Positions 1 to 64,000 of a stretch of 64,000 bases of DNA are shown piece after piece. Made by a program: the position numbers and the translations under genes. The stretch's first letter is position 1. Each line of letters begins with the position of its first letter. Origin of the DNA: an uncultured delta proteobacterium (GTDB taxonomy: Bacteria > Myxococcota > Myxococcia > Myxococcales > Myxococcaceae). The stretch is from positions 3,424,001 to 3,488,000 of the forward strand of contig CAWCKH010000004.1 of the NCBI GenBank assembly GCA_963796055.1, read 5' to 3'. Below the pieces are notes generated by a model. It was not told the DNA's origin, searched no databases, and was given only the letters and a program-made list of their open reading frames with translations.

Positions 1-40
1 CCGGAGGCCTGAACCCTGCTGGGGTTGTGGAGAAGGCGGG

Positions 41-943
41 ATGAAAGGCTCCACAGAACGAGCTGCTCAGCCGGACAGCATTGTCGAGATTCCGTGTTCG
101 CGTACGTACGAGGAGCCCGAGAGCCAGGAGCAGCTCGCCAGGATCATCCAGAGCTCGATCACGCGACGAGTCGCTCCCTCAGAGCGCACTCACGAGGAGG
201 TTGCTTCGCTGGCGCTGGGCGGCAGTCCGTCGGAAGTGGTCATCATCGAGACGCCCAAGAGCGAGCCGGAGGAGTGGATCAACCTGCTGCGCAAGACCCT
301 TGCGACAGCCGAACCCTCGCCTTCCGCGGTGGCGTTCCGCATCATCGATACCTCCAAGAGCGAGCCGGACGAGTGGATCAACCTGTTTCGCAAGAACCTT
401 GCGATGGCCGAGCCTTCGCCTTCCGCGGTGCCATTCCGCATCATCGAAGCCTCCAAGAGCGAGCCGGAGGAGTGGATCAGCTTGTTTCGCAAGAACCTTG
501 CGATGGCCGAGCCCTCGCCTGTAGAGGCGGCGTTCCGCATCATCGGGCGCGAGCTACCGACGTATCGGCCGACACCGATCCCTCTGTTCGCTGGAGACTC
601 ACGCGAGCGTCAACGCGACTTGTTGATGGAAAGCACCCTCAACTCGCTCCCTCAACGCCAGGGCGTTTCGGCCGAAGCAAGTCGGTCAGCGCTCGCGTTT
701 TGGAAGAGACTTCGCACGTGGATTCCAACCGTCACGCTCCCGCAGACACAGGTGACGCCGGAGGGCGGCATCCACATGGCTTGGCAGCGAGGTGGACGCT
801 TTGCCAGCATCGACGTGAGTGGCAACGCAGCAGTGGACTGGTTCTTCCAAGACCCAGGAACAGGTGAGGCTGCGAGCGGTGACGACCAGGAGAGCCCCCT
901 CGGTTTCATCTCGTACCTTCAGAAGCTCTTTGAGCAGAGATGA
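41..943 (+). CDS. Hypothetical protein with three 33-aa tandem repeats and a C-terminal domain; possible antitoxin-like partner of the next gene
   Basis: 300-aa ORF; repeat SKSEPEEWINLFRKNLAMAEPSPSAVxFRII; stop overlaps the next ATG (ATGA at 940-943). Confidence 0.7.
   Translation: MKGSTERAAQPDSIVEIPCSRTYEEPESQEQLARIIQSSITRRVAPSERTHEEVASLALGGSPSEVVIIETPKSEPEEWINLLRKTLATAEPSPSAVAFRIIDTSKSEPDEWINLFRKNLAMAEPSPSAVPFRIIEASKSEPEEWISLFRKNLAMAEPSPVEAAFRIIGRELPTYRPTPIPLFAGDSRERQRDLLMESTLNSLPQRQGVSAEASRSALAFWKRLRTWIPTVTLPQTQVTPEGGIHMAWQRGGRFASIDVSGNAAVDWFFQDPGTGEAASGDDQESPLGFISYLQKLFEQR
241..545 (+). repeat. In-frame 99-bp tandem repeat, about 3 copies
   Basis: catcatcg recurs at 241, 340, 439 and 538 (exact 99-bp period) with near-identical intervening sequence. 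Confidence 0.95.
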
Positions 944-1431
944 GTACCTCGGGCACGCCGTTGCCCGATGGATCGAGAGTCCTCCGCCTCCGCAACAAGC
1001 CGGAGATCGAGGCAGAGGAAGGTCCAGTACTGGATCCCGTCATGTTCAGACCGAACAAGGCGGACCTTGATGATGCGAAGGCCAATGGGAACCCAGTCCG
1101 TCTGTCGGACTGGGATCGCTCTCGGACCACCGTTCAGCAGGCAATCGAGTTCCGGACCAGTGACAAGCTACAACAGGTGTTCGAGTTGGGCGTTGACGAT
1201 GTCTCGGAGGTCGCTAGCGCGTTCGAAGCCCGGTGGCCGCCATGGAATGATCGCCTGAGGGTGGTCGAAGACCCGAAGGCCGAATATTGTGTGCGGCCCG
1301 GAGGTGACGGGCACTGCGGAATAGAGGGGCTACACAGGCCTGAGGAGAGGAAGGCAGAGAAAGCCTTCTTCAACACCGTTCGCCTGGAACTTGCTCGTCG
1401 CGTGAAGCTCCTCGATCCCGATGAGTGGTAG
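940..1431 (+). CDS. Hypothetical protein, possible ADP-ribosyltransferase/RES-like fold
   Basis: 163-aa ORF coupled to the upstream gene; pattern VLR...F...LSDW...V..DP...HCGI.G. Confidence 0.65.
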   Translation: MSTSGTPLPDGSRVLRLRNKPEIEAEEGPVLDPVMFRPNKADLDDAKANGNPVRLSDWDRSRTTVQQAIEFRTSDKLQQVFELGVDDVSEVASAFEARWPPWNDRLRVVEDPKAEYCVRPGGDGHCGIEGLHRPEERKAEKAFFNTVRLELARRVKLLDPDEW

Positions 1432-1899
1432 CCAGTCGGGGGACTGGTGAGAAGCAACGTCTTCGAACGAGTCCAGCCGAAGAAGCCCTCCATTACGCCA
1501 CACGAAACGCACCACGTCCGCGCCGCTGGTCTTCGGGATGGGCTCGGCGCGGAAGTCCCACACGCTCCAGTCCTGGGGTCCGTACTTCTGGACCGCACGC
1601 TCCATCACGCGTGCGATGGCCGACTCCGGTGTGCCACCTAGCTCGACCGCGTTGGCGTGCTTGATGCCGGTATCTCCGCCCCAGCAATCCCAGCCGAGCA
1701 CACTCACCGAAATCTCCCTCCGATTGCGCCTCCGCCTCTAGTCGGGCGGGCTGCCGGTCTGCGAGGAACGGCGTGAATTCTGAATTCCGTAGGATCCGAG
1801 CGTATGGACAGGCTGGAAACTTGCCGCTAGTCTGTACGCCTAGGGCCCAAGCGAGCGACTTCGGTCAGGCCGCCTTCTCCACGGGCCCGGGGGGGACGC

Positions 1900-2802
1900 G
1901 TGGACTGGCGAGCAAAGGTCCTAGGTGCAGCGATCCTCGCGGTGTTCGCGGCAGTGGCCGGCTCGGCCTGCTCATCGGCTCTGGCCCAGGACGGTGAGCT
2001 CACGCTTGAGGACGTCAGAGGCCGGGCATCCGCATTGTCGACCTCTTCTTGCCCGACGGGGGCAGTCAGCCGTGCCACCAACTCAACATCATCGGAAACG
2101 ACTGCCACGACACGACGGGTTTCCCTGTGGCCTGCTGCTTCTACACCGCGTCTCCCTCCCCGACTCAGCTTCAGGGACCGGCGTGCACCGAGTACTCAGG
2201 AACCACCGTCATGATTCAGCAGGTCGGAAAGGGATTCTGCTGTGAGCGCTATGCGCCTGGGTACGGACCAACAGACTGGGTCAGATCGGAGGACCCGAAC
2301 TTGGCCACCCCGTGTGCGTTCTGCGGTGGCGAGACGCCCAACGACAATCAATGCTGCACGCGAGACCGAAACGTCGTGCAGAAGTTTCCAATCGTGAACC
2401 TCGACGACTGTCCAGACCGGGTGCAGATAAAGCCACCGGAACAGACGACGCCCGCCTGCGGGCCAGCGGATGCGGGCGTCTTCACGCGCGCCGTCATTCC
2501 GCAGCGTTTCGGCCCTGTTCCGTTTGAGCCGTCTTGCATTGAGCACGACTACTGCTACAGCACGTGTAGGCGGGACAAGGGGTTCTGCGACCGACAGATT
2601 AACGAACTCCTACGGGCTGCCTGCATGGACGCTTTCGCAGCTCAGATTGAGGCGATCGGGAGGGCCGGCGGCGACCCGAGATCGCTGAGCGCCGTACTCA
2701 ATAGCTGCCTCTACGCGGCTGACAGCTTCTTTGGGGCAGTGGTGAGCAGGGACAAGAGCCTACGACAAGGCGCAGAAGGAGTTCTGCAAGTGCTGCGAAT
2801 GA
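1900..2802 (+). pseudogene. Frameshifted secreted Cys-rich protein with a phospholipase A2 (group XII-like) domain
   Basis: Signal peptide in the 1900 frame; shift near 2050 to the frame with CIEHDYCYSTCRRDKGFCD; second shift near 2755 back to a frame reading YDKAQKEFCKCCE-TGA (2800-2802). Confidence 0.7.
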
Positions 2803-3233
2803 CCAGACGAATCCTCTGCCTGCTCCTGCTCGCTGTCGCCTGCAAGGAGGCCCCAATCAGCGGTTCGCCCGACGCTGGCCAATCGAGTCTCGCTGGGAAA
2901 TGGCAGGGCGTTCAGTCGGTCGACCCCAACGGCCAGGGCAGTCTCGCTAGACTAGAGTTACAAGGAGCGCCGGGTGGGCAGGTGCGGGGCGCCTTGGACG
3001 TTTCCTATGGCATGGACGCCAACGACCTCGCCACCATCGGCTTCCTCTCCGGACCTGCCCAGGGCGGCACGTTCATCCGGGGCACATCCTTTCTTCCTGA
3101 TGGCGGTCTGGAGCCTCGTTTGACGATGACGATCACGGTCTCTCAATCCCTCAACCACATCGACTGGGTCGAGCAGCAGCACACCCTCGACGGCGGTCCG
3201 CTACCCATCTACTACCGGATGGACAGACAGTAG
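2799..3233 (+). CDS. Putative lipoprotein (candidate immunity protein)
   Basis: MTRRILCLLLLAVAC lipobox; ATG overlaps the TGA of the PLA2-like gene (ATGA). Confidence 0.7.
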   Translation: MTRRILCLLLLAVACKEAPISGSPDAGQSSLAGKWQGVQSVDPNGQGSLARLELQGAPGGQVRGALDVSYGMDANDLATIGFLSGPAQGGTFIRGTSFLPDGGLEPRLTMTITVSQSLNHIDWVEQQHTLDGGPLPIYYRMDRQ

Positions 3234-3270
3234 TTCTCACCTCCGCCTGGAACGACGAACCACGACGCGC

Positions 3271-3640
3271 GTGGGAAGAAAGAAGAGCCCCCCAATCCGC
3301 TGCGTGGTCCCGGGCTGCGACCACCTCATCCAGCGCCGGCAATACTGCATCCGGCACTATCGCGAGCGGGTCCTGCCGCGGTGCCGGGTAAGGGGGTGCG
3401 GCCGGCTTCGGCTTCTGCGAGCCCCACTACAGGAACGGCGGCAAGCCGATCCCCGTGAGAGCCAAGCGTAGTGCCGCAACTGGCCCCCGTGTCTTCGCCT
3501 GGAGCCGACTTTACGGTGCCCGTGTTCGAGGGAGAGGCCCGGCGGCTGGGGCTGAGGAACACGGGGATGCTGGCCGAGATCGTCGAGGCTTGGGCCCGAG
3601 CGCGTGACCTGCCCCCGAGCTGTCAAAGCGGCTGCGGCGC
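3271..3640 (+). pseudogene. Decayed small Cys/His zinc-ribbon repeat protein
   Basis: CVVPGC...YCIRHY, then a second CRVRGC whose GFCEPHY half is out of frame near 3405. Confidence 0.4.
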
Positions 3641-3831
3641 ACCGCCGCGTCGCGCCGCATCGCCGTCGCCGAGCTGTTGCGCCAGGTGCTGGAGGCGGGG
3701 CTGCCCTGAGCCGCGGGCATCTCGGCGCCATGCCCCGGCCAGTCCCAGCTCGGCTAGTAGCGCAACGTGAACCTTCACATCAGCAGGCCTACGCATCCGG
3801 GGAAGCGCACCGTGCCGCAAGAGATTCGCGC

Positions 3832-3883
3832 AAATGCGCAGACACTACGTTTTAGCTGGTTATGAGCTGATGTTTGCGCATTT
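3832..3883. promoter_or_regulatory. 13-bp inverted repeat in an AT-rich intergenic stretch; candidate operator or island boundary
   Basis: aaatgcgcagaca (3832-3844) and tgtttgcgcattt (3871-3883), one mismatch. Confidence 0.45.
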
Positions 3884-4315
3884 CTTGCACTTCGCGACCG
3901 ACGGCTCGAGCGATTAAGACCAATAAGTATCAATGAAATTGCGGGTCCGGCCTTCGGGGCATGGGAAATGCTGCCAATTTGCGTATATCACCTATGCGCT
4001 GGGCGCAGGGAGGGGTCCCGATGAGGCCTCTAGACCGCGCAGCGGTAGCGGTATCGCTATGCCTGCTCGCTTTGGGCCCTGCGTATGCCGCATCAACGCC
4101 TGGCGTTGCGAGCGCAGACGCTGAGAGCAGCAATCCGCCGACACACTGCGGTTCCTGGGGGTGCCCAATGAGACGACTGACTTTCTAGAGGACATCGCCT
4201 TGAAGAGCTTTGTCCACGCCGACACTCTCGGCGAATGCCTGCGCGGGCGCTTCTCTCTTGAAGAATTCGCTTCGTTCGGGAGCCTTGCGTCCTCCTGAAG
4301 AAGCTCGGAGGCATC

Positions 4316-4993
4316 ATGAAAACATCAAAAAAGTCCATGGTGGTTGCGGCTGTCGTTCTTTCGCTCTTCATGCCGGCACGGTCTGCGCTTGCCCAGGTGC
4401 AGCACCTGCCACTCAGCAGGTTCATCGACGTGCAGTTTGAGCAGGCCGCCTGGCAAGATCCTGCGTCGGGCGACACCCTCGTCTTTGATCTCTACGGAGC
4501 GCGCGCCGCGGCCTTCGGCCTTCAGCTCGGCACGACGGTGCAGGGCGGCGTGGACATCCGTGATCTGGGCAATGGCACCGAGCGAGTGACCGTGAACTGG
4601 CAGACGCGGAACGCCGTCTGCGCCGGTCTCAACGCCAATGGCGATGCGGCATTCGGATTCTTCGCCGTCGAGATCGCCGCCGGTGCTCCCGCATCCCTGG
4701 GCCACGGTCACACGCTCATCGAGTTCACCCAGCCCACCGGAAGCCCCATGCCGACCCAGTTCGAGATCTTGAACGGCGTCGGCGGCAGGGTCTGGGAGAA
4801 GACCCTGACCAGCATCATGTGCCAGAACGGAGAGCTCAGGGCCGGATCGGGCTTCCCGGAGGGCACTCGCGGCTTCGCCCAGACGACGCAGACGGCCCTG
4901 CTGTCCACGGGAGTGCCGTCCGGCTGTCCACCCGAGAAGGACGCTGACTGCTTCCCCGCGGAGAAGGTGCAGTTCAAGCCGAACGGCCACTGA
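4316..4993 (+). CDS. Secreted hypothetical protein
   Basis: 225 aa, GGAGG RBS, signal peptide ending ALA-Q, GC3-biased codons. Confidence 0.85.
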   Translation: MKTSKKSMVVAAVVLSLFMPARSALAQVQHLPLSRFIDVQFEQAAWQDPASGDTLVFDLYGARAAAFGLQLGTTVQGGVDIRDLGNGTERVTVNWQTRNAVCAGLNANGDAAFGFFAVEIAAGAPASLGHGHTLIEFTQPTGSPMPTQFEILNGVGGRVWEKTLTSIMCQNGELRAGSGFPEGTRGFAQTTQTALLSTGVPSGCPPEKDADCFPAEKVQFKPNGH

Positions 4994-5319
4994 GGCTGCC
5001 ACCCAGAAGCGTGAGCTCGCGCGCAGCCGCGGCCCGCTGCCTGCCAGGCCTGCCTCGGGCTCCCAGCCAGCGACGCATCGCCGAACTGGCGCGTGACCGA
5101 CGCCCACTGAGGCTGCGGCCACCGCCACGACGGCCCGGACGAGTGCCGAGGCTTGCGGACGGACGTTGCACGATGCCGATCTCGATCGACGAGCTGCTGT
5201 GCACCAGGCTGCGCACGCCGAAGAGGAGCTCGCTCCACGCCTTGCTCAGTCCATGGATGTCGCGGAGCGGCAGTCGCAGCGGAGCGCCACGGTCGCGAGC
5301 AGCTCCTGGAGCTTTCGAG

Positions 5320-5652
5320 TCAGAGGGTCGGGCAGCGGTGCGTCTCCAGGGCCTGGTCGAGGGCCTCGAGTGAGTCCTGGGTGTACGCCAGCTCCTGCTT
5401 CCAGGCGTCCTTCTCCCAGGCGGCCGCATCCGGCTGCGCGAGCTGGTCGAGCAAGTGGACCTCCTGCTCCGCCAGCGCGGCCTCGGTGTCCCGGAGCTCG
5501 ACACACTGCTCTGACAGGACCGCCACGGTCGCTGCCACGCCGGCGACTGTCTCCCTTTCCGACATCTCCCGAGGCGGAACACTGGCGGCAGGAGGGGATG
5601 ACCCCGTGGGGAGGAGCCCCAAGAGCAGGAGTGGCAGGTACTTCACCTTCAT
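5320..5652 (-). CDS. Small secreted coiled-coil hypothetical protein
   Basis: 110 aa, hydrophobic N-terminus, acidic helical body. Confidence 0.7.
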   Translation of the reverse strand: MKVKYLPLLLLGLLPTGSSPPAASVPPREMSERETVAGVAATVAVLSEQCVELRDTEAALAEQEVHLLDQLAQPDAAAWEKDAWKQELAYTQDSLEALDQALETHRCPTL

Positions 5653-5941
5653 CGAGCCTGGTCCTGTGCATTTGCCAGGCCGAGCCGCGGAGCGAGGGTT
5701 CCGCGAGATGGGGCGACGGGAGCCGGGTCATTCATCTCCTCTGGGGAGAGATTGACCCGGGGGAGAGTGTTACACGATGTGCGTCCAGGGGCGACGGGCT
5801 CGCCCTCGTGCTCGCGGGCTCCCGCCTGGGGCCGCCGCTTCGGTGCGGCGTGCAGTCTGCTGCCGGCAGATCCGCCCGTCCGATCTTGGTCTCGAGGCAG
5901 GGCGAGCGATCGAATCGCGCCGGGGTCTCCGATGGCCGCTG

Positions 5942-6001
5942 GCGCACCAGGGACGAGCGCACCAGGGACGAGTTGACAAGAAATGGGCGGAGGTTTATTG
6001 A
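5942..6001 (+). promoter_or_regulatory. 15-bp direct repeat abutting a TTGACA -35 element; candidate promoter for the structured leader
   Basis: gcgcaccagggacga twice (5942-5971), TTGACA at 5973-5978, imperfect -10 (tattga) 17 bp later. Confidence 0.45.
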
Positions 6002-6019
6002 CCGCCGCCTTTTCGTGAG

Positions 6020-6213
6020 GTCCGTCGTGAGAACGCAATTCTCGATCGATTGCTTGTCCAGGGCGCCGAGCGCCTCCGGGCATGCGTCAGGTCGCGTTCT
6101 CCGCGCGTATCTCCGACTTCCGGGAGAGCCAGTCTCAGACTCGAACGTCTGAGCTGCTGCTCCCGGAGGCCGAGTTCTCGCGAGGGAATCCGGCCTTCGA
6201 ATTTCCACGAGAC
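6020..6213 (+). ncRNA. Candidate structured RNA (multi-hairpin)
   Basis: Pairings gagaacgc 6029-36/gcgttctc 6094-6101; cttccgggag 6117-26/ctcccggagg 6160-69; ctcagac 6134-40/gtctgag 6147-53; ttctc-GCGA-gggaa 6175-88. Confidence 0.4.
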
Positions 6214-6354
6214 ATGGCGGTGCGCCCCAGCGGCGCCGCGGTGACCTCCGGGGAGCACCAGCGTTCCACAGCGCGGGCGTTCTCCTCTCGGGATTTCACA
6301 CGCGGTTGGCCGCGCATCGGGCTCCGCTCGGCGAAGGGAACGGCCGCTGACGGT

Positions 6355-6425
6355 TCTCGCCCCGCTCTGAAAGGAGCACTGGACTTGAAATCCAGCGCCC
6401 GCGGTTCGAATCCGCGGGCACGTGC
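6355..6425 (+). ncRNA. tRNA-like element (pseudo-tRNA, anticodon-position TGA, incomplete acceptor stem)
   Basis: D arm gctc/gagc 6364-77; anticodon arm ctgga-cttgaaa-tccag 6379-95; T arm cgcgg-TTCGAAT-ccgcg 6400-16; only 3 bp of acceptor pairing, no CCA. Confidence 0.75.
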
Positions 6426-6704
6426 ATTGGACACGCACCGAGGCGCCGGCGTGAGCCGGCCCGGAGTCCGGCCGCACCAGGCGACCGGCCCGCGAACGAA
6501 TGCCGTGAACCGGCCATCCCGGGACGCCGCCGCTGCCATCGGGCGGCAGCCATCCCATGGACCGCCGCTTCGCCGCCTCGGCGCGCGCCGGACGTCCCTG
6601 GGCGGAGGGGGACGGAGCACGGCGCCCGTGAGCGTCCGGCGCCTCACTTTTCTTGTCTTCGACACCTGTCGTTGCAGCACCCCGAAGGAAGGAGGTCGTC
6701 AGTC

Positions 6705-7787
6705 ATGCGAATCGATGTCGCCGTCAATCAGCGGGCCCTGGTCCTCGTGGACCAGATCCCGGCGCGCTACCTCGGGCCCGGTCGTCACCGGATCCGGGTG
6801 GCTCCGTGGCGGGCGCTCGAGGTCCGTCTCTACGACACCGAGCGCCTCCTGGCGGAGCTCCGTCCCGAAGAGCTGGCCCTGGTGCCTGAGCGGGAGCTCG
6901 CGCGACTGATCGTGACTCCTGATCAGCGCGCGGTGCTGTCGCGGCGCGGGCGGCCGGTGAAGTGGCTCCAGGCGGGAATGCACCTCGTCTGGACCGTGGA
7001 TCCGACTGTCAGCCTCGAGGTGCTGGACGTGTCGGGTGTCGAGGCCGCGCCGCTCCGCGACGAGGTCAAGGCGCTCGTTCCGGCCGGCGACTACGTCGAG
7101 GCCACCGCGGCCGAGGGGACTGCCGTCCTCCGGTACGTGGATGGCGCGCTCGAGGCCGTGCTCGGCCCCGGGCGTCACGCGGCGTGGACCGTGCGCCGGA
7201 AGGTCCAGCTCTCGGTGATCGACACCCGCGAGAAGCAGCTCGCGGTGAACGGGCAGGAGGTGATGACCCGCGACCGCGTGTCGCTGCGTCTGAACCTCGT
7301 GGCGGCCTGGCGGGTGGCGGACGTCCGCCGCCTCGCCACCGTGGCCCGGGCGCCGGAGGAGGTGCTCTACGTGGCGGTGCAGCTCGCCGCGCGCGAGGCC
7401 GTGTCGACCCGGACCCTGGACGAGCTGCTCGCAGCGCGGGAGCAGCTCGGCCTGCAGCTGGTGCCCAGCGTGCGCGAGCGCGCGCAGAGCGTGGGCCTCG
7501 AGCTGCTCGACCTCGGCGTCAAGGACCTGGTGCTCCCGGGGGAGATGAAGACCCTCCTCAACCGGGTGATCGAGGCCCAGAAGGAGGCCGAGGCCAACGT
7601 CATCCTCCGCCGTGAGGAGACCGCGGCCACCCGGTCGATGGCCCAGACCGCCAAGGTGCTCGGCGAGAACCCGCTGCTCGTCCGCCTCAAGGAGCTCGAG
7701 GCGTACAAGGAGCTCGCCGCCAAGGTGGGCCAGGTGCACGTCGTGCTCGGCGACGGCGCGCTGCCGCAGCTGCAGCTGAAGTCGTGA
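6705..7787 (+). CDS. Slipin family (SPFH/band 7) protein
   Basis: AAGGAGG RBS; GQEVMTRDRVSLRLN, LPGEMKTLLNRVIEAQKEAEANVILRREETAATRSM, NPLLVRLKELE motifs. Confidence 0.92.
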   Translation: MRIDVAVNQRALVLVDQIPARYLGPGRHRIRVAPWRALEVRLYDTERLLAELRPEELALVPERELARLIVTPDQRAVLSRRGRPVKWLQAGMHLVWTVDPTVSLEVLDVSGVEAAPLRDEVKALVPAGDYVEATAAEGTAVLRYVDGALEAVLGPGRHAAWTVRRKVQLSVIDTREKQLAVNGQEVMTRDRVSLRLNLVAAWRVADVRRLATVARAPEEVLYVAVQLAAREAVSTRTLDELLAAREQLGLQLVPSVRERAQSVGLELLDLGVKDLVLPGEMKTLLNRVIEAQKEAEANVILRREETAATRSMAQTAKVLGENPLLVRLKELEAYKELAAKVGQVHVVLGDGALPQLQLKS

Positions 7788-7791
7788 GCGG

Positions 7792-7830
7792 GGGGCCCGC
7801 CCGGAATCCGCCGGGCGGGCCCCGATTTTT
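7792..7830 (+). terminator. Rho-independent terminator after the slipin gene
   Basis: ggggcccgcccgg/ccgggcgggcccc 13-bp stem followed by gattttt. Confidence 0.75.
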
Positions 7831-7837
7831 CACCAGG

Positions 7838-8527
7838 TCAGGCCGCCTGGGCGGCCATGTCCCTGCGCCTGGACGGAAGCGAGCAGAGGAGCAGCAGCCG
7901 GTCGCCGTGCGCCTCCTCGATCTCCAGCCGCCGGAACAGCTCCGCGCTCTCCCCGTGGGACGCATCGAGGATGCGCCGCCGTTCGCCGGCGGAGTGGCGG
8001 ATACCCCTCGCCAGGCGCGAGAGGACGAAGGGGCGCTCCGCGCATCCCGAGGCGCCGAGCCACGCCCGCGCGGCGTCCGCCAGCGGCAGGAGCTCCTCGC
8101 GGAACGAGCCGTCGGGCGCGGGCTGCACGTCCGCCCAGAACGCGCGGGCATCGCGGAGCGCCAGCGGCGTGGCGGTGGTGGTGAAGAGGCAGAGACGATT
8201 GCCCCGCGCCTCCTCCTCGTCCTGCGCCTCGGTGCTGAACCGCGCCAGGACCGCCGCGGCGCTGCGCTCGTCCCGGGCACCGCTCAGCCCGAGGTACCGC
8301 GCTTCCCGGCGCTCGGCACCGACCGGGAGGCGTACCCGCGCGACGAAGAGGAAGGCGCACGGACCCTCCGCATCGGCCGCCAGGTACAGCAGGTCGCAGC
8401 GGAGGAGCTCGTCGGTGAGCACGGAGCACCCCGGCGCGTAGCTCGGGGCGACCAGCCTCGCCATTCCGTCGATCAGGTCGTGGTTCCAGGCACCCTTCTG
8501 GAGTTTCGTCACGGAGATGTCGCTCAT
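7838..8527 (-). CDS. Hypothetical protein (possible GNAT-like fold)
   Basis: C-terminal part of the 7838..9475 ORF from MSDISVTK; globular composition. Confidence 0.7.
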   Translation of the reverse strand: MSDISVTKLQKGAWNHDLIDGMARLVAPSYAPGCSVLTDELLRCDLLYLAADAEGPCAFLFVARVRLPVGAERREARYLGLSGARDERSAAAVLARFSTEAQDEEEARGNRLCLFTTTATPLALRDARAFWADVQPAPDGSFREELLPLADAARAWLGASGCAERPFVLSRLARGIRHSAGERRRILDASHGESAELFRRLEIEEAHGDRLLLLCSLPSRRRDMAAQAA

Positions 8528-8667
8528 GGGATGGCGGTCGACGAGCACGCCGGATGCCAATCTCGAACGCCATGAGATCGAGGGGTTGGCCCTGGCCGGT
8601 GTAGCGCCGGAGGCAACTCGTCGCGGCGGATGAAACACGGAAATCCCGCGCGGGCTCCCCCGGCTGG

Positions 8668-9507
8668 CTAGCGCTGGAGGAACCCGAGCGGCAGCGAGTC
8701 GCTGATCAGCAGCTCGTAGGGTGCCAGTGCGGCGAACACGTCGGCCGTGCCGTCGCACGCGTCGTGAAATCCGAACAGGACCCAGCCGCCGCCTGACGTC
8801 CCGGCGCGCTGCACGGCAGCCACCCCTGAGCTGGGGTTCTTGCGGCACCCCGCCCTGAAGACCGCGTTGCCCACCGCGACCTGGGTGACACCCCCCTCGG
8901 GAGCCGGGTCGACGGACGCGAGCAGGACCTGGTCGCCGCTGGAGATCTCGAGGGCGTCGTCGGATGGATCGTCCGTCCCCGCCGTGTCGACCGCGACCAC
9001 CCAGGCGACTTGCTTGACTCCCGCACTGGTGGCCCTCCCGTTCCCCACCAGGATGTCCTCCTCGCCGTAGGCGATCACGAGGTGGGTGGGGTCCGTCGGC
9101 ACGACGGTCATGGTCGCGATCCCCACCACGACCATCGGTCGGCCGCCGTAGGACGCTCCGGTGAAGTCCATCACGAAGGTCGCGCCCTGGGGCGTCCAGC
9201 TGCCGGTGACCACCACCGTCCCGCGCTCGTCGGGCCCCAGCATCTGCGGGCAGCCCGGACCGAGGCTGACCTCGACACGGATGTCGGGTCCGGATCGGCT
9301 GGGCGTGACGACCCGGGCGCACGGGGACGGGCGACCGTCCAGCGCCGCCATGGAGACCGCCGCGAAGTACGCCGCCGGCACCGCTGCGCCGAGAATGGTC
9401 TCGAGCGGACGGACGATCTCCGCGGGGTCCGGCTTCACACAGCCCACGGCGGAAGCCAGCAGGGTGATCATCCAACCGGCCCGGACCGTCGCGCGCGAGC
9501 GCCTCAT
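8668..9507 (-). CDS. Putative lipoprotein
   Basis: 279 aa, LLASAVGC lipobox, beta-rich body. Confidence 0.8.
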   Translation of the reverse strand: MRRSRATVRAGWMITLLASAVGCVKPDPAEIVRPLETILGAAVPAAYFAAVSMAALDGRPSPCARVVTPSRSGPDIRVEVSLGPGCPQMLGPDERGTVVVTGSWTPQGATFVMDFTGASYGGRPMVVVGIATMTVVPTDPTHLVIAYGEEDILVGNGRATSAGVKQVAWVVAVDTAGTDDPSDDALEISSGDQVLLASVDPAPEGGVTQVAVGNAVFRAGCRKNPSSGVAAVQRAGTSGGGWVLFGFHDACDGTADVFAALAPYELLISDSLPLGFLQR

Positions 9508-9520
9508 CGTGCCCGCGGCG

Positions 9521-10099
9521 CTACTGCGGCCCGGGAGGCTGTCGCCTCGCGGGGCCCGGCGACACCTGCGCCGTCGCGGTGTGCGCGGCCCTCGGCGACG
9601 GCACCTCGTCCAGCCGCGCGCCCCTCGGGCTCACCATCGCGCTCCAGCTGAGGGTGATCTTCCCGGTCAGGTCGGTCACCGTCGCGCCGTAGTGCCGCTC
9701 CCCGCTGCCGTAGGTGCGCAGGTAGAGGAAGTCGTTCCGCCCCCGGAGCTGGTCCTCGTCGTAGTCCGGCGACGAGCGCCCGTAGCTCACGAGGTTCGGC
9801 CCCGCGTCACGCTTGCTCCGCCTCAGCACCAGGGAGGCGAACGGCCTGGCCGACGGATCGTCCGGCTCGAGCGAGAAGCGCGCCGTTCGCCGGTCGTAGA
9901 CGATGAAGCAGAACTTGCCCGGGTACCGCATCCGCGGGGGCGCGGTCATCTCCGAGTTCCCCATCAGATCGTTGTCCCGCACTTCCACCCAGACCCGGTG
10001 ACACACGGTGCCCTGGGCCCACGCGGTGCTCCCCTGGAGCAGGGTCGCCAGCAACAGCAGCCACCCGCTTTGACCCACCCGACTCGTTCTCGAACCCAT
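9521..10099 (-). CDS. Secreted hypothetical protein
   Basis: From MGSRTSRV; signal peptide ending TAWA-Q. Confidence 0.65.
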   Translation of the reverse strand: MGSRTSRVGQSGWLLLLATLLQGSTAWAQGTVCHRVWVEVRDNDLMGNSEMTAPPRMRYPGKFCFIVYDRRTARFSLEPDDPSARPFASLVLRRSKRDAGPNLVSYGRSSPDYDEDQLRGRNDFLYLRTYGSGERHYGATVTDLTGKITLSWSAMVSPRGARLDEVPSPRAAHTATAQVSPGPARRQPPGPQ

Positions 10100-10395
10100 C
10101 GGAATCCCTCGCGACACTCCCTTTGGAGCGGAGGGGTTCTGCAAGAAGCAGGCAGCAGAGAAGATCACCCCGGCTGCACGGTGCGGGTGAGGCCGCTGGC
10201 GTACGGCGGGGCACGGCGTTAGCGTCCGCGGACCGTGCCGCTTCCATCGGCCAGCGCCTGCAGCACCCCGGTGACCACCCCGGTCGCGGCGCTCTGTTGC
10301 TGTTGTCGTTGAGCGGCTGACGGGCCGGGGGTGCTTCCCCGCGATGCTCTCGGCTCCCCGCTCTCGTCCCGTCCCCTCGCCGTTAGAGGACCCCG

Positions 10396-11361
<966 letters not shown>

Positions 11362-11395
11362 TGGAGTTTCACGAAGAAGCGAAGGAGCAACCGTC

Positions 11396-12247
11396 ATGGC
11401 CGAGTACGCACACCCCGAGGTCCTGGTCTCCACCGACTGGGTGAAGCAGAACCTCAAGACTCCCAACGTCCGCATCGTCGAGGTGGACGTGGACCCCAAG
11501 CTCTACGCCGCGGGACACATTCCCGGGGCGGTGGGCTGGGACTGGACCACCCAGCTGAACGATCAGGTCAAGCGGGACATCATCTCCAAGCAAGACTTCG
11601 AGAAGCTGAACTCAGAAGCAGGCATCAAAAACGCGGACACCGTCGTCATCTACGGCGACGCGAGTAACTGGTTCGCGGCCTACGGGTTCTGGCTCTACAA
11701 GATCTACGGGCACAAGGACGTGCGCCTGATGAACGGCGGACGGGCCAAGTGGCTCAACGAGGAAGGCGCGCCGCTCACCACCGACGTCGCGAAGTTCGCC
11801 CGGAGCGAGTACCGCGTTCCCTCGGTGGACACCTCGCTGCGGGCCATGGTCCAGGAGGTGCGCGCCGCCAGCGAAAAGAAGGCCCCCCTGGTGGACGTCC
11901 GCAGCCCGGACGAGTTCACCGGGAAGGTCATCGCCCCGCCGGGGATGACCGAGACCGCGCAGCGCGGCGGTCACGTTCCGGGCGCCACCAGCATCCCCTG
12001 GAGCACGGCGGTCACCAACGAGAACACCTTCAAGAGCGCCGACGAGCTCCGGGCCATCTACCTGGACCAGAAGCGGCTCGATCCCGGCAAGCCCACCATC
12101 GCCTACTGCCGCATCGGCGAGCGGAGCAGCCACACCTGGTTCGTCCTCAAGTACCTGCTCGGCTTCAAGGACGTGAAGAACTACGACGGCAGCTGGACCG
12201 AGTACGGGAACCTGATCGGCGCGCCCATCGAGAAGGGCGGCGGCTGA
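11396..12247 (+). CDS. Thiosulfate sulfurtransferase (tandem rhodanese)
   Basis: GHIPGAV, YCRIGERSSHTW, NYDGSWTEYG motifs; AAGGAG RBS. Confidence 0.95.
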   Translation: MAEYAHPEVLVSTDWVKQNLKTPNVRIVEVDVDPKLYAAGHIPGAVGWDWTTQLNDQVKRDIISKQDFEKLNSEAGIKNADTVVIYGDASNWFAAYGFWLYKIYGHKDVRLMNGGRAKWLNEEGAPLTTDVAKFARSEYRVPSVDTSLRAMVQEVRAASEKKAPLVDVRSPDEFTGKVIAPPGMTETAQRGGHVPGATSIPWSTAVTNENTFKSADELRAIYLDQKRLDPGKPTIAYCRIGERSSHTWFVLKYLLGFKDVKNYDGSWTEYGNLIGAPIEKGGG

Positions 12248-12263
12248 GCCGGACGTTTGGCCG

Positions 12264-12295
12264 ACCCCGGGTCGCTCGCGCGAGCCGACCCGGGG
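12264..12295. terminator. GC-rich hairpin between convergent genes
   Basis: ccccgggtcg...cgacccgggg inverted repeat. Confidence 0.55.
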
Positions 12296-12308
12296 CCCGT
12301 CTCCAGGC

Positions 12309-13745
12309 TCAGCTGCGGGCCAGCTGCCGGCGCGCCTGCGGGCGGATGAAGCCGTACACCCCGTTCAGCTGGTTGTAGTCCGCTGCCTCGCGGAAGGCCT
12401 CCGCCGCCTTGCTGCCGTTGCCTTTGCCCTGCCAGGCCAGCCCGGTGAGGTAGGAGACGCGCGGGTTCTGCCCGCCGGCCTTCCCCAGCTCGGCCAGGGC
12501 GGTGTCCCACTCCTTGCCCTGGACGGCGATCATCCCCGCCAGCTCGTGCGACTGCCGCACCTCGAAGGGGACCTTCTTGGCCTCCACCGCGGTGGAGTAC
12601 TTCGTCGCGGTGGCCCGGGCGCCCGCCAGGTCGCCCTTGAGGAGCGCCACCCGGGCCATGTCGAACATGTGGTTCCGGTGCGCGGCTTCCTTCACCGCCT
12701 CCGAGGCCTTGGAGCTGTCCACCAGCTTCATGCTCTCCTCGAACTTCTGCGCCGCCTCGGCAGGCTTGCCGGCCCCGAGGAGCAGGTTGCCGATGAAGTT
12801 CACGTCCTGTGACGCGGACAGGAGATCGCCGCTGGCGTCGGCGATCTTCTTCTCCTCCTCGATGCTCCGGATCGCGTCGGGCCAGCGGTCCTCGTGCATG
12901 TAGGTCTCGGCCATCCAGAACCACGCCTGACGCTTCTCTCCATCGGTCCGCGCCTTGCCCAGCATCTGCTTCAGCGTGACGCGCGCCTCGTCGCCCTTGC
13001 CGAGGTAGATCTGATCGTTGGCGATGCCCACGTACGCGCTGAGGAAGAACGGGTCCACCTGGAGCGCCTTCCGGTAGCGCCCGATCGACTCGTCGAATCG
13101 CCCCATCCGCATCAGGAGCTCGGCGTAGGAGTCGTGCGGGTTCGGATCATCGGGGAGGAGCTCGGCGTATTTCTGGAAGGTCTTCTCCGCCTCGGCGAGC
13201 TTGCCCTGGGCGCGGTAGGCGTAGCCGAGCTGGTTGTAGGGGAGGGTGAACTTGGGGTCGATCTCCACCGCCCGGGACAGCTCGCGGATCGCGGTGTCGA
13301 AGTCCTGCCGGCCGAAGGCGATGATGCCGATCTGGTTGTGGATCCGGGGATCCGAAGGGAACTGCTTCGCCAGCTCGGCCAGCAGCGCATCTTGCTCCGC
13401 CGGACGGGACTTGGCGCCCGCCTCGGCCGCGCGGATGAACTTCTGCTCGGCGAGGGTGGCGTGGCTGGCGGTGGCCATGGCCTTGTCCAGCCCGGCGAAG
13501 AAGTCCTTGGCCGTCCCGGCCGTCTGGGCCCACTGGAGCCAGGCCAGCGCGAACTGAGGGTCCTTCTTCACCGCCTGGTCGGTCCGGAGGTGGCCCTCGG
13601 TTCCCTTGAGGCGCTCCACGAGGTCACGTCCCTCGACGTACAGCGCGCGAGCCTCGGGGGACGAGGTGGTGATGGGGACGGTGGCCGGATCGGCTGCGAA
13701 GGCCAGCGCCGGCACCAGGAGCAACGGGGGAAGCAGACGTCGCAT
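12309..13745 (-). CDS. Secreted tetratricopeptide repeat protein
   Basis: Signal peptide MRRLLPPLLLVPALAFA; several TPR motifs (YNQLGYAY, PHDSYAELL). Confidence 0.9.
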   Translation of the reverse strand: MRRLLPPLLLVPALAFAADPATVPITTSSPEARALYVEGRDLVERLKGTEGHLRTDQAVKKDPQFALAWLQWAQTAGTAKDFFAGLDKAMATASHATLAEQKFIRAAEAGAKSRPAEQDALLAELAKQFPSDPRIHNQIGIIAFGRQDFDTAIRELSRAVEIDPKFTLPYNQLGYAYRAQGKLAEAEKTFQKYAELLPDDPNPHDSYAELLMRMGRFDESIGRYRKALQVDPFFLSAYVGIANDQIYLGKGDEARVTLKQMLGKARTDGEKRQAWFWMAETYMHEDRWPDAIRSIEEEKKIADASGDLLSASQDVNFIGNLLLGAGKPAEAAQKFEESMKLVDSSKASEAVKEAAHRNHMFDMARVALLKGDLAGARATATKYSTAVEAKKVPFEVRQSHELAGMIAVQGKEWDTALAELGKAGGQNPRVSYLTGLAWQGKGNGSKAAEAFREAADYNQLNGVYGFIRPQARRQLARS

Positions 13746-13908
13746 CGGAAATCTCCCGCGGCATGCACGGCCGCGACGACGGGAATGCGCCCTTGTACGC
13801 CACCGTCCCGGATGCCATGGCGGAGCGCCGCTGCACCGTCTGGACCGTTCACTGGACTCGCCCGGTGCCCTCGCCGCTCGCTGCACCCGCCAGGCCGCTC
13901 GCCGCGAA

Positions 13909-16209
13909 TCAGATCGGGAGCCGGACCTCGAAGGTCGCGCCGCTCCCGCGCTCGCTCGCCGCGGACACACTACCGCCCAGCAGCTCCACCACGCTGCGGC
14001 TGATGTAGAGGCCGAGCCCCAGACCGCCGTAGTGGCGCTCGGACACCGCGCGCTCGTAGCGCCCGAAGATGGCGTCGAGCTTGGCCGGCTCGATCCCGAT
14101 GCCCTGGTCCGACACGGTCAGCACCGCCCAGCCCGGCTCCGACCACAGCCGCACCTGGATCGGCTTGGCGTTTCCGTACTTGATGGCGTTGTCCACCAGG
14201 TTGGTCACCACCTGGTCGATGCGGAGCCGGTCGGAGTGCGTCGGGAGACTCTCCGGAGCCTCGAGCGTCAGCCGCGAGCCGGCGCGCTGTGCCTGTGGCT
14301 CGAAGCGGGTGACCACCTCGCGAACCACCGCCGCCAGGTCCACCGGCTCCCGCTCGACGGTGAAGCGCCCGGCCGCGATGCGGGAGACGTCCAGCAGGTC
14401 CGAGACCAGGCTCGACAGACGGGTGACCTGGCGGCGGGTGGCGTCGGTGTACTCCAGCACTCGCCGGGCGAAGGGCGCCTCGGACTGGGTGCGCGCCTCG
14501 CGGGCGAGCATCTCCAGCTTCAGCGCCAGCGGGGTGAGCGGCGTCCGGAGCTCGTGGCTCGCCACCGAGAGGAAGGTGTCGCGGGCGGCGAGCGCATCCC
14601 GGAGTGCGGCGGCCTGGCGCCGGTGCTCGTCCACGTTGGTGTTCACCCCGAACCACCGGACGATCCGGCCCTCCGAGTCCCGGAGTGGCTGCACCCGGGT
14701 GAGGAACCAGCGGAAGACGCCGTCCGCCCCGCGGAGCGGGAACTCCATCTCGAAGGGTTCGCCGGTGGCGAGGCTGTGCTTCCAGCGCTCCACCACCCGG
14801 GGCAGCACCTCGGGGTCGTGCACCGCCTGCCAGCCCCAGCCCTCCACCATCTCCGGGGTCGTGCCGGTGTACTCGAACCAGCGCCGGTTGTAGTAGTCGA
14901 TGAATCCGTCGGGGCGCGCGCTCCAGGCGAGCTCGGGAATGTTCTCCACCACCGCCCGGAACTGGCGCTCGCTCTCCCGGAGCGCCACCTCCGCCCGCCG
15001 GCGGTCCTCGATGTCGATGACGCTGCCGATGTAGCCCACGAACTCGCCGGCCCCGTCGAAGCGAGGCACCGCCGAGTCGATGAACCACCGGTACTCGCCG
15101 TCCCAGCCGCGCACCCGGTACTCGGAGCGGAAAGGGACCTGCATCTCGTTGGCGGCGACGAAGTTGTTCCGGACCCGCTCCGCGTCGTCCGGATGGAGCA
15201 CGTCGAGCCACCCCAGGCCGAGCCCGGCATCCCGGGCCTGCCCGGTGTACTCGAACCACTGGCGGTTGAGGTACACGCAGGCCCCGGCGGGGTCCGTCAC
15301 CCAGAGCATCACCGGCGCGTGATCGGCCATGTTCCGGAACCGGGCCTCGCTCTCCTCGACCTTCTTCCGGGCCACCACCTGCTCGGTCACGTCCCGCCAG
15401 GCCATGGCCACACCCTCGTCGACGCGGGAGATCTGCAGGGCGAGCCAGACGCCGGCGGAGTACAGCCCCTGCTCGGACTGGTACGGGTACTCGTCCTCGA
15501 CGATGGCCTCTCCGCTCTCCCAGACCTGCCGGTACATGCCCAGGAAGCCGCTCTGCTCGGCGTTGGGGAAGACCTCGGTGATGAGCCTCCCCTCGTAGCG
15601 CTCGCGGGGCAGCCCCGCGTACCGCTGGGCGACTGCGTTCACGTACTCCACCCGGAAGTCCAGCGCCTTCCCGTCGGGGCCCAGCACCGGGGTGAGGAAA
15701 CCGAAGGCGTCGAGCATCCCCTCGACGGCGTGGCGGAAGCGACGCTCGCTCCTCCGCACCGTCTCCTCGAGCGCCCGCTCGCCGGTGATGTCCTGGGAGA
15801 GGGCGACGAAGCCGCGCACCCGGCCGTCGGGGCCGAAGTCGGGGGTGTAGGTGGCGCGCACCTGGATCGAGGGGGCACCCTCGCGCGGGACCTCCATCTC
15901 GAAGGTCACCGTGCGGCCCTCGAGCGCCGCCCGGAGGTGTGGACGGATCTGCGCGTATCCCTCCTCGCCCATCACCTCGCGGACGGTCTTGCCCTGGATC
16001 TGCATCCGGGGCCGGAGGTGGGTCTGGTGGTAGCGGTTGCTGAAGACGAAGCGCTCCTCGGTGTCCACGTAGACGAGCGCCGCGGGGACCGTGTCCAGGA
16101 TGAGCGCCAGGCGCTCCACCTCGCTGGCCGGACCGGTCACGGCGGGCACCGCCTTGGAACGCGCTGGAGGTGCATCGAGGCCCGGGCGCCCCTCGGAGAA
16201 CGGCGACAT
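13909..16209 (-). CDS. Multi-PAS sensor histidine kinase
   Basis: Four PAS/PAC units; H-box ASHELRTPL; N box NLVDNAIKY; DQGIG and GLGLGL boxes. Confidence 0.95.
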   Translation of the reverse strand: MSPFSEGRPGLDAPPARSKAVPAVTGPASEVERLALILDTVPAALVYVDTEERFVFSNRYHQTHLRPRMQIQGKTVREVMGEEGYAQIRPHLRAALEGRTVTFEMEVPREGAPSIQVRATYTPDFGPDGRVRGFVALSQDITGERALEETVRRSERRFRHAVEGMLDAFGFLTPVLGPDGKALDFRVEYVNAVAQRYAGLPRERYEGRLITEVFPNAEQSGFLGMYRQVWESGEAIVEDEYPYQSEQGLYSAGVWLALQISRVDEGVAMAWRDVTEQVVARKKVEESEARFRNMADHAPVMLWVTDPAGACVYLNRQWFEYTGQARDAGLGLGWLDVLHPDDAERVRNNFVAANEMQVPFRSEYRVRGWDGEYRWFIDSAVPRFDGAGEFVGYIGSVIDIEDRRRAEVALRESERQFRAVVENIPELAWSARPDGFIDYYNRRWFEYTGTTPEMVEGWGWQAVHDPEVLPRVVERWKHSLATGEPFEMEFPLRGADGVFRWFLTRVQPLRDSEGRIVRWFGVNTNVDEHRRQAAALRDALAARDTFLSVASHELRTPLTPLALKLEMLAREARTQSEAPFARRVLEYTDATRRQVTRLSSLVSDLLDVSRIAAGRFTVEREPVDLAAVVREVVTRFEPQAQRAGSRLTLEAPESLPTHSDRLRIDQVVTNLVDNAIKYGNAKPIQVRLWSEPGWAVLTVSDQGIGIEPAKLDAIFGRYERAVSERHYGGLGLGLYISRSVVELLGGSVSAASERGSGATFEVRLPI

Positions 16210-16306
16210 CGCGGGCAGTGTGTCAGCCCGACCCCGGACGGGAGGACGGGCGCGGAGTGATGCGGGCTGACGTTGCTCGCAACCGGACACTCAACGCGCC
16301 CTCCGA

Positions 16307-17740
16307 TCAGGAGTCGACGAGGTCGGGAAGTGTGTCCAGCTCCTCCAGCGACCGTCGCTCGGCTGAAACGCCCAGCACCGCCGCCACCGCCGCGGCGGCG
16401 AGCATCAGGGCTGCGCCCAGCGCATCTCCGGCCGCGACCCGCACCCGGCTCCCGGAGGCGATGAGCGCCCCGAAGAGCGCAGGGGCCAGCAGTCCTCCTG
16501 CCGCCGTGCCCACCGCGTAGAAGAGGGCGATGGCCAGCCCCCGCATCGCCACCGGGAAGAGCTCCGAGACCGAGAGGTAGGCGGCGCTCGCCGCCGGTGA
16601 GGCGAAGAAGAACACCGCGCACCAGAGGACGGTCTGGGTCTCCGCGGTGAGCCAGCCCCTGGCGAACGCCCACCCGGTGGCGAGCAGCAGCAGGCCCGAC
16701 GCTGCGTAGGTGAAGCCGATCATCCGCCGGCGTCCGATGGTGTCGAAGAGGTGGCCGAGCAGCAGTGGCCCGGCGAGGTTCCCCAGCGCGAACGGCAGCA
16801 GATAGAGCCCGATGCGTTCCGCCGGAACTCCGTAGAACTTTCCCAGCACCAGCCCGTAGGTGAAGAAGACCGCGTTGTAGGCGAACGCCTGCGCCACCAT
16901 CAGTGTCAGGCCCAGCAGCGCGCGGCGGCGGTGCCGGCGGAACAGGATGCGGGCGATGGTGCGGTAGTCCAGGCCCGCCCCGGGCTGGAGCTGCAGGGTG
17001 CGCTCCGGGGCGGCGAGCGGTCCGTGGCGGCCGGTGACCTCCTCCTCGACCGCCCGGACGAGGCGCTCGGCCTCCTGGCGGTGACCATGGAGCAAGAGCC
17101 ACCGCGGACTCTCGGGCACGTGGCGGCGGACGAGGAGGATGGACACCCCCAGCAGTGCGCCGAGTCCGAAGCACACCCGCCACCCGAGCCAGGGCGGAAG
17201 CACGTGCGGGTCGAGCAGCACCAGGGTGGAAAGCGCGCCCAGGGCCGTGCCCAGCCAGTAGGTGCCGTTGATTGCGAGATCTGCCCGCCCCCGGACACGC
17301 GCCGGCAACAGCTCGTCGATGGCCGAGTTGATGGCGGCGTACTCCCCACCGATGCCTGCACCGGTCAGGGCGCGGAAGAGGGCGAAGGTGACGAATCCCG
17401 TGGAGAGCGCGCTGAGCAGGGTGGCGACGAGGTAGACCGAGAGCGTCACCAGGAAGAGCCGCTTCCGGCCCACCAGGTCGGTGAGCCGGCCGAAGACCAG
17501 CGCCCCGAGGATGGCGCCTCCCAGGTACGCCGTCGCCGATTGACCGATCTGCTGCTCGGTGAGGGCGAGCGTGTCTGGCCGGACCAGCGCACCGGCCACC
17601 GCCCCCACCAGGGTGACCTCGAGGCCGTCGAGCACCCAGGTGACCCCGAGCGCGATGACCACCCGCCAGTGCCAGGCCGACCAGGGCAATCGGTCGAGCC
17701 GTGCGGGGATGTCTGTCTCGGTCAGCCTCGGGGCGTCCAT
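16307..17740 (-). CDS. MFS transporter
   Basis: GRLTDLVGRKR motif A; about 12 hydrophobic segments. Confidence 0.95.
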   Translation of the reverse strand: MDAPRLTETDIPARLDRLPWSAWHWRVVIALGVTWVLDGLEVTLVGAVAGALVRPDTLALTEQQIGQSATAYLGGAILGALVFGRLTDLVGRKRLFLVTLSVYLVATLLSALSTGFVTFALFRALTGAGIGGEYAAINSAIDELLPARVRGRADLAINGTYWLGTALGALSTLVLLDPHVLPPWLGWRVCFGLGALLGVSILLVRRHVPESPRWLLLHGHRQEAERLVRAVEEEVTGRHGPLAAPERTLQLQPGAGLDYRTIARILFRRHRRRALLGLTLMVAQAFAYNAVFFTYGLVLGKFYGVPAERIGLYLLPFALGNLAGPLLLGHLFDTIGRRRMIGFTYAASGLLLLATGWAFARGWLTAETQTVLWCAVFFFASPAASAAYLSVSELFPVAMRGLAIALFYAVGTAAGGLLAPALFGALIASGSRVRVAAGDALGAALMLAAAAVAAVLGVSAERRSLEELDTLPDLVDS

Positions 17741-17800
17741 GCCAAGCTCCAGTCTGGGTCGAACGCCCCCACTGGGACATGGAGGGGCCGGGTCCAGTGT

Positions 17801-18223
17801 TCAGGAACGGCGACGGGTGAACGCCAGCGCGGTCACCCCCAGCGCGAGGAAGGCCAGCGGAGCGCCGCCCGCCGTGCTGCAGCTCCCCTCGACGTTCCCT
17901 GTCGCGCCGCTCCCGGAAGCAGGATCCCCACCACCGTCGGGGCCGCCGCCACCGGCGTCGGGGGCCGGCGAGGGTCCCCCGTCGACTCCGGCATCCGAGG
18001 AAACGCTCGGGGCCGGGACCACGAGCATGCCGATGCTCCGGGCGGGGAGCGTGACCCAGCGGGTGAGCGCCAGCTTGGCCGCCACCACCTCGGAGTCCGA
18101 CGCGAAGTTGATCCCGTAGATCAGCGGAGAGATGGGATGGACGTCCGCGGCCGTGTCGACCGACACGGTCGCTTGCCCCAGGGCCAGGGCAGGGCATAGC
18201 GCGAGCAGGGCGATCGACCGCAC
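17801..18223 (-). pseudogene. Internally deleted GH44-like glycoside hydrolase retaining signal peptide and MYXO-CTERM-like tail
   Basis: VHPISPLIYGINF...LTRW joined directly to VTLPARSIGMLVVP, a DAG linker and a GSCS...RRRS sorting signal. Confidence 0.65.
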
Positions 18224-18400
18224 GCTCGAGATCCAACGGTCGGGCCGTGCGGCCGGGCAATGGGCGGCGGCAGAGGCCGGAGTACGCCCCTGTGGTCGCC
18301 GCGCGGCTGTTGCGCAGCGGATGCATCGCTGTCCCTCGGGGGTGAACCCCGGGCGTCCGTGCGCAGCTTGGACGCCTCGAACACCCCGGGAGGTCCGAAC

Positions 18401-18925
18401 ATGCGAAGCATCTCCTGGCTGGCTGCGGGCGCGGTCGCGCTCGCGGTCGGCTGTGCGTCCAGCAACACCGCCGGCCCATCTGGCACGGCGGACACCTCGA
18501 AGCCCGCGGCCGCCTCACACCCCGCGGTCGCCCGTGGACCTCAGCAGACGGTGAGTGGCGGGATCCAGAACTACACCACTGGGCCCAGCGGGCAGCAGAA
18601 CGGATTCGTTCTCGCCTCGGGACAGCGGGTGCACGTGCCCGAGGAGATGGGAGCCAAGGTCGCCGACCAGTTCCCGCCCAACACGGTGGTCAAGGTCACC
18701 GGGTACATGATCACCGACAGCGACGGTCGTCCGTTGCTCGAGGCGTACACCATCACTGCGCCCGACCGGAACAACGCGACGCTCGACCTCACCTCCGCCC
18801 AGGCCGCGCCTCCGTCGCCGCCGTCGTCGGTCGGTGGCTCTGGCCCCGCTGGCACCCAGCCGGTGAATCCGCCCGCAGAGGTCCAGCCGGGCACCCCGGG
18901 CAATCCGCCGCCTGGGGGACGGTAG
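18401..18925 (+). CDS. Putative lipoprotein (OB-fold-like)
   Basis: GGAGG RBS, LAVGC lipobox. Confidence 0.8.
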   Translation: MRSISWLAAGAVALAVGCASSNTAGPSGTADTSKPAAASHPAVARGPQQTVSGGIQNYTTGPSGQQNGFVLASGQRVHVPEEMGAKVADQFPPNTVVKVTGYMITDSDGRPLLEAYTITAPDRNNATLDLTSAQAAPPSPPSSVGGSGPAGTQPVNPPAEVQPGTPGNPPPGGR

Positions 18926-19067
18926 CGCCGCCCCGGGCGTCCACACCCAGGAGCAGGGCGTGGTGCTTTCTCGACCCCCGCGCAGACCTGCGCGCCCCCA
19001 CGACCGCGGAGGACATGACCCTCCGTTGCACGCACAGGCCGGCGGACCCGTACGCTGGGCATCGATC

Positions 19068-19343
19068 ATGAGGTCGCGTCCGGCTCGCCTCTTCCCTCTT
19101 CTTGCCCTGCTCGCCGCGGTGCCGGTGTCCGGCTGCTCCGAGGCCTCCGGGCAGACCCAGGGCGCCGAGCCGTGTCCGAAGACGAAGTACGACGCGATGT
19201 ACTTCGCCGTGGACCCCTCCGGGACGGTGGTGAAGTTCCCGCAGGAGGAGCTCGAGGGCTACCAGCGCCGCGGCTTCAGGCCCGCGACCCAGGAGCAGGC
19301 CCGGGCCGTGGTCCGCCGGGAGTGCCCGGCCGGCTTCCGCTGA
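19068..19343 (+). CDS. Small lipoprotein
   Basis: VSGC lipobox, typical codon bias. Confidence 0.65.
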   Translation: MRSRPARLFPLLALLAAVPVSGCSEASGQTQGAEPCPKTKYDAMYFAVDPSGTVVKFPQEELEGYQRRGFRPATQEQARAVVRRECPAGFR

Positions 19344-19514
19344 GCGGGCAGCGCCGGAAACCCCAGCGGCTGAGCCTTGGCACCTCCCCACGTGTCCACC
19401 ATCGTGCGGCGCAGGTCTCCGTCGTCCGGACCGGGGCCATTCGTCACACGAATGAGCTGCAACGAAACCCGCCCAGTGCGTCACATCGGGACAAACCTCG
19501 AAAGGAACGCCTCG

Positions 19515-19826
19515 ATGGCAGCGCAGTCCAAGGTGACCGTGGGACTCTTCGTTCGGCTGGTGGCGAAGGAGGGCAAGGAGCGGGCGGTGGAGGAGTTCCT
19601 CCGCTCGGGCATGGCGCTGGTCCAGGCCGAGCCGGGCACCTTGCAGTGGTACGCGGTGCGCTTCGACCAGCGCACGTTCGCCATCTTCGACACCTTCGGT
19701 TCGGAGGAAGGCCGGCAGGCCCACCTTTCCGGGCGCGTGGCCGCGGCGCTGATGGCGAACGCGGCGGAGCTGCTGGCCGAGCCGCCCCGGATCGAGCGGC
19801 ACGACGTCCTGGCCGCAAAGACCTGA
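19515..19826 (+). CDS. Antibiotic biosynthesis monooxygenase (putative quinol monooxygenase) family protein
   Basis: AKEGKE...EPGT...FAIFDTF..EEGRQAHL motif. Confidence 0.88.
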   Translation: MAAQSKVTVGLFVRLVAKEGKERAVEEFLRSGMALVQAEPGTLQWYAVRFDQRTFAIFDTFGSEEGRQAHLSGRVAAALMANAAELLAEPPRIERHDVLAAKT

Positions 19827-19938
19827 CACGGCTGGGTTTCCGGCAACCGCGTCGTGAGGAGCCGGCGTCGTCTTGACGGTCGCTCCCCGGTGCGCCCAGA
19901 TCGCGCGCCGGGGAGAGCACCTCGTGGAGGGTCGTCCG

Positions 19939-20823
19939 GTGCGTGCTTCCATCTGCATCCTCGTCACCTCGCTCGGCCTCACCGGCTGTTTTGGGTATTC
20001 CGGGGGGTACGCCCGCGAGCCGCTCGTTGCCGAGACTGCGGTCTCTTCGTCGCCGCACGCCTCCATCATGGCCACCCGCCTGGCCGGTCCCGCGCGGTGG
20101 TCGTCGGACGACCTGGAGGATCTCGGTGGCCCGGTCATTCCCGAGGCGACGGTTTACGCCCTCTGGTGGGGTGAACCCTCGCGGTTCCCCGCCGACGCCA
20201 TGTCCGGGATCGACACCTTCCTCACCGGACTCGATGGATCGCGGTACCTGGCGACCGCCGACCAGTACGTACGGCGGCCGGCGCGGGCGACCTTCGTGGG
20301 ACACCTCGTGGAGACCTCGCCGGCGCCCACCCATTCGCCGTCCACCGAGGAGCTCGTCTCCAAGGTGTGCCAGGTGCTGGCTGACGCGCAGCAAACCCCG
20401 AGCCCCACCGCGCTGTACCTGGTCTTCACCGACAACTTCCCCGAGCCATCGAACTTCTGCGGCTTTCACGATGGCGGCCGCTGTCCGGGCGGGCAGCGGA
20501 TCCACATCGCGTACCTGCCGAACCTGGCCGGGGCGCCGCAGTGCGATCCGGGGGACCTCTTCCGCTGCAACGCCCTCAGCGAACCCACCCGTGCCCTGGC
20601 CAACGTGACCGCGCACGAGGTCATCGAGATGCTCACCGACCCGGACGGGAACGCCTGGCTGGACCGCTCCGGCGACGAGATCGCCGACAAGTGCAACTTC
20701 CTCTTCGGGAGCTGCGTCGCCCTCGGCAGCACCCGCTGGCAGCTGCAGAAGCAGTGGTCCAACGCGGACCACGGCTGCATCCAGGAGAAGTACGCGGCGC
20801 CGAGGGTGGCGATCGCCCGATAG
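19939..20823 (+). CDS. Lipoprotein with Phi-1/EXORDIUM-like domain
   Basis: GGAGG then GTG; LTGC lipobox; FCGFH, AHEVIEMLTDP...W...GDEIADKC, LQKQWSN motifs. Confidence 0.75.
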   Translation: MRASICILVTSLGLTGCFGYSGGYAREPLVAETAVSSSPHASIMATRLAGPARWSSDDLEDLGGPVIPEATVYALWWGEPSRFPADAMSGIDTFLTGLDGSRYLATADQYVRRPARATFVGHLVETSPAPTHSPSTEELVSKVCQVLADAQQTPSPTALYLVFTDNFPEPSNFCGFHDGGRCPGGQRIHIAYLPNLAGAPQCDPGDLFRCNALSEPTRALANVTAHEVIEMLTDPDGNAWLDRSGDEIADKCNFLFGSCVALGSTRWQLQKQWSNADHGCIQEKYAAPRVAIAR

Positions 20824-20901
20824 AGGCCCCACGGCGGTGTTGCACCTTGGTCCCATGCGCTTCGGGCCACCGCGCAGGGGGGTTCCTGGCAGAGTGCGCG
20901 C

Positions 20902-22227
20902 ATGACAGCCCGGCGGTTTCTCCTGGTCGCCGCGATGTTCTGCGCTTGCGCCGGCTCCTCCAAGGAGCAGGACTCGAAGCCGGCCCAGCCACCTCCACCA
21001 CCACCCCAGCAGCCGGCAGCCCAGGCCGCGCCGCCGACCGTGGGCACCCCTGGCCAGGCCGCGCCACCCGCATCGACCCAGAGCGGCTTGGCCCCGGAGG
21101 CACTCGAGGCTCTGGTCTCACCCATCGCGCTGTTCCCGGATCCGCTGCTTGGCCAGGTGCTCGAGGCATCGCTCCGGCCACAGGAGGTCGCCGAGGCCTC
21201 GGCCTTCCTCAAGGCGCACCCCAGCCTCGCGGGAAAGGAGCTGGAGGCATCGCTGAAGGACAGACCCTGGGACCAGAGCGTGAAGGCGCTGGCCGCGCTT
21301 CCCGACGTCCTGAAGATGCTGAGCGAGCACCAGGACTGGGCCCGAGATCTGGGAACCGCCTACCGCACGCAGCGCGAGTCGGTGCTCTTCGCGGTGCAGC
21401 AGATGCGGTCGCGGGCGATGGAGGCCGGGAACCTCAAGTCCTCGTCGCAGCAGACGGTGAAGGTGGAGAAGGGCGGGACGGCGAGCGACGGCACCCAGAC
21501 GACCATCATCTACATCGAGCCGGCCCAGCCCGAGGTGGTCTACGTGCCGGTCTACAGCCCGACGGTGGTCTACGGCACCTGGGCCTACCCGGCGTATCCG
21601 CCGCCGCCGGTGTATCCGCCGGGCTACGTCGTCGGTGGCGCGGCAATCAGCTTCACCATCGGGTTCGCCATCGGCTCGAGCTACTGGCGCTATCCGCCGT
21701 ATCCACCGTACCCGCCGCGGCCTCCGTATCCGCCACGTCCGCCGCCTCCCGGAGGCTGGGGACGGCCGCCAGGGGGGGCAGGTGGGCCGGGAGGCCCGGG
21801 CGGGCCGGGCGGTCCAGGGGGTCCGGGAGGGCCGGGTGGCCCCGGTGGCATCGGGGGGCCCGGTGGTCCTGGAAGCCCTGGTGGCCCCGGTGGCCCTGGC
21901 AGTCCCGGAGGTCGGCCCCCGGGCCCGAGTACGCTTCCCTCCGGTCCGGGCGCCTCCGGAGGCAGGCCTGCAGGCCCGAGCACGCTTCCCTCCGGTCCGG
22001 GAGCTGGAGCCGGTGCACCCCGTCCGTCGACGGGCATGCCCTCGACACCGCCCGGGTACGGCGGGGGCGGTGACCGGGGCTGGGGTGCGCCCTCGGCCAA
22101 GCCGGCCCCGTCAGGTCCGGCGTGGGGCGGGGGGATGAACAGCGGCGCACAGACCCGCGCGGCGAGCAGCCGCGGCCAGTCGAGCGTCGGAGGTGGCGGT
22201 GGACGCGGTGGCGGACGGAGGCGCTGA
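20902..22227 (+). CDS. DUF3300 domain protein with Pro/Gly-rich tail
   Basis: LEALVSPIALFPDPLLGQVL, WDQSVKAL, VVYVPVYSP motifs. Confidence 0.9.
   Translation: MTARRFLLVAAMFCACAGSSKEQDSKPAQPPPPPPQQPAAQAAPPTVGTPGQAAPPASTQSGLAPEALEALVSPIALFPDPLLGQVLEASLRPQEVAEASAFLKAHPSLAGKELEASLKDRPWDQSVKALAALPDVLKMLSEHQDWARDLGTAYRTQRESVLFAVQQMRSRAMEAGNLKSSSQQTVKVEKGGTASDGTQTTIIYIEPAQPEVVYVPVYSPTVVYGTWAYPAYPPPPVYPPGYVVGGAAISFTIGFAIGSSYWRYPPYPPYPPRPPYPPRPPPPGGWGRPPGGAGGPGGPGGPGGPGGPGGPGGPGGIGGPGGPGSPGGPGGPGSPGGRPPGPSTLPSGPGASGGRPAGPSTLPSGPGAGAGAPRPSTGMPSTPPGYGGGGDRGWGAPSAKPAPSGPAWGGGMNSGAQTRAASSRGQSSVGGGGGRGGGRRR
21770..22000 (+). repeat. Low-complexity (GGP)n coding repeat plus duplicated GPSTLPSGPG unit
   Basis: GGPGGPGGP... 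in translation; ggcccgagNacgcttccctccggtccggg twice, 51 bp apart. Confidence 0.85.
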
Positions 22228-22233
22228 GCGATC

Positions 22234-23139
22234 ATGACCCTTCGACGCGCGATACTCTCCGTGCTCCTGGTCGTCCCGGGCCCGGTTCTCGCCGCCGGCG
22301 CAAAGGCGTACCCGGACCCGGCGACGGCGACCGAGGCGCTGATCGCCGCGGCCCGCTCGGGCCAGGTCGACGCCCTGGTGGGGGTGCTGGGCGACCGTTC
22401 GAGATCCTTCCTGGTCTCGGGCGATCCGGTGGCCGATCGGACCGCGCTCCAGAAGTTCGTGGCGTTGTTCGATCGCGACCACACGCTGGCGGCGCCGGAC
22501 GAGCGGACGCGGACCCTGGTGGTGGGCGAGGATGCATGGCCCTTTCCGATCCCGCTGGTGCACGGGTCGGCGGGCTGGACCTTCGATGTGAAGGCCGGCG
22601 AGGCGGAGCTCCTCGCGCGCCGGGTGGGACAGAACGAGCTGGACGCGATCCAGGTGTGCCTGGGCTACGTGAACGCGCAGCGGGACTACCTGTCGCGCAA
22701 TCCGCAGGGGGCCAGCGTCCCGCACTATGCGGACCACCTCATGAGCTCGCCCGGCAAGCGCGATGGGCTCTACTGGAAGAGCTCCGCCGGCGAGCCGGAG
22801 AGCCCGATGGGTCCGGCGGTGAGCGGCGCCCTGCGCGAGGGCTATGCGCCGAAGTACGGCCAGCGCGCGCCCTACCGGGGTTACCTGTACCGGATTCTCG
22901 GCGCGCAGGGCCCGAACGCCGAGGGCGGCGCGATGGACTATCGGGATGGGGGAAAGCTCACCCGGGGCTTCGCCCTGGTCGCGTACCCGGCGGCGTACGG
23001 CAAGTCGGGGGTGATGACCTTCCTGGTGAACCAGTCGGGGGTCGTCTTCGAGAAGGACCTCGGCCCGAAGACCGCCAAGACGGCCGAGGGACTGAAGCGC
23101 TTCGATCCCGACACGAGCTGGAAGCGCGTCGAGCCGTAG
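22234..23139 (+). CDS. DUF2950 domain protein
   Basis: WPFPIPLV, RRVGQNEL, GFALVAYPAAYGKSGVMTF motifs; usual partner of DUF3300. Confidence 0.92.
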   Translation: MTLRRAILSVLLVVPGPVLAAGAKAYPDPATATEALIAAARSGQVDALVGVLGDRSRSFLVSGDPVADRTALQKFVALFDRDHTLAAPDERTRTLVVGEDAWPFPIPLVHGSAGWTFDVKAGEAELLARRVGQNELDAIQVCLGYVNAQRDYLSRNPQGASVPHYADHLMSSPGKRDGLYWKSSAGEPESPMGPAVSGALREGYAPKYGQRAPYRGYLYRILGAQGPNAEGGAMDYRDGGKLTRGFALVAYPAAYGKSGVMTFLVNQSGVVFEKDLGPKTAKTAEGLKRFDPDTSWKRVEP

Positions 23140-23150
23140 GCGTGAGAGTG

Positions 23151-23888
23151 TCAAACGCGGCCGGAGCGCAGCCAGCGCGCCCACTCGGGCCGGCCGTGCC
23201 GGGCGGCGCTGGCGGAAGCCGCGTCCCAGTCGTAGGCGATCTGGTGCTGCTCGGCCTGCCAGCCGCTGGGCGTCCGCTCGCAGACCACGAAGCGCGCGTG
23301 CGGGGACCCGTTCTCGACCTGGTGGGGGTGAGGCGCATCGCCGGTGAACGCCTGCAGACCGACGCTGCCGGCGTTGACCACCAGCTGTCCGGTGGACAGG
23401 CGCACCGTGCGCGGATGATGGGAGTGCCCGGAGAGGACGAGCGCGTGCCGGGCGCCGGCGAGCCGGTCGGCGATGACCTCGTCCGCGGCGAGCTTCACCG
23501 GTCCGCCGTCCAGCTCCTCGCAGAGGTAGACCAGGTCGGTCTCCGGGGTGCCGTGGCAGACGAGCACATCGGCGGCGAGCTCCAGCGTCGCGGGGAGGGT
23601 GGAAAGCCAGGCGCGCTGCGCAGCGGTGGTGTGCTCGAACGCGTACTGGTCGCTCGCGCCGCCTGGAGCCTCGGCGCAGGCGAGCAGCTGCCGCTCGTGG
23701 TTGCCGCGGATGATGGCCGCCTCGAGCGCCATGAGCACCTCGGCCGTCTCGGACGGCTCGAGCGGACCGGAGAGGAGATCCCCGGCGACCACCAGCCGAT
23801 CGATGTCGCCGAGGGCGCGGATCCGGGCGAGCACTGCCTCGAGTGCCCGGATGTTTCCATGGATGTCGGAGATGATGGCCAGCCGCAC
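23151..23888 (-). CDS. Metallophosphoesterase family protein
   Basis: SDIHGN, GD, RGNHE, CHG, GHSH, NAGSVG motifs; GTG start. Confidence 0.92.
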   Translation of the reverse strand: MRLAIISDIHGNIRALEAVLARIRALGDIDRLVVAGDLLSGPLEPSETAEVLMALEAAIIRGNHERQLLACAEAPGGASDQYAFEHTTAAQRAWLSTLPATLELAADVLVCHGTPETDLVYLCEELDGGPVKLAADEVIADRLAGARHALVLSGHSHHPRTVRLSTGQLVVNAGSVGLQAFTGDAPHPHQVENGSPHARFVVCERTPSGWQAEQHQIAYDWDAASASAARHGRPEWARWLRSGRV

Positions 23889-23924
23889 GGTTGAGAAGCC
23901 TAGCGTGAAGCGAGGAGGGAGATC

Positions 23925-24614
23925 ATGAGCCAAGAGAGGTCGCGAGCGCTCGCCGGAACGCTCAGGCTCCCACGGCCTTCGCTCGCCGGCAGCAGGTCTC
24001 TGGGCGGGGCCCTGCGCGCGCGGCGGACGGTCCGGGGGATCTCGGATCGCCCGCTCCCGCTCCCGGTCCTCTCTGGGCTCCTCTGGGCTGCGTGGGGCGT
24101 CAACCGGCGCCGTGGGCCGTTCGGGGCGCTCGGGAGAACGGCGGCCTCGGCGAGCAACTCGCAGGAGATCGACCTGTACGTGCTTCGGCCCGAGGGGGCG
24201 TTCATTTACGATGCCCCACGCCACGAGCTGTTGCCGGTCGTGGCGAGAGACCTGCGCCACCTCTGCCTCAACCCCGGGCACGGCCTGCTGGGGGCCACCG
24301 CGCCGGTGCGCCTGGTCTTCGTGGTCGACCTGGATCGGCTCGAGCACACGCAGGGGTTCGAGGAGCCGGGGCTGCATGATCCCGTCGTCCAGCGCTCGTA
24401 CTACTTCGTGGACACCGGGCTCATCGCCGCCAACGTGTACCTGTTCGCCGCGGCCACCGGGCTCGCGGCGTGGTTTCACAACTGCCAGCGGAACGCGCTC
24501 GCTCGTGCGCTGCGGCTGGGGAAGAACCAGCGCGTGCTCTTTGCCCAGACGGTTGGTTATCCAGGCCGCTCCGTCGCCGTCCGTCCAGGTCGCGCCAGCG
24601 GCCGCCGACGGTGA
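23925..24614 (+). CDS. Nitroreductase (SagB/ThcOx-like) family protein
   Basis: RRTVR, RTAASASNSQEIDLY, DTGLIAANVYL, QTVGYP motifs. Confidence 0.88.
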   Translation: MSQERSRALAGTLRLPRPSLAGSRSLGGALRARRTVRGISDRPLPLPVLSGLLWAAWGVNRRRGPFGALGRTAASASNSQEIDLYVLRPEGAFIYDAPRHELLPVVARDLRHLCLNPGHGLLGATAPVRLVFVVDLDRLEHTQGFEEPGLHDPVVQRSYYFVDTGLIAANVYLFAAATGLAAWFHNCQRNALARALRLGKNQRVLFAQTVGYPGRSVAVRPGRASGRRR

Positions 24615-24746
24615 ACGTCGCGGGGCAGTGAGTCTCGTAGCTCCTCCACGCGCGATGGCAATCCGTCGGGCGGGCGCCGCGCTCGCCTGCGCAACACCCG
24701 TTCGAACGGCGGAGCGGCTTGTCTGCGAGTGACCCCGACAGGGACG

Positions 24747-24793
24747 GGGCTCGAACAAAGCCCGGATCCGTTCGAGTCGCCGCACGCCCTCGG
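24747..24793. repeat. 47-bp direct repeat, copy 1 (duplicate of DUF3141 3' end at 29319-29365)
   Basis: gggctcgaaca..gcccggatccgttcgag.cgccgcacgccctcgg, 3 mismatches. Confidence 0.9.
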
Positions 24794-24842
24794 AAGTTCG
24801 GCGCCTTCGTCTAAGCGGCTTTGCCGATCTCCGTCGTGCTTC

Positions 24843-26234
24843 CTAATAGATCCCGGTCACGTAGAACACGCTGATGGCCACTGCCACGGCGGCGGTCTTG
24901 AGCAGCGTGATCGCGAAGATGTCGCGGTAGGCGACCTTGTGCGTCAGGCCGGTCACGGCCAGCAGCGTGATCACCGCGCCATTGTGCGGCAGCGTGTCCA
25001 TGCCACCGCTCGCCATCGCCGCGATCCGGTGCAGGACTTCGAGCGGGATGCCGGTCGAGTGCGCGGCGGCGACGAACCTGTCGGCCATCGTGGCGAGGGC
25101 GATGCTCATCCCGCCGGAAGCCGATCCGGTGATGCCGGCGAGCGCGGTCACGGTGACCGCCTCGTTGAACAGCACCCCCGGGATCGCCTTCAGCCCGTTG
25201 GAAAGCACGAGGAAGCCCGGCAGCGCAGCGATCACGGCGCCGAAGCCGTACTCCGACGCGGTATTGATGGCCGCGAGCAGCGCCCCGGCGACCGCCGCCT
25301 TGCTCCCTTCGGCGAACCGTTCCTTGAGCGTTTCGAAGGCGAACACGACGACCGTCAGGATGCCGAGGAGCAGCGCGCCTTCCACCGCCCAGATCGCGGC
25401 CACCGAGGAAACCTGCGTGACCACCGGCTTGGCCAGCCCGGGCAGCGATGTGGAAACGCTCGCGCCGTAGACGCGCGGGATGAGCAGGGTGAACACCTTG
25501 TTCATCACGCCGACGACGACGAGCGGCGCGATGGCGAGCCAGGGGTTCAGGAGCTTCTCCGCGGGGAAGGCCTCGGGCTCGTTGACGAGCTTCGTACCGT
25601 AGCCTTCGCCGGCTGCGGCGGCCTGCCGGCGGCGCCACTCGAGGTACGCGAGGCCACTCATCAGGATGAAGAGTGCGCTGATGACGCCCAGCCACGGCGC
25701 CGCCCAGGTGTTGGTCTTGAAGAAGGTGGTGGGGATGATGTTCTGGATCTGCGGCGTGCCGGGCACCGCGTCCATGGTGAAGCTGAACGCGCCAAGGGCG
25801 ATGGTCGCGGGGATGAGCCGCTTCGGGATGCCCCCCTGCCGGAACATCTCGGCGGCGAACGGATAGACCGCGAACACCACGACGAAGAGCGACACCCCGC
25901 CATAGGTGAGGAGCGCGCACACCAGCACGATCGACAGACTCGCGCGGGTGCGCCCCACCAGGCCGATCACCGCCGTGACGATCGAGCGCGCGAAACCCGA
26001 CAGCTCGATCACCTTGCCGAACACCGCGCCGAGCAGGAACACCGGCAGGTAGGACTTGATGAAGACCACCATCTTGTCCATGAACACGCCGCTGAAGACC
26101 GGTGCCACGTGCGTCGGGTCCGTGAGCAGCACGGCGAGCAGTGCGCAGATCGGTGCGAACAGGATGACGCTGAAGCCCCGGTACGCGACGAACATCAGGA
26201 GCACCAGCGCAAGCAAGACGATGACGAGGCTCAT
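24843..26234 (-). CDS. GntP family permease (probable 3-hydroxybutyrate permease)
   Basis: PGTPQIQNIIP, GITGSASGGMSI, DTLPHNGAVITLL; context with bdh and CoA transferase. Confidence 0.9.
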   Translation of the reverse strand: MSLVIVLLALVLLMFVAYRGFSVILFAPICALLAVLLTDPTHVAPVFSGVFMDKMVVFIKSYLPVFLLGAVFGKVIELSGFARSIVTAVIGLVGRTRASLSIVLVCALLTYGGVSLFVVVFAVYPFAAEMFRQGGIPKRLIPATIALGAFSFTMDAVPGTPQIQNIIPTTFFKTNTWAAPWLGVISALFILMSGLAYLEWRRRQAAAAGEGYGTKLVNEPEAFPAEKLLNPWLAIAPLVVVGVMNKVFTLLIPRVYGASVSTSLPGLAKPVVTQVSSVAAIWAVEGALLLGILTVVVFAFETLKERFAEGSKAAVAGALLAAINTASEYGFGAVIAALPGFLVLSNGLKAIPGVLFNEAVTVTALAGITGSASGGMSIALATMADRFVAAAHSTGIPLEVLHRIAAMASGGMDTLPHNGAVITLLAVTGLTHKVAYRDIFAITLLKTAAVAVAISVFYVTGIY

Positions 26235-26244
26235 GCGCGCATCC

Positions 26245-26718
26245 TCAATAGCTGCTCGGGTAGGGAAAGAGCAGCGTCACGCGCTCGTCGTGCATCCTGC
26301 GCAGCAGCCGCTCGTGCCGCTCGATGAGCGAGCCCGTCAGGTCGCGAACCGAGAGCACGCCAAGCACGGCTCCGCAGCTCACCACCGGAAGATGGCCGAT
26401 GCGCTCGCGGTGCATGAGCGCCACGCACTCGGGCACCTTGGTTTCCGGCGCCACGGTGTGCACACGCGTGGTCATGAGCTCGCGCACCAGCATGCGGCGG
26501 TGCAGGATCACGCCGCGGGCGATGTCGCGTTCCGACACCACGCCCACCAGCGTCTTGCCTTCCAGAACCAGCAGGAACCCGATGTCCTTTCCCTCCATTT
26601 CGCTCAGCGCGGCGCGCGCGGTGGCGCTCGGCGCGGTCGTGACGAGCCGCCGGCGCTTGTGCGCGATCAGCTCGCCCGCCGTGCCGAACGGCTCGAGCGT
26701 GCGTCGCCGGGTTCGCAC
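26245..26718 (-). CDS. CBS domain protein
   Basis: LVGVVSERD...M...IGHLPVV...LGVLSVRD. Confidence 0.88.
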   Translation of the reverse strand: MRTRRRTLEPFGTAGELIAHKRRRLVTTAPSATARAALSEMEGKDIGFLLVLEGKTLVGVVSERDIARGVILHRRMLVRELMTTRVHTVAPETKVPECVALMHRERIGHLPVVSCGAVLGVLSVRDLTGSLIERHERLLRRMHDERVTLLFPYPSSY

Positions 26719-27369
26719 TCAGACCGCCATCGCGGAAACGTGCTCGGAAACCGCGAGCTCGGCTTCGGTGGCTTCACTCACCTGTCCCACGGTCACTCCG
26801 GGCGCGATCTCGAGCAGCGTCGCTCGCCCGCCCGGAAAGCCGATCACCGCGAGCTCGGTGACCACCAGATCCACCACCCGCGCCGAAGTGAGCGGCAGCG
26901 AGCATTGCTTGACGATCTTCGGCTGGCCCTTCGCCGTGTGCTGCATGGCGACGATGACCCGCTTGGCGCCGGTCACGAGGTCCATGGCGCCGCCCATGCC
27001 CGGCACCATCTTGCCCGGGATCATCCAGTTGGCGAGATGGCCCGAGGCATCGACCTGGAGTGCGCCGAGCACCGTCATGTCGAGATGCCCGCCGCGGATC
27101 AGTCCAAACGACATCGCGCTGTCGAAGGTGCACGCGCCGGGCAGCGCGCTCACCGGCTTTCCGCCGGCGTCGGTGAGCAGGGGATGGTTCATGCCTTCCG
27201 CGGGCGGGGCGCCGGTGCCGATCAGGCCGTTTTCCGACTGGAAGTACACGTTCATGCCGGTCGGCACGAACTTCGAGACCAGGGTGGGAATGCCGATGCC
27301 GAGGTTGACGAGCATGCCGTTCCTCAGCTCCTGCGCGATTCGCTTGGCAATGATTGTCTGGGCGTCCAT
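26719..27369 (-). CDS. atoA: 3-oxoacid CoA-transferase subunit B
   Basis: VNLGIGIPT, QSENG (catalytic Glu), GMGGAMDL. Confidence 0.92.
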   Translation of the reverse strand: MDAQTIIAKRIAQELRNGMLVNLGIGIPTLVSKFVPTGMNVYFQSENGLIGTGAPPAEGMNHPLLTDAGGKPVSALPGACTFDSAMSFGLIRGGHLDMTVLGALQVDASGHLANWMIPGKMVPGMGGAMDLVTGAKRVIVAMQHTAKGQPKIVKQCSLPLTSARVVDLVVTELAVIGFPGGRATLLEIAPGVTVGQVSEATEAELAVSEHVSAMAV

Positions 27370-27374
27370 GGGTC

Positions 27375-28022
27375 TCAGGCGTGCGAGATGATGTAGTCGA
27401 CGACCGGCGCGGGCGTGATCACCTGGTCGGGGGCGATCACGCCGACAGGCACGATGTTGTCGGCTTCGACGATCACCGTGTCGGCCGCCATGGCCATCAC
27501 GGGGTTGAAGTTGCGCGCGGTCAGTGCGTAGTAGAGGTTGCCGATGTAGTCCGCGAGGAACGCCTCCACGAGCGCGAAATCTGCACGCAGCGCGGTCTCG
27601 AGCAGGTAGGGCTTGCCCGCGAGATCGATGCGTTGCTTCCCTTTCTCCACGACGGTGCCGACGCCGGTGGGGGTGAGCACGCCGCCGAGGCCGAAGCCGC
27701 CGGCGCGGATGCGCTCGATCAGCGTGCCCTGGGGCACGAGGTCCACCTCGAGCTCTCCGGCGAGCATCTTCTTCTGCGTCTCGGGGTTGAGACCGATGTG
27801 GCTGGCGATCGTCTTTCTCACCGCGCCGGCGCTGATGAGCTTGCCGATGCCGACGCCGGGAAGCGCGTTGTCGTTCGCGATCACCGTCAGGTTGCGCCTG
27901 CCCTGGCGCACCAGCTCATCCACCAGACGCTCGGGCGTCCCCACGCCCATGAACCCGCCGATCATCACGGTCGCGCCGTCGGGGATCATCGCCACGGCGT
28001 CCGCCAGGAGAATTGTCTTCAT
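27375..28022 (-). CDS. atoD: 3-oxoacid CoA-transferase subunit A
   Basis: DGATVMIGGF, PQGTLIERIRAGG, NFNPVMA. Confidence 0.92.
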   Translation of the reverse strand: MKTILLADAVAMIPDGATVMIGGFMGVGTPERLVDELVRQGRRNLTVIANDNALPGVGIGKLISAGAVRKTIASHIGLNPETQKKMLAGELEVDLVPQGTLIERIRAGGFGLGGVLTPTGVGTVVEKGKQRIDLAGKPYLLETALRADFALVEAFLADYIGNLYYALTARNFNPVMAMAADTVIVEADNIVPVGVIAPDQVITPAPVVDYIISHA

Positions 28023-28804
28023 TGGGCGGTCCAGCCTCCGTCGACCGGCAGCGCAATGCCGCGGATCTGCGCCGCTGCGGGTGAGCAGAGGAAGAGCGCC
28101 GTGGCGCCGATCTCGTCCGGCGTTGCGAACTCGAGCGAGGGCTGCTTCTCGCCGAGCAGCTTCATCTTCGCCGCGACGGGAGAGAGATCTTCTCGCGCCG
28201 CGCGATCGTCGATCTGCTTCTGCACCAGCGGGGTCAGCACCCAGCCCGGGCAGATCGCGTTGCAGGTGATACCAGTGGTGGCGGTCTCGAGCGCGACGAC
28301 CTTCGTGAGTCCAACGATGCCGTGCTTCGCCGCGACATAAGCCGCCTTCTGCGCCGACGCCACGAGGCCGTGGGTCGACGCGATGTTGATGATCCGGCCC
28401 CAGTTGCGCGCCTTCATCTGCGGCAGGGCGGCGCGGATGGCGTGGAACGCGGCCGACAGGTTGATCGCGATCACGGCGTCCCACTTCTCGAGCGGAAACT
28501 CGTCGACCGGCGCGACGTGCTGGATGCCCGCGTTGTTCACCAGGATGTCCACGCCGCCCAGCTCGCGCGCCGCCTGCGCGACCATCGCCGCGATCTCGGC
28601 GGGCTTCGACATGTCGGCGGCGCTGTAGGACGCTTTGACCTTGTTTTTCGAGCCGAGCTCGGCGACGAGCTTCTCGATCAGCCCCTTGTCGCCGAAGCCG
28701 TTCAGCACGACGTTCGCGCCCGCCCCCGCGAGTGAGCGCGCAATGCCGAGCCCGATGCCGCTCGTGGAGCCGGTTACCAGCGCGACCTTGCCGGACAGGC
28801 TCAT
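28019..28804 (-). CDS. bdhA: 3-hydroxybutyrate dehydrogenase
   Basis: TGSTSGIG, NNAGIQH, YVAAKHG, CPGWVLTPLV. Confidence 0.95.
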   Translation of the reverse strand: MSLSGKVALVTGSTSGIGLGIARSLAGAGANVVLNGFGDKGLIEKLVAELGSKNKVKASYSAADMSKPAEIAAMVAQAARELGGVDILVNNAGIQHVAPVDEFPLEKWDAVIAINLSAAFHAIRAALPQMKARNWGRIINIASTHGLVASAQKAAYVAAKHGIVGLTKVVALETATTGITCNAICPGWVLTPLVQKQIDDRAAREDLSPVAAKMKLLGEKQPSLEFATPDEIGATALFLCSPAAAQIRGIALPVDGGWTAQ

Positions 28805-29063
28805 GCGAGTTCCAATGCGTCGATGATTTGCTTGGCGTTCATACAACCTCCGACTTGCTTGAAATGGGTCGCCGAAGCGCTCTTCAGTGTTTCAGTGGGG
28901 AGAAGGTGGATCCCGTGGAGCGCACCCAACGTCACGACGCCCCTCTCGAAACGTGAATCGTTCGGAAGCGCAGGCACTCCAGGCGGGTCCTCGACAGTAA
29001 CGTCGGCGATGATGGTGTTGCTGGGCCTCAGCGATGGCGGTGACCTAAGAGGCGGGTGGCGCG

Positions 29064-29249
29064 TCAGGGAAAGGTCAAACTCTGCTCGGGCGTGATCCGG
29101 AACTCGACCGGGATGTAGATGCCTTGTGCCCCGCCGAAGGTGACCCGCGTGATTCGAGAGAAGCTGGCGGCATGGTGCACCAGGGTCCCCGGCTCCAGAA
29201 GGATCTCGTCGTGGTACTCGAGCTCGGCGTCGAGCACCTCTGCCTTGGG
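29064..29249 (-). pseudogene. C-terminal fragment of a paralog of the 45935..46822 lipoprotein
   Basis: Reads AEVLDAELEYHDEILLEPGTLVHHAASFSRITRVTFGGAQGIYIPVEFRITPEQSLTFP-stop; no start, begins right after the DUF3141 stop. Confidence 0.85.
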
Positions 29250-31445
29250 TCATCCCACGGCTCGCCCGCCGCCGCCTCGCTCCGGCCCGGTCCCGCTGGA
29301 GGCCGCCAGGAGTAGCCTGGGCTCGAACAGGGCCCGGATCCGTTCGAGCCGCCGCACGCCCTCGGGGGAGAGCGCGTCCTCCGCGCCCAGCATGCGCTGC
29401 ACGATGTCCAGCCCATGGCGCCGCTCTTCGGGGTCGGCAGGCAGCAGCGTAGGGAGGCTCTCCAGCGCGCGCTCCTCGTCGAGCCGGACCAGGAAGAACT
29501 GCTCCTTCAGGAGCTGCTTCAGCTCGGTCAGCGACCGGCGTTCCTCCGCCGGGGCCTCGGCCCGGAGCGAGGTCAACATCGCGAAGCCGCGCTCGTCGAT
29601 CCTTCCCTCGGGGAGGCGGATGTACACCATGGCCCTCGCCAGCGCCTCGAGGAAGCCGCCGCTCTCGTAGCGCGTCCGGAGCTCCGATCGGCTCCGCTCC
29701 TGGGCAATCTCGCGGGAAAGATCGCGCTCCGCGTGCCGGCGCTCGCTCGCTCCGGGGCTGAAACCGGCCAGGGCCTGGACGGCGGGGAGCCCGTAGACAG
29801 TGAGGAAGGTCGCCTCCTGAAGCCTGCCCCGCATGGCGCCCCAGCCATCGAGCGCCGAGGCGATCCACGAGGACGCGGCCCGTTCCACCGAGAGCAGGGG
29901 ATTGTCCGCCGAGACCTTCTGCCGGCGGGTGCGCACCGAATCCGCCAGCATCTTCACCGGCCGGAGGAGAGGGTTCCGGTCGGAGAGGAGCGAGAACCGC
30001 AGCCGGTTGGGGTGGAGCTGCTGGACGGCCTTGGCCACCGGTTCCGGAAAGAGGCTGCGCACCACGGGCGCGGCGAAGGTGCGGTAGAGGCTCTTGTTGA
30101 CCTCGGAGACCCTGGCCACCGTCGCGAAGCGGCGCTCATCCTCCGGAGGGTTCACTCCCAGCTTGCGGATGTCCTCGAGCGTGCGGACCTCCAGCCGGAG
30201 GAGGTACTTGTCGTTCTTGACACCCGCGTCGCTTCCGGACGCTTCCTCGGTGATCACCGCCTCGTAGAGCCCCGGCGGCATGAGGTCGATCATCTCCATG
30301 CACTGGGCGAACTCGGTGTGCTCCTTGTTGGCAACCTTCCCGGAGACGAAGATGCCGAGGTGTCCGATCGAGTCGTGCATCGTGTAGACGATGGTTTGAC
30401 CGGCGGCGACGATCTCGCTCTCGTGATCGTAGAGGTCGGTGATCCAGCCGAGCGCCTGCTGGGGCGGAGTGATGTCGTCGCCCCACGAGCAGAAGACGAT
30501 GATCGGTGAGGTGACGTTCCGCAGGTCGATCCTCGTCCCATCCGACGCCCGGAGCTGGCCGGTCGACAGCTTGTTGCCGATGAAGAGCTCGTCGGCGATC
30601 CACTGCATCTCCTCGGCGTTCATCAGGACCGGGGTGCCCCACCAGGTCTCGAACTCGAGGTACCGCTGCGCCTCCTCGTCGATCTTCGAATAGAGGTTGT
30701 AGAGCTTCTTCCAGTAGGTGTTCCCCGGGTTCATCGATTCGAAGTTGGCGATCAGGTTCGCGCCGTCGAAGCGGCCCGCTCCCATGTCGCCCGCCAGCGC
30801 GGTGAGCCACGTGCCACCGAGCAGGCCCCCGAGGTAGCGCAGCGGATTCGTGCCGCGCACCCCCCCCCAGTACGACAGCGGCGAGCCGACGAGCAGGATG
30901 GGCCCGGTGAGCTCGGGTCGGAGCGCGGCCGTCATCATCATCTGCCAGCCGGCCTGGCAGTTGGCGATCACCACCGGCTTGCCGTCCGCCTCGGGGTGAC
31001 GGGCGATGACCTCCTCCAGAAAGCGCGCCTCCGTCCGGCAGACGTCCTCCACCGTCTGACCGGGCACGGGCTCGCGGAGGAACCCGATGAAGTAGCAGGC
31101 GTGACCGGCGGCGAACGCCGCGCCGATCTCGCTGTCGTGCTTCATCCCTCCGATGCCCGGGCCATGGCCGGCCCGCGGGTCCACCACGATGAAGGGCGGC
31201 CGGGTGGGATCAATCCGCGTTCCGGGCGGCGGGATGATCCGGACGAGCTGGTAGTTGGTCGGCCGGGGAAGGGTTTTGCCGTCGAGAAGGTGCTCGAACT
31301 CGAATTCGAGCACATGCGGGGCAACCTTGGTGCTCTCCTCGAGCGAGCGGTTACCGCGCTGGCGGAGGGTGTCGAGCAGCAGCACCCAGCGCTGGGCGGC
31401 ATCCACCAGGTACTCCTGAACGGGATTTCGGATGGCATTGATCAT
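29250..31445 (-). CDS. DUF3141 domain protein (PHA-associated alpha/beta hydrolase fold)
   Basis: VDPRAGHGPGIGG, NCQAGW, GDDITPPQQALGWI, GHLGIFVS motifs. Confidence 0.92.
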   Translation of the reverse strand: MINAIRNPVQEYLVDAAQRWVLLLDTLRQRGNRSLEESTKVAPHVLEFEFEHLLDGKTLPRPTNYQLVRIIPPPGTRIDPTRPPFIVVDPRAGHGPGIGGMKHDSEIGAAFAAGHACYFIGFLREPVPGQTVEDVCRTEARFLEEVIARHPEADGKPVVIANCQAGWQMMMTAALRPELTGPILLVGSPLSYWGGVRGTNPLRYLGGLLGGTWLTALAGDMGAGRFDGANLIANFESMNPGNTYWKKLYNLYSKIDEEAQRYLEFETWWGTPVLMNAEEMQWIADELFIGNKLSTGQLRASDGTRIDLRNVTSPIIVFCSWGDDITPPQQALGWITDLYDHESEIVAAGQTIVYTMHDSIGHLGIFVSGKVANKEHTEFAQCMEMIDLMPPGLYEAVITEEASGSDAGVKNDKYLLRLEVRTLEDIRKLGVNPPEDERRFATVARVSEVNKSLYRTFAAPVVRSLFPEPVAKAVQQLHPNRLRFSLLSDRNPLLRPVKMLADSVRTRRQKVSADNPLLSVERAASSWIASALDGWGAMRGRLQEATFLTVYGLPAVQALAGFSPGASERRHAERDLSREIAQERSRSELRTRYESGGFLEALARAMVYIRLPEGRIDERGFAMLTSLRAEAPAEERRSLTELKQLLKEQFFLVRLDEERALESLPTLLPADPEERRHGLDIVQRMLGAEDALSPEGVRRLERIRALFEPRLLLAASSGTGPERGGGGRAVG
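29319..29365. repeat. 47-bp direct repeat, copy 2 (inside the DUF3141 3' end)
   Basis: Matches 24747-24793. Confidence 0.9.
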
Positions 31446-31557
31446 GGTTCTACGGTTCGTCGCACCAGACCCGCCATCCGTTGCACGCGGACGCTCCCGC
31501 GCTCGGCGGGAAACGGATCTGCCGTGGCGAGCGACTCACCTTGCGGAACCCTCGCCG

Positions 31558-32946
31558 ATGGCCCGAAACCAACCACTCCCTTCCTCCGAGTCCTGGGTGA
31601 AGCAGGCGGAGCTGCTCCTCGAGCTCCTTCCCCTCGACACCGCCTACGCCGATCTCTATCTCGAGCGGGCGCGCCAGCTCGCCGCAGCCGTGCTCTCCCC
31701 GGTGGACTACCGGGCCTTGAAGCTGGCGGACGAGGCCGCTCACTCCTTACCCGGGCAAATCCAGCAGGCCATCGACGACCGGAAGTGGAGCGAGGTTCGC
31801 GCGCTCGCCGAGGAGCTGGAGGCGAAGAAGCGGCTGCTGGACGACCGCGGCTTCTTGAGGAGCCTCGGCGAGAAGCTACACGAGACGGATGAGATCCACG
31901 TCGACCCGTTCTCGCCGGGGTTCCACTGGTTCCAGCGGCGGGAGCAGCGGGAGCTCGGACCACTGCGGGACGCCACCGCCGCCAAGTTCGGCCAGGCGGC
32001 CCGCCTCGACCCGGACTGGCGGCGGCTCTACCAGGAGCGGGAAGAGGCCCTCAAATCGGTGCGGCTCGGCGAGAGCTCGGTGCCGAGGACGAGCCTGGAC
32101 CTGGAGCAGCAGGCGAGGGACGCGCTTGCCTCGGGGAGCTTCTCCGCCCTGCAGAAGATCGCCGAACGGATCGAGGCCACCGGAGCCAGCCCGACGGCAG
32201 CGAGCTCCGACCAGACGGTCCCCGAGCTCGACCCCACGCCGCTCACCGGCACCTTCGATTCGGAGACGCTGCGGAAGGCGCGCGCCCTCGGGCTCGAGGC
32301 CGAGCATCTGGACAACGTTCGCGAGCGATTCCGGTTCCTCCTTCCCTACCTCTGGCGGCCGGTGTTCTTCGAGAGCAACTCGGGCCCGGAGGCCCGCGTG
32401 AGGGCGATGCTCCCCGGGGATACGCCGGATGCGCTGCGCGACCGGATCGTGATGCTCGTCACGCGCCCGATCCTGACCTCCGGGGGCGCGCGCTTCGTCC
32501 CTCCGCTGGTGGAGGAGGACCTGCTGGTCGAGACCTTCGAGGAGGGGCCGGCAGGTGCGCCGGTGGGGAAGAACGGCCTCGCCGAGGCGCTCGGTCTAGA
32601 GTCCCGCTGGGGTCTCGCCCGCCGCGCGATCGAGCGCCTCCTCCAGACCCGGGGCCCAAGCATCGTGAAGTCGCTGGGACTCGATCCCTGGAAGTTCCGG
32701 CTGGTCTCCGTCCCGCCGGACCTCTTCGGCGTTCTCGGCGAGCGCCGCGGCTGGGGAAGGAATGAGATCTGGACGCACCTGGACGGTTACCTGGCCACAC
32801 GCGAGCGGAAGCTGCTCGCGCTCGCCGGTGGCGACGTCCGGTACGGGGGCGTGCAGGACCTGGTTGGCGTCGGCGTGGGCTACGACAGCGACAGGCTCCT
32901 CGCCAGGTTCGCCATCGTCGATCGGCGACGGCTGCGGGCCTGGTGA
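31558..32946 (+). CDS. Hypothetical protein
   Basis: Long ORF with strong codon bias; start uncertain. Confidence 0.8.
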   Translation: MARNQPLPSSESWVKQAELLLELLPLDTAYADLYLERARQLAAAVLSPVDYRALKLADEAAHSLPGQIQQAIDDRKWSEVRALAEELEAKKRLLDDRGFLRSLGEKLHETDEIHVDPFSPGFHWFQRREQRELGPLRDATAAKFGQAARLDPDWRRLYQEREEALKSVRLGESSVPRTSLDLEQQARDALASGSFSALQKIAERIEATGASPTAASSDQTVPELDPTPLTGTFDSETLRKARALGLEAEHLDNVRERFRFLLPYLWRPVFFESNSGPEARVRAMLPGDTPDALRDRIVMLVTRPILTSGGARFVPPLVEEDLLVETFEEGPAGAPVGKNGLAEALGLESRWGLARRAIERLLQTRGPSIVKSLGLDPWKFRLVSVPPDLFGVLGERRGWGRNEIWTHLDGYLATRERKLLALAGGDVRYGGVQDLVGVGVGYDSDRLLARFAIVDRRRLRAW

Positions 32947-32998
32947 GCGGCGACCCGCGCCGAGCCGGAGCGTTTCTTCGAGTGGAGGAAGCAGCACC

Positions 32999-33940
32999 AT
33001 GGAGACGCAGCACCAGAAGTACCTTGAGCTGATCAACCGGGCGAAGGCGGTCCGGCCCACCGTGACCGCCGTCGCTCATCCCTGCGACGAGTCCTCGCTG
33101 CAGGCCGCGGTCGAGGCCGCACGCCTGGGCCTCATCGAGCCGATCCTCATCGGCCCCGCATCCCGGCTCCGGGAGGTCGCCGGGCGGGCCAACCTCGACC
33201 TGTCGCCCTTCCGGCAAGTCGACTCGGCGTTCAGCCACGACTCCGCGGCCAGGGCGGTCGGGCTGGTGCGGAGCGGGCAGGCGGAGGTTCTGATGAAGGG
33301 GAGCCTCCACACCGACGAGTTGATGGCGGAGGTCGTCAAGCGCGACACCGGACTTCGGACGGCGCGCCGGACCAGCCATTGCTTCATCATGGACGTCCCC
33401 GGTCACGCCGAGCCGCTCATCATCACCGACGCCGCGGTGAACATCGCGCCCACGCTCAAGGAGAAGGTGGACATCGTCCAGAACGCGATCGACCTTGTGC
33501 GGGACCTCGGTGTACCGGAGGTGCGGGTGGCGATCCTCTCCGCCATGGAGACCGTCAATCCGGACGTGCCGTCGACGCTGGAGGCCGCGGCGCTGTGCAA
33601 GATGGCGGACCGCGGGCAGATCACCGGAGCGTTGGTGGACGGCCCACTGGCGCTGGACAACGCCATCGATCTGGAGGCGGCGAGGATCAAGCACATCAGC
33701 TCGCCGGTGGCGGGACGCGCGAACGTGCTCGTCGTTCCCGACCTCGAGGCGGGCAACATGCTCGCCAAGAGCCTGACCTTTCTCGCCGGGGCGGACGCGG
33801 CGGGCATCGTCGTCGGGGCCAAGGCGCCAATCATCCTGACCAGCCGGGCCGACTCGCGCGTCGCGCGGCTCGCCTCCTGCGCCGTGGCGAGCCTGCTGGC
33901 CGAGGCAAGGCGGACCAGTACGCGGCGGGCGGTGGGCTGA
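32999..33940 (+). CDS. pta: Phosphate acetyl/butyryltransferase
   Basis: LMKGSLHTD, DGPLALDNAI, PDLEAGNMLAK, PIILTSRADS; GGAGG RBS. Confidence 0.93.
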   Translation: METQHQKYLELINRAKAVRPTVTAVAHPCDESSLQAAVEAARLGLIEPILIGPASRLREVAGRANLDLSPFRQVDSAFSHDSAARAVGLVRSGQAEVLMKGSLHTDELMAEVVKRDTGLRTARRTSHCFIMDVPGHAEPLIITDAAVNIAPTLKEKVDIVQNAIDLVRDLGVPEVRVAILSAMETVNPDVPSTLEAAALCKMADRGQITGALVDGPLALDNAIDLEAARIKHISSPVAGRANVLVVPDLEAGNMLAKSLTFLAGADAAGIVVGAKAPIILTSRADSRVARLASCAVASLLAEARRTSTRRAVG

Positions 33941-33943
33941 GCC

Positions 33944-35125
33944 ATGTCGGATGCCATCCTGGTCCTCAACGCCGGCTCGTCGAGCGTGAAGTTTTCCCTG
34001 TTCCTCCTGCGTGGGAAGGAGCTGGACCTCTGGCTCCATGGCCAGACGGAGCGCCTGTCCACGACGCCTGTCTTCACCGCCAAGGACGCGGAGGGGAAGA
34101 TCGTCTCCGAGCGGCGGTGGGACAATGCAGAGTCCCTCGGGCACGAGGGCGCGATCGCCCATCTGGTGGATTTCCTGCGCAGGAGCATGGGCTCGCACCG
34201 GCTCGTCGGCATTGGCCACCGGGTGGTGCACGGCGGGCCTGACTTCTCCGAGCCGGTTCGGATCACCCCCGAGGTGCTGGGGAGGCTAGAGGCATTCGTT
34301 CCCCTCGCACCTCTGCATCAGCCACACAACCTCGCCCCGGCGCGACGCGCCCTGGAGGAGATGCCCACCCTTCCGCAGGTGGCCTGCTTCGACACGGCGT
34401 TCCACCGCGCTCAGCCCGAGCTGGCCCAGGCCTATGCGCTGCCCGAGCAGGTGACCGCCCGCGGCGTGCGCCGTTACGGATTTCACGGTCTCTCCCTGGA
34501 ATTCGTGGCCGGGGTTTTGCCCACCGTCGATCGGAAGGCTGCGGCGGGACGGGTGGTGGTCGCGCATCTCGGGAACGGCGCCAGCATGTGCGCGCTCAGC
34601 GGGGGTCGGAGCGTCGCGAGCACCATGGGTTTCAGCGCACTGGATGGGCTTCCCATGGGGACGCGATCCGGGTCCATCGACCCTGGAGTGGTGCTCTACC
34701 TCCTCAACGAGCTGCGGATGGACCCCCGGTCCATCGAGAAGCTGCTCTATGAGCAGTCGGGGCTGCTCGGCGTCTCGGGGACCTCCAGCGACATGCGCTC
34801 GCTGCTCGCCAGTGATGCGCCTCGCGCTCGGTTCGCGGTGGAGCTGTTCGCGTACCGCGTCGGTCGGGAGCTCGGCTCCCTCGCGGCGGCTCTCGGAGGC
34901 CTGGACGCGCTGGTCTTCACCGGTGGCATCGGCGAGCATGCGAGCCCCGTCCGCGAGCGGGTGATCCAGGCCGCGGCTTGGCTCGGCCTCGAGCTCGACC
35001 CCGCCGCCAACGCCCGGGGCGGTCAGAGGATCACCGGCGCGACCAGCCGGATTCCGGCCTATGTGATCCCCACGAACGAGGAGCTCATGATCGCCAGGCA
35101 CACGAGGAAGCTGATCGCCGGCTGA
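33944..35125 (+). CDS. ackA: Acetate/propionate kinase
   Basis: LNAGSSS, GHRVVHGG, FDTAFH, HLGNGAS, FTGGIGE, TNEELMIA. Confidence 0.96.
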   Translation: MSDAILVLNAGSSSVKFSLFLLRGKELDLWLHGQTERLSTTPVFTAKDAEGKIVSERRWDNAESLGHEGAIAHLVDFLRRSMGSHRLVGIGHRVVHGGPDFSEPVRITPEVLGRLEAFVPLAPLHQPHNLAPARRALEEMPTLPQVACFDTAFHRAQPELAQAYALPEQVTARGVRRYGFHGLSLEFVAGVLPTVDRKAAAGRVVVAHLGNGASMCALSGGRSVASTMGFSALDGLPMGTRSGSIDPGVVLYLLNELRMDPRSIEKLLYEQSGLLGVSGTSSDMRSLLASDAPRARFAVELFAYRVGRELGSLAAALGGLDALVFTGGIGEHASPVRERVIQAAAWLGLELDPAANARGGQRITGATSRIPAYVIPTNEELMIARHTRKLIAG

Positions 35126-35428
35126 GATCCAGGCCTGCGGCCCGGGTCGGGACCGTAGGGCGAGCCCGGAGCTGAGGCCGCGCCTTTCAGAAGCGTCCGG
35201 CGACCATCAGTCCGACCGATGTTCCGGAGACGTTCGGGCTCAGTGCCGGGTCCTGGGATCCGCGTGAGCCGAGCAAGGTGGAGCGCGGGAACCGCGTAGC
35301 CCACCAGCCCTCCGATGGCCGCGCCCGCCAGGACGTCGGTGGCTCAGTGGCGGTCCGCGGCGATGCGCAGCGCTCCGGTGATGGTCGCCGCGACGACCGT
35401 GACCGGACAGGCCGCGGCGCTCCACCCA

Positions 35429-35932
35429 CTAGGCAGCCAGCTCGCTTGGGCCTGCGAGCACGAAACAGGCCCGGTCGTAGAGAGCACGAGCCACGGAAAG
35501 CGTCTCTGGCCTCGCGCCGTCCCCGGAGATGGCGCGCACGCAGCCGTCCACGTCACCGTCATCGCTGAAGCGGTGGAGGTGGTGAGCGTTCCAGAACCAG
35601 GCCGTGACCTCGGTGTTGTGGGGCAGCACCAGATCAGGATTGCGGACCAGGTCCAGGTCGAGCGCCTCGCCCGCCTTCCGGTACGCCCGCCTTCCGGTGA
35701 GCTGGATCCAGCCCCGGCCGAAGTAGGGCGCGCTGGGGCTGAGCCGGCCGTCCTTCTCCTCCAGGAGACGGAAACCGCGGGAGGAGGTCGCGAGCTGGGA
35801 CACCAGCATTGCGGCGCGGAGATGGGTCACGGTGCCGGTCCGGGCGAGGATCGAGTTCAGGGTGAGGACTGCGCTGGCGGGCGCTTCCGGGGCGATGGTC
35901 TTCAGCTGGCCTGGCGTGAGCGAAATGGGCAT
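35429..35932 (-). CDS. GH19 chitinase/lysozyme-like protein lacking the catalytic HE motif (copy 1)
   Basis: YFGRGWIQLTGR, DLVRNPDLV, AWFW; QLATSS where GH19 enzymes have QxxHES. Confidence 0.8.
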   Translation of the reverse strand: MPISLTPGQLKTIAPEAPASAVLTLNSILARTGTVTHLRAAMLVSQLATSSRGFRLLEEKDGRLSPSAPYFGRGWIQLTGRRAYRKAGEALDLDLVRNPDLVLPHNTEVTAWFWNAHHLHRFSDDGDVDGCVRAISGDGARPETLSVARALYDRACFVLAGPSELAA

Positions 35933-36554
35933 GACGGCGACATCCTTCTCTCTGTTCCTTGAGGTGTCCCGACCGGGGCAAGGCGTTTCCTTCGGCGTGG
36001 GGGCTGCTGGGGTGGAGTGGGGTGCTCCGGTCCGACCGCTCCCGCCATGACCAGGCTTGGCTCGGGCCTGGGAGATTGGCGGGCTCGAGCGACTCCGGCC
36101 CTTTCGGCGGCTCCGCGCACGGTCAGCGACTCGTGGAGAGCGCTGACCTCGGAACCTCGCCGGGTCGAGCCGCCCGGTCCCCGGTCGCCGTCCGGCTCTG
36201 CACGACGTAGTCACGGACGAGGAGCGCTCCCGCAGCCAGGTACCCGAGGGTGAGGAGCAGGACCCAGCGCCCCCAGCGGCGGTGGGGGACGGGGCGGAGA
36301 ACGGCGACGGGGCAAAGCATTCGGTGGGACCTCCAGGACGAGAGGCCCGCACCCAGCACATCCGCGGGCCCTCTCCTTCGTGTCAGCCGGGTGTGCGACC
36401 GTTTCCACCGCTATCCGGAGTGGTAGCCCGGGCTGAAGTTGGTCGAGGATCCGACCGCGGCGACTCGGACGTGCTTGCCTCCCGGGCCCCGACGTAGCGC
36501 TGGAGCATGGTGATCGATGGGTATCTGCGGCGCGCCCGTTGTTTCGGGCGTAGG

Positions 36555-36969
36555 TCAGTGGGCGACCGGCTGCCGGAGGTAAGTCAGCGTGAACTCGACC
36601 GGCCTGGGCAGTCTCGGGCTCCTGCTCACCCGGGTGACCCGCAGCGTGTTCCCGTCCGCCAGCAGCCTGAACTCCGTCGAACCGCTCCCGTCGGCGGTTC
36701 GACCGCGCTGGAGGAGCGCACCGGCCACGAACTGCTGTGGCCCGGTCCACCGCGAGCTTGACCGCAGCGCGTTCCGTCTTGCTCCCGGCATAGACGTAAG
36801 TCCCGGCGTACTCCGGCTCCACGAGACTGGCGGACGGGGGCGAGGCCGGCCTCACGGCCACGGCGGCCAGCTGCGTCCGCTCCCGTTCGCTCTCCGCGCG
36901 GCTCGGAGCTTCGTTTCCGAGGGCCCGCGTGCCGAGAGAAACCATCACCCACAGCACTGCCTTGCGCAT
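36555..36969 (-). pseudogene. Secreted hypothetical protein, frameshifted or internally deleted
   Basis: MRKAVLW...YAGTYVYAG...AVDRAT in one frame; QQFVAGALLQ...SPRLPRPVEFTLTYLR in another; junction near 36738. Confidence 0.6.
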
Positions 36970-37059
36970 CTCCAGAATCTCCGTCGGACCAGGGCCCTCG
37001 TTCACCCGGGCCCCGCCCTTGTTTCGGACTCGCGGGACGTCCCCGCGTTCGGAGTGTTG

Positions 37060-37075
37060 AGCATCGGGTGTGCCA
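37060..37075 (-). promoter_or_regulatory. Putative sigma54 promoter
   Basis: Minus strand TGGCACACCCGATGCT (GG-N10-GC), about 90 nt upstream of the ATG at 36969. Confidence 0.55.
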
Positions 37076-37205
37076 GGCTCCGGGCGTCCCCCCTCTCCGG
37101 AGCGACCTGGCGAGGCGACGTGTCGTCACCTCGTGACGGTGTCAATGGACGGGTGTCACCAGCCCCGAGCTCGCGGCGGGCTGAGGTTCCGCTGTACGGA
37201 CAACA

Positions 37206-37515
37206 CGGTGTCGACACAGAGGGGCTGTGTCTGGAGCGTGGTGACGAGCCTGGGAGTGGGGGAGCGGAGTGCAAGTCACGGAGACGGCCCACCCCAACCC
37301 GGGAGGGCTCGACAGCCACTTTCGGGGGTCAGTGCTGGCTGATCACTTCCAGGAACGTCGTCCGCTTACCGATCGCCAGCACCCAGAGGCACCGCACGAG
37401 ACAGCGGGCGCCGAACTCCCGGTAGATGATTCCGAGGTTCTGCACCACGTCACGTCCGGTGATGATTCCGCGCATCGCGAGGATCCCACCTAGCAATGCG
37501 GAGGCCAAGGTCAGG
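37206..37515. repeat. Duplicated segment, copy 1 (copy 2 at 45447-45705)
   Basis: Near-identical sequence including the gacacag/ctgtgtc hairpin and a small ORF; copy 1 has an extra ~50 bp. Confidence 0.92.
37329..37475 (-). CDS. 48-aa microprotein (copy 1)
   Basis: MRGIITGRDVVQNLGIIYREFGARCLVRCLWVLAIGKRTTFLEVISQH; AGGTGG SD; differs from copy 2 only at 3 synonymous sites. Confidence 0.8.
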   Translation of the reverse strand: MRGIITGRDVVQNLGIIYREFGARCLVRCLWVLAIGKRTTFLEVISQH

Positions 37516-38629
37516 GCGCGGCGCGGGCAGTCGCTTCGGGAGCGGGCCTCGGAGACGGTTCGGGCTCGAAGAGCGGTGGCAAGACCGAGGCGTTGGCCGA
37601 GAGGCGGTTGCGTCGCGCGGCCAGGAGCTCTCGGACGAAGATCTGCGCCACCGCGACCGCCGGCACCGCCACGACTGCGCCGGCCACGCCCAGCAGCTCG
37701 GCGAGGAAGAGAACCGCGAGCAGCGTCACCAGTGGATTGAGGTGCACCGTGCGGCGAACGACGAAGGGGCCGAGCACGTTCCCTTCCAGCTGGCCGTAGA
37801 GGAGGAAGTAGCCCAGGGCGATCAGCGCCTTGACTGCTCCGCCGGTGGCCAGCGTGACAAGGGTGATGAATGCTCCGGTGAAGATGGGCCCGGCGTAGGG
37901 CACGAGGCTGGAGAAGCCGCTCAGCAGCCCGAGCGGCAGGAAGTACGGGGCGCCGATCAGCCCCAGCAGCGCCGTGGTGACAGTCGCGTTGATCGAGCAG
38001 ATGAAGAGGATCCCGCCGAAATAGCCACTGACGGCGGTGTACGACTTCGCCAGCACGTCCTCCCAGCGCGGCCGGTCCACTGCCGGTACCACCTCCAGCA
38101 GCCGCCGCACCAGTCCACCGCCGAAGACCAGCATGAAGACGGTCAGGGCGAGCACGGTGACGAACCCGGCGACGGCGCCCAGTGCCGAAGTGACCGCGCC
38201 CAGAATGGGATTCCCCGCGCTCTGGGCGCGCCCGAAGGCGCCGGAGAACCCGTCCTTGAGGCGCTCCTCCACCCCGAAGCGCTCGTTCCAGGATGCGAAC
38301 CAGGGCGAATGGCGCAGGGAGTCGAGGGTGCGAGGGGTGGCAACGATGAGCTCTTGGAGCTGACGGACGGCCGCAGGCACGACGACCAGCATCAGCCCGA
38401 TGGTCAACAGGGCCACCGCCAGAATGGTGAGGGCGATGGCCGAGCCGCGTCTGAACCCGCGCATCTCCATGCGCCGCACCACGTGGTCCAGCGCGATGGC
38501 TCCCATCATCGCCGCCACGGTCAAGGCGAGGGCCACCCGGGTCTCGAGGACGAACCGCACCGCCCCCGCGGTGGCCACCACCGCGAAGCAGGCGGTGAAC
38601 GCCGTCCTGAGTGTCACTTGCGAGCGCAC
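37511..38629 (-). CDS. AI-2E family transporter
   Basis: SLVPYAGP, QLEGNVLGP, LNPLVTLLAVL...GVAGAVVAVP. Confidence 0.92.
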   Translation of the reverse strand: MRSQVTLRTAFTACFAVVATAGAVRFVLETRVALALTVAAMMGAIALDHVVRRMEMRGFRRGSAIALTILAVALLTIGLMLVVVPAAVRQLQELIVATPRTLDSLRHSPWFASWNERFGVEERLKDGFSGAFGRAQSAGNPILGAVTSALGAVAGFVTVLALTVFMLVFGGGLVRRLLEVVPAVDRPRWEDVLAKSYTAVSGYFGGILFICSINATVTTALLGLIGAPYFLPLGLLSGFSSLVPYAGPIFTGAFITLVTLATGGAVKALIALGYFLLYGQLEGNVLGPFVVRRTVHLNPLVTLLAVLFLAELLGVAGAVVAVPAVAVAQIFVRELLAARRNRLSANASVLPPLFEPEPSPRPAPEATARAAP

Positions 38630-38718
38630 GGCGTCAACCTTGCTCCGCCCAGGTGTCGGCGTGGAGCGAGAAGCCCTCGATGAGGGCAGTCCGGCGGCCC
38701 GGCCGGCGAGCGTAGGCC

Positions 38719-39750
38719 TCAGGCCGCGATGTCGAGCACGATCCTTCCATCGACCTGCCCGGTCCTCAGATCGGCAAAGACCCGGTTGATGTCCTCCAAC
38801 CTGGCGCGGTGGATGTGCGCCCGCACCTTCCCGTCCGCAACGAAGGCCAGGGCCTCCGCAAGGTCCTCGCGGGTGCCGACAATCGAGCCCCGGACGGTGA
38901 TTCGCTTCAGGACCACGTCGAAGATCGACATGGGGAAATCACCGGGGGGCAGGCCAACGAGGCTCACCGTTCCCTTGCGCCGCGGCAGCTGGAGCGCCTG
39001 CGCGAACGCCCCCCGCGAGACGGCGGTGACCAGGACACCGTGGGCTCCGCCGCCGGTGGCCTTCATCACCTGCTCCACCGCGTCTGGCCGCCGCGCGTCC
39101 ACCGCCAGCTGCGCGCCCAGGGTCCGCGCCAGGCCGAGCTTCTCCTCGGACACGTCGAGCGCCGCCACGTGCAGCCCCATGGCCCGGGCATACTGGATGG
39201 CGATGTGGCCCAACCCGCCAACTCCGGAAATCGCGATCCACTCGCCGGGCCGTGCCTCGGTCTCCTTGATGCCCTTGTAGGTGGTGACCCCCGCGCAGAG
39301 GATGGGCGCGATGGCTCCGAAGTCGACGCGATCCGGGAGACGCGCCACATAGGCAGCCGATCCGAGGGCGTACTCGGCGAAGCTTCCGTTCACCGAGTAG
39401 CCGCTGTTGCGCTGGGCCGCGCAGAGAGTCTCCCAGCCCGTGATGCAGAACTCGCACTCGCCGCAGGCATCGTGGAGCCAGGCGATGCCGACCGGATCGC
39501 CTTCCTTCAGGTTCTTCACGCCCGGACCGACGGCGGCGACCACGCCTGCACCCTCGTGTCCGGGCACGAACGGCAAGCTCGGCTTGACCGGCCAGTCGCC
39601 GTCCCCGGCGTGGAGGTCCGTATGACAGACCCCTGTCGACCGGATCTTCACCAGGACCTCTCCTGGTCCGGGTGTGGGAATGGGAATCTCCTCGATCGCC
39701 AGCGGCTCCTGGAATTTCCGGACCACTGCTGCCTTCATCGTTCCGTGCAT
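38719..39750 (-). CDS. adhP: Zinc-dependent alcohol dehydrogenase
   Basis: GVCHTDLH, GHEGAG, CGECEFC, PILCAGVTTYKG. Confidence 0.95.
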   Translation of the reverse strand: MHGTMKAAVVRKFQEPLAIEEIPIPTPGPGEVLVKIRSTGVCHTDLHAGDGDWPVKPSLPFVPGHEGAGVVAAVGPGVKNLKEGDPVGIAWLHDACGECEFCITGWETLCAAQRNSGYSVNGSFAEYALGSAAYVARLPDRVDFGAIAPILCAGVTTYKGIKETEARPGEWIAISGVGGLGHIAIQYARAMGLHVAALDVSEEKLGLARTLGAQLAVDARRPDAVEQVMKATGGGAHGVLVTAVSRGAFAQALQLPRRKGTVSLVGLPPGDFPMSIFDVVLKRITVRGSIVGTREDLAEALAFVADGKVRAHIHRARLEDINRVFADLRTGQVDGRIVLDIAA

Positions 39751-39770
39751 GGTTTCGGTCCCCTGCTGAG

Positions 39771-40022
39771 TCAGTGTTGCTGAGCGGGAGCCACCCGCTC
39801 GCCGCGACCCTGGTCTGGGCTGGCCACCCAGTTCCGGTCGGGCATCTCCTCGTACCGTCGCTTCACCGCACCCCACGCCATGCGGACGGCGTGCTCCTGG
39901 TCCCCGTGCTGGTCGAAGCAGTGGTTGAATGCTTCCCGGAAGATGTCCTGCGCCCGCTCGGGGAGCCGGCGCTGGATCGTCCCGGGCAGGTCCGCGTTGT
40001 TCGGAAATGGCCCGTGTTTCAT
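39771..40022 (-). CDS. chaB: ChaB family protein
   Basis: DLP...LPERAQDIFREAFN...AWGAVKRRYE. Confidence 0.88.
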   Translation of the reverse strand: MKHGPFPNNADLPGTIQRRLPERAQDIFREAFNHCFDQHGDQEHAVRMAWGAVKRRYEEMPDRNWVASPDQGRGERVAPAQQH

Positions 40023-40492
40023 TCTGAAGAACTGACGCACCCGGCGAGAATTTTGTTTCTACCGGTGGCTGGCGGGGGCTATCAGCCGGGCTTCGATCGC
40101 ACGGGTACCCTCGACCTGAGCGACGACGTTCTCGGTCCCAGATTCACCCTCGTTGGCCTTAGCGCCGATCCTTGGCCGTTCAGCTCGCAGTAGCGGCGGG
40201 CCAGCGACGCCGCGGTCCCGTTGTGGTGCTCGGTCTGCCCGGCAAAGCGATCGAGGTAACCGGCCGCGGCGGCCCCGATCTCGTGCTGCGGAAGGGCTCC
40301 GACGTATTTCTGCAGCATCCCCATGAGGTTAGCGACGGCGGCGTGTGTTTCACGGCAGCGGCCCAGACCCGTGGAAAGAGCCGCTCGCGGCGGTGGTCTG
40401 GCGGTGCACCGGAAACACCGCGGCGCCCGGGCGCAACCGAACGAACAACCGTGAGCCCTCTGCAAACAACGAACGTCGCCAGAACCCGCCGC

Positions 40493-41977
40493 ATGGCCCC
40501 GGTGCCGCGGGCCGATGTGGTCAGGGCGAGGCTGGGGAGAGCTCTCCTTCTCCTCGTCTCGCTCGGATGGGCAGTGCCCGTTCTTGGTGCCGAGGAGAAG
40601 CCGGAGCCGACGCCTCCGTCCTCCGAGCCGATGTCCGCGCCCTCTCAGCCGGCACCGCCGCCCTCGGACGCGGCGGCCTCCGCATCCGGCTCGGCGACCC
40701 CGCCCGCGGAACTTCCGCCCCGCCGTGACGTCCCGGACTACCGTCAGCTCGACTCCGATCCGACCACGGCGGGAGACGCCCTCATCTGGGTGCCCCGGGT
40801 CGTCCTGCTTCCGGCATATCTGGTCACCGAGTACGCGCTGCGCGCCCCGGTGGGCGGGGTCAGCACCGTCGCGGAGAAGAACAACTGGGCCGGGTCCCTC
40901 TACGACTTCTTCGCCTTCGGCCCCAACCACCGCGGCGGGATCTTGCCGACGTTCTCCTTCAACACCGGGTTCCGGCCGACCATCGGGGCCCACTTCTTCT
41001 GGGACGACACGTTCGTCGCCAGGAACACCTTCACCTCGGACGTCGCGTGGGGCGGCTCGGACTGGATCCGGGTGGCGCTCGGGGATCGGTACACGTTCTC
41101 CGGGGGCGACTGGATCGCGCTCCAGGCTCAGTGGCAGCGCCGCCCGGACTATGTCTACTTCGGCATCGGGCCGGACACCTCAGACGATTTCCGCTCCCGC
41201 TACGGCACCGACGAGATCGAGGGGCGGCTGACCTACGTGCACCGGGTGGGCCCGCTTCGGCTGGAGAGCCACGGCCGCGTGTACCGCACCGTGTTCCGCG
41301 ACTACAACTGCTGCGGCGACCCCACCGTTGCCGAGCGGGTCGAGCGCGGCGAGCTGGCGCCTCCCCCCGGCTACGGTCAGAACACCACTGCGGCGGAGAT
41401 TGGACTGCGGGCGGTGCTCGACACCCGACCGACCGGGTACACCAACCGCAGCGGGGTTCGGATCGGAGTCGCGGTCGCGCCCGCCGTGGACACCACCCAG
41501 GGTTTCGATCGCTCCTGGATCCACTACGGCGCGCACGTCGAGGGTTCCTGGGACGTGACCGGCAAGGGCCGGGTGCTCAGCCTCGGCGTGTTCACCGCCT
41601 TCTCCGACCCGATGGGCGACCAGCCGGTCCCGTTCAACGAGCTCGTCGTGGTGGGGGGGACCGAGCCCTTTGCCGGGTTCATGGCCGGTCGGCTTCGGGA
41701 CCGGAGCGCCGCCGCGGCGCAGCTCTCCTGGCGATGGCCGGTGTTCGATTACCTGGACGGAGTCGTGGCGGTCAGCTTCGGGAACGTCTTCGACAAGCAC
41801 CTGAGGAACTTCCGCTGGGACGCGCTCCGGGGATTGTTCGAGGTCGGCCTCCGGACCCAGCCCTCCTTCGGACGGAGCAGCTTCCAGATGGTCTTCGGAA
41901 TGGGGAGCGAGCCGTTCTCCAGGGGCTTCAGCATCAACTCCTTCCGCTTCGCTCTCGGGGTCACCTATGGAATCTAA
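40493..41977 (+). CDS. Omp85/BamA-TamA family outer-membrane beta-barrel protein
   Basis: Signal peptide, amphipathic beta strands, GG...AGF..GRLRD loop motif, C-terminal FRFALGVTYGI; start uncertain. Confidence 0.8.
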   Translation: MAPVPRADVVRARLGRALLLLVSLGWAVPVLGAEEKPEPTPPSSEPMSAPSQPAPPPSDAAASASGSATPPAELPPRRDVPDYRQLDSDPTTAGDALIWVPRVVLLPAYLVTEYALRAPVGGVSTVAEKNNWAGSLYDFFAFGPNHRGGILPTFSFNTGFRPTIGAHFFWDDTFVARNTFTSDVAWGGSDWIRVALGDRYTFSGGDWIALQAQWQRRPDYVYFGIGPDTSDDFRSRYGTDEIEGRLTYVHRVGPLRLESHGRVYRTVFRDYNCCGDPTVAERVERGELAPPPGYGQNTTAAEIGLRAVLDTRPTGYTNRSGVRIGVAVAPAVDTTQGFDRSWIHYGAHVEGSWDVTGKGRVLSLGVFTAFSDPMGDQPVPFNELVVVGGTEPFAGFMAGRLRDRSAAAAQLSWRWPVFDYLDGVVAVSFGNVFDKHLRNFRWDALRGLFEVGLRTQPSFGRSSFQMVFGMGSEPFSRGFSINSFRFALGVTYGI

Positions 41978-43655
41978 GGATCTCACCCGCATCGCGCTGG
42001 TGGCCGTCGCCGTGTGGGTGCTCTTCGTGTTGGGGATCCTCACCGGCTGCGCCTCCGGTCCGCGCCAGTTCAAGGCCGCACCTACCCTCTGGACAGACGA
42101 TGACCGCCGGCCGTTCGAGCGCCCCCCGGAGACCTCGTACATCCCGAAGTACTGGGACGGCGCCGACCACATCGTCTTTCGGCCTCTCTCCCACATGTTT
42201 CTGCTCGAGACCTCGCGCCCGGCAGTGAACGTGAACGCCTTCGACGAGGTCCCAGATTCGAGCTGGTTCGTGAATCGACTGTCGCGACATATAATGACAG
42301 CGGAGGAGATCGCCCGCGGCGCTTGCTCTCGGCCATCGCCCGAGGCGGACCTGCCGTGGAAGGTCGTGGCGGCGAAGGCCGATGGCGACAACCCGGGATT
42401 CCAGATCACGACCCGATCCGGGACCAGGTACCTCCTGAAGTTCGACAACAAGAGCCAGTGGGAGCGGGCATCGGCGGCGGACGTGGTGGGCAGCCGGCTC
42501 TACTTCGCCGCCGGATTCCAGGCGCCGTGCAACCGCGTGGTCTACTTCCGTCCCGCCGACCTTCAGGCCCCCGAAAAGCCGACCCCAGGCTCGGACGGGA
42601 AGCCGCTCACCCGTGAGAGCATCGAGGGCATGCTCAAGGACCTCCCGCGCGAGCAGGATGGCACTCTCCGTGGCCTGGCCAGCGAGTTCCTGCCAGGGAA
42701 GCCGATCGGGCCCTGGCTCTACGAGGGCGTGCGCGGGGACGACCCGAACGACGCGGTCCCGCACCAGGACCGCCGAGAGCTCCGCGGCTCGCGGCTCCTC
42801 GCCGCCTGGATCAGCCATCACGATGCGCGCTCGATGAACACGCTGGCGCTCTGGGCCGATGACGGGGGCGGACGGGGCCACGTCGAGCATTACATGATCG
42901 ACTGGGGAGATACCCTCGGCGGCCTGATCCAGATCGGGAGCGGCACCAATTCCATGATGGACAGGCTCTCCCGCCGCGTCGGTTACACCTACTACATCGA
43001 CTTCGGGGCGATCGCGACCGACTTCTTCACCTTCGGCGCGCTGGAGCGCCCCTGGGAGCGCGCTCACTACGGGCCGGCCGGGAAAATCTTCGGTTACTTC
43101 AACGACGAGGAGTTCGTCGCCGAGGACTGGAAGGCGGGATACCCCAATCCCGCGTTCTCCAACATGGTGGAGGAGGACGGCGCCTGGATGGCGCGGATCA
43201 TCGCCCGCTTCGACGACGAGACCATCTCTGCGGTGGTCCGCGAGGCGCGCCTTACCAGCCCAGTGGCCCGGAGCGAGCTCGCGCGCATCCTTCGGGGCAG
43301 GCGCGACCGGATCCTCCAGCGGTACCTCCTGCGGCTCTCCTCGCTCACCGACGCGCGGGTCGAGGACCACACCCTCTGTGTCCGCGACCGGGCCGCGGAG
43401 GCCGCCGTACCCCCCGCCCGCGCCTTCTCCGCCCGGATCTGGTCTTCGTCGACGAGCTTCGGCGACCTCCCGGTCCAGCGCCGGAGCGAAGGCGAGCTGT
43501 GCACCGTGCTCCCGGCGCTGCCTCCTGGCCAGCAGATCGTGGAGCTGTCCACCGGCAGGCCAGGCCAGGGACCCCTCTGGGTTCACGTTCAGGAGGCGTC
43601 GGCCGCACGGGTGGTCGGGCTGCGACGACCGGAATCCGCGGACCAGGCGCTCTAG
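41967..43655 (+). CDS. Lipoprotein with an atypical protein-kinase-like domain
   Basis: LTGC lipobox; K.DG.NPGF, YLLKFD, E, HHDARSMN, YMIDWG motifs in kinase order. Confidence 0.75.
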   Translation: MESKDLTRIALVAVAVWVLFVLGILTGCASGPRQFKAAPTLWTDDDRRPFERPPETSYIPKYWDGADHIVFRPLSHMFLLETSRPAVNVNAFDEVPDSSWFVNRLSRHIMTAEEIARGACSRPSPEADLPWKVVAAKADGDNPGFQITTRSGTRYLLKFDNKSQWERASAADVVGSRLYFAAGFQAPCNRVVYFRPADLQAPEKPTPGSDGKPLTRESIEGMLKDLPREQDGTLRGLASEFLPGKPIGPWLYEGVRGDDPNDAVPHQDRRELRGSRLLAAWISHHDARSMNTLALWADDGGGRGHVEHYMIDWGDTLGGLIQIGSGTNSMMDRLSRRVGYTYYIDFGAIATDFFTFGALERPWERAHYGPAGKIFGYFNDEEFVAEDWKAGYPNPAFSNMVEEDGAWMARIIARFDDETISAVVREARLTSPVARSELARILRGRRDRILQRYLLRLSSLTDARVEDHTLCVRDRAAEAAVPPARAFSARIWSSSTSFGDLPVQRRSEGELCTVLPALPPGQQIVELSTGRPGQGPLWVHVQEASAARVVGLRRPESADQAL

Positions 43656-43688
43656 AGGCGTAGGAGCCATCGGTAAACATCGCCGTCC

Positions 43689-44141
43689 TTGCCGGAGACA
43701 GACAACAACCTGAACCGGGCGACGGTGACCGACGCCGGCGCGCGGGGGCTTTTCGTCGACCTGAAGCGCGCCGCGGGGAGGATCCAGGGGACCATCCGGG
43801 TGGACCTGCCGGTGGATCTCCAGGCGAAGGGAAACCAGATCACGGGCCGCTACGCGGGCGCCAACTTCGATCTCACGCTGATGCCGGATGGCGACGAGAC
43901 CCGGGCGACGGGCCTGCTCCGCGGGCAGCCGTCGACCGTCTGGCTGAGCCCGCAGAAGATCCGCGGCACGGTCGGCGAGTGCCGGTTCGATCTCGTCTGG
44001 GGGGCGGGGCGGTACACCGGGCTGCGGACCTGCGGGCCCATGGCCAACGAGACCGTGAGCCTGCTCGTCCCCGCGGCGCTCGCGAGCTGGAGCGATCCCG
44101 AGGCGGCCGCGCTGCTGACCCTGGTGGTGCCGCGGCAGTGA
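43689..44141 (+). CDS. Hypothetical beta-rich protein, possibly 5' truncated
   Basis: 150-aa ORF with good codon bias, TTG start. Confidence 0.65.
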   Translation: MPETDNNLNRATVTDAGARGLFVDLKRAAGRIQGTIRVDLPVDLQAKGNQITGRYAGANFDLTLMPDGDETRATGLLRGQPSTVWLSPQKIRGTVGECRFDLVWGAGRYTGLRTCGPMANETVSLLVPAALASWSDPEAAALLTLVVPRQ

Positions 44142-44221
44142 GTGGTGGCGTGGCCGGGCGCTCAGGCTCGGCCGAGGCTGGGGGGCGAAACAATCCGCGG
44201 GAGCGCAACGACTCCTCTCCG

Positions 44222-44635
44222 ATGAGCCTTCGCGCTGCCTCCCTCTGCTTCTCCATCTCACTCCTCATCGCCCCGCTCGCGATCGCCCAGGAGGTCGTGC
44301 CGCCTTCCCCCTCCCAGGAGGCGGTGGCTGCCTGCGTCGGTCGCGAGTCCGGGGCGTCCTGTCCCTTGCAGCACCAGGGGCAGAGCGTCACCGGGAGCTG
44401 CCGGCAGCTGCCCGGCGGGGCCGTCGCCTGCGCCCCCGAACCGCCGCGCTCCGGGTCCACCTCCGAGGCGCTCGAGGCCTGCCAGGGTCAGCAGGATGGC
44501 GCGGCTTGCGGCATCGCCGGCCCTCGAGGGGAGCCGTTCGCTGGCGTCTGCCGGAGCGGTCCGCCCGGTGAACCGGCGGCCTGCGTGCCCAACGGCCCGC
44601 CGCAGCCTTCCGGTGCCGGCGGCAGCGGTCGGTGA
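44222..44635 (+). CDS. Secreted Cys-rich protein with two internal repeats
   Basis: Signal peptide; two EA..AC.G...GA.C........G.C.......AC.P units. Confidence 0.75.
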   Translation: MSLRAASLCFSISLLIAPLAIAQEVVPPSPSQEAVAACVGRESGASCPLQHQGQSVTGSCRQLPGGAVACAPEPPRSGSTSEALEACQGQQDGAACGIAGPRGEPFAGVCRSGPPGEPAACVPNGPPQPSGAGGSGR

Positions 44636-44779
44636 TCCGCTGACCCGGTACCGGAAGCTGTCGAGGATCATGCGACGCACGAGGTGGTGAAGTCTCGGCG
44701 GCTGTCGAGGGTACTCCTCGTCGCCGCGGAAACACCCGACCGTGGCGCCGCGACCGAGCACGGAAGGCAAGGAGTCGCC

Positions 44780-45418
44780 ATGTCACCGAAGCTTTTCGCC
44801 AGGGCCTGCAGCGCGTTCACCATGCTCGCGCTCGCGGCCTGCGCGAGCACGGAATTCAAGAACACCTGGAAGGCGCCCGATGCGGCACCGCTCTCGGTGA
44901 AGCCGGGTGACGTGGTCGTCACCATGGTGATCAGCAAGGAGGAGACGATTCGCAGGAGCGGAGAGGACCAGCTCGGCGACGAGCTGCGGCAGCGCGGGCT
45001 CCGACCCATCGCCTCGTACACCCTCATTCCCACGCCCGCGGTCGACGACCGGCCGAGGGCAGAGGCCGCCATCCGGTCCTCCGGCGCGGTCGCGGTCTTC
45101 GTCGTGCGGCCCATCGCGATCGACAAGGAGCAGCGCTACGTGCCGACCACGTACATGGGCCCGGCCCCTGGTTTCGGGTCCTTCTACACTCGGGGGTGGG
45201 GCTCCGCCTACGGCGGCTACTACGTCACCGAGACGGTGGTGAAGCTGGAGACGCTCGTCTTCGATCTGAAACAGGACAAGCTGATCTGGGCAGGGCAGAG
45301 CGAGACCACCAACCCCGACAAGCTCGAGGATTTCGTGCGGGAGCTGGTGAAGGTCGGCGTTGCCCAGCTGCGGAAGGAAGGCGTCATCGCTGGAGAGCCA
45401 TCCGGGCGGCAGAGCTGA
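44780..45418 (+). CDS. Lipoprotein (DUF4136-like)
   Basis: AAGGAG RBS; LAAC lipobox; LETLVFDLKQDKLIWAGQSET. Confidence 0.8.
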   Translation: MSPKLFARACSAFTMLALAACASTEFKNTWKAPDAAPLSVKPGDVVVTMVISKEETIRRSGEDQLGDELRQRGLRPIASYTLIPTPAVDDRPRAEAAIRSSGAVAVFVVRPIAIDKEQRYVPTTYMGPAPGFGSFYTRGWGSAYGGYYVTETVVKLETLVFDLKQDKLIWAGQSETTNPDKLEDFVRELVKVGVAQLRKEGVIAGEPSGRQS

Positions 45419-45446
45419 CTTCGAAACGTCCGGAGGCACCCCAGCC

Positions 45447-45705
45447 CGGTGTCGACACAGAGGGGCTGTGTCTCGAGCGCGGTGACGAGCCTGGGAGTGC
45501 CGGAGCGGAGTGCACGGGGTCAGTGCTGGCTGATCACTTCAAGGAACGTCGTCCGCTTGCCGATCGCCAGCACCCAGAGGCACCGCACGAGACAGCGGGC
45601 GCCAAACTCCCGGTAGATGATTCCGAGGTTCTGCACCACGTCACGTCCGGTGATGATTCCGCGCATTGCACGGATCCCACCTAGCAATGTGAAGGCCAAC
45701 GTCAG
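45447..45705. repeat. Duplicated segment, copy 2
   Basis: Matches 37206-37515. Confidence 0.92.
45520..45666 (-). CDS. 48-aa microprotein (copy 2)
   Basis: Protein identical to 37329..37475. Confidence 0.8.
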   Translation of the reverse strand: MRGIITGRDVVQNLGIIYREFGARCLVRCLWVLAIGKRTTFLEVISQH

Positions 45706-45749
45706 GCCGCCGCGCGGGTAGTCGTTTCCAAAGCGGTGCGTTGCGTCGC

Positions 45750-45766
45750 GGCAAATTGCCGTCCAG
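45750..45766 (-). promoter_or_regulatory. Putative sigma54 promoter upstream of microprotein copy 2
   Basis: Minus strand CTGGACGGCAATTTGCC (GG-N10-GC with TTTGC). Confidence 0.45.
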
Positions 45767-45934
45767 CTTCGGGCGAGCGTGAAGGATGAGGCGCGCTGCC
45801 TCGCCGGACACGCCCCTCCGCTCAGGCGACTGCGCCCGAGCCTGGGTCCGTTGCTGCACTGGCCGCGGTAACACACGTGACCGGTGGTGCCTCTCAGCCT
45901 GTGGGGCCAGTGGCTCCGATCCTGGAGGTTCGAG

Positions 45935-46822
45935 ATGGCGCACGTGAGGTGGCTGTGGGCAGCGGCGCTCGCAACGGGGTGCGCGACCACTCCCACCGTC
46001 GCCCCGACGTTCACCTATGCGCCGCGCTCCGGGACCCACTACGTCCGGACGGTGAAGGTGGTGAATGAGACCACTGTGATCGGGAGCCCGCTCCGGCAGC
46101 GAGAGGAGCAGGAATTCGTGTGGAACGTGGCATTCACCCGCCAGGGGGACCTCACCCTGGTCACGCACCAGCTCCAGCGGTTGACGGTCCGGGTCAACGA
46201 CGCCGAGATGCCTGGCCTGGAGCGAGCCGCCAGGGAGGCATTGTCGGTCGACCTCCTGGTGAGCTCGGAGCCCCGGGTTCTCGAGGTCCGGGGCGCGGAG
46301 CGGGCCGCTCAGATCCTGTCGAGCCTGGCCCCCGTGGCATCCGACGCGACCTCCGGTCCGGTCATGGGCCCCGAGCAGGTGAGGCAGATCGCCGTCGCGC
46401 TGTTCGAGATGGCGGTGCGCGACGTGGTGGGCCATCCGACCGCAGCGGGATCGACCTGGGTTGCGAGCGATCCCGACCCCGCGGTCGAACGGAAGAGGAT
46501 GAGCGTCGACCGGCTCGAGCCCTGCGGGGTTGCCCGGTGCGCCCGGGTCACGGCTCAGTACCAGATGAGCTCGCAGGGCACAGTGCGCGCAATGCGCTCT
46601 GCGCAGACGTTCCTGGAACGAAGTGGGGTGAACCCGGCCGAGACGGAGGTGCTCTCCGCTCAGCTCGACTACCAGGACGAGCTGCTTCTCGAGCCCGGAA
46701 CCCTGGTGGATCATGGCGCCAGATTCTCCCGGATCACGCGGGTCACCTTCACAGGGCCGCAAGGCAATCCCATTTCGGTCGAGTTCCGCGCCACTCTCGA
46801 GCAGAGCTCGACGTTTCCCTGA
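45935..46822 (+). CDS. Putative lipoprotein
   Basis: GGAGG RBS; ALATGC lipobox. Confidence 0.85.
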   Translation: MAHVRWLWAAALATGCATTPTVAPTFTYAPRSGTHYVRTVKVVNETTVIGSPLRQREEQEFVWNVAFTRQGDLTLVTHQLQRLTVRVNDAEMPGLERAAREALSVDLLVSSEPRVLEVRGAERAAQILSSLAPVASDATSGPVMGPEQVRQIAVALFEMAVRDVVGHPTAAGSTWVASDPDPAVERKRMSVDRLEPCGVARCARVTAQYQMSSQGTVRAMRSAQTFLERSGVNPAETEVLSAQLDYQDELLLEPGTLVDHGARFSRITRVTFTGPQGNPISVEFRATLEQSSTFP

Positions 46823-46953
46823 CTCGAGGCAGGATTGAGGCGCACCGCAACCGCGGAGGGTTCACCGGCCGGGGAGCTCGAGCTCGAGCGCCACCAGGTT
46901 AGACCGCGACGCCGGGACGGACCGACTCGACCGCGACGCCGATCGAGCCGCCC

Positions 46954-47454
46954 TCAGGCAGCGAAGCGAGAACCGGCGAGCACCCACCGGGCCTGCTCGT
47001 ACACCACTCGGCGCAGCGCCAGCTGGCGCGGCCTCGTCGCCGTCCAGTCGATGGCCCGGGTGCAACCGTGCACGTCGCTCATGTCGGAGAAGGCATGCAG
47101 CCGGTGAGCACTCCAGAACCAGGCCGTGACCTCGGCGTTGTGCGGCACCACCAGGTCGGGGTGCTTCACCAGATCGAGCGCCAGGGCCGCCCCTGCCGCT
47201 TGATAGTTCCGGAGGCCGGTCAGCTGGATCCACCCTCGACCGAAATAGGGTGTCAAGGCGCGGCGTGAGCCGTCCATCTCCTCGAGGAGAGTGAAGGAGT
47301 CCGACCTGACGGCGAGCTGCGCCACCAGCATCGCCGCCCGCAGGTCGGTGACGCTGCGGGTGCGGGCCAGGATGGCGTTCAGTGCCGCGACCGCGCCCGC
47401 AGGTGCGCCGGGACAGATGGCCCTGAGCTGGGCGGTGGTGAGTGTGATGGCCAC
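46954..47454 (-). CDS. GH19 chitinase/lysozyme-like protein lacking the catalytic HE motif (copy 2)
   Basis: YFGRGWIQLTGLRNY, DLVKHPDLV, AWFW; QLAVRS in place of QxxHES; paralog of 35429..35932. Confidence 0.8.
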   Translation of the reverse strand: MAITLTTAQLRAICPGAPAGAVAALNAILARTRSVTDLRAAMLVAQLAVRSDSFTLLEEMDGSRRALTPYFGRGWIQLTGLRNYQAAGAALALDLVKHPDLVVPHNAEVTAWFWSAHRLHAFSDMSDVHGCTRAIDWTATRPRQLALRRVVYEQARWVLAGSRFAA

Positions 47455-47721
47455 GTCAGAGTTGTGTCGCTCTGCGCCTCGATGTTTCCGTACGTCCAGG
47501 CCAGCCCTGCGCCGGCGCATTCCGATGGCCGCTCTGCCGGCGACCCATGGCCTGGAGTGTCGCGGAAACAAGCTGCAGCAGCCGTGACACCCACCTGGAT
47601 GAAGGGGTCCGGGGGACGCCTCGCGCAGCCCGGATCAGGAGATGAGGGACGCAGGATTCGTAAGAGCTGAGAGCGCTCACAAGCCCGTGAGCGGAGATCC
47701 GAGACGTCGGGACGAGAAGCC

Positions 47722-48849
47722 ATGGAGCAGGTCGATCTCGAGTATGGAAGAAGACCCGACGGCACCCTGCATGTCGCGCTGGGCGGCGACTGGAAGCTGA
47801 CGCGCGGAATCCCCGCGCTCCGAGGTGTGCTCGAAGAGATCGAGAGACAGCCTCCTCCGCAAAGAGTCGTCTTCGAAACGAGTGTCCTCGCCGGCTGGGA
47901 CAGCGGGCTGCTCACGTTCCTTCTGGGGGTGCTGTCGCGATGCATGCAGCTTGGCGTCGAGGTCGATCGCCAGGGGCTACCCAAGGGGGTGGAGCGGCTC
48001 CTCGCGCTCGCCACCGCGGTGCCAGCCAGGCGCAGCTCCCGAAGCCAGCCGTCGGAGTCCTTTCTCGCAAGCGTCGGCGATGCCGCGATCACCGGGTCAC
48101 GTGCGTGTCAGGACACGCTCGCCTTCATCGGTGAAGCATTCCTCGCGCTGGTACGCCTCTTCACGGGAAAGGCCCGGTTCCGGCGTTCGGACTTGCTGCT
48201 CGTCCTTCAGGGCTGTGGCGCGCGCTCGCTTGGAATCGTCGCGCTCATCAATTTCCTGGTGGGAATCATCCTCGCGTTCGTCGGCGCGATCGAGCTTCGG
48301 ACCTTCGGAGCACAGATCTACGTCGCGCACCTGGTGGGGATCGGCATGCTCCGGGACATCGCGCCGATCATGACCGGGATCATCGTCACCGGTCGCACCG
48401 GGGCGGCCTTCGCGGCGGAGCTCGCCACGATGGAGGCAAACCAGGAGACCGATGCGCTGAGAACGCTCGGTATCCCGCCAATGGACTTCCTGGTCCTTCC
48501 CCGACTGCTTGCCCTCTCCCTGATGATGCCCTTGCTCTGCCTCTACGCCGATCTGGTGGGAATCGCCGGCGGGCTCGTCGTCTCCGCCTCGATGCTCGGG
48601 ATCAGCCCCGTGCAATATCTGCTCGAGACGAAGCACGCGGTTCACGTCAACGACCTGTTCCTCGGATTGTTCATGGGCTTCGTCTTCGGAGTGCTGGTGG
48701 CCCTCACCGGATGCATGCGCGGCCTCCGCAGCGGGCGCAGCGCCGCGGCCGTCGGCGAGGCCACCACCTCCGCCGTCGTCACCGGAATCGTCAGCATCGT
48801 GGTCGCGACTGCGATCATCACTGTTCTCGCCTATGTCCTCGGAATCTGA
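47722..48849 (+). CDS. mlaE: MlaE family ABC permease with N-terminal STAS-like domain
   Basis: WDSG, GRTGAAFAAELATM...DAL, VGEATTSAVV. Confidence 0.92.
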   Translation: MEQVDLEYGRRPDGTLHVALGGDWKLTRGIPALRGVLEEIERQPPPQRVVFETSVLAGWDSGLLTFLLGVLSRCMQLGVEVDRQGLPKGVERLLALATAVPARRSSRSQPSESFLASVGDAAITGSRACQDTLAFIGEAFLALVRLFTGKARFRRSDLLLVLQGCGARSLGIVALINFLVGIILAFVGAIELRTFGAQIYVAHLVGIGMLRDIAPIMTGIIVTGRTGAAFAAELATMEANQETDALRTLGIPPMDFLVLPRLLALSLMMPLLCLYADLVGIAGGLVVSASMLGISPVQYLLETKHAVHVNDLFLGLFMGFVFGVLVALTGCMRGLRSGRSAAAVGEATTSAVVTGIVSIVVATAIITVLAYVLGI

Positions 48850-49633
48850 AGGCAACGCTACCGGAGAGACGGGTCCGAAGATCACGGTGAGAGATCTCAC
48901 CATGGCCTACGGCGACTCGATGGTCGTTCGAGACCTCAACTTCAGCGTGAAGGAGCGCGAGATCTTCGTCATCATGGGCGGGAGCGGTAGCGGGAAGAGC
49001 ACGCTGCTCCGGCACCTCATCGGACTGCAGGAACCTGCCCGGGGGACGATCTCCTACCAGGGCACCAGCTCCGATCTCTGGGAGATGGCGACGCCGGAGC
49101 GAGAGCGCCTCCTGCGACGCTTCGGAGTCCTCTACCAGGGGGGCGCCCTGTGGAGCTCGATGACCCTCGGGGAGAACGTGTCCCTCCCGATGCAGGAGTA
49201 CGGCGTCGCCGGCGCCGAGGAGATCTCCGCGCTCGCCTCGCTCAAGCTCGCCCTGGTCGGTCTCGCCGGCTGCGAGGACTACTACCCCGCGGAGATCAGC
49301 GGCGGCATGACCAAGCGGGCGGGTCTGGCACGCGCGATTGCGCTGGAGCCAGACATCCTCTTCTTCGACGAGCCGTCTGCGGGTCTGGATCCGATCACCT
49401 CGCGGCGCCTGGACGACCTCATCCTCGATCTGCGTGACAGCCTCGGCGCCACGATCGTCGTGGTGACCCACGAGCTCGCGAGCATCTTCGCCATCGGCGA
49501 CAACTCCGTGCTTCTCGACGGGCAGAGCAAGGCGATGATCGCCTCGGGAAACCCGAAGCGGCTCCTGGCCGAATCGAAGGATCCGCGAGTGCTCTCTTTT
49601 CTCACCCGGGGCGGAGGGACGAGTCATGCGTAG
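48833..49633 (+). CDS. mlaF: MlaF family ABC ATPase
   Basis: GGSGSGKST, ISGGMTKR, FFDEPSAGLDP, VTH. Confidence 0.93.
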   Translation: MSSESEGNATGETGPKITVRDLTMAYGDSMVVRDLNFSVKEREIFVIMGGSGSGKSTLLRHLIGLQEPARGTISYQGTSSDLWEMATPERERLLRRFGVLYQGGALWSSMTLGENVSLPMQEYGVAGAEEISALASLKLALVGLAGCEDYYPAEISGGMTKRAGLARAIALEPDILFFDEPSAGLDPITSRRLDDLILDLRDSLGATIVVVTHELASIFAIGDNSVLLDGQSKAMIASGNPKRLLAESKDPRVLSFLTRGGGTSHA

Positions 49634-50585
49634 GCAACCGAGCAAGACGCTCATCGGAGCGTTCGTCGTCGGCGCCGTGGCGCTGGCTGTTCTGGGCATC
49701 GCCGCCTTCGGTTCCGGGAGGCTCTTTCAGAAGCGTTTCACGTGCGTGATGTACTTCTCCGGGTCGATCACCGGGCTGTCGATCGGCTCGCCCGTCGAGT
49801 TCAGAGGGGTCAAGATCGGCCAGGTCACGAAGATCGCCGCGGTGCTCGATCCGAAGGCCGTGAGCGTCCACATTCCCGTCTACATCGAGGTTGACCCGAA
49901 GAGCCTGATCGTCCTGGGCGACGAGGACGCGTCGAAGGTGCTCTCCACGAACCACTTCTACGAACCCCTCCTGGAGAAGGGGCTGAAGGCGCAGCTCGAC
50001 ATCGAGAGCTTCGTGACCAGGAAGCTCTACATCAACATGGATTTCCACCCCGGTCCCCCGCAGCTCCTCGGACTCGACCCCCGGTATCCGGAGATCCCCA
50101 CCATCCCCTCGCTTCAAGAAGAGATCGTGAAGACGCTGCAGAAGCTCCCCGAGAAGATCATCGCCGTCGCCGACGGGATCGAACGGCTGGTCAATTCTCC
50201 CGAGGCACAGGACGGCCTGCGCGACCTCGACGCTCTGATCCGGGCGTTCACCAAGGAGGTCGGGCCTCTGTCCGCGAGCACGCGGTCGACGCTGGCGGCC
50301 GCGCGCCGCGCCTTCACGCAAGGCGAGAAGACGCTGGCCATGAAGGAGGGCCCGTCGGCGGAGATGGCGGCGAGCTTCACCGATACCATGAAGAAGGCCA
50401 GCGGCTCCCTCGACCAGATGCGCTCGACGCTGGAGACCTACCAGAGGCTGGCTGAACCGAGCGGCACGCTGGGGCACGACCTGACGAGGATGCTCGGGGA
50501 TCTCGATGCCGCGGCGCGCTCGGTGCATACGCTGGCCGAGTACCTCGAGCTCCACCCCGAAGCGGTCCTGAAGGGAAAGCAATGA
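49626..50585 (+). CDS. mlaD: MlaD/MCE family protein
   Basis: IGAFVV TM segment; GLSIGSPVEFRGVKIGQV MCE motif; helical tail. Confidence 0.92.
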   Translation: MRRQPSKTLIGAFVVGAVALAVLGIAAFGSGRLFQKRFTCVMYFSGSITGLSIGSPVEFRGVKIGQVTKIAAVLDPKAVSVHIPVYIEVDPKSLIVLGDEDASKVLSTNHFYEPLLEKGLKAQLDIESFVTRKLYINMDFHPGPPQLLGLDPRYPEIPTIPSLQEEIVKTLQKLPEKIIAVADGIERLVNSPEAQDGLRDLDALIRAFTKEVGPLSASTRSTLAAARRAFTQGEKTLAMKEGPSAEMAASFTDTMKKASGSLDQMRSTLETYQRLAEPSGTLGHDLTRMLGDLDAAARSVHTLAEYLELHPEAVLKGKQ

Positions 50586-51220
50586 CCGGGACGAAGCGTC
50601 TTCGCCTGCCGCCGCTCCTCGCCTGCGCGATGTTCCTCGCGCTGGCGGGCTGCCTCGGGACCTCGCGCTCTTCGCGGTTCTACACGCTGGAGCCGCTTCA
50701 GGTCGGGGACGGTCCGGGCGCGACCGCCACCGATGCGACCCTGGCGGTCGGACCGGTAGAGCTCCCGGACTACGTCGACCGCCCGCAGATCGTCACCCGC
50801 TCCGGCACCAACGAGCTGGTCATCGCGGAGTTCGAGCGCTGGGGTGGTTCGCTCGACAGGCAGATCAGCGGCTCGCTGGTCGCGACGCTTCGGGATCGTC
50901 TGGCACCCCGGCAGATCGCGGTCGTGCCGTTGAAATCGGCCGTCCTGTCGAGCCGTCCTGCTTACCGGATGACGGTCAGCGTCTCGCGTTTCGACGGGGT
51001 GCCCGGTCAGTCGGTCGTCCTGCAGGCCAGGTGGGAACTGTGCACGCAGGGTGGCGGGAAGGAAGAGTCGCTCGGCGTGAAGGAGGCGTCGGTGACGGAG
51101 CAGATCGACGGCTCCGGCTACGACGCGCTCGTTGCGGCGATGCAAAGGGCGCTGGTCCGTCTTGGTGAGCAGATGGCCGACGGCGTCGTGGCGGCGAATC
51201 AGGTCGCAAGAGCGCGGTGA
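50582..51220 (+). CDS. pqiC: PqiC family ABC auxiliary lipoprotein
   Basis: LAGC lipobox; VGPVELPDYVDRPQIVTR...RW. Confidence 0.9.
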   Translation: MTGTKRLRLPPLLACAMFLALAGCLGTSRSSRFYTLEPLQVGDGPGATATDATLAVGPVELPDYVDRPQIVTRSGTNELVIAEFERWGGSLDRQISGSLVATLRDRLAPRQIAVVPLKSAVLSSRPAYRMTVSVSRFDGVPGQSVVLQARWELCTQGGGKEESLGVKEASVTEQIDGSGYDALVAAMQRALVRLGEQMADGVVAANQVARAR

Positions 51221-51396
51221 GACCGCGGTGAGACCGCGGATTCTCCCGAACAGCAGGTCACATGCGACCTCGACGCCCGGCACGGGGAGCGGCGGTGACA
51301 GGACGCATCAGCCCGTTTCCAGCGAGCGTGGCGGAGCGCGGGAGTGCGGTAACAGAGGGTCGTCCTCGACAGACTGACGCTTGGAGGACCGAAGCC

Positions 51397-51585
51397 GTGA
51401 CCACTCTGACCATCATCCCGACAACCCGGATCGCCACCGAGGACTCCCCGAGGGCGACGCTTCTCGCCCGGCTCGTGGAGCGCATCGTCCGGCTCCCGTG
51501 GCTGGGCAAGGCGAGCGTGGAGCCGGTGCTGGCCCGCGCCATCGACGAGGCCTTCGAGAGCCTCGCGCGCGAGGCCCGGACCTGA
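51397..51585 (+). CDS. Small hypothetical protein (62 aa)
   Basis: GGAGG RBS then GTG; amphipathic helical sequence. Confidence 0.5.
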   Translation: MTTLTIIPTTRIATEDSPRATLLARLVERIVRLPWLGKASVEPVLARAIDEAFESLAREART

Positions 51586-51604
51586 GGAGAGGCAGCGCCT
51601 CGAC

Positions 51605-54600
51605 TCAGGGCGAGACGACCTCGAGCTCCACACCGCGAAGGCGGAACCCGCCTGCGTCGAGCGCACGGCGGAGGCTCTCGACGGGCGCCGTGGTGTCCGG
51701 CGCGGGGATGGGAAAGACCGCCCACGAATGCGCTCCCCGGGCGAGGCGGTATTTGAGGCTGGGGAGCACGTTCACCTGCGAGAGCCCGGCGCCCGAGGGG
51801 CCCTCGACGATCCGGGCTAGTTCCTCTCCGGTTCGCCCGTCGAGCAGGACCGCGCCCGCACCCTCGTGAGAGACTGTGACGACGGAACCGTCTGCGGACC
51901 AGCCGACCGTCGACCCGATGGAGGTGGGGTTGGGCGCGCTCCAGACCGTCTCGAATCCGGGGAGCCTCCAGACGGCAATCCGCCCGGGCACGTACATGAC
52001 GACGCGAGAGCCATCGGGGCTGATCGCCATCGTTTCGGGGCGGTCCGGCAGCCGGAGGCGGCTCCTGGTTCCGGTGGAGACTTGCTGCAGCACGAACCCA
52101 TCGGACTCCAGCCAGCCGATCCACTCCCCGCTTGGCGCGATCGCGTGGTGGTCGTTCCGCCGAACGCTCCCCATGGGCTCGTCGAGAAGGATTGAAGCTC
52201 CGCGGACGTCCCAGACGCGACGCCTCTGGTCGGAGCGTGTCAGGAGGCGACTTCCGTCGGGCGAGAGCAGGACGGTGAGGCACTGCTCGCACGCGAGCCG
52301 GGCCAGCTCCTGTCCATCGTCCGCCCTCTGGATGACGACGTCCGGACGACGGGCGAGGGCCAGAGTGGATCCGTCGCTGGAGAGAGCTGCGTCTCCGACC
52401 GTCGGGTCGGTGAGTTCGCGGATCAGCGTGCCGTCCTCCGAACGTAGCTCCACCCGCTTCCACCTCTCGACGAGAAGGAACCGTGCGCGCCCGGCGCGGA
52501 AGACCAGGCGCGAGCTGAACGAGCCGCTGGTGCTCGGCGCCGGGCGGCGAAGGTTCCAGGAGATTAGGGTTCGCCCTCCCGAGAGCCCCGAGGCGTAGAG
52601 CTTCGACCCGTCGGGCGAGAACGCGTAGCTCGGGACGCCGGGGGGGCGGCTGAGGGTGACGAAGACGACACGGTCGCGGAGATCCACCACGTCGGCGCGG
52701 TTCAGCGTCGGGCTGTCCACCACCACCCGGTGCCCGTCCGCGCTGACCGCCAGGACGCGGCCGTCCGACATCACGCCAAACCCGGAAGCGGACCTGCCAG
52801 GGAGCTCCATGGAGAAGTCTCCCTCGGGCCCACCGAAGAGCTGCAGCGAGCCCGAGCGCACCAGCGCCACGCCATGGGCGGTGAAGACTATCTCCGCCGC
52901 ATCGGGCGCGGGCCGGGAGGCCAGTTCCCGCCCTGACGCCATGTCCCAGAGTCGAACGATTCCTCCCTGGTCCTTGAACGCCAGCCGGTCTCCTGCCGGG
53001 GAGATGACACACGGAGCGTTCAGGGCGACCTCCGGGTGCGCGTCGGCGCCATCCACCAGAAGGACACCCTTGCTGATGCGAGCACGAGGGGTGGGGGGGC
53101 CGCTCCAGCAGAGCCACTCCTCCTTCAGTTCGGAGGTGAAGCGCTCCTGTCCCGTGATGAGATCCAGGATGCGGGTGAGATGTCCGAACGTGACGCGGAC
53201 GGCCCCACCGGTGATGCGCGCCCTGTTGATCGGCTCCTCCAGCCGTGCGGTCCACAGGGTACGGCCCGTCGCGATCTCGTAGACACGCGCGATGTCTACT
53301 CGGGTCTCGAGCGAGACCAAGGTCCCGTCGGGCAGGACGTCGACGTCGGTGAACGCGCCGGGGGGGCCGGTGAGGACGCTGCCTCGCCCCGGCATGCGCT
53401 CCATGGCCAGGGCGCTGCCCCAGCGGGCCACGGCGGCATCGTGCTCGATCCGGCTCGCGGCGTAGTAGGCGGCAGCGCGCGCCCAGTCGCTCACGTCCTC
53501 GGCGCGCCGGGCACGCTCGATCAACGCGGATGCGAGATTCACCCGGGCATGCTGGAGCTGGACCAGCACCGCCACCGCAGCGACGATCAGGATGAGGACC
53601 GCCGCGGCGATGGCCACGCTCAGCGCCGGGTTTCGCTTCACGAGCTTCCGCGTCAGCTCGAGGGTTCCGTAGGCATAGGCCTCGACCCGCCCACCCGCCC
53701 GATAGGCCAAGAGCTCGCTGGCGAAGGCGGCGGCGTCCGGATAGCGCTCGGCCGGAATGCTCCGGAGCGCGCGCTCGGCGATGGCGGCCAGCTCCGGGGG
53801 CGCTTCCGGACACAACACCCGGACCGGTACCCGCCGCCCGGAACGCACCGCCTCGATGACCTGGGCGTTGTCGGCCCCCTCGAAGGGCGGTCTTCCGGTC
53901 AGCAGCTCGTAGAGCATCGCCCCGAGGCTGAACACGTCGCTCCGCTCGTCGATGGCCTCGAGATCGCCCCGCGCCTGCTCGGGACTCATGTACGAGGGCG
54001 TTCCGAGTGCCACGCCGGCCTGGGTCAGCTCCGGGCTGGACTCGGGCGTGGACGTCGCGACCGCCGCTTCGGCCTCGTCACGCCGCTTGGCCAGGCCCCA
54101 GTCGACGACCACCGTCTCGCCGTACGGGCCGACCATCACGTTCGAGGGCTTGAGGTCCCGGTGCACCACGGCCCGTGCATGCGCGTAGGCCACGGCCTGG
54201 GCTGCGTCGACGAGATGCGGGAGCAGCTCGAGCCGCTGGCTGAGCGTTCGGCACTGGGCGAGTGCCGCCTTGAGCGTCCGGCCCCGGATCAGCTTCTGGG
54301 CCGAGTAGAGCCTCCCATCAGGGCGCTGCGCGAGCTCGTGAACGGCCACGATGCCCGGATGATCCAGCTGCCCGGTGAGCCGTGCCTCGCGGAGGAAGCG
54401 GGCCCTGGCCCCGCTCGCACTCCCGGGAGAATCCCCTGTGCCGGGAGACGTGAGCTCCTTGAGCGCGACCTCCCGTCCCACGACGCGGTCGAGCGCGCGC
54501 CAGACGATTGACTGCCCGCCACGGCCGAGCTCGTCGAGCCGGACATACTTTCCCTCGGGCTCGACCGGAATGACCTCCGCGCCCTCGAAGGCAGGTGCTT

Positions 54601-54895
54601 GCGCCTGGGAGTCGTCATGGAGCGCGCCGAGGGTGTAGGAGAGGGCCCGCGCTCCGTCCACCGACTCCAGCACTCGCTCCGGGCTTCCACCGTTCGCGGC
54701 CAGAGCCTCGGTGGCGAGGGCCATCACGAGGTCACGCCGCTCCGGAGTCAGCGCGCCCGAGTCCACGAGGTGATCGAGCAGCGACCGGCCGTCGCGCACC
54801 AGCATGCGCATCGAGGCCGCGGTCATCACCTGCGCCGGGGTGACGAACCCGGCCTGCGCGGCCAGGACCCCGAGAATGAGATTCCGGTCGTCCAT
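51605..54895 (-). CDS. Ser/Thr protein kinase with TM-like helix and WD40/beta-propeller region (paralog 1)
   Basis: GRGGQS, VALKE, HRDLKPSN, DWG, GTPSYMSPE; repeated AFSPDG/WD units. Confidence 0.95.
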   Translation of the reverse strand: MDDRNLILGVLAAQAGFVTPAQVMTAASMRMLVRDGRSLLDHLVDSGALTPERRDLVMALATEALAANGGSPERVLESVDGARALSYTLGALHDDSQAQAPAFEGAEVIPVEPEGKYVRLDELGRGGQSIVWRALDRVVGREVALKELTSPGTGDSPGSASGARARFLREARLTGQLDHPGIVAVHELAQRPDGRLYSAQKLIRGRTLKAALAQCRTLSQRLELLPHLVDAAQAVAYAHARAVVHRDLKPSNVMVGPYGETVVVDWGLAKRRDEAEAAVATSTPESSPELTQAGVALGTPSYMSPEQARGDLEAIDERSDVFSLGAMLYELLTGRPPFEGADNAQVIEAVRSGRRVPVRVLCPEAPPELAAIAERALRSIPAERYPDAAAFASELLAYRAGGRVEAYAYGTLELTRKLVKRNPALSVAIAAAVLILIVAAVAVLVQLQHARVNLASALIERARRAEDVSDWARAAAYYAASRIEHDAAVARWGSALAMERMPGRGSVLTGPPGAFTDVDVLPDGTLVSLETRVDIARVYEIATGRTLWTARLEEPINRARITGGAVRVTFGHLTRILDLITGQERFTSELKEEWLCWSGPPTPRARISKGVLLVDGADAHPEVALNAPCVISPAGDRLAFKDQGGIVRLWDMASGRELASRPAPDAAEIVFTAHGVALVRSGSLQLFGGPEGDFSMELPGRSASGFGVMSDGRVLAVSADGHRVVVDSPTLNRADVVDLRDRVVFVTLSRPPGVPSYAFSPDGSKLYASGLSGGRTLISWNLRRPAPSTSGSFSSRLVFRAGRARFLLVERWKRVELRSEDGTLIRELTDPTVGDAALSSDGSTLALARRPDVVIQRADDGQELARLACEQCLTVLLSPDGSRLLTRSDQRRRVWDVRGASILLDEPMGSVRRNDHHAIAPSGEWIGWLESDGFVLQQVSTGTRSRLRLPDRPETMAISPDGSRVVMYVPGRIAVWRLPGFETVWSAPNPTSIGSTVGWSADGSVVTVSHEGAGAVLLDGRTGEELARIVEGPSGAGLSQVNVLPSLKYRLARGAHSWAVFPIPAPDTTAPVESLRRALDAGGFRLRGVELEVVSP

Positions 54896-55302
54896 CGACG
54901 CGCGGCTCAGGGCCGACTGAGAACTGCCGTTGCGCATCGACTCTCCGTCAATTGCCGGAGGGCGTGCTCTGACCTTGCAGCGGGTCCGAAATTCGGCAGG
55001 TAGGTCACTCTCTTCACTTCCTCGTTCATCGGCGGGGCCGTGAGCCGAAACGGGGGACGAAGCGCATTGCCCGAGCCTACTGCGATGCGCCCTCGACTGC
55101 CCGCAGCGCGCGATGCTGACCCGAGGTTCAGCGGTGACGGGGACTCCTGCCCACCGCGACCGCCGCTCTCCGCCGGTAACGGATCCGGCGCTTGCTGCGA
55201 CAGATTCGTGAAGGGTTCAGGGCGAGGCCTCCACCGCCCGAGATTGCGCTCGGTCCGTGACGAGGTCGGCGCGAAAGCGCCCGGCATGGACCGCTGGAAG
55301 GA

Positions 55303-56667
55303 GTGTCGGTGGTCTTCTGGATCGAGTTCGCGATGGTGCTCACCGCCATCCTCCTCGGCATCCGCCGGGGTGGAATCGCGCTCGGGCTGATCGGCGGCCT
55401 CGGAGTCGCGCTGCTCGTCTTCCTCTTCCGCGCCCCGCCCTCCGAGCCACCGGTCGCGGTCATGCTGATCATCCTCGCGGTGGTCACCGCCTCCGCCACG
55501 CTGCAGGTCGCCGGCGGCCTCGAGTATCTCGTCCAGCTCACCGAGAAGCTGCTGCGCGCGCACCCGAACCGCGTCACGCTCCTCGCGCCGCTCTGCACCT
55601 TCCTTCTCACCGTCTGCGTGGGCACCGGGCACGCGGTGTACGCCCTCTTCCCCGTCATCGCCGACGTTGCGCTGAAGACGCGGATCCGCCCGGAGCGGCC
55701 GATGGCGGTCTCCAGCGTCGCCGCGCAGATGGGCATCACCGCCAGCCCGGTCGCCGCGGCCGTGACCACCTTCCTCGGCTACTCGTCCAGGATGGGAGCG
55801 GCCCTCACGATCTTCGACATCCTCAAGATCACGCTGCCGGCCGGGATCGTCGGCGTGATCGCGGCCGCGACCTGGAGCTTGAAGCGCGGCGTGGAGCTCG
55901 AGAAGGACCCCGAGTTCCAGCGGCGCATGGGAGACCCGGCGCTGCGGGCCCAGCTCGAGACGACGGTGACGACCCTCGAGAAGAAGCTGCCGGCGTCCGC
56001 GAAACTGTCGGTGGCGCTCTTCTTCGGCGGTGTGCTGTTCATCGTCGGGCTCGCGCTCCGCGACACGTTCGCGAACGCGGGCTACCACCTCCCGCAGCTC
56101 CTTCCGCTGGTCGGCGGAAGGCCGGTGCCGATGACCACGGTGGTGCAGGTGGTGATGCTCGCTTCCGGGGCGTTGATCCTCTTCGCCGCGAAGGTGAAGG
56201 CGGCTGACGTTGCGAACGCGAGCGTCTTCAAGGCGGGCATGATCGCGGTGGTTTCGATCCTCGGCATTGCCTGGATGAGCGACACCTTCGTCACCTCGAA
56301 CCAGGCGCTGCTCATCGGCAAGATCAAGGCAATGGTGCAGCTGGCACCCTGGACCTTCGCCATCGCGATGTTCTGTGTCTCGGCATTCGTGAAGAGCCAG
56401 GCGGCCACGTTGACGGTGATGATCCCGTTCGGGATCGTGCTCGGTCTACCCGCGACCCTGATACTGGGGCTGATCCCGGCGAGCTACGCGTACTTCTTCT
56501 TCTGTTTCTATCCGAGCGATCTCGCCGCGATCAGCATGGACCGGACCGGAACCACCCACATCGGCAAGTACCTGCTCAACCACAGCTTCATGGTGCCGGG
56601 ATTGATCGGCGTCTCGGTCTCGACGACGGTCGCGTACCTGCTCGCCCGGTTCGCCTTCCACTTCTAG
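55303..56667 (+). CDS. Anaerobic C4-dicarboxylate transporter (DcuA/DcuB family)
   Basis: GTGH, IRPERPM, DRTGTTHIGKYLLNHSFMVPG. Confidence 0.93.
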   Translation: MSVVFWIEFAMVLTAILLGIRRGGIALGLIGGLGVALLVFLFRAPPSEPPVAVMLIILAVVTASATLQVAGGLEYLVQLTEKLLRAHPNRVTLLAPLCTFLLTVCVGTGHAVYALFPVIADVALKTRIRPERPMAVSSVAAQMGITASPVAAAVTTFLGYSSRMGAALTIFDILKITLPAGIVGVIAAATWSLKRGVELEKDPEFQRRMGDPALRAQLETTVTTLEKKLPASAKLSVALFFGGVLFIVGLALRDTFANAGYHLPQLLPLVGGRPVPMTTVVQVVMLASGALILFAAKVKAADVANASVFKAGMIAVVSILGIAWMSDTFVTSNQALLIGKIKAMVQLAPWTFAIAMFCVSAFVKSQAATLTVMIPFGIVLGLPATLILGLIPASYAYFFFCFYPSDLAAISMDRTGTTHIGKYLLNHSFMVPGLIGVSVSTTVAYLLARFAFHF

Positions 56668-56678
56668 GAGTGAACGGA

Positions 56679-57482
56679 ATGCCGACGAACCCCGTTGGAC
56701 CGGTGAGCGAGGGAATGCGACCCATTCTCGCCGGTCATCGCGCGCTGATCGTCGGCATCGCCAACGACCGGTCGATCGCTTACGGCTGCGCCCGCGCCTT
56801 CCGCGAGGCCGGCGCCGAGCTGGCCATCACCTGGCTCAACGAGAAGGCGCGCGTCCACGTGGAGCCGCTGGCGCGGGAGCTAAGCGCGAGCATCACCGCA
56901 CCGCTCGACGTCGAAGCTTCGGGGCAGATGGAGGCTCTGTTCGATCTTCTCCGCTCGCGCTGGGGCAAGCTGGACAGCTTCATCCACTCCATTGCCTTCG
57001 CTCCGAAGGAGGATCTCCAGGGCGGCCTGCTCGACTGCTCGGCCGCAGGATTCGCCCGGGCGATGGACGTGTCCTGCCACTCCTTCATCCGGATGGCCCG
57101 GCTGGCGGCGCCGCTGATGACCCAGGGCGGGACGATGTTCGCCATGAGCTACCTCGGCGCGAACCGCGTCGTCGCCAATTACAACGTGATGGGCCCGGTG
57201 AAGGCGGCGCTCGAGGCATCCTGCCGGTACCTGGCGCATGAGCTCGGTCCGGCCCGCATCCGGGTCCACGCCATCTCGCCGGGGCCCCTGAAGACGCGGG
57301 CGGCCTCCGGACTGAAGGATTTCGAGGCGCTGCTGAACGAGGCGGCGCACAAGGCTCCCCTGGGCGAGCTGGTGGACATCATGGACGTGGGCTTCGCCTG
57401 CGCGTACCTGGCCACCCCCTTCGCCCGGCGGATCACCGGCGGCACGGTGTACGTCGACGGGGGCGCGAACGTCGTCGGCTGA
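56679..57482 (+). CDS. fabI: Enoyl-ACP reductase
   Basis: GIANDRSIAYG, HSIAFAP, YNVMGPVKAALE, ISPGPLKTRAASG; start uncertain (56670-56715). Confidence 0.94.
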   Translation: MPTNPVGPVSEGMRPILAGHRALIVGIANDRSIAYGCARAFREAGAELAITWLNEKARVHVEPLARELSASITAPLDVEASGQMEALFDLLRSRWGKLDSFIHSIAFAPKEDLQGGLLDCSAAGFARAMDVSCHSFIRMARLAAPLMTQGGTMFAMSYLGANRVVANYNVMGPVKAALEASCRYLAHELGPARIRVHAISPGPLKTRAASGLKDFEALLNEAAHKAPLGELVDIMDVGFACAYLATPFARRITGGTVYVDGGANVVG

Positions 57483-57518
57483 GCGAGCGAGAGAACCGAA
57501 GCTGCTCGAGGTCGTCCA

Positions 57519-60500
57519 TCAAGGCGAGACGACCTCGAGTTCCACGCCCTTGAGCCGGAACCCACCCTCCGCGAGCGTGCGACGGAGGCTCTCTGGCGCA
57601 GCAGTGCGTTCCGGCTCGGGGAGCGGGAACAGCGACCAGGAATGCCCGGTCCGGGCGAGGCGGTAGCGCAGGCTGGGCAGCACGTTGACCTGGGAAGCTC
57701 CCGCTCCCGCGCGACCCTCGACGATGCGAGCCAGGGCTTCTCCGGTGCGCCCGTCCAGCAGGAGCGCGCCTGCCCCCTCGTAAGCGACGGTGACGATGGA
57801 TCCGTCCGCTGACCATCCGACTGCTGCCGGCACGGAGGAGGGATTGGGCACGGCCCAGACCCGTTCGAGACCCGGCAGCTTCCAGACCGCGAAGCTCGCG
57901 GGGAGGGAGACGACCATGCGGGTCCCATCCGGGCTGATGCTGGTCGACCTCGGCGTCTCGGGCAGCGCGAGCCGGGTGAGACTGCCTGTCGAGAGGTCCT
58001 CCACCACGACGCCATCGTTCTCGCACCAGGCCATCCGGTCTCCGGAGGGAGACAGGGTCTTCGGCGCGGTCAACGAGACACCCCCCAGAGGCTCGTCCCG
58101 AACGAGCTTGGGCCCATCCACATCCCAGACGCGCCGCCGCTCCCTCGAGAAGCCGACCACACGAGATCCGTTCTCGGAGAGCATGACAACCAGACACAGC
58201 TTGCAGGAGAGCCGGGCAAGCTCCCGTCCATCATCGGCCCGGTGCACCACGACTTCCTCGGGATAGGCGATGGCGATCGTGGATCCGTCCGACGAGATCC
58301 TCGCGTCCCAGTGGGTTCCCGGAACATCGATCGTGCGGAGGAGTGTCCCGTCGTCCGCACGCAGCTCCATCCGATGCATGTCGTCGAGCATGAAGCGGTC
58401 GCGCGCGGTACGCAGGTAGACCCGGGAGCCGGCCGAGCCGCTCGTCGTCGCGTCGGGACGGCGCAGGTTCCAGGAGATCAACGCCCGTCCTCCGGAGAGC
58501 CCTGCCGCGTAGAGCTTGCTGCCATCCGGTGAGAAGGCGTAGCTCGGGTCTCCGGGAGGGCGGCTCACGCTCACGAACACGGCACGGTCGCGAAGGTCCA
58601 CCACGTCGGCGCGGTTCAGGCTCGGGCTGTCCACCACCACCCGGTGCCCATCCGGGCTGACCGCCACTCCGCGCCCTGCCGCCACGAAGGCGAATCCCGA
58701 CGCCGACCGGCCGGGGACCTCGACAGAGAAGTCGCCCTCCGGGCCGCCGAAGAGCTGGAGGGCTCCTGAGCGGACCAGTGCCACCCCGTGCGCGGTGAAG
58801 ACAATGTCCTGCGCATCCGGCGCGGGTCGGGAGGTGATCTCCCGTCGGGCGTCGAGGTCCCAGAGGTGCACCAGACCCTGGAGATCCCGGATGGCCAGTC
58901 GAGTGCCGTCCCCGGAAATGGCGCACGGATCACGAGCGAGGACCTCGATGCGCGGGCCCTCCGCCCCCTCGACGTAAAGGACGCCGGGACGCTGGATGCG
59001 AACGCGGCGCGTGGCGGGACCGTTCCTGCAAAGCGATTCTCGGTCGCCGTCCACCATGAAGAGCTCCTCGCCCGTGTGCTCGTCCAGGATGTGGTCGACA
59101 TGTCCGGAGAGAAGACGGACTGTCCCGGAAGTGATCCGCGCGCGTTGGATCGGCTCTGCCATCTGCGCCGTCCAGAGGCTCCGGCCAGTGGCTGCATCGT
59201 AGAGCCGCGCCAGGTTTTCCCGCGTCTCGAGCGCGAGCGCGGTGCCGTCGGGGAGGACATCGACGTCGGTGAAAGCGCCGGGCCCTCCGGTGAGGGCGCT
59301 CCCCCGCTCCGGCATCCGCTCCCTGGAGAGGGCGAGTCCCCACCGCGCCGCGGCGGTGTCGTTCTGAATGCGGCTCGCGGCGTAGTACGCGGCTGCACGC
59401 GCCCAGTCGCTCACGTCCTCGGCACGCCGGGCACGCTCGACCAGCGCAGACGCGAGATTGACCCGCGCTTGGCGGAGCTGGAGCGCAATTGCGACGGCGG
59501 CGCCGATGAGGATGAGCACCGAAGCAGCAATGGCCACGCTCAGCGCCGGGTTCCGCTGCACGAACTTCCGCACGAGCTCGAGGCTTCCGTAGGAATAGGC
59601 CTCCACTCGCGCACCGGCCCGGTAGGCCAGGAGCTCGCTGGCGAAGGCGGCGGCATCCGGATATCGCTCGGCCGGGTTTCTCCGCAGCGCGCGCTCGGCG
59701 ATGGCGGCCAGCTCCGGGGGCGCTTCCGGACAGACCACCCGGACCGGGACGATGTGCCCGGAACGCACCGCCTCGATCACCTGTGCGTTGTCCAGTCCCT
59801 GGAAGGGAGGCCGTCCCGTCAAGAGCTCGTAGAGCATCGCCCCGAGGCTGAACACGTCGCTCCGCTCGTCGATGGCCTGGAGGTCGCCCCGCGCTTGCTC
59901 CGGGCTCATGTACGACGGCGTGCCCAGCGCGATGCCGGCCTGGGTCAGCTCCGGCCCGAGGTCGGGGGTGGGCGTGTCGCTCGGCGCCTCGGCCTCGCTG
60001 CGGCGCTTGGCTAGCCCCCAGTCGACGACCACGGTCTCGCCGTACGGGCCCACCATCACGTTGGAGGGCTTGAGGTCCCGGTGCACCACCGCCCGGGCAT
60101 GGGCGTAGGCCATCGTCTGGGCTGCGTTGACGAGGTGAGGGAGGAGCTCGAGCCGCTGGCTCAACGTCCGGCACTGGGTCAGCGCAGCCTTGAGCGTCCG
60201 GCCCCGGACCAGCTTCTGGGCGGAGTAGAGCGTGCCGTCCGGACGCCGGGCGAGCTCGAGGACAGTGGCGATGCCGGGATGGTCCAGCTGGGCGGTGAGC
60301 CGCGCCTCGCGGAGGAACCGGGCCTGGGCCGCTCGAGTGCTTCCCGAGGACTTATCCGCTCCCGGCCAGGTGAGCTCCTTGAGCGCGACCTCCCGCCCCA
60401 CGAACCGGTCGAGCGCGCGCCAGACGATCGACTGCCCGCCACGGCCCAGCTCGTCGAGCCGGGCATACTGTCCTTCCCGCTCGACCGGAACGACGTCCGG

Positions 60501-60818
60501 ATTCCCGGGCGAGGCCGGCACCGGGCCAGCGTCGGCGGGCAGCTCCGACCCCAGAGTGCGGGCGATTGCCCGGGCACCGGGGAGCGAGTCCAGGACCCGC
60601 TCCGGTATCCCCCCGCTCGCGGCCAAGGCCTCGTTGGCGAGGGTGACGACCATGTCCCGTCGCTCGGGAGTGAGCGCTCCCGAATCGACCAGGTGGTCCA
60701 GGACCGAGCGACCGTCCCTGGCTAGCATCCGTGCCGAGCCCGCCGCGATCACTTGAGCCGGCGTGACGAACCCCGCCTGGGCCGCGAGAACTCCGAGCAT
60801 AAAATTCCGGTCGTCCAT
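57519..60818 (-). CDS. Ser/Thr protein kinase with beta-propeller region (paralog 2)
   Basis: Same architecture and motifs as paralog 1. Confidence 0.95.
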   Translation of the reverse strand: MDDRNFMLGVLAAQAGFVTPAQVIAAGSARMLARDGRSVLDHLVDSGALTPERRDMVVTLANEALAASGGIPERVLDSLPGARAIARTLGSELPADAGPVPASPGNPDVVPVEREGQYARLDELGRGGQSIVWRALDRFVGREVALKELTWPGADKSSGSTRAAQARFLREARLTAQLDHPGIATVLELARRPDGTLYSAQKLVRGRTLKAALTQCRTLSQRLELLPHLVNAAQTMAYAHARAVVHRDLKPSNVMVGPYGETVVVDWGLAKRRSEAEAPSDTPTPDLGPELTQAGIALGTPSYMSPEQARGDLQAIDERSDVFSLGAMLYELLTGRPPFQGLDNAQVIEAVRSGHIVPVRVVCPEAPPELAAIAERALRRNPAERYPDAAAFASELLAYRAGARVEAYSYGSLELVRKFVQRNPALSVAIAASVLILIGAAVAIALQLRQARVNLASALVERARRAEDVSDWARAAAYYAASRIQNDTAAARWGLALSRERMPERGSALTGGPGAFTDVDVLPDGTALALETRENLARLYDAATGRSLWTAQMAEPIQRARITSGTVRLLSGHVDHILDEHTGEELFMVDGDRESLCRNGPATRRVRIQRPGVLYVEGAEGPRIEVLARDPCAISGDGTRLAIRDLQGLVHLWDLDARREITSRPAPDAQDIVFTAHGVALVRSGALQLFGGPEGDFSVEVPGRSASGFAFVAAGRGVAVSPDGHRVVVDSPSLNRADVVDLRDRAVFVSVSRPPGDPSYAFSPDGSKLYAAGLSGGRALISWNLRRPDATTSGSAGSRVYLRTARDRFMLDDMHRMELRADDGTLLRTIDVPGTHWDARISSDGSTIAIAYPEEVVVHRADDGRELARLSCKLCLVVMLSENGSRVVGFSRERRRVWDVDGPKLVRDEPLGGVSLTAPKTLSPSGDRMAWCENDGVVVEDLSTGSLTRLALPETPRSTSISPDGTRMVVSLPASFAVWKLPGLERVWAVPNPSSVPAAVGWSADGSIVTVAYEGAGALLLDGRTGEALARIVEGRAGAGASQVNVLPSLRYRLARTGHSWSLFPLPEPERTAAPESLRRTLAEGGFRLKGVELEVVSP

Positions 60819-60846
60819 CGGCCCGGGACTCAGCCTCGTCCAGCTG

Positions 60847-63800
60847 TCAAGGCGAGACGACCTCGACTTCCACGCCCTTGAGCCGGAACCCGCCCTCGGC
60901 GAGCGCGCGGCGGAGGCTCTCGGCCGGACTGCTGGTGTCCGGCCCGGGCAGGGGGAAGAGAGCCCAGCTCCGGTCTCCGCGGGACATGCGGAACCGGAGG
61001 CCGGGGTGCACGTTCACCTCGGGCGCCACGGATCCCGAGCGACCCTCGAAGATCCGGGCGAGCTCCTCGCCGGTGCGCGCATCCAGCAGCGCCGCGCCTG
61101 CGCCTTCGTAGGTGACGATGATGATCGAGCCATCCGCCGACCAGTCGACGGACTTCCTCACGGAGGAAGGATTGGGGGTGTTCCAGACCGGCTCGAGGCC
61201 GGGAAGCCTCCAGACGCCGATCCGTCCCGGGAAGGAGATGACGAGGCGAGCACCATCCGGACTGAAGCCGGCGCTGTTGTCCGGAGAATCCGCCACCGGA
61301 AGGCGTCGCTTGCTTCCACCGGGGAGTTCCTCGAGCACCAGCGCACCCTCCTCGAATCGGCCGATCTGCCTTCCGTCCGGTGAGAACGCGTGCCAGGCCC
61401 TGGTGCTGTCACTTCCCATCGGCTCGTCGAGAATCAGCGAGGGTCCACGCACGTCCCAGACACGCCGTCTCTGGTTGTTCATGCCCATCACGCGACCTCC
61501 GTCGGCGGACAGTTCGGCGGCCCAGCACTTCTCGCACGGAAGCCTGGCGAGCTCCTGACCATCTTGCGCCCGCTGGACGACGATCTCTCGACGATGTCCG
61601 ACGATCAGGGTGGATCCGTCATCGGAGATACCCGCGCCAAAGAACTCGGGGTCGGTACCGGTCCGGAGAAGTGTCCCGTCCTCGGACCGCAGCTCCAGTC
61701 CCTTGGAGTCGTACATGAGAAACCGGGTCCGCACCATCCAGAGGCCGAAGTGTGAGCCGAACGACCCGCTGGTTCTGGGCGCCGCGCGGCGGAGCTTCCA
61801 GGAGATCAGCATGCTGTCTCCCGAGAGTCCCGCCGCGTAGAGCGTCGAGCCGTCGAGCGAGAAGCTGTAGCTCGGGCTGCCCGGCGGCCGGCTGATACTG
61901 ACGAAGACGGAACGGTCGCGGAGGTCCACCAGGTCGGCTCGGTTCAGCGTGGGGGTGTCCACCACCACCCGGTGACCGTCCGCGCTGACCGCCAGGGCCC
62001 GGCCCTCTGACGGGTTCGCGCGTCCGGAGGTGGATCGGCCTGGAAGCTCGATGGAGAAGTCCCCGTCGGCGCCGCCGAAGAGCTGGAGTGACCCCGAGCG
62101 GACCAGCGCCACACCATGTCCGGTGAACTCGATCTCCTGCGCGTCCGGCGCAGACCGGGAGGTGATCTCCCGCCGCGCCTCCAGGTCCCAGAGTCGCACG
62201 AGACCGTTTCGGTCGCGGAACGCCATCCGGTCCCCCGCCGGGGAGGCCGCACACGGAGTGCCCAGCTCGACCTCGATCCCCGGGTCCTCGATCCCCTCCA
62301 CCCGGAGGACACCCGGAAAGCCGATGCGAGCGCGACGCGTTGCCGGGCCGACCCAGCAGAGGCGCTCCCGATCGCGGTCCGAGCTGAAGCGTTCCAGTCC
62401 GGTCCGCTCGTCGAGGACCCGTAGGAGATGTCCGACGCCGAGGCGGACGCTTCCGCCGGAGATCCGCGCGCTCTTGATCGGTTCCTCGGTCGGTGCCGTC
62501 CAGAGAGTGCGACCCGAGGCGACCTCGTACAACCGTACGTGGGTGCGCCGTTTCTCGAGGGCGACCACGGTTCCGTCGGGGAGAACGTCCACGTCGGCGA
62601 ACGCGCCAGGCTCGCCGGTCAGGACGGTCCCCCGCTCCGGCATCTTCTCTTTCGCGAGAGCGATGCCCCACCGCGCCGCCGCGGTGTCGTGCTGGACGCG
62701 GCTCGCGGCGTAGTACGCCGCCGCGCGGGCCCAGTCGCTCACGTCCTCCGCGCGCCGGGCACGCTCGACGAGCGCGGATGCGAGGTTCACCCGCGCTTGC
62801 CGGAGCTGGAGCGCAATTGCGACGGCGGCGCCGATGAGGATGAGCACCGAGGCGCCGACGGCCACGCTCAGCGCCGGGTTCCGCTGCACGAACTTCCGCG
62901 CGAGCTCGAGGCTTCCGTAGGAATAGGCCTCCACTCGCGCACCGGCCCGGTAGGCCAAAAGCTCGCTGGCGAACGCGGCCGCGTCCGGATAGCGCTCGGC
63001 TGGGTTTCTCCGGAGCGCGCGCTCGGCGATGGCGGCCAGCTCCGCGGGCGCTTCCGGACAGACCACCCGCACCGGGACGATGTGCCCGGAACGCACCGCC
63101 TCGATCACCTGTGCGTTGTCCAGTCCCTGGAAAGGAGGCCTTCCCGTGAGCAGCTCGTAGAGCATCGCACCCAGGCTGAACACGTCGCTCCGCTCATCGA
63201 TCGTCTGCAGATCGCCCCGCGCCTGCTCTGGACTCATGTACGACGGCGTGCCCAGCGCCACGCCAGCCTGGGTCAGCTCGGGACTCGAGTCGGGGGTGGG
63301 CGTGGGGCTCGCCGCCTCGGCCTCACCCCGACGCTTGGCCAGCCCCCAGTCCACGACCACCGTCTCGCCGAAGGGCCCGACCATCACGTTGGAGGGCTTG
63401 AGGTCCCGGTGCACCACCGACCGGCCGTGGGCATAGGCCACCGCCTGCGCCGCCGCGACCAGGTGCGGGAGCATCTCGAGCCGCTGGCTCAAGGTCCGGC
63501 ACTGGGCCAGCGCAGCCTTGAGCGTCCGGCCCCGGACCAGCTTCTGGGCCGAGTAGAGCGTGCCGTCCGGACGCTTCGCGAGCTCGTGGACCGCGACAAT
63601 CCCCGGATGGTCGAGCTGTGCCGTGAGCCGCGCCTCGCGGAGGAACCGGGCTTGGGCCGCTCGGGTGCTTCCCGAGGACTTATCCGCTCCCGGCCAGGTG
63701 AGCTCCTTGAGCGCGACCTCCCGTCCGACGAACCGGTCGAGCGCGCGCCAGACGACCGACTGCCCGCCGCGGCCCAGCTCGTCGAGCCGGGCATACTGTC

Positions 63801-64000
63801 CTTCGCGCTCGACCGGAACGAGGTCCCCGTCGCCGGGCGAGGGCGACGCGGCCGCAGCGGCGGCGGCCAGTTCCGACCCGAGAGTGCGTGCGAGTGCCCG
63901 AGCCCCCGGGAGCGACTCCAGGACCTGTTCCGGTGTCCCTCCGCTCGCGGCCAGCGCCTCGTCGGCGAGGTTGACGACCATGTCCCGTCGCTCGGGAGTG
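60847..64000 (-). CDS. Ser/Thr protein kinase with beta-propeller region (paralog 3; 5' end beyond the window)
   Basis: Same architecture; frame open to the window edge, matching paralog 2 from about residue 50. Confidence 0.93.
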   Translation of the reverse strand, partial: TPERRDMVVNLADEALAASGGTPEQVLESLPGARALARTLGSELAAAAAAASPSPGDGDLVPVEREGQYARLDELGRGGQSVVWRALDRFVGREVALKELTWPGADKSSGSTRAAQARFLREARLTAQLDHPGIVAVHELAKRPDGTLYSAQKLVRGRTLKAALAQCRTLSQRLEMLPHLVAAAQAVAYAHGRSVVHRDLKPSNVMVGPFGETVVVDWGLAKRRGEAEAASPTPTPDSSPELTQAGVALGTPSYMSPEQARGDLQTIDERSDVFSLGAMLYELLTGRPPFQGLDNAQVIEAVRSGHIVPVRVVCPEAPAELAAIAERALRRNPAERYPDAAAFASELLAYRAGARVEAYSYGSLELARKFVQRNPALSVAVGASVLILIGAAVAIALQLRQARVNLASALVERARRAEDVSDWARAAAYYAASRVQHDTAAARWGIALAKEKMPERGTVLTGEPGAFADVDVLPDGTVVALEKRRTHVRLYEVASGRTLWTAPTEEPIKSARISGGSVRLGVGHLLRVLDERTGLERFSSDRDRERLCWVGPATRRARIGFPGVLRVEGIEDPGIEVELGTPCAASPAGDRMAFRDRNGLVRLWDLEARREITSRSAPDAQEIEFTGHGVALVRSGSLQLFGGADGDFSIELPGRSTSGRANPSEGRALAVSADGHRVVVDTPTLNRADLVDLRDRSVFVSISRPPGSPSYSFSLDGSTLYAAGLSGDSMLISWKLRRAAPRTSGSFGSHFGLWMVRTRFLMYDSKGLELRSEDGTLLRTGTDPEFFGAGISDDGSTLIVGHRREIVVQRAQDGQELARLPCEKCWAAELSADGGRVMGMNNQRRRVWDVRGPSLILDEPMGSDSTRAWHAFSPDGRQIGRFEEGALVLEELPGGSKRRLPVADSPDNSAGFSPDGARLVISFPGRIGVWRLPGLEPVWNTPNPSSVRKSVDWSADGSIIIVTYEGAGAALLDARTGEELARIFEGRSGSVAPEVNVHPGLRFRMSRGDRSWALFPLPGPDTSSPAESLRRALAEGGFRLKGVEVEVVSP

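What the first reader, a model, noticed from the sequence alone, without database searches (positions are those of the whole stretch)
6330..7830. tRNA mimic embedded in a long structured leader of a lone slipin gene
Seen: perfect D, anticodon and T arms (TTCGAAT loop) at 6364-6416, only 3 bp of acceptor stem and no CCA. The anticodon-position triplet is TGA (Ser) but the long variable arm of tRNA-Ser is missing. Further hairpins follow (gccggc-GTGA-gccggc GNRA loop at 6445-60; gctgcc/ggcagc near 6532-50) before the slipin RBS, and a terminator follows the gene. Known: slipin genes commonly sit in rtcB RNA-repair loci together with tRNA-like RNAs. Inference: a non-decoding tRNA mimic, such as a decoy or sensor for anticodon nucleases, an RtcB substrate or a cis-regulator, coupled to a membrane SPFH scaffold with no adjacent rtcB. 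The D-AC-T order differs from permuted YrlA Y RNAs, so it may be a distinct RNA class.
Basis: partly seen in the sequence, partly recalled or inferred. Interest (0 to 1): 0.78.

Follow-up and report, generated by a model that had tools for sequence, protein, structure and literature searches.

The report
Large tRNA-cored RNA before slipin gene
The tRNA look-alike is the worn-down core of a conserved folded RNA of about 440 bases that travels with a soluble stomatin-like gene across myxobacteria and appears to be switched on when protein synthesis stalls, so it is a much larger and better-connected form of a predicted but never tested RNA-repair partner.

Summary
The tRNA-like arms are real (Rfam tRNA 31 bits), but they are one module of a ~440-nt RNA (6214-6654): 5' rod, pseudoknot, tRNA module, 205-nt 3' rod, U-tract. 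A covariance model of the 3' rod alone, trained on close kin, finds it just before slipin in distant Myxococcota where sequence-only search mostly fails; 21 of 53 pairs show compensatory change. The anticodon drifts freely (22 triplets in 54 loops; one relative lacks D and anticodon arms) while the T arm persists, which argues against an anticodon decoy. This copy lacks the D-loop GG and a stable acceptor. Upstream lie a promoter, a 41-codon leader ORF and a terminator/antiterminator; that layout occurs only once more in the genome, before a spare tRNA array. In a Myxococcus relative the RNA shares an ECF-type promoter motif with rtcB, Thg1, RNase R and tRNA clusters. The slipin has no membrane helix. 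Best reading: the full-length, stand-alone form of the predicted band-7-associated tRNA, a translation-stress-induced RNA partner of an SPFH scaffold. Binding, processing and induction are inferred, not shown. This scan noted similar RNAs before on other DNA.

The parts
5973..5978 (+). TTGACA, sigma70-like -35 box at the 5' edge of the cassette; no clean -10 box
   Evidence: same column in 9 of 11 aligned leaders; similarity to close relatives starts here; not called by the promoter scan
6017..6152 (+). Shine-Dalgarno GAGGT (6017-6021) and leader ORF 6027-6152, GTG start, 41 codons; ORF position kept, peptide sequence not kept
   Evidence: SD plus start codon downstream of TTGAC in 24 of 26 leaders with a located RNA 5' end (30 given; several near-duplicates)
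6114..6172 (+). predicted antiterminator: 6114-6126 pairs with 6160-6172 (12 of 13 pairs)
   Evidence: folding only
6165..6198 (+). terminator-like hairpin 14 nt after the leader stop codon; tail weak here (TCGAATTTCC), T-rich in L002, L005-L008, L117
   Evidence: present in 13 of 26 leaders; same hairpin type heads the tRNA array of this genome
6214..6328 (+). 5' rod of the large RNA (GGCGG 6216-6220 with CCGCU 6324-6328, interrupted helix)
   Evidence: z -2.9; consensus fold (6 of 30 pairs compensatory); model R1 lands on the matching place in 12 of 23 held-out loci, each hit weak, E 0.14-4.4
6329..6358 (+). predicted H-type pseudoknot: CGGC 6329-6332 with GCCG 6343-6346; GGGAAC 6336-6341 with GUUCUC 6353-6358
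   Evidence: both stems change in pairs across relatives; loose pattern in 41 of 72 segments against 183 of 720 shuffles
6364..6419 (+). degenerate tRNA module: D stem-loop 6364-6377, anticodon arm 6379-6395, T hairpin 6397-6419
6422..6438 (+). small hairpin of variable sequence, absent in L008 and L053
6440..6645 (+). 3' rod: basal stem 6440-6449/6636-6645, GYGAGC/GYGAGC internal loop (tandem G-A pairs, inferred), tip hairpin 6532-6550
   Evidence: 21 of 53 pairs compensatory, 0 of 500 shuffles as high; model R2 held-out hits; single copy in the genome
6648..6654 (+). U-tract right after the rod, likely a 3' end or pause with read-through
   Evidence: 5 or more T in 8 bases in 23 of 33 rows of A6 (one row is an off-target hairpin), 4 T in most others
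6689..7787 (+). RBS 6689-6695 and slipin gene 6705-7787: three SPFH1-like beta repeats (aa 1-174), SPFH2 domain, coiled coil; no membrane helix
7792..7833 (+). intrinsic terminator closing the cassette
   Evidence: a strong hairpin follows the stop codon in most relatives

Best explanation
Promoter, leader-ORF attenuator, ~440-nt RNA and slipin form one cassette of the RNA-repair (Rtc-type) stress response. While translation is healthy a ribosome runs to the end of the leader ORF, covers the antiterminator and lets the hairpin at 6165-6198 stop transcription; when ribosomes stall early, RNA polymerase reads on into the RNA and, past the U-tract, into slipin (inferred from layout and folding). 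The RNA is the full-length form of the predicted band-7-associated tRNA. It does not decode. By analogy with Ro60 and Y RNA, its long rods bind or line an oligomeric SPFH scaffold made by the soluble slipin, and the T arm (the D/T elbow in intact copies) is the handle read by tRNA-recognising enzymes, either to process the transcript or to dock repair enzymes such as RtcB supplied in trans (inferred). Shown by computation: conserved structure, linkage to slipin, free anticodon, kept T arm, shared control elements with tRNA arrays and repair genes. Rough odds by step: conserved large structured RNA 0.9; same family as b7a-tRNA 0.8; induced by translation or RNA stress 0.75; leader works as attenuator here 0.6; RNA and slipin form a particle 0.45.
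For: Structure outlives sequence: HMMs of the flanks from 12 close kin give one clear and one weak hit in 66 held-out loci, but model R2 (3' rod, no tRNA in it) puts its 21 best hits (E <= 0.025) and 26 of 27 at E < 0.1 between tRNA module and slipin start in 64 held-out loci. Covariation on a sequence-only alignment: 21 of 53 pairs, slid controls 4-11. T loop found in 73 of 77 leaders; 22 triplets among 54 seven-base loops, 14 loops of other length, CCA in 5 of 68, L003 without D and anticodon arms. RNA block present in the 4 genomes with slipin and in none of 6 without, among 10 I chose from 3 genera. Classic rtc loci show the same order: sigma54 box, two tRNA-like modules, a 3' rod, slipin, rtcB in Photobacterium; rtcR, sigma54 box, T-arm-only leader, slipin in Citrobacter. 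TTGAC + leader ORF + AGGCCG..CGGCCT hairpin occurs at 2 of 469 TTGAC sites in this genome: here and before a tRNA array; the same leader type heads arrays in L005, L007, L196, L197. In genome G126 the motif TGTCAGR-N15/16-CGTC has 18 sites (3 for the reversed control); 10 of 18 precede the slipin RNA, two tRNA clusters, RbfA+RtcB, AAA_33 kinase+Thg1, a phosphoesterase, YqeY, RNase R, an R2K ATP-grasp and an AlaX-like gene. 9 of 58 loci sit in or beside tRNA arrays. In Anabaena a slipin gene is in the TrcR regulon with rtcB and the trn array and rises under chloramphenicol (PMC10272220, passages).
Against: No transcript ends, no induction data and no binding data for this RNA. The attenuator pattern and the ECF-type motif were read off these same sequences, so their counts are partly circular, and many loci are close kin. 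The hairpin tail is weak in this copy and the scan did not call it a terminator; the hairpin is missing in 13 of 26 leaders. At equilibrium the terminator still wins under an early stall in 8 of 10 slipin leaders, so the switch would have to be kinetic. This copy cannot form a canonical elbow (no G18G19). rtcB lies within the fetched flanks of only 1 of 95 and 4 of 85 loci. The 5' rod is only weakly detected across clades. The genome has no Ro60 and no RtcR.
Confidence: 0.55

Rival explanations
1. The RNA acts only in cis: the 3' rod plus U-tract is a conditional terminator for slipin, and cleavage or protein binding at the tRNA module decides read-through.
For: Always directly 5' of slipin on the same strand; U-tract after the basal stem in most copies; the local GNRA hairpin could sequester the 5' strand of that stem and is pairable in 94% of cells among 12 close kin; one RNA contig spans RNA and gene.
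Against: The local hairpin shows no compensatory change and is not formable in the other clades by eye; the locus already has dedicated control upstream that differs by lineage (attenuator, ECF-type motif, sigma54/RtcR); a 440-nt multi-domain fold is far more than a terminator needs.
Confidence: 0.22
2. Decoy or sensor for anticodon nucleases, or a sacrificial RtcB substrate.
For: Anticodon arm retained in most copies and highly variable, which could be read as diversifying selection; co-regulated with rtcB in G126; the Pelobacter authors suggested substrate or guide.
Against: Loops shrink to 4-6 bases in 13 of 68 copies, U33 is lost in 11 of 54, the whole arm is deleted in L003 and in the enterobacterial form; the slipin gene of the chosen Myxococcus strain is barely expressed in a normal life cycle, a poor state for a standing decoy.
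Confidence: 0.1
3. A decaying tRNA gene left over from a spare tRNA array, with GC-rich flanks that fold by chance.
For: This copy is degenerate; slipin often sits in arrays; GC 75-80% favours folding; whole-leader z only -1.0.
Against: Compensatory changes and held-out model hits in the flanks; fixed distance to slipin; single copy that comes and goes with slipin.
Confidence: 0.05
4. The module is a working tRNA-Ser(UGA).
For: TGA in a canonical seven-base loop; Rfam score above gathering.
Against: No acceptor stem, no variable arm, no U8, no G18G19, no CCA; a regular tRNA-Ser(TGA) exists at C4:140094.
Confidence: 0.01

Closest known systems
[quoted passage not shown]
   Same: tRNA-like RNA directly before a Band-7/SPFH gene; link to RNA repair; said there to be unvalidated and to swap places with YrlA.
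   Different: Here no adjacent rtcB; the tRNA is a degenerate module inside ~440 nt of conserved rods and a pseudoknot; control by a leader-ORF attenuator or an ECF-type promoter instead of RtcR/sigma54. Whether the 2016 paper or its supplement noted the flanks could not be checked.
Pelobacter carbinolicus mutant tRNA Pcar_R0061 before stomatin-like Pcar_2837, rtcA, rtcB (PMC3543383, passage)
   Same: Aberrant tRNA heading a stomatin-like gene; proposed substrate or guide for RNA repair.
   Different: Read there as a single mutant tRNA in an RtcR operon; no larger RNA mentioned in the passage seen.
YrlA Y RNA with Ro60 (bioRxiv 10.1101/312249, passages)
   Same: tRNA-like domain without free CCA, D and T elements kept, long stem available for a ring-shaped partner. 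This is what it most likely works like.
   Different: YrlA is permuted, with a closed acceptor and no anticodon loop; no Ro60 gene in this genome; no Rfam match.
Leader-peptide attenuator PA5471.1 before the RtcB-like ArmZ of Pseudomonas aeruginosa (PMC12057347, passages)
   Same: Leader ORF plus terminator, read-through on ribosome stalling, ahead of an RNA-repair-type gene.
   Different: No sequence relation tested; here the leader is 36-41 codons, its peptide is not conserved, and the first product is a non-coding RNA.
Anabaena TrcR regulon with trn array, rtcB and slipin alr0740 (PMC10272220, passages)
   Same: Slipin, rtcB and a spare tRNA array unlinked but co-induced by translation stress.
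   Different: Repressor control; no RNA partner in the passages seen; that alr0740 is of the same three-repeat subfamily was not tested.
Large ornate RNAs OLE, GOLLD, ROOL, raiA, and the vault particle (recalled, apart from Rfam and fold searches)
   Same: Size, many helices, tRNA neighbourhood, partner gene just downstream; slipin shares the repeats + SPFH2 + coiled-coil order with major vault protein.
   Different: No Rfam match; repeats match SPFH1 domains better than vault repeats, and only weakly.

Membership tests
b7a-tRNA | adjacent Band-7/SPFH gene | tested here: met
   PF01145, E 6.5e-28
b7a-tRNA | strong resemblance to an authentic tRNA | tested here: inconclusive
   31 bits here; 58-67 bits in orthologous positions L020, L022, L027, L053 and 37 in L086
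b7a-tRNA | rtcB in the same neighbourhood | tested here: not met
   nearest RtcB 1.03 Mb away; adjacent in a few relatives
b7a-tRNA | match to the authors' own alignment or model | not testable with these tools
   paper not held
canonical tRNA-Ser | 7-bp acceptor stem, long variable arm, U8, G18G19, CCA site | tested here: not met
YrlA Y RNA | permuted order with closed acceptor and no anticodon loop | tested here: not met
   order is D-anticodon-T
YrlA Y RNA | Ro60/TROVE gene in the genome | tested here: not met
   0 matches, genome 98.5% complete
Rfam large RNAs (GOLLD, ROOL, OLE, raiA and others) | covariance model match | tested here: not met
   no family but tRNA reaches its cut-off over 5800-6750 or in 10 related loci
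RtcR/sigma54 regulon | RtcR gene and -24/-12 box | tested here: not met
   no RtcR in this genome; RtcR present in 5 of 5 family members checked but not next to slipin
leader-peptide attenuator | leader ORF with SD, then terminator with competing antiterminator | tested here: met
   by sequence and folding only, tail weak
leader-peptide attenuator | read-through upon ribosome stalling | not testable with these tools
   needs reporter or term-seq
ECF41-type promoter (TGTCACA-n16-CGTC, PMC3426412) | bipartite motif before the RNA | tested here: inconclusive
   absent in the window's clade; relatives have GTCAG-N16-18-CGT(C/A), similar but not the same -35; sigma factor not identified
membrane stomatin/HflK | N-terminal membrane helix or hairpin | tested here: not met
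   no hydrophobic segment; N-terminus is beta repeats
major vault protein | vault-type repeat fold | tested here: inconclusive
   full model: MVP E 4e-11 to 5e-9, below stomatin, Z 10.4; repeats alone: PHB1/erlin/QmcA Z 3.6-4.1, MVP Z 2.4, no Foldseek hit at E <= 0.001
major vault protein | cage assembly with bound RNA | not testable with these tools
   needs EM and pull-down

The most novel reading that the evidence does not exclude
An undescribed class of large bacterial RNA that, with a soluble three-repeat SPFH protein, builds a vault-like ribonucleoprotein cage for RNA repair or storage, made only when ribosomes stall and wired in myxobacteria to an unreported ECF-type repair regulon and to a leader-ORF switch shared with spare tRNA arrays.
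Probability: 0.2. Interest if true: 0.9.

Novelty: new variant of a known kind. Interest (0 to 1): 0.62.

Why it matters
The b7a-tRNA was predicted in 2016 and, in the literature I could search, not characterised. Showing that it is the core of a ~440-nt RNA gives borders, domains and a minimal essential part (the T arm) to test, and a tractable host (Myxococcus xanthus, gene MXAN_0423). It would add a second RNA-plus-ring-protein system beside Ro60/Y RNA, bear on what an SPFH protein does without a membrane anchor and on the origin of vaults, and it points to two apparently unreported controls of bacterial RNA repair. It also means that many odd 'tRNA genes' called before slipin genes inflate tRNA counts.

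Tried and rejected
Whole-window Rfam and ARAGORN: nothing. Promoter scan: no site. Sequence-only HMMs of the flanks mostly fail across clades; the iterated HMM includes its own targets and was used only to place borders. A6 pair counts are fitted to the model and include one off-target row, so they are not used as evidence. Dimer prediction for slipin gave no verdict. Repeats alone found no clear solved relative. RNA runs laid on L086 are contigs only: X8 and X22 begin at 956 and 977, near the predicted 5' end at about 929, with no cover just upstream; X11 has one contig 718-2640 over RNA and gene; X10 spans everything; no DNA run was laid, so this is at most a weak hint. Genome-wide scans with model R2 in relatives could not be obtained, so absence of the RNA away from slipin rests on this genome and BLAST in 10 genomes. 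Slipin relatives are rare in viral and phage collections (1 locus; none). Literature searches that found no description of the large RNA or of MXAN_0423; the library lacks most subscription papers and the 2016 source paper. PMC8421152 has no mention of SPFH, stomatin or myxobacteria in its main text.

Full report
Observation. The arms described are in the sequence: D stem 6364-6377, anticodon arm 6379-6395 (TGA 6386-6388), T loop 6405-6411. Rfam scores them as tRNA at 31 bits with permissive filters; the whole-window scan and ARAGORN miss them. A regular tRNA-Ser(TGA) lies elsewhere in the genome. The gene is an SPFH protein of 360 aa followed by a terminator. The genome (98.5% complete) has three RtcB genes, 1.0 to 3.2 Mb away, and no Ro60 or RtcR.

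Relatives. The slipin gene was found in 97 of 301 sampled genomes of the phylum, which record titles of close hits name as Myxococcota. In 77 leaders of 650 nt (the window, 53 of 65 loci with room upstream, 23 of 30 loci; duplicates and truncated ones left out) a T loop lay 200-450 nt before the start codon in 73, and D, anticodon and T arms were parsed in 68 (three D arms were visibly mis-set by the script). The 54 seven-base loops carry 22 different triplets; 14 loops have 4, 5, 6 or 8 bases; CCA follows in 5; a full 7-bp acceptor occurs in 9; GG in the D loop in 65. L003, whose slipin is 90% identical, has lost D and anticodon arms and kept the T arm. Enterobacterial slipin loci have a sigma54 box and a ~250-nt leader with a T arm alone. 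The T arm is the constant; the anticodon is free.

A larger RNA. Twelve close kin align over ~440 nt, from 6214 to the U-tract at 6648-6654. The fold is a 5' rod, a pseudoknot, the tRNA module, an optional hairpin and a 3' rod. On a sequence-only alignment of the 3' rod 21 of 53 pairs change on both sides, against 4 to 11 in slid controls and 0 of 500 shuffles (kinship inflates such counts). The held-out test is stronger: HMMs of the flanks find one clear and one weak hit in 66 other loci, whereas the covariance model of the 3' rod, which holds no tRNA sequence, places its 21 best hits between tRNA module and slipin in 64 held-out loci, in 11 of 12 Myxococcus-clade loci at E < 0.04 without filters, and in further metagenome loci. 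The 5' rod model is weak (E 0.14-4.4) but lands on the matching place in 12 of 23 loci. Both pseudoknot stems change in pairs, although the loose pattern also appears in a quarter of shuffles. A classic rtcB-linked locus in Photobacterium also has a rod between its tRNA-like modules and slipin. The RNA is single-copy here and was present in the 4 of 10 chosen genomes that have slipin and in none of the 6 that lack it.

Control. Similarity to close relatives begins at a conserved TTGACA (5973). It is followed by an SD and a 41-codon ORF (6027-6152); the ORF is kept in 24 of 26 leaders but its peptide is not, and L004 has shifted frame without changing its span. Fourteen bases after the stop is a hairpin (6165-6198) whose 5' strand can pair instead with the last third of the ORF. 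With a ribosome modelled at the stop the hairpin forms with probability 1.0, with an early stall 0.0. In 8 of the other 9 slipin leaders the hairpin wins at equilibrium either way, so a switch there must be kinetic; the tail is weak in this copy; the hairpin is absent in 13 of 26 leaders. The same layout occurs at 2 of 469 TTGAC sites in the genome, the other heading a spare tRNA array (pattern taken from these two sites), and before arrays in relatives. Other clades use another control: GTCAG-N16-18-CGT(C/A) lies just 5' of the RNA in 44 of 75 leaders against 12 of 1591 control windows. It resembles, but is not, the ECF41 promoter (PMC3426412, passages). In G126, whose slipin is identical to the M. 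xanthus DK1622 protein P0051, 10 of 18 sites of the strict motif precede RNA-repair or translation genes or tRNA clusters, rtcB among them; 8 do not. So the 'lone' gene is linked to rtcB by regulation, not position. This parallels Anabaena, where slipin, rtcB and the trn array share the TrcR regulon and respond to chloramphenicol (PMC10272220, passages), and PA5471.1 attenuation of an RtcB-like gene (PMC12057347, passages).

Expression. The DK1622 slipin of matching length, MXAN_0423 (assignment inferred from length and label), has values of 0.9-9 in supplementary Table S1B of PMC9548883, against 13-26 for an rtcB gene (rows seen): near silent, as an inducible gene would be. Contigs of four RNA runs cover the RNA in L086 but cannot show ends or levels.

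Protein. The model (pLDDT 87) shows three beta repeats, an SPFH2 domain and a long helix. Stomatin is the best match; major vault protein aligns over 400 columns at lower rank. The repeats alone are nearest to SPFH1 domains, weakly. There is no membrane segment. That SPFH proteins form rings and cages is general knowledge, reflected in the titles of the matches; it was not shown for this protein.

How it most likely works. Shown: conserved fold, linkage, free anticodon, kept T arm, shared control elements. Inferred: stalled ribosomes open the attenuator; the RNA is made, perhaps in excess of slipin mRNA because of the U-tract; the rods engage an SPFH oligomer and the T arm is read by tRNA-processing or repair enzymes, as proposed for Ro60 and YrlA. 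The reported swapping of b7a-tRNA and YrlA between Band-7 and Ro60 neighbourhoods (bioRxiv 10.1101/312249, passages) fits. Main rival: a purely cis-acting leader.

Known and new. The pairing of a tRNA-like RNA with a Band-7 gene is known as a prediction (second-hand; the 2016 paper was not available, and its supplement may bear on the flanks) and from Pelobacter (PMC3543383, passage). The rtcB-adjacency criterion fails here, so this is filed as a variant, not a plain member. Nine literature searches found no account of the large RNA, the attenuator or the regulon; other papers in those lists were seen only as listings. Earlier notes of this scan report similar 200-700-nt RNAs before slipin in other genomes and a leader switch on a myxobacterial tRNA-array remnant; these are unchecked and are not counted as support. 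Verdict: real, new variant of a known kind, interest 0.62.

Noticed in passing
G000:C4:3120156-3121462: Spare tRNA array (Trp, Gln, Glu, Asp, Ala, Arg, Met, Leu) headed by TTGAC, a 56-codon leader ORF and a strong terminator of the same type as the slipin leader.
   Followed up: partly
L005, L006, L007 about 1930-4260: A 15-gene tRNA array with its own leader ORF and hairpin is transcribed divergently from the slipin RNA cassette; in L006 the leader ORF reads through the hairpin.
   Followed up: partly
L191 (G126:C30:225000, minus strand): The ECF-type motif is followed by a ~170-nt folded leader with a T-arm-like hairpin before a metallophosphoesterase gene: possibly a second T-arm RNA in the same regulon.
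   Followed up: partly
L193, L202, L206, L208 (G126): Motif-preceded operons: AAA_33 kinase + Thg1, RbfA-like + RtcB, R2K ATP-grasp, AlaX-like protein; together an apparently unreported myxobacterial RNA-repair regulon.
   Followed up: partly
L107:3215-3530 and L108:3215-3530: Enterobacterial slipin loci: sigma54 box, ~250-nt leader with only a T arm, slipin, nucleotidyltransferase; rtcR divergent in Citrobacter, not annotated there in the E. coli record.
   Followed up: partly
L109:2868-3195: Photobacterium: two tandem tRNA-like modules and a rod before slipin and rtcB.
   Followed up: partly
L003, L018, L112 leaders: The terminator-like hairpin is deleted while the leader ORF remains; these may be deregulated copies.
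   Followed up: no
L053, L119, L123-L128 leaders: A different 25-codon leader ORF with a better-kept peptide and no such hairpin precedes the same RNA.
   Followed up: no
window 41-943 (+): 300-aa ORF with three copies of a ~37-residue repeat and no Pfam or NCBIfam match, just downstream of a tRNA-Val (C4:3423443); the next ORF 940-1431 also has no family. Possibly an inserted island.
   Followed up: no
window 2049-3233 (+): Cysteine-rich ORF with a weak group XII phospholipase A2-like match (E 6e-5, below cut-off); its second half looks like a separate lipoprotein.
   Followed up: no
window 7841-8530 (-): 230-aa ORF convergent on slipin, no family match, kept downstream in several close relatives.
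   Followed up: no
G000:C4:16390-31621: Three tRNA-His(GTG) calls within 15 kb, perhaps an integration site with duplicated ends.
   Followed up: no
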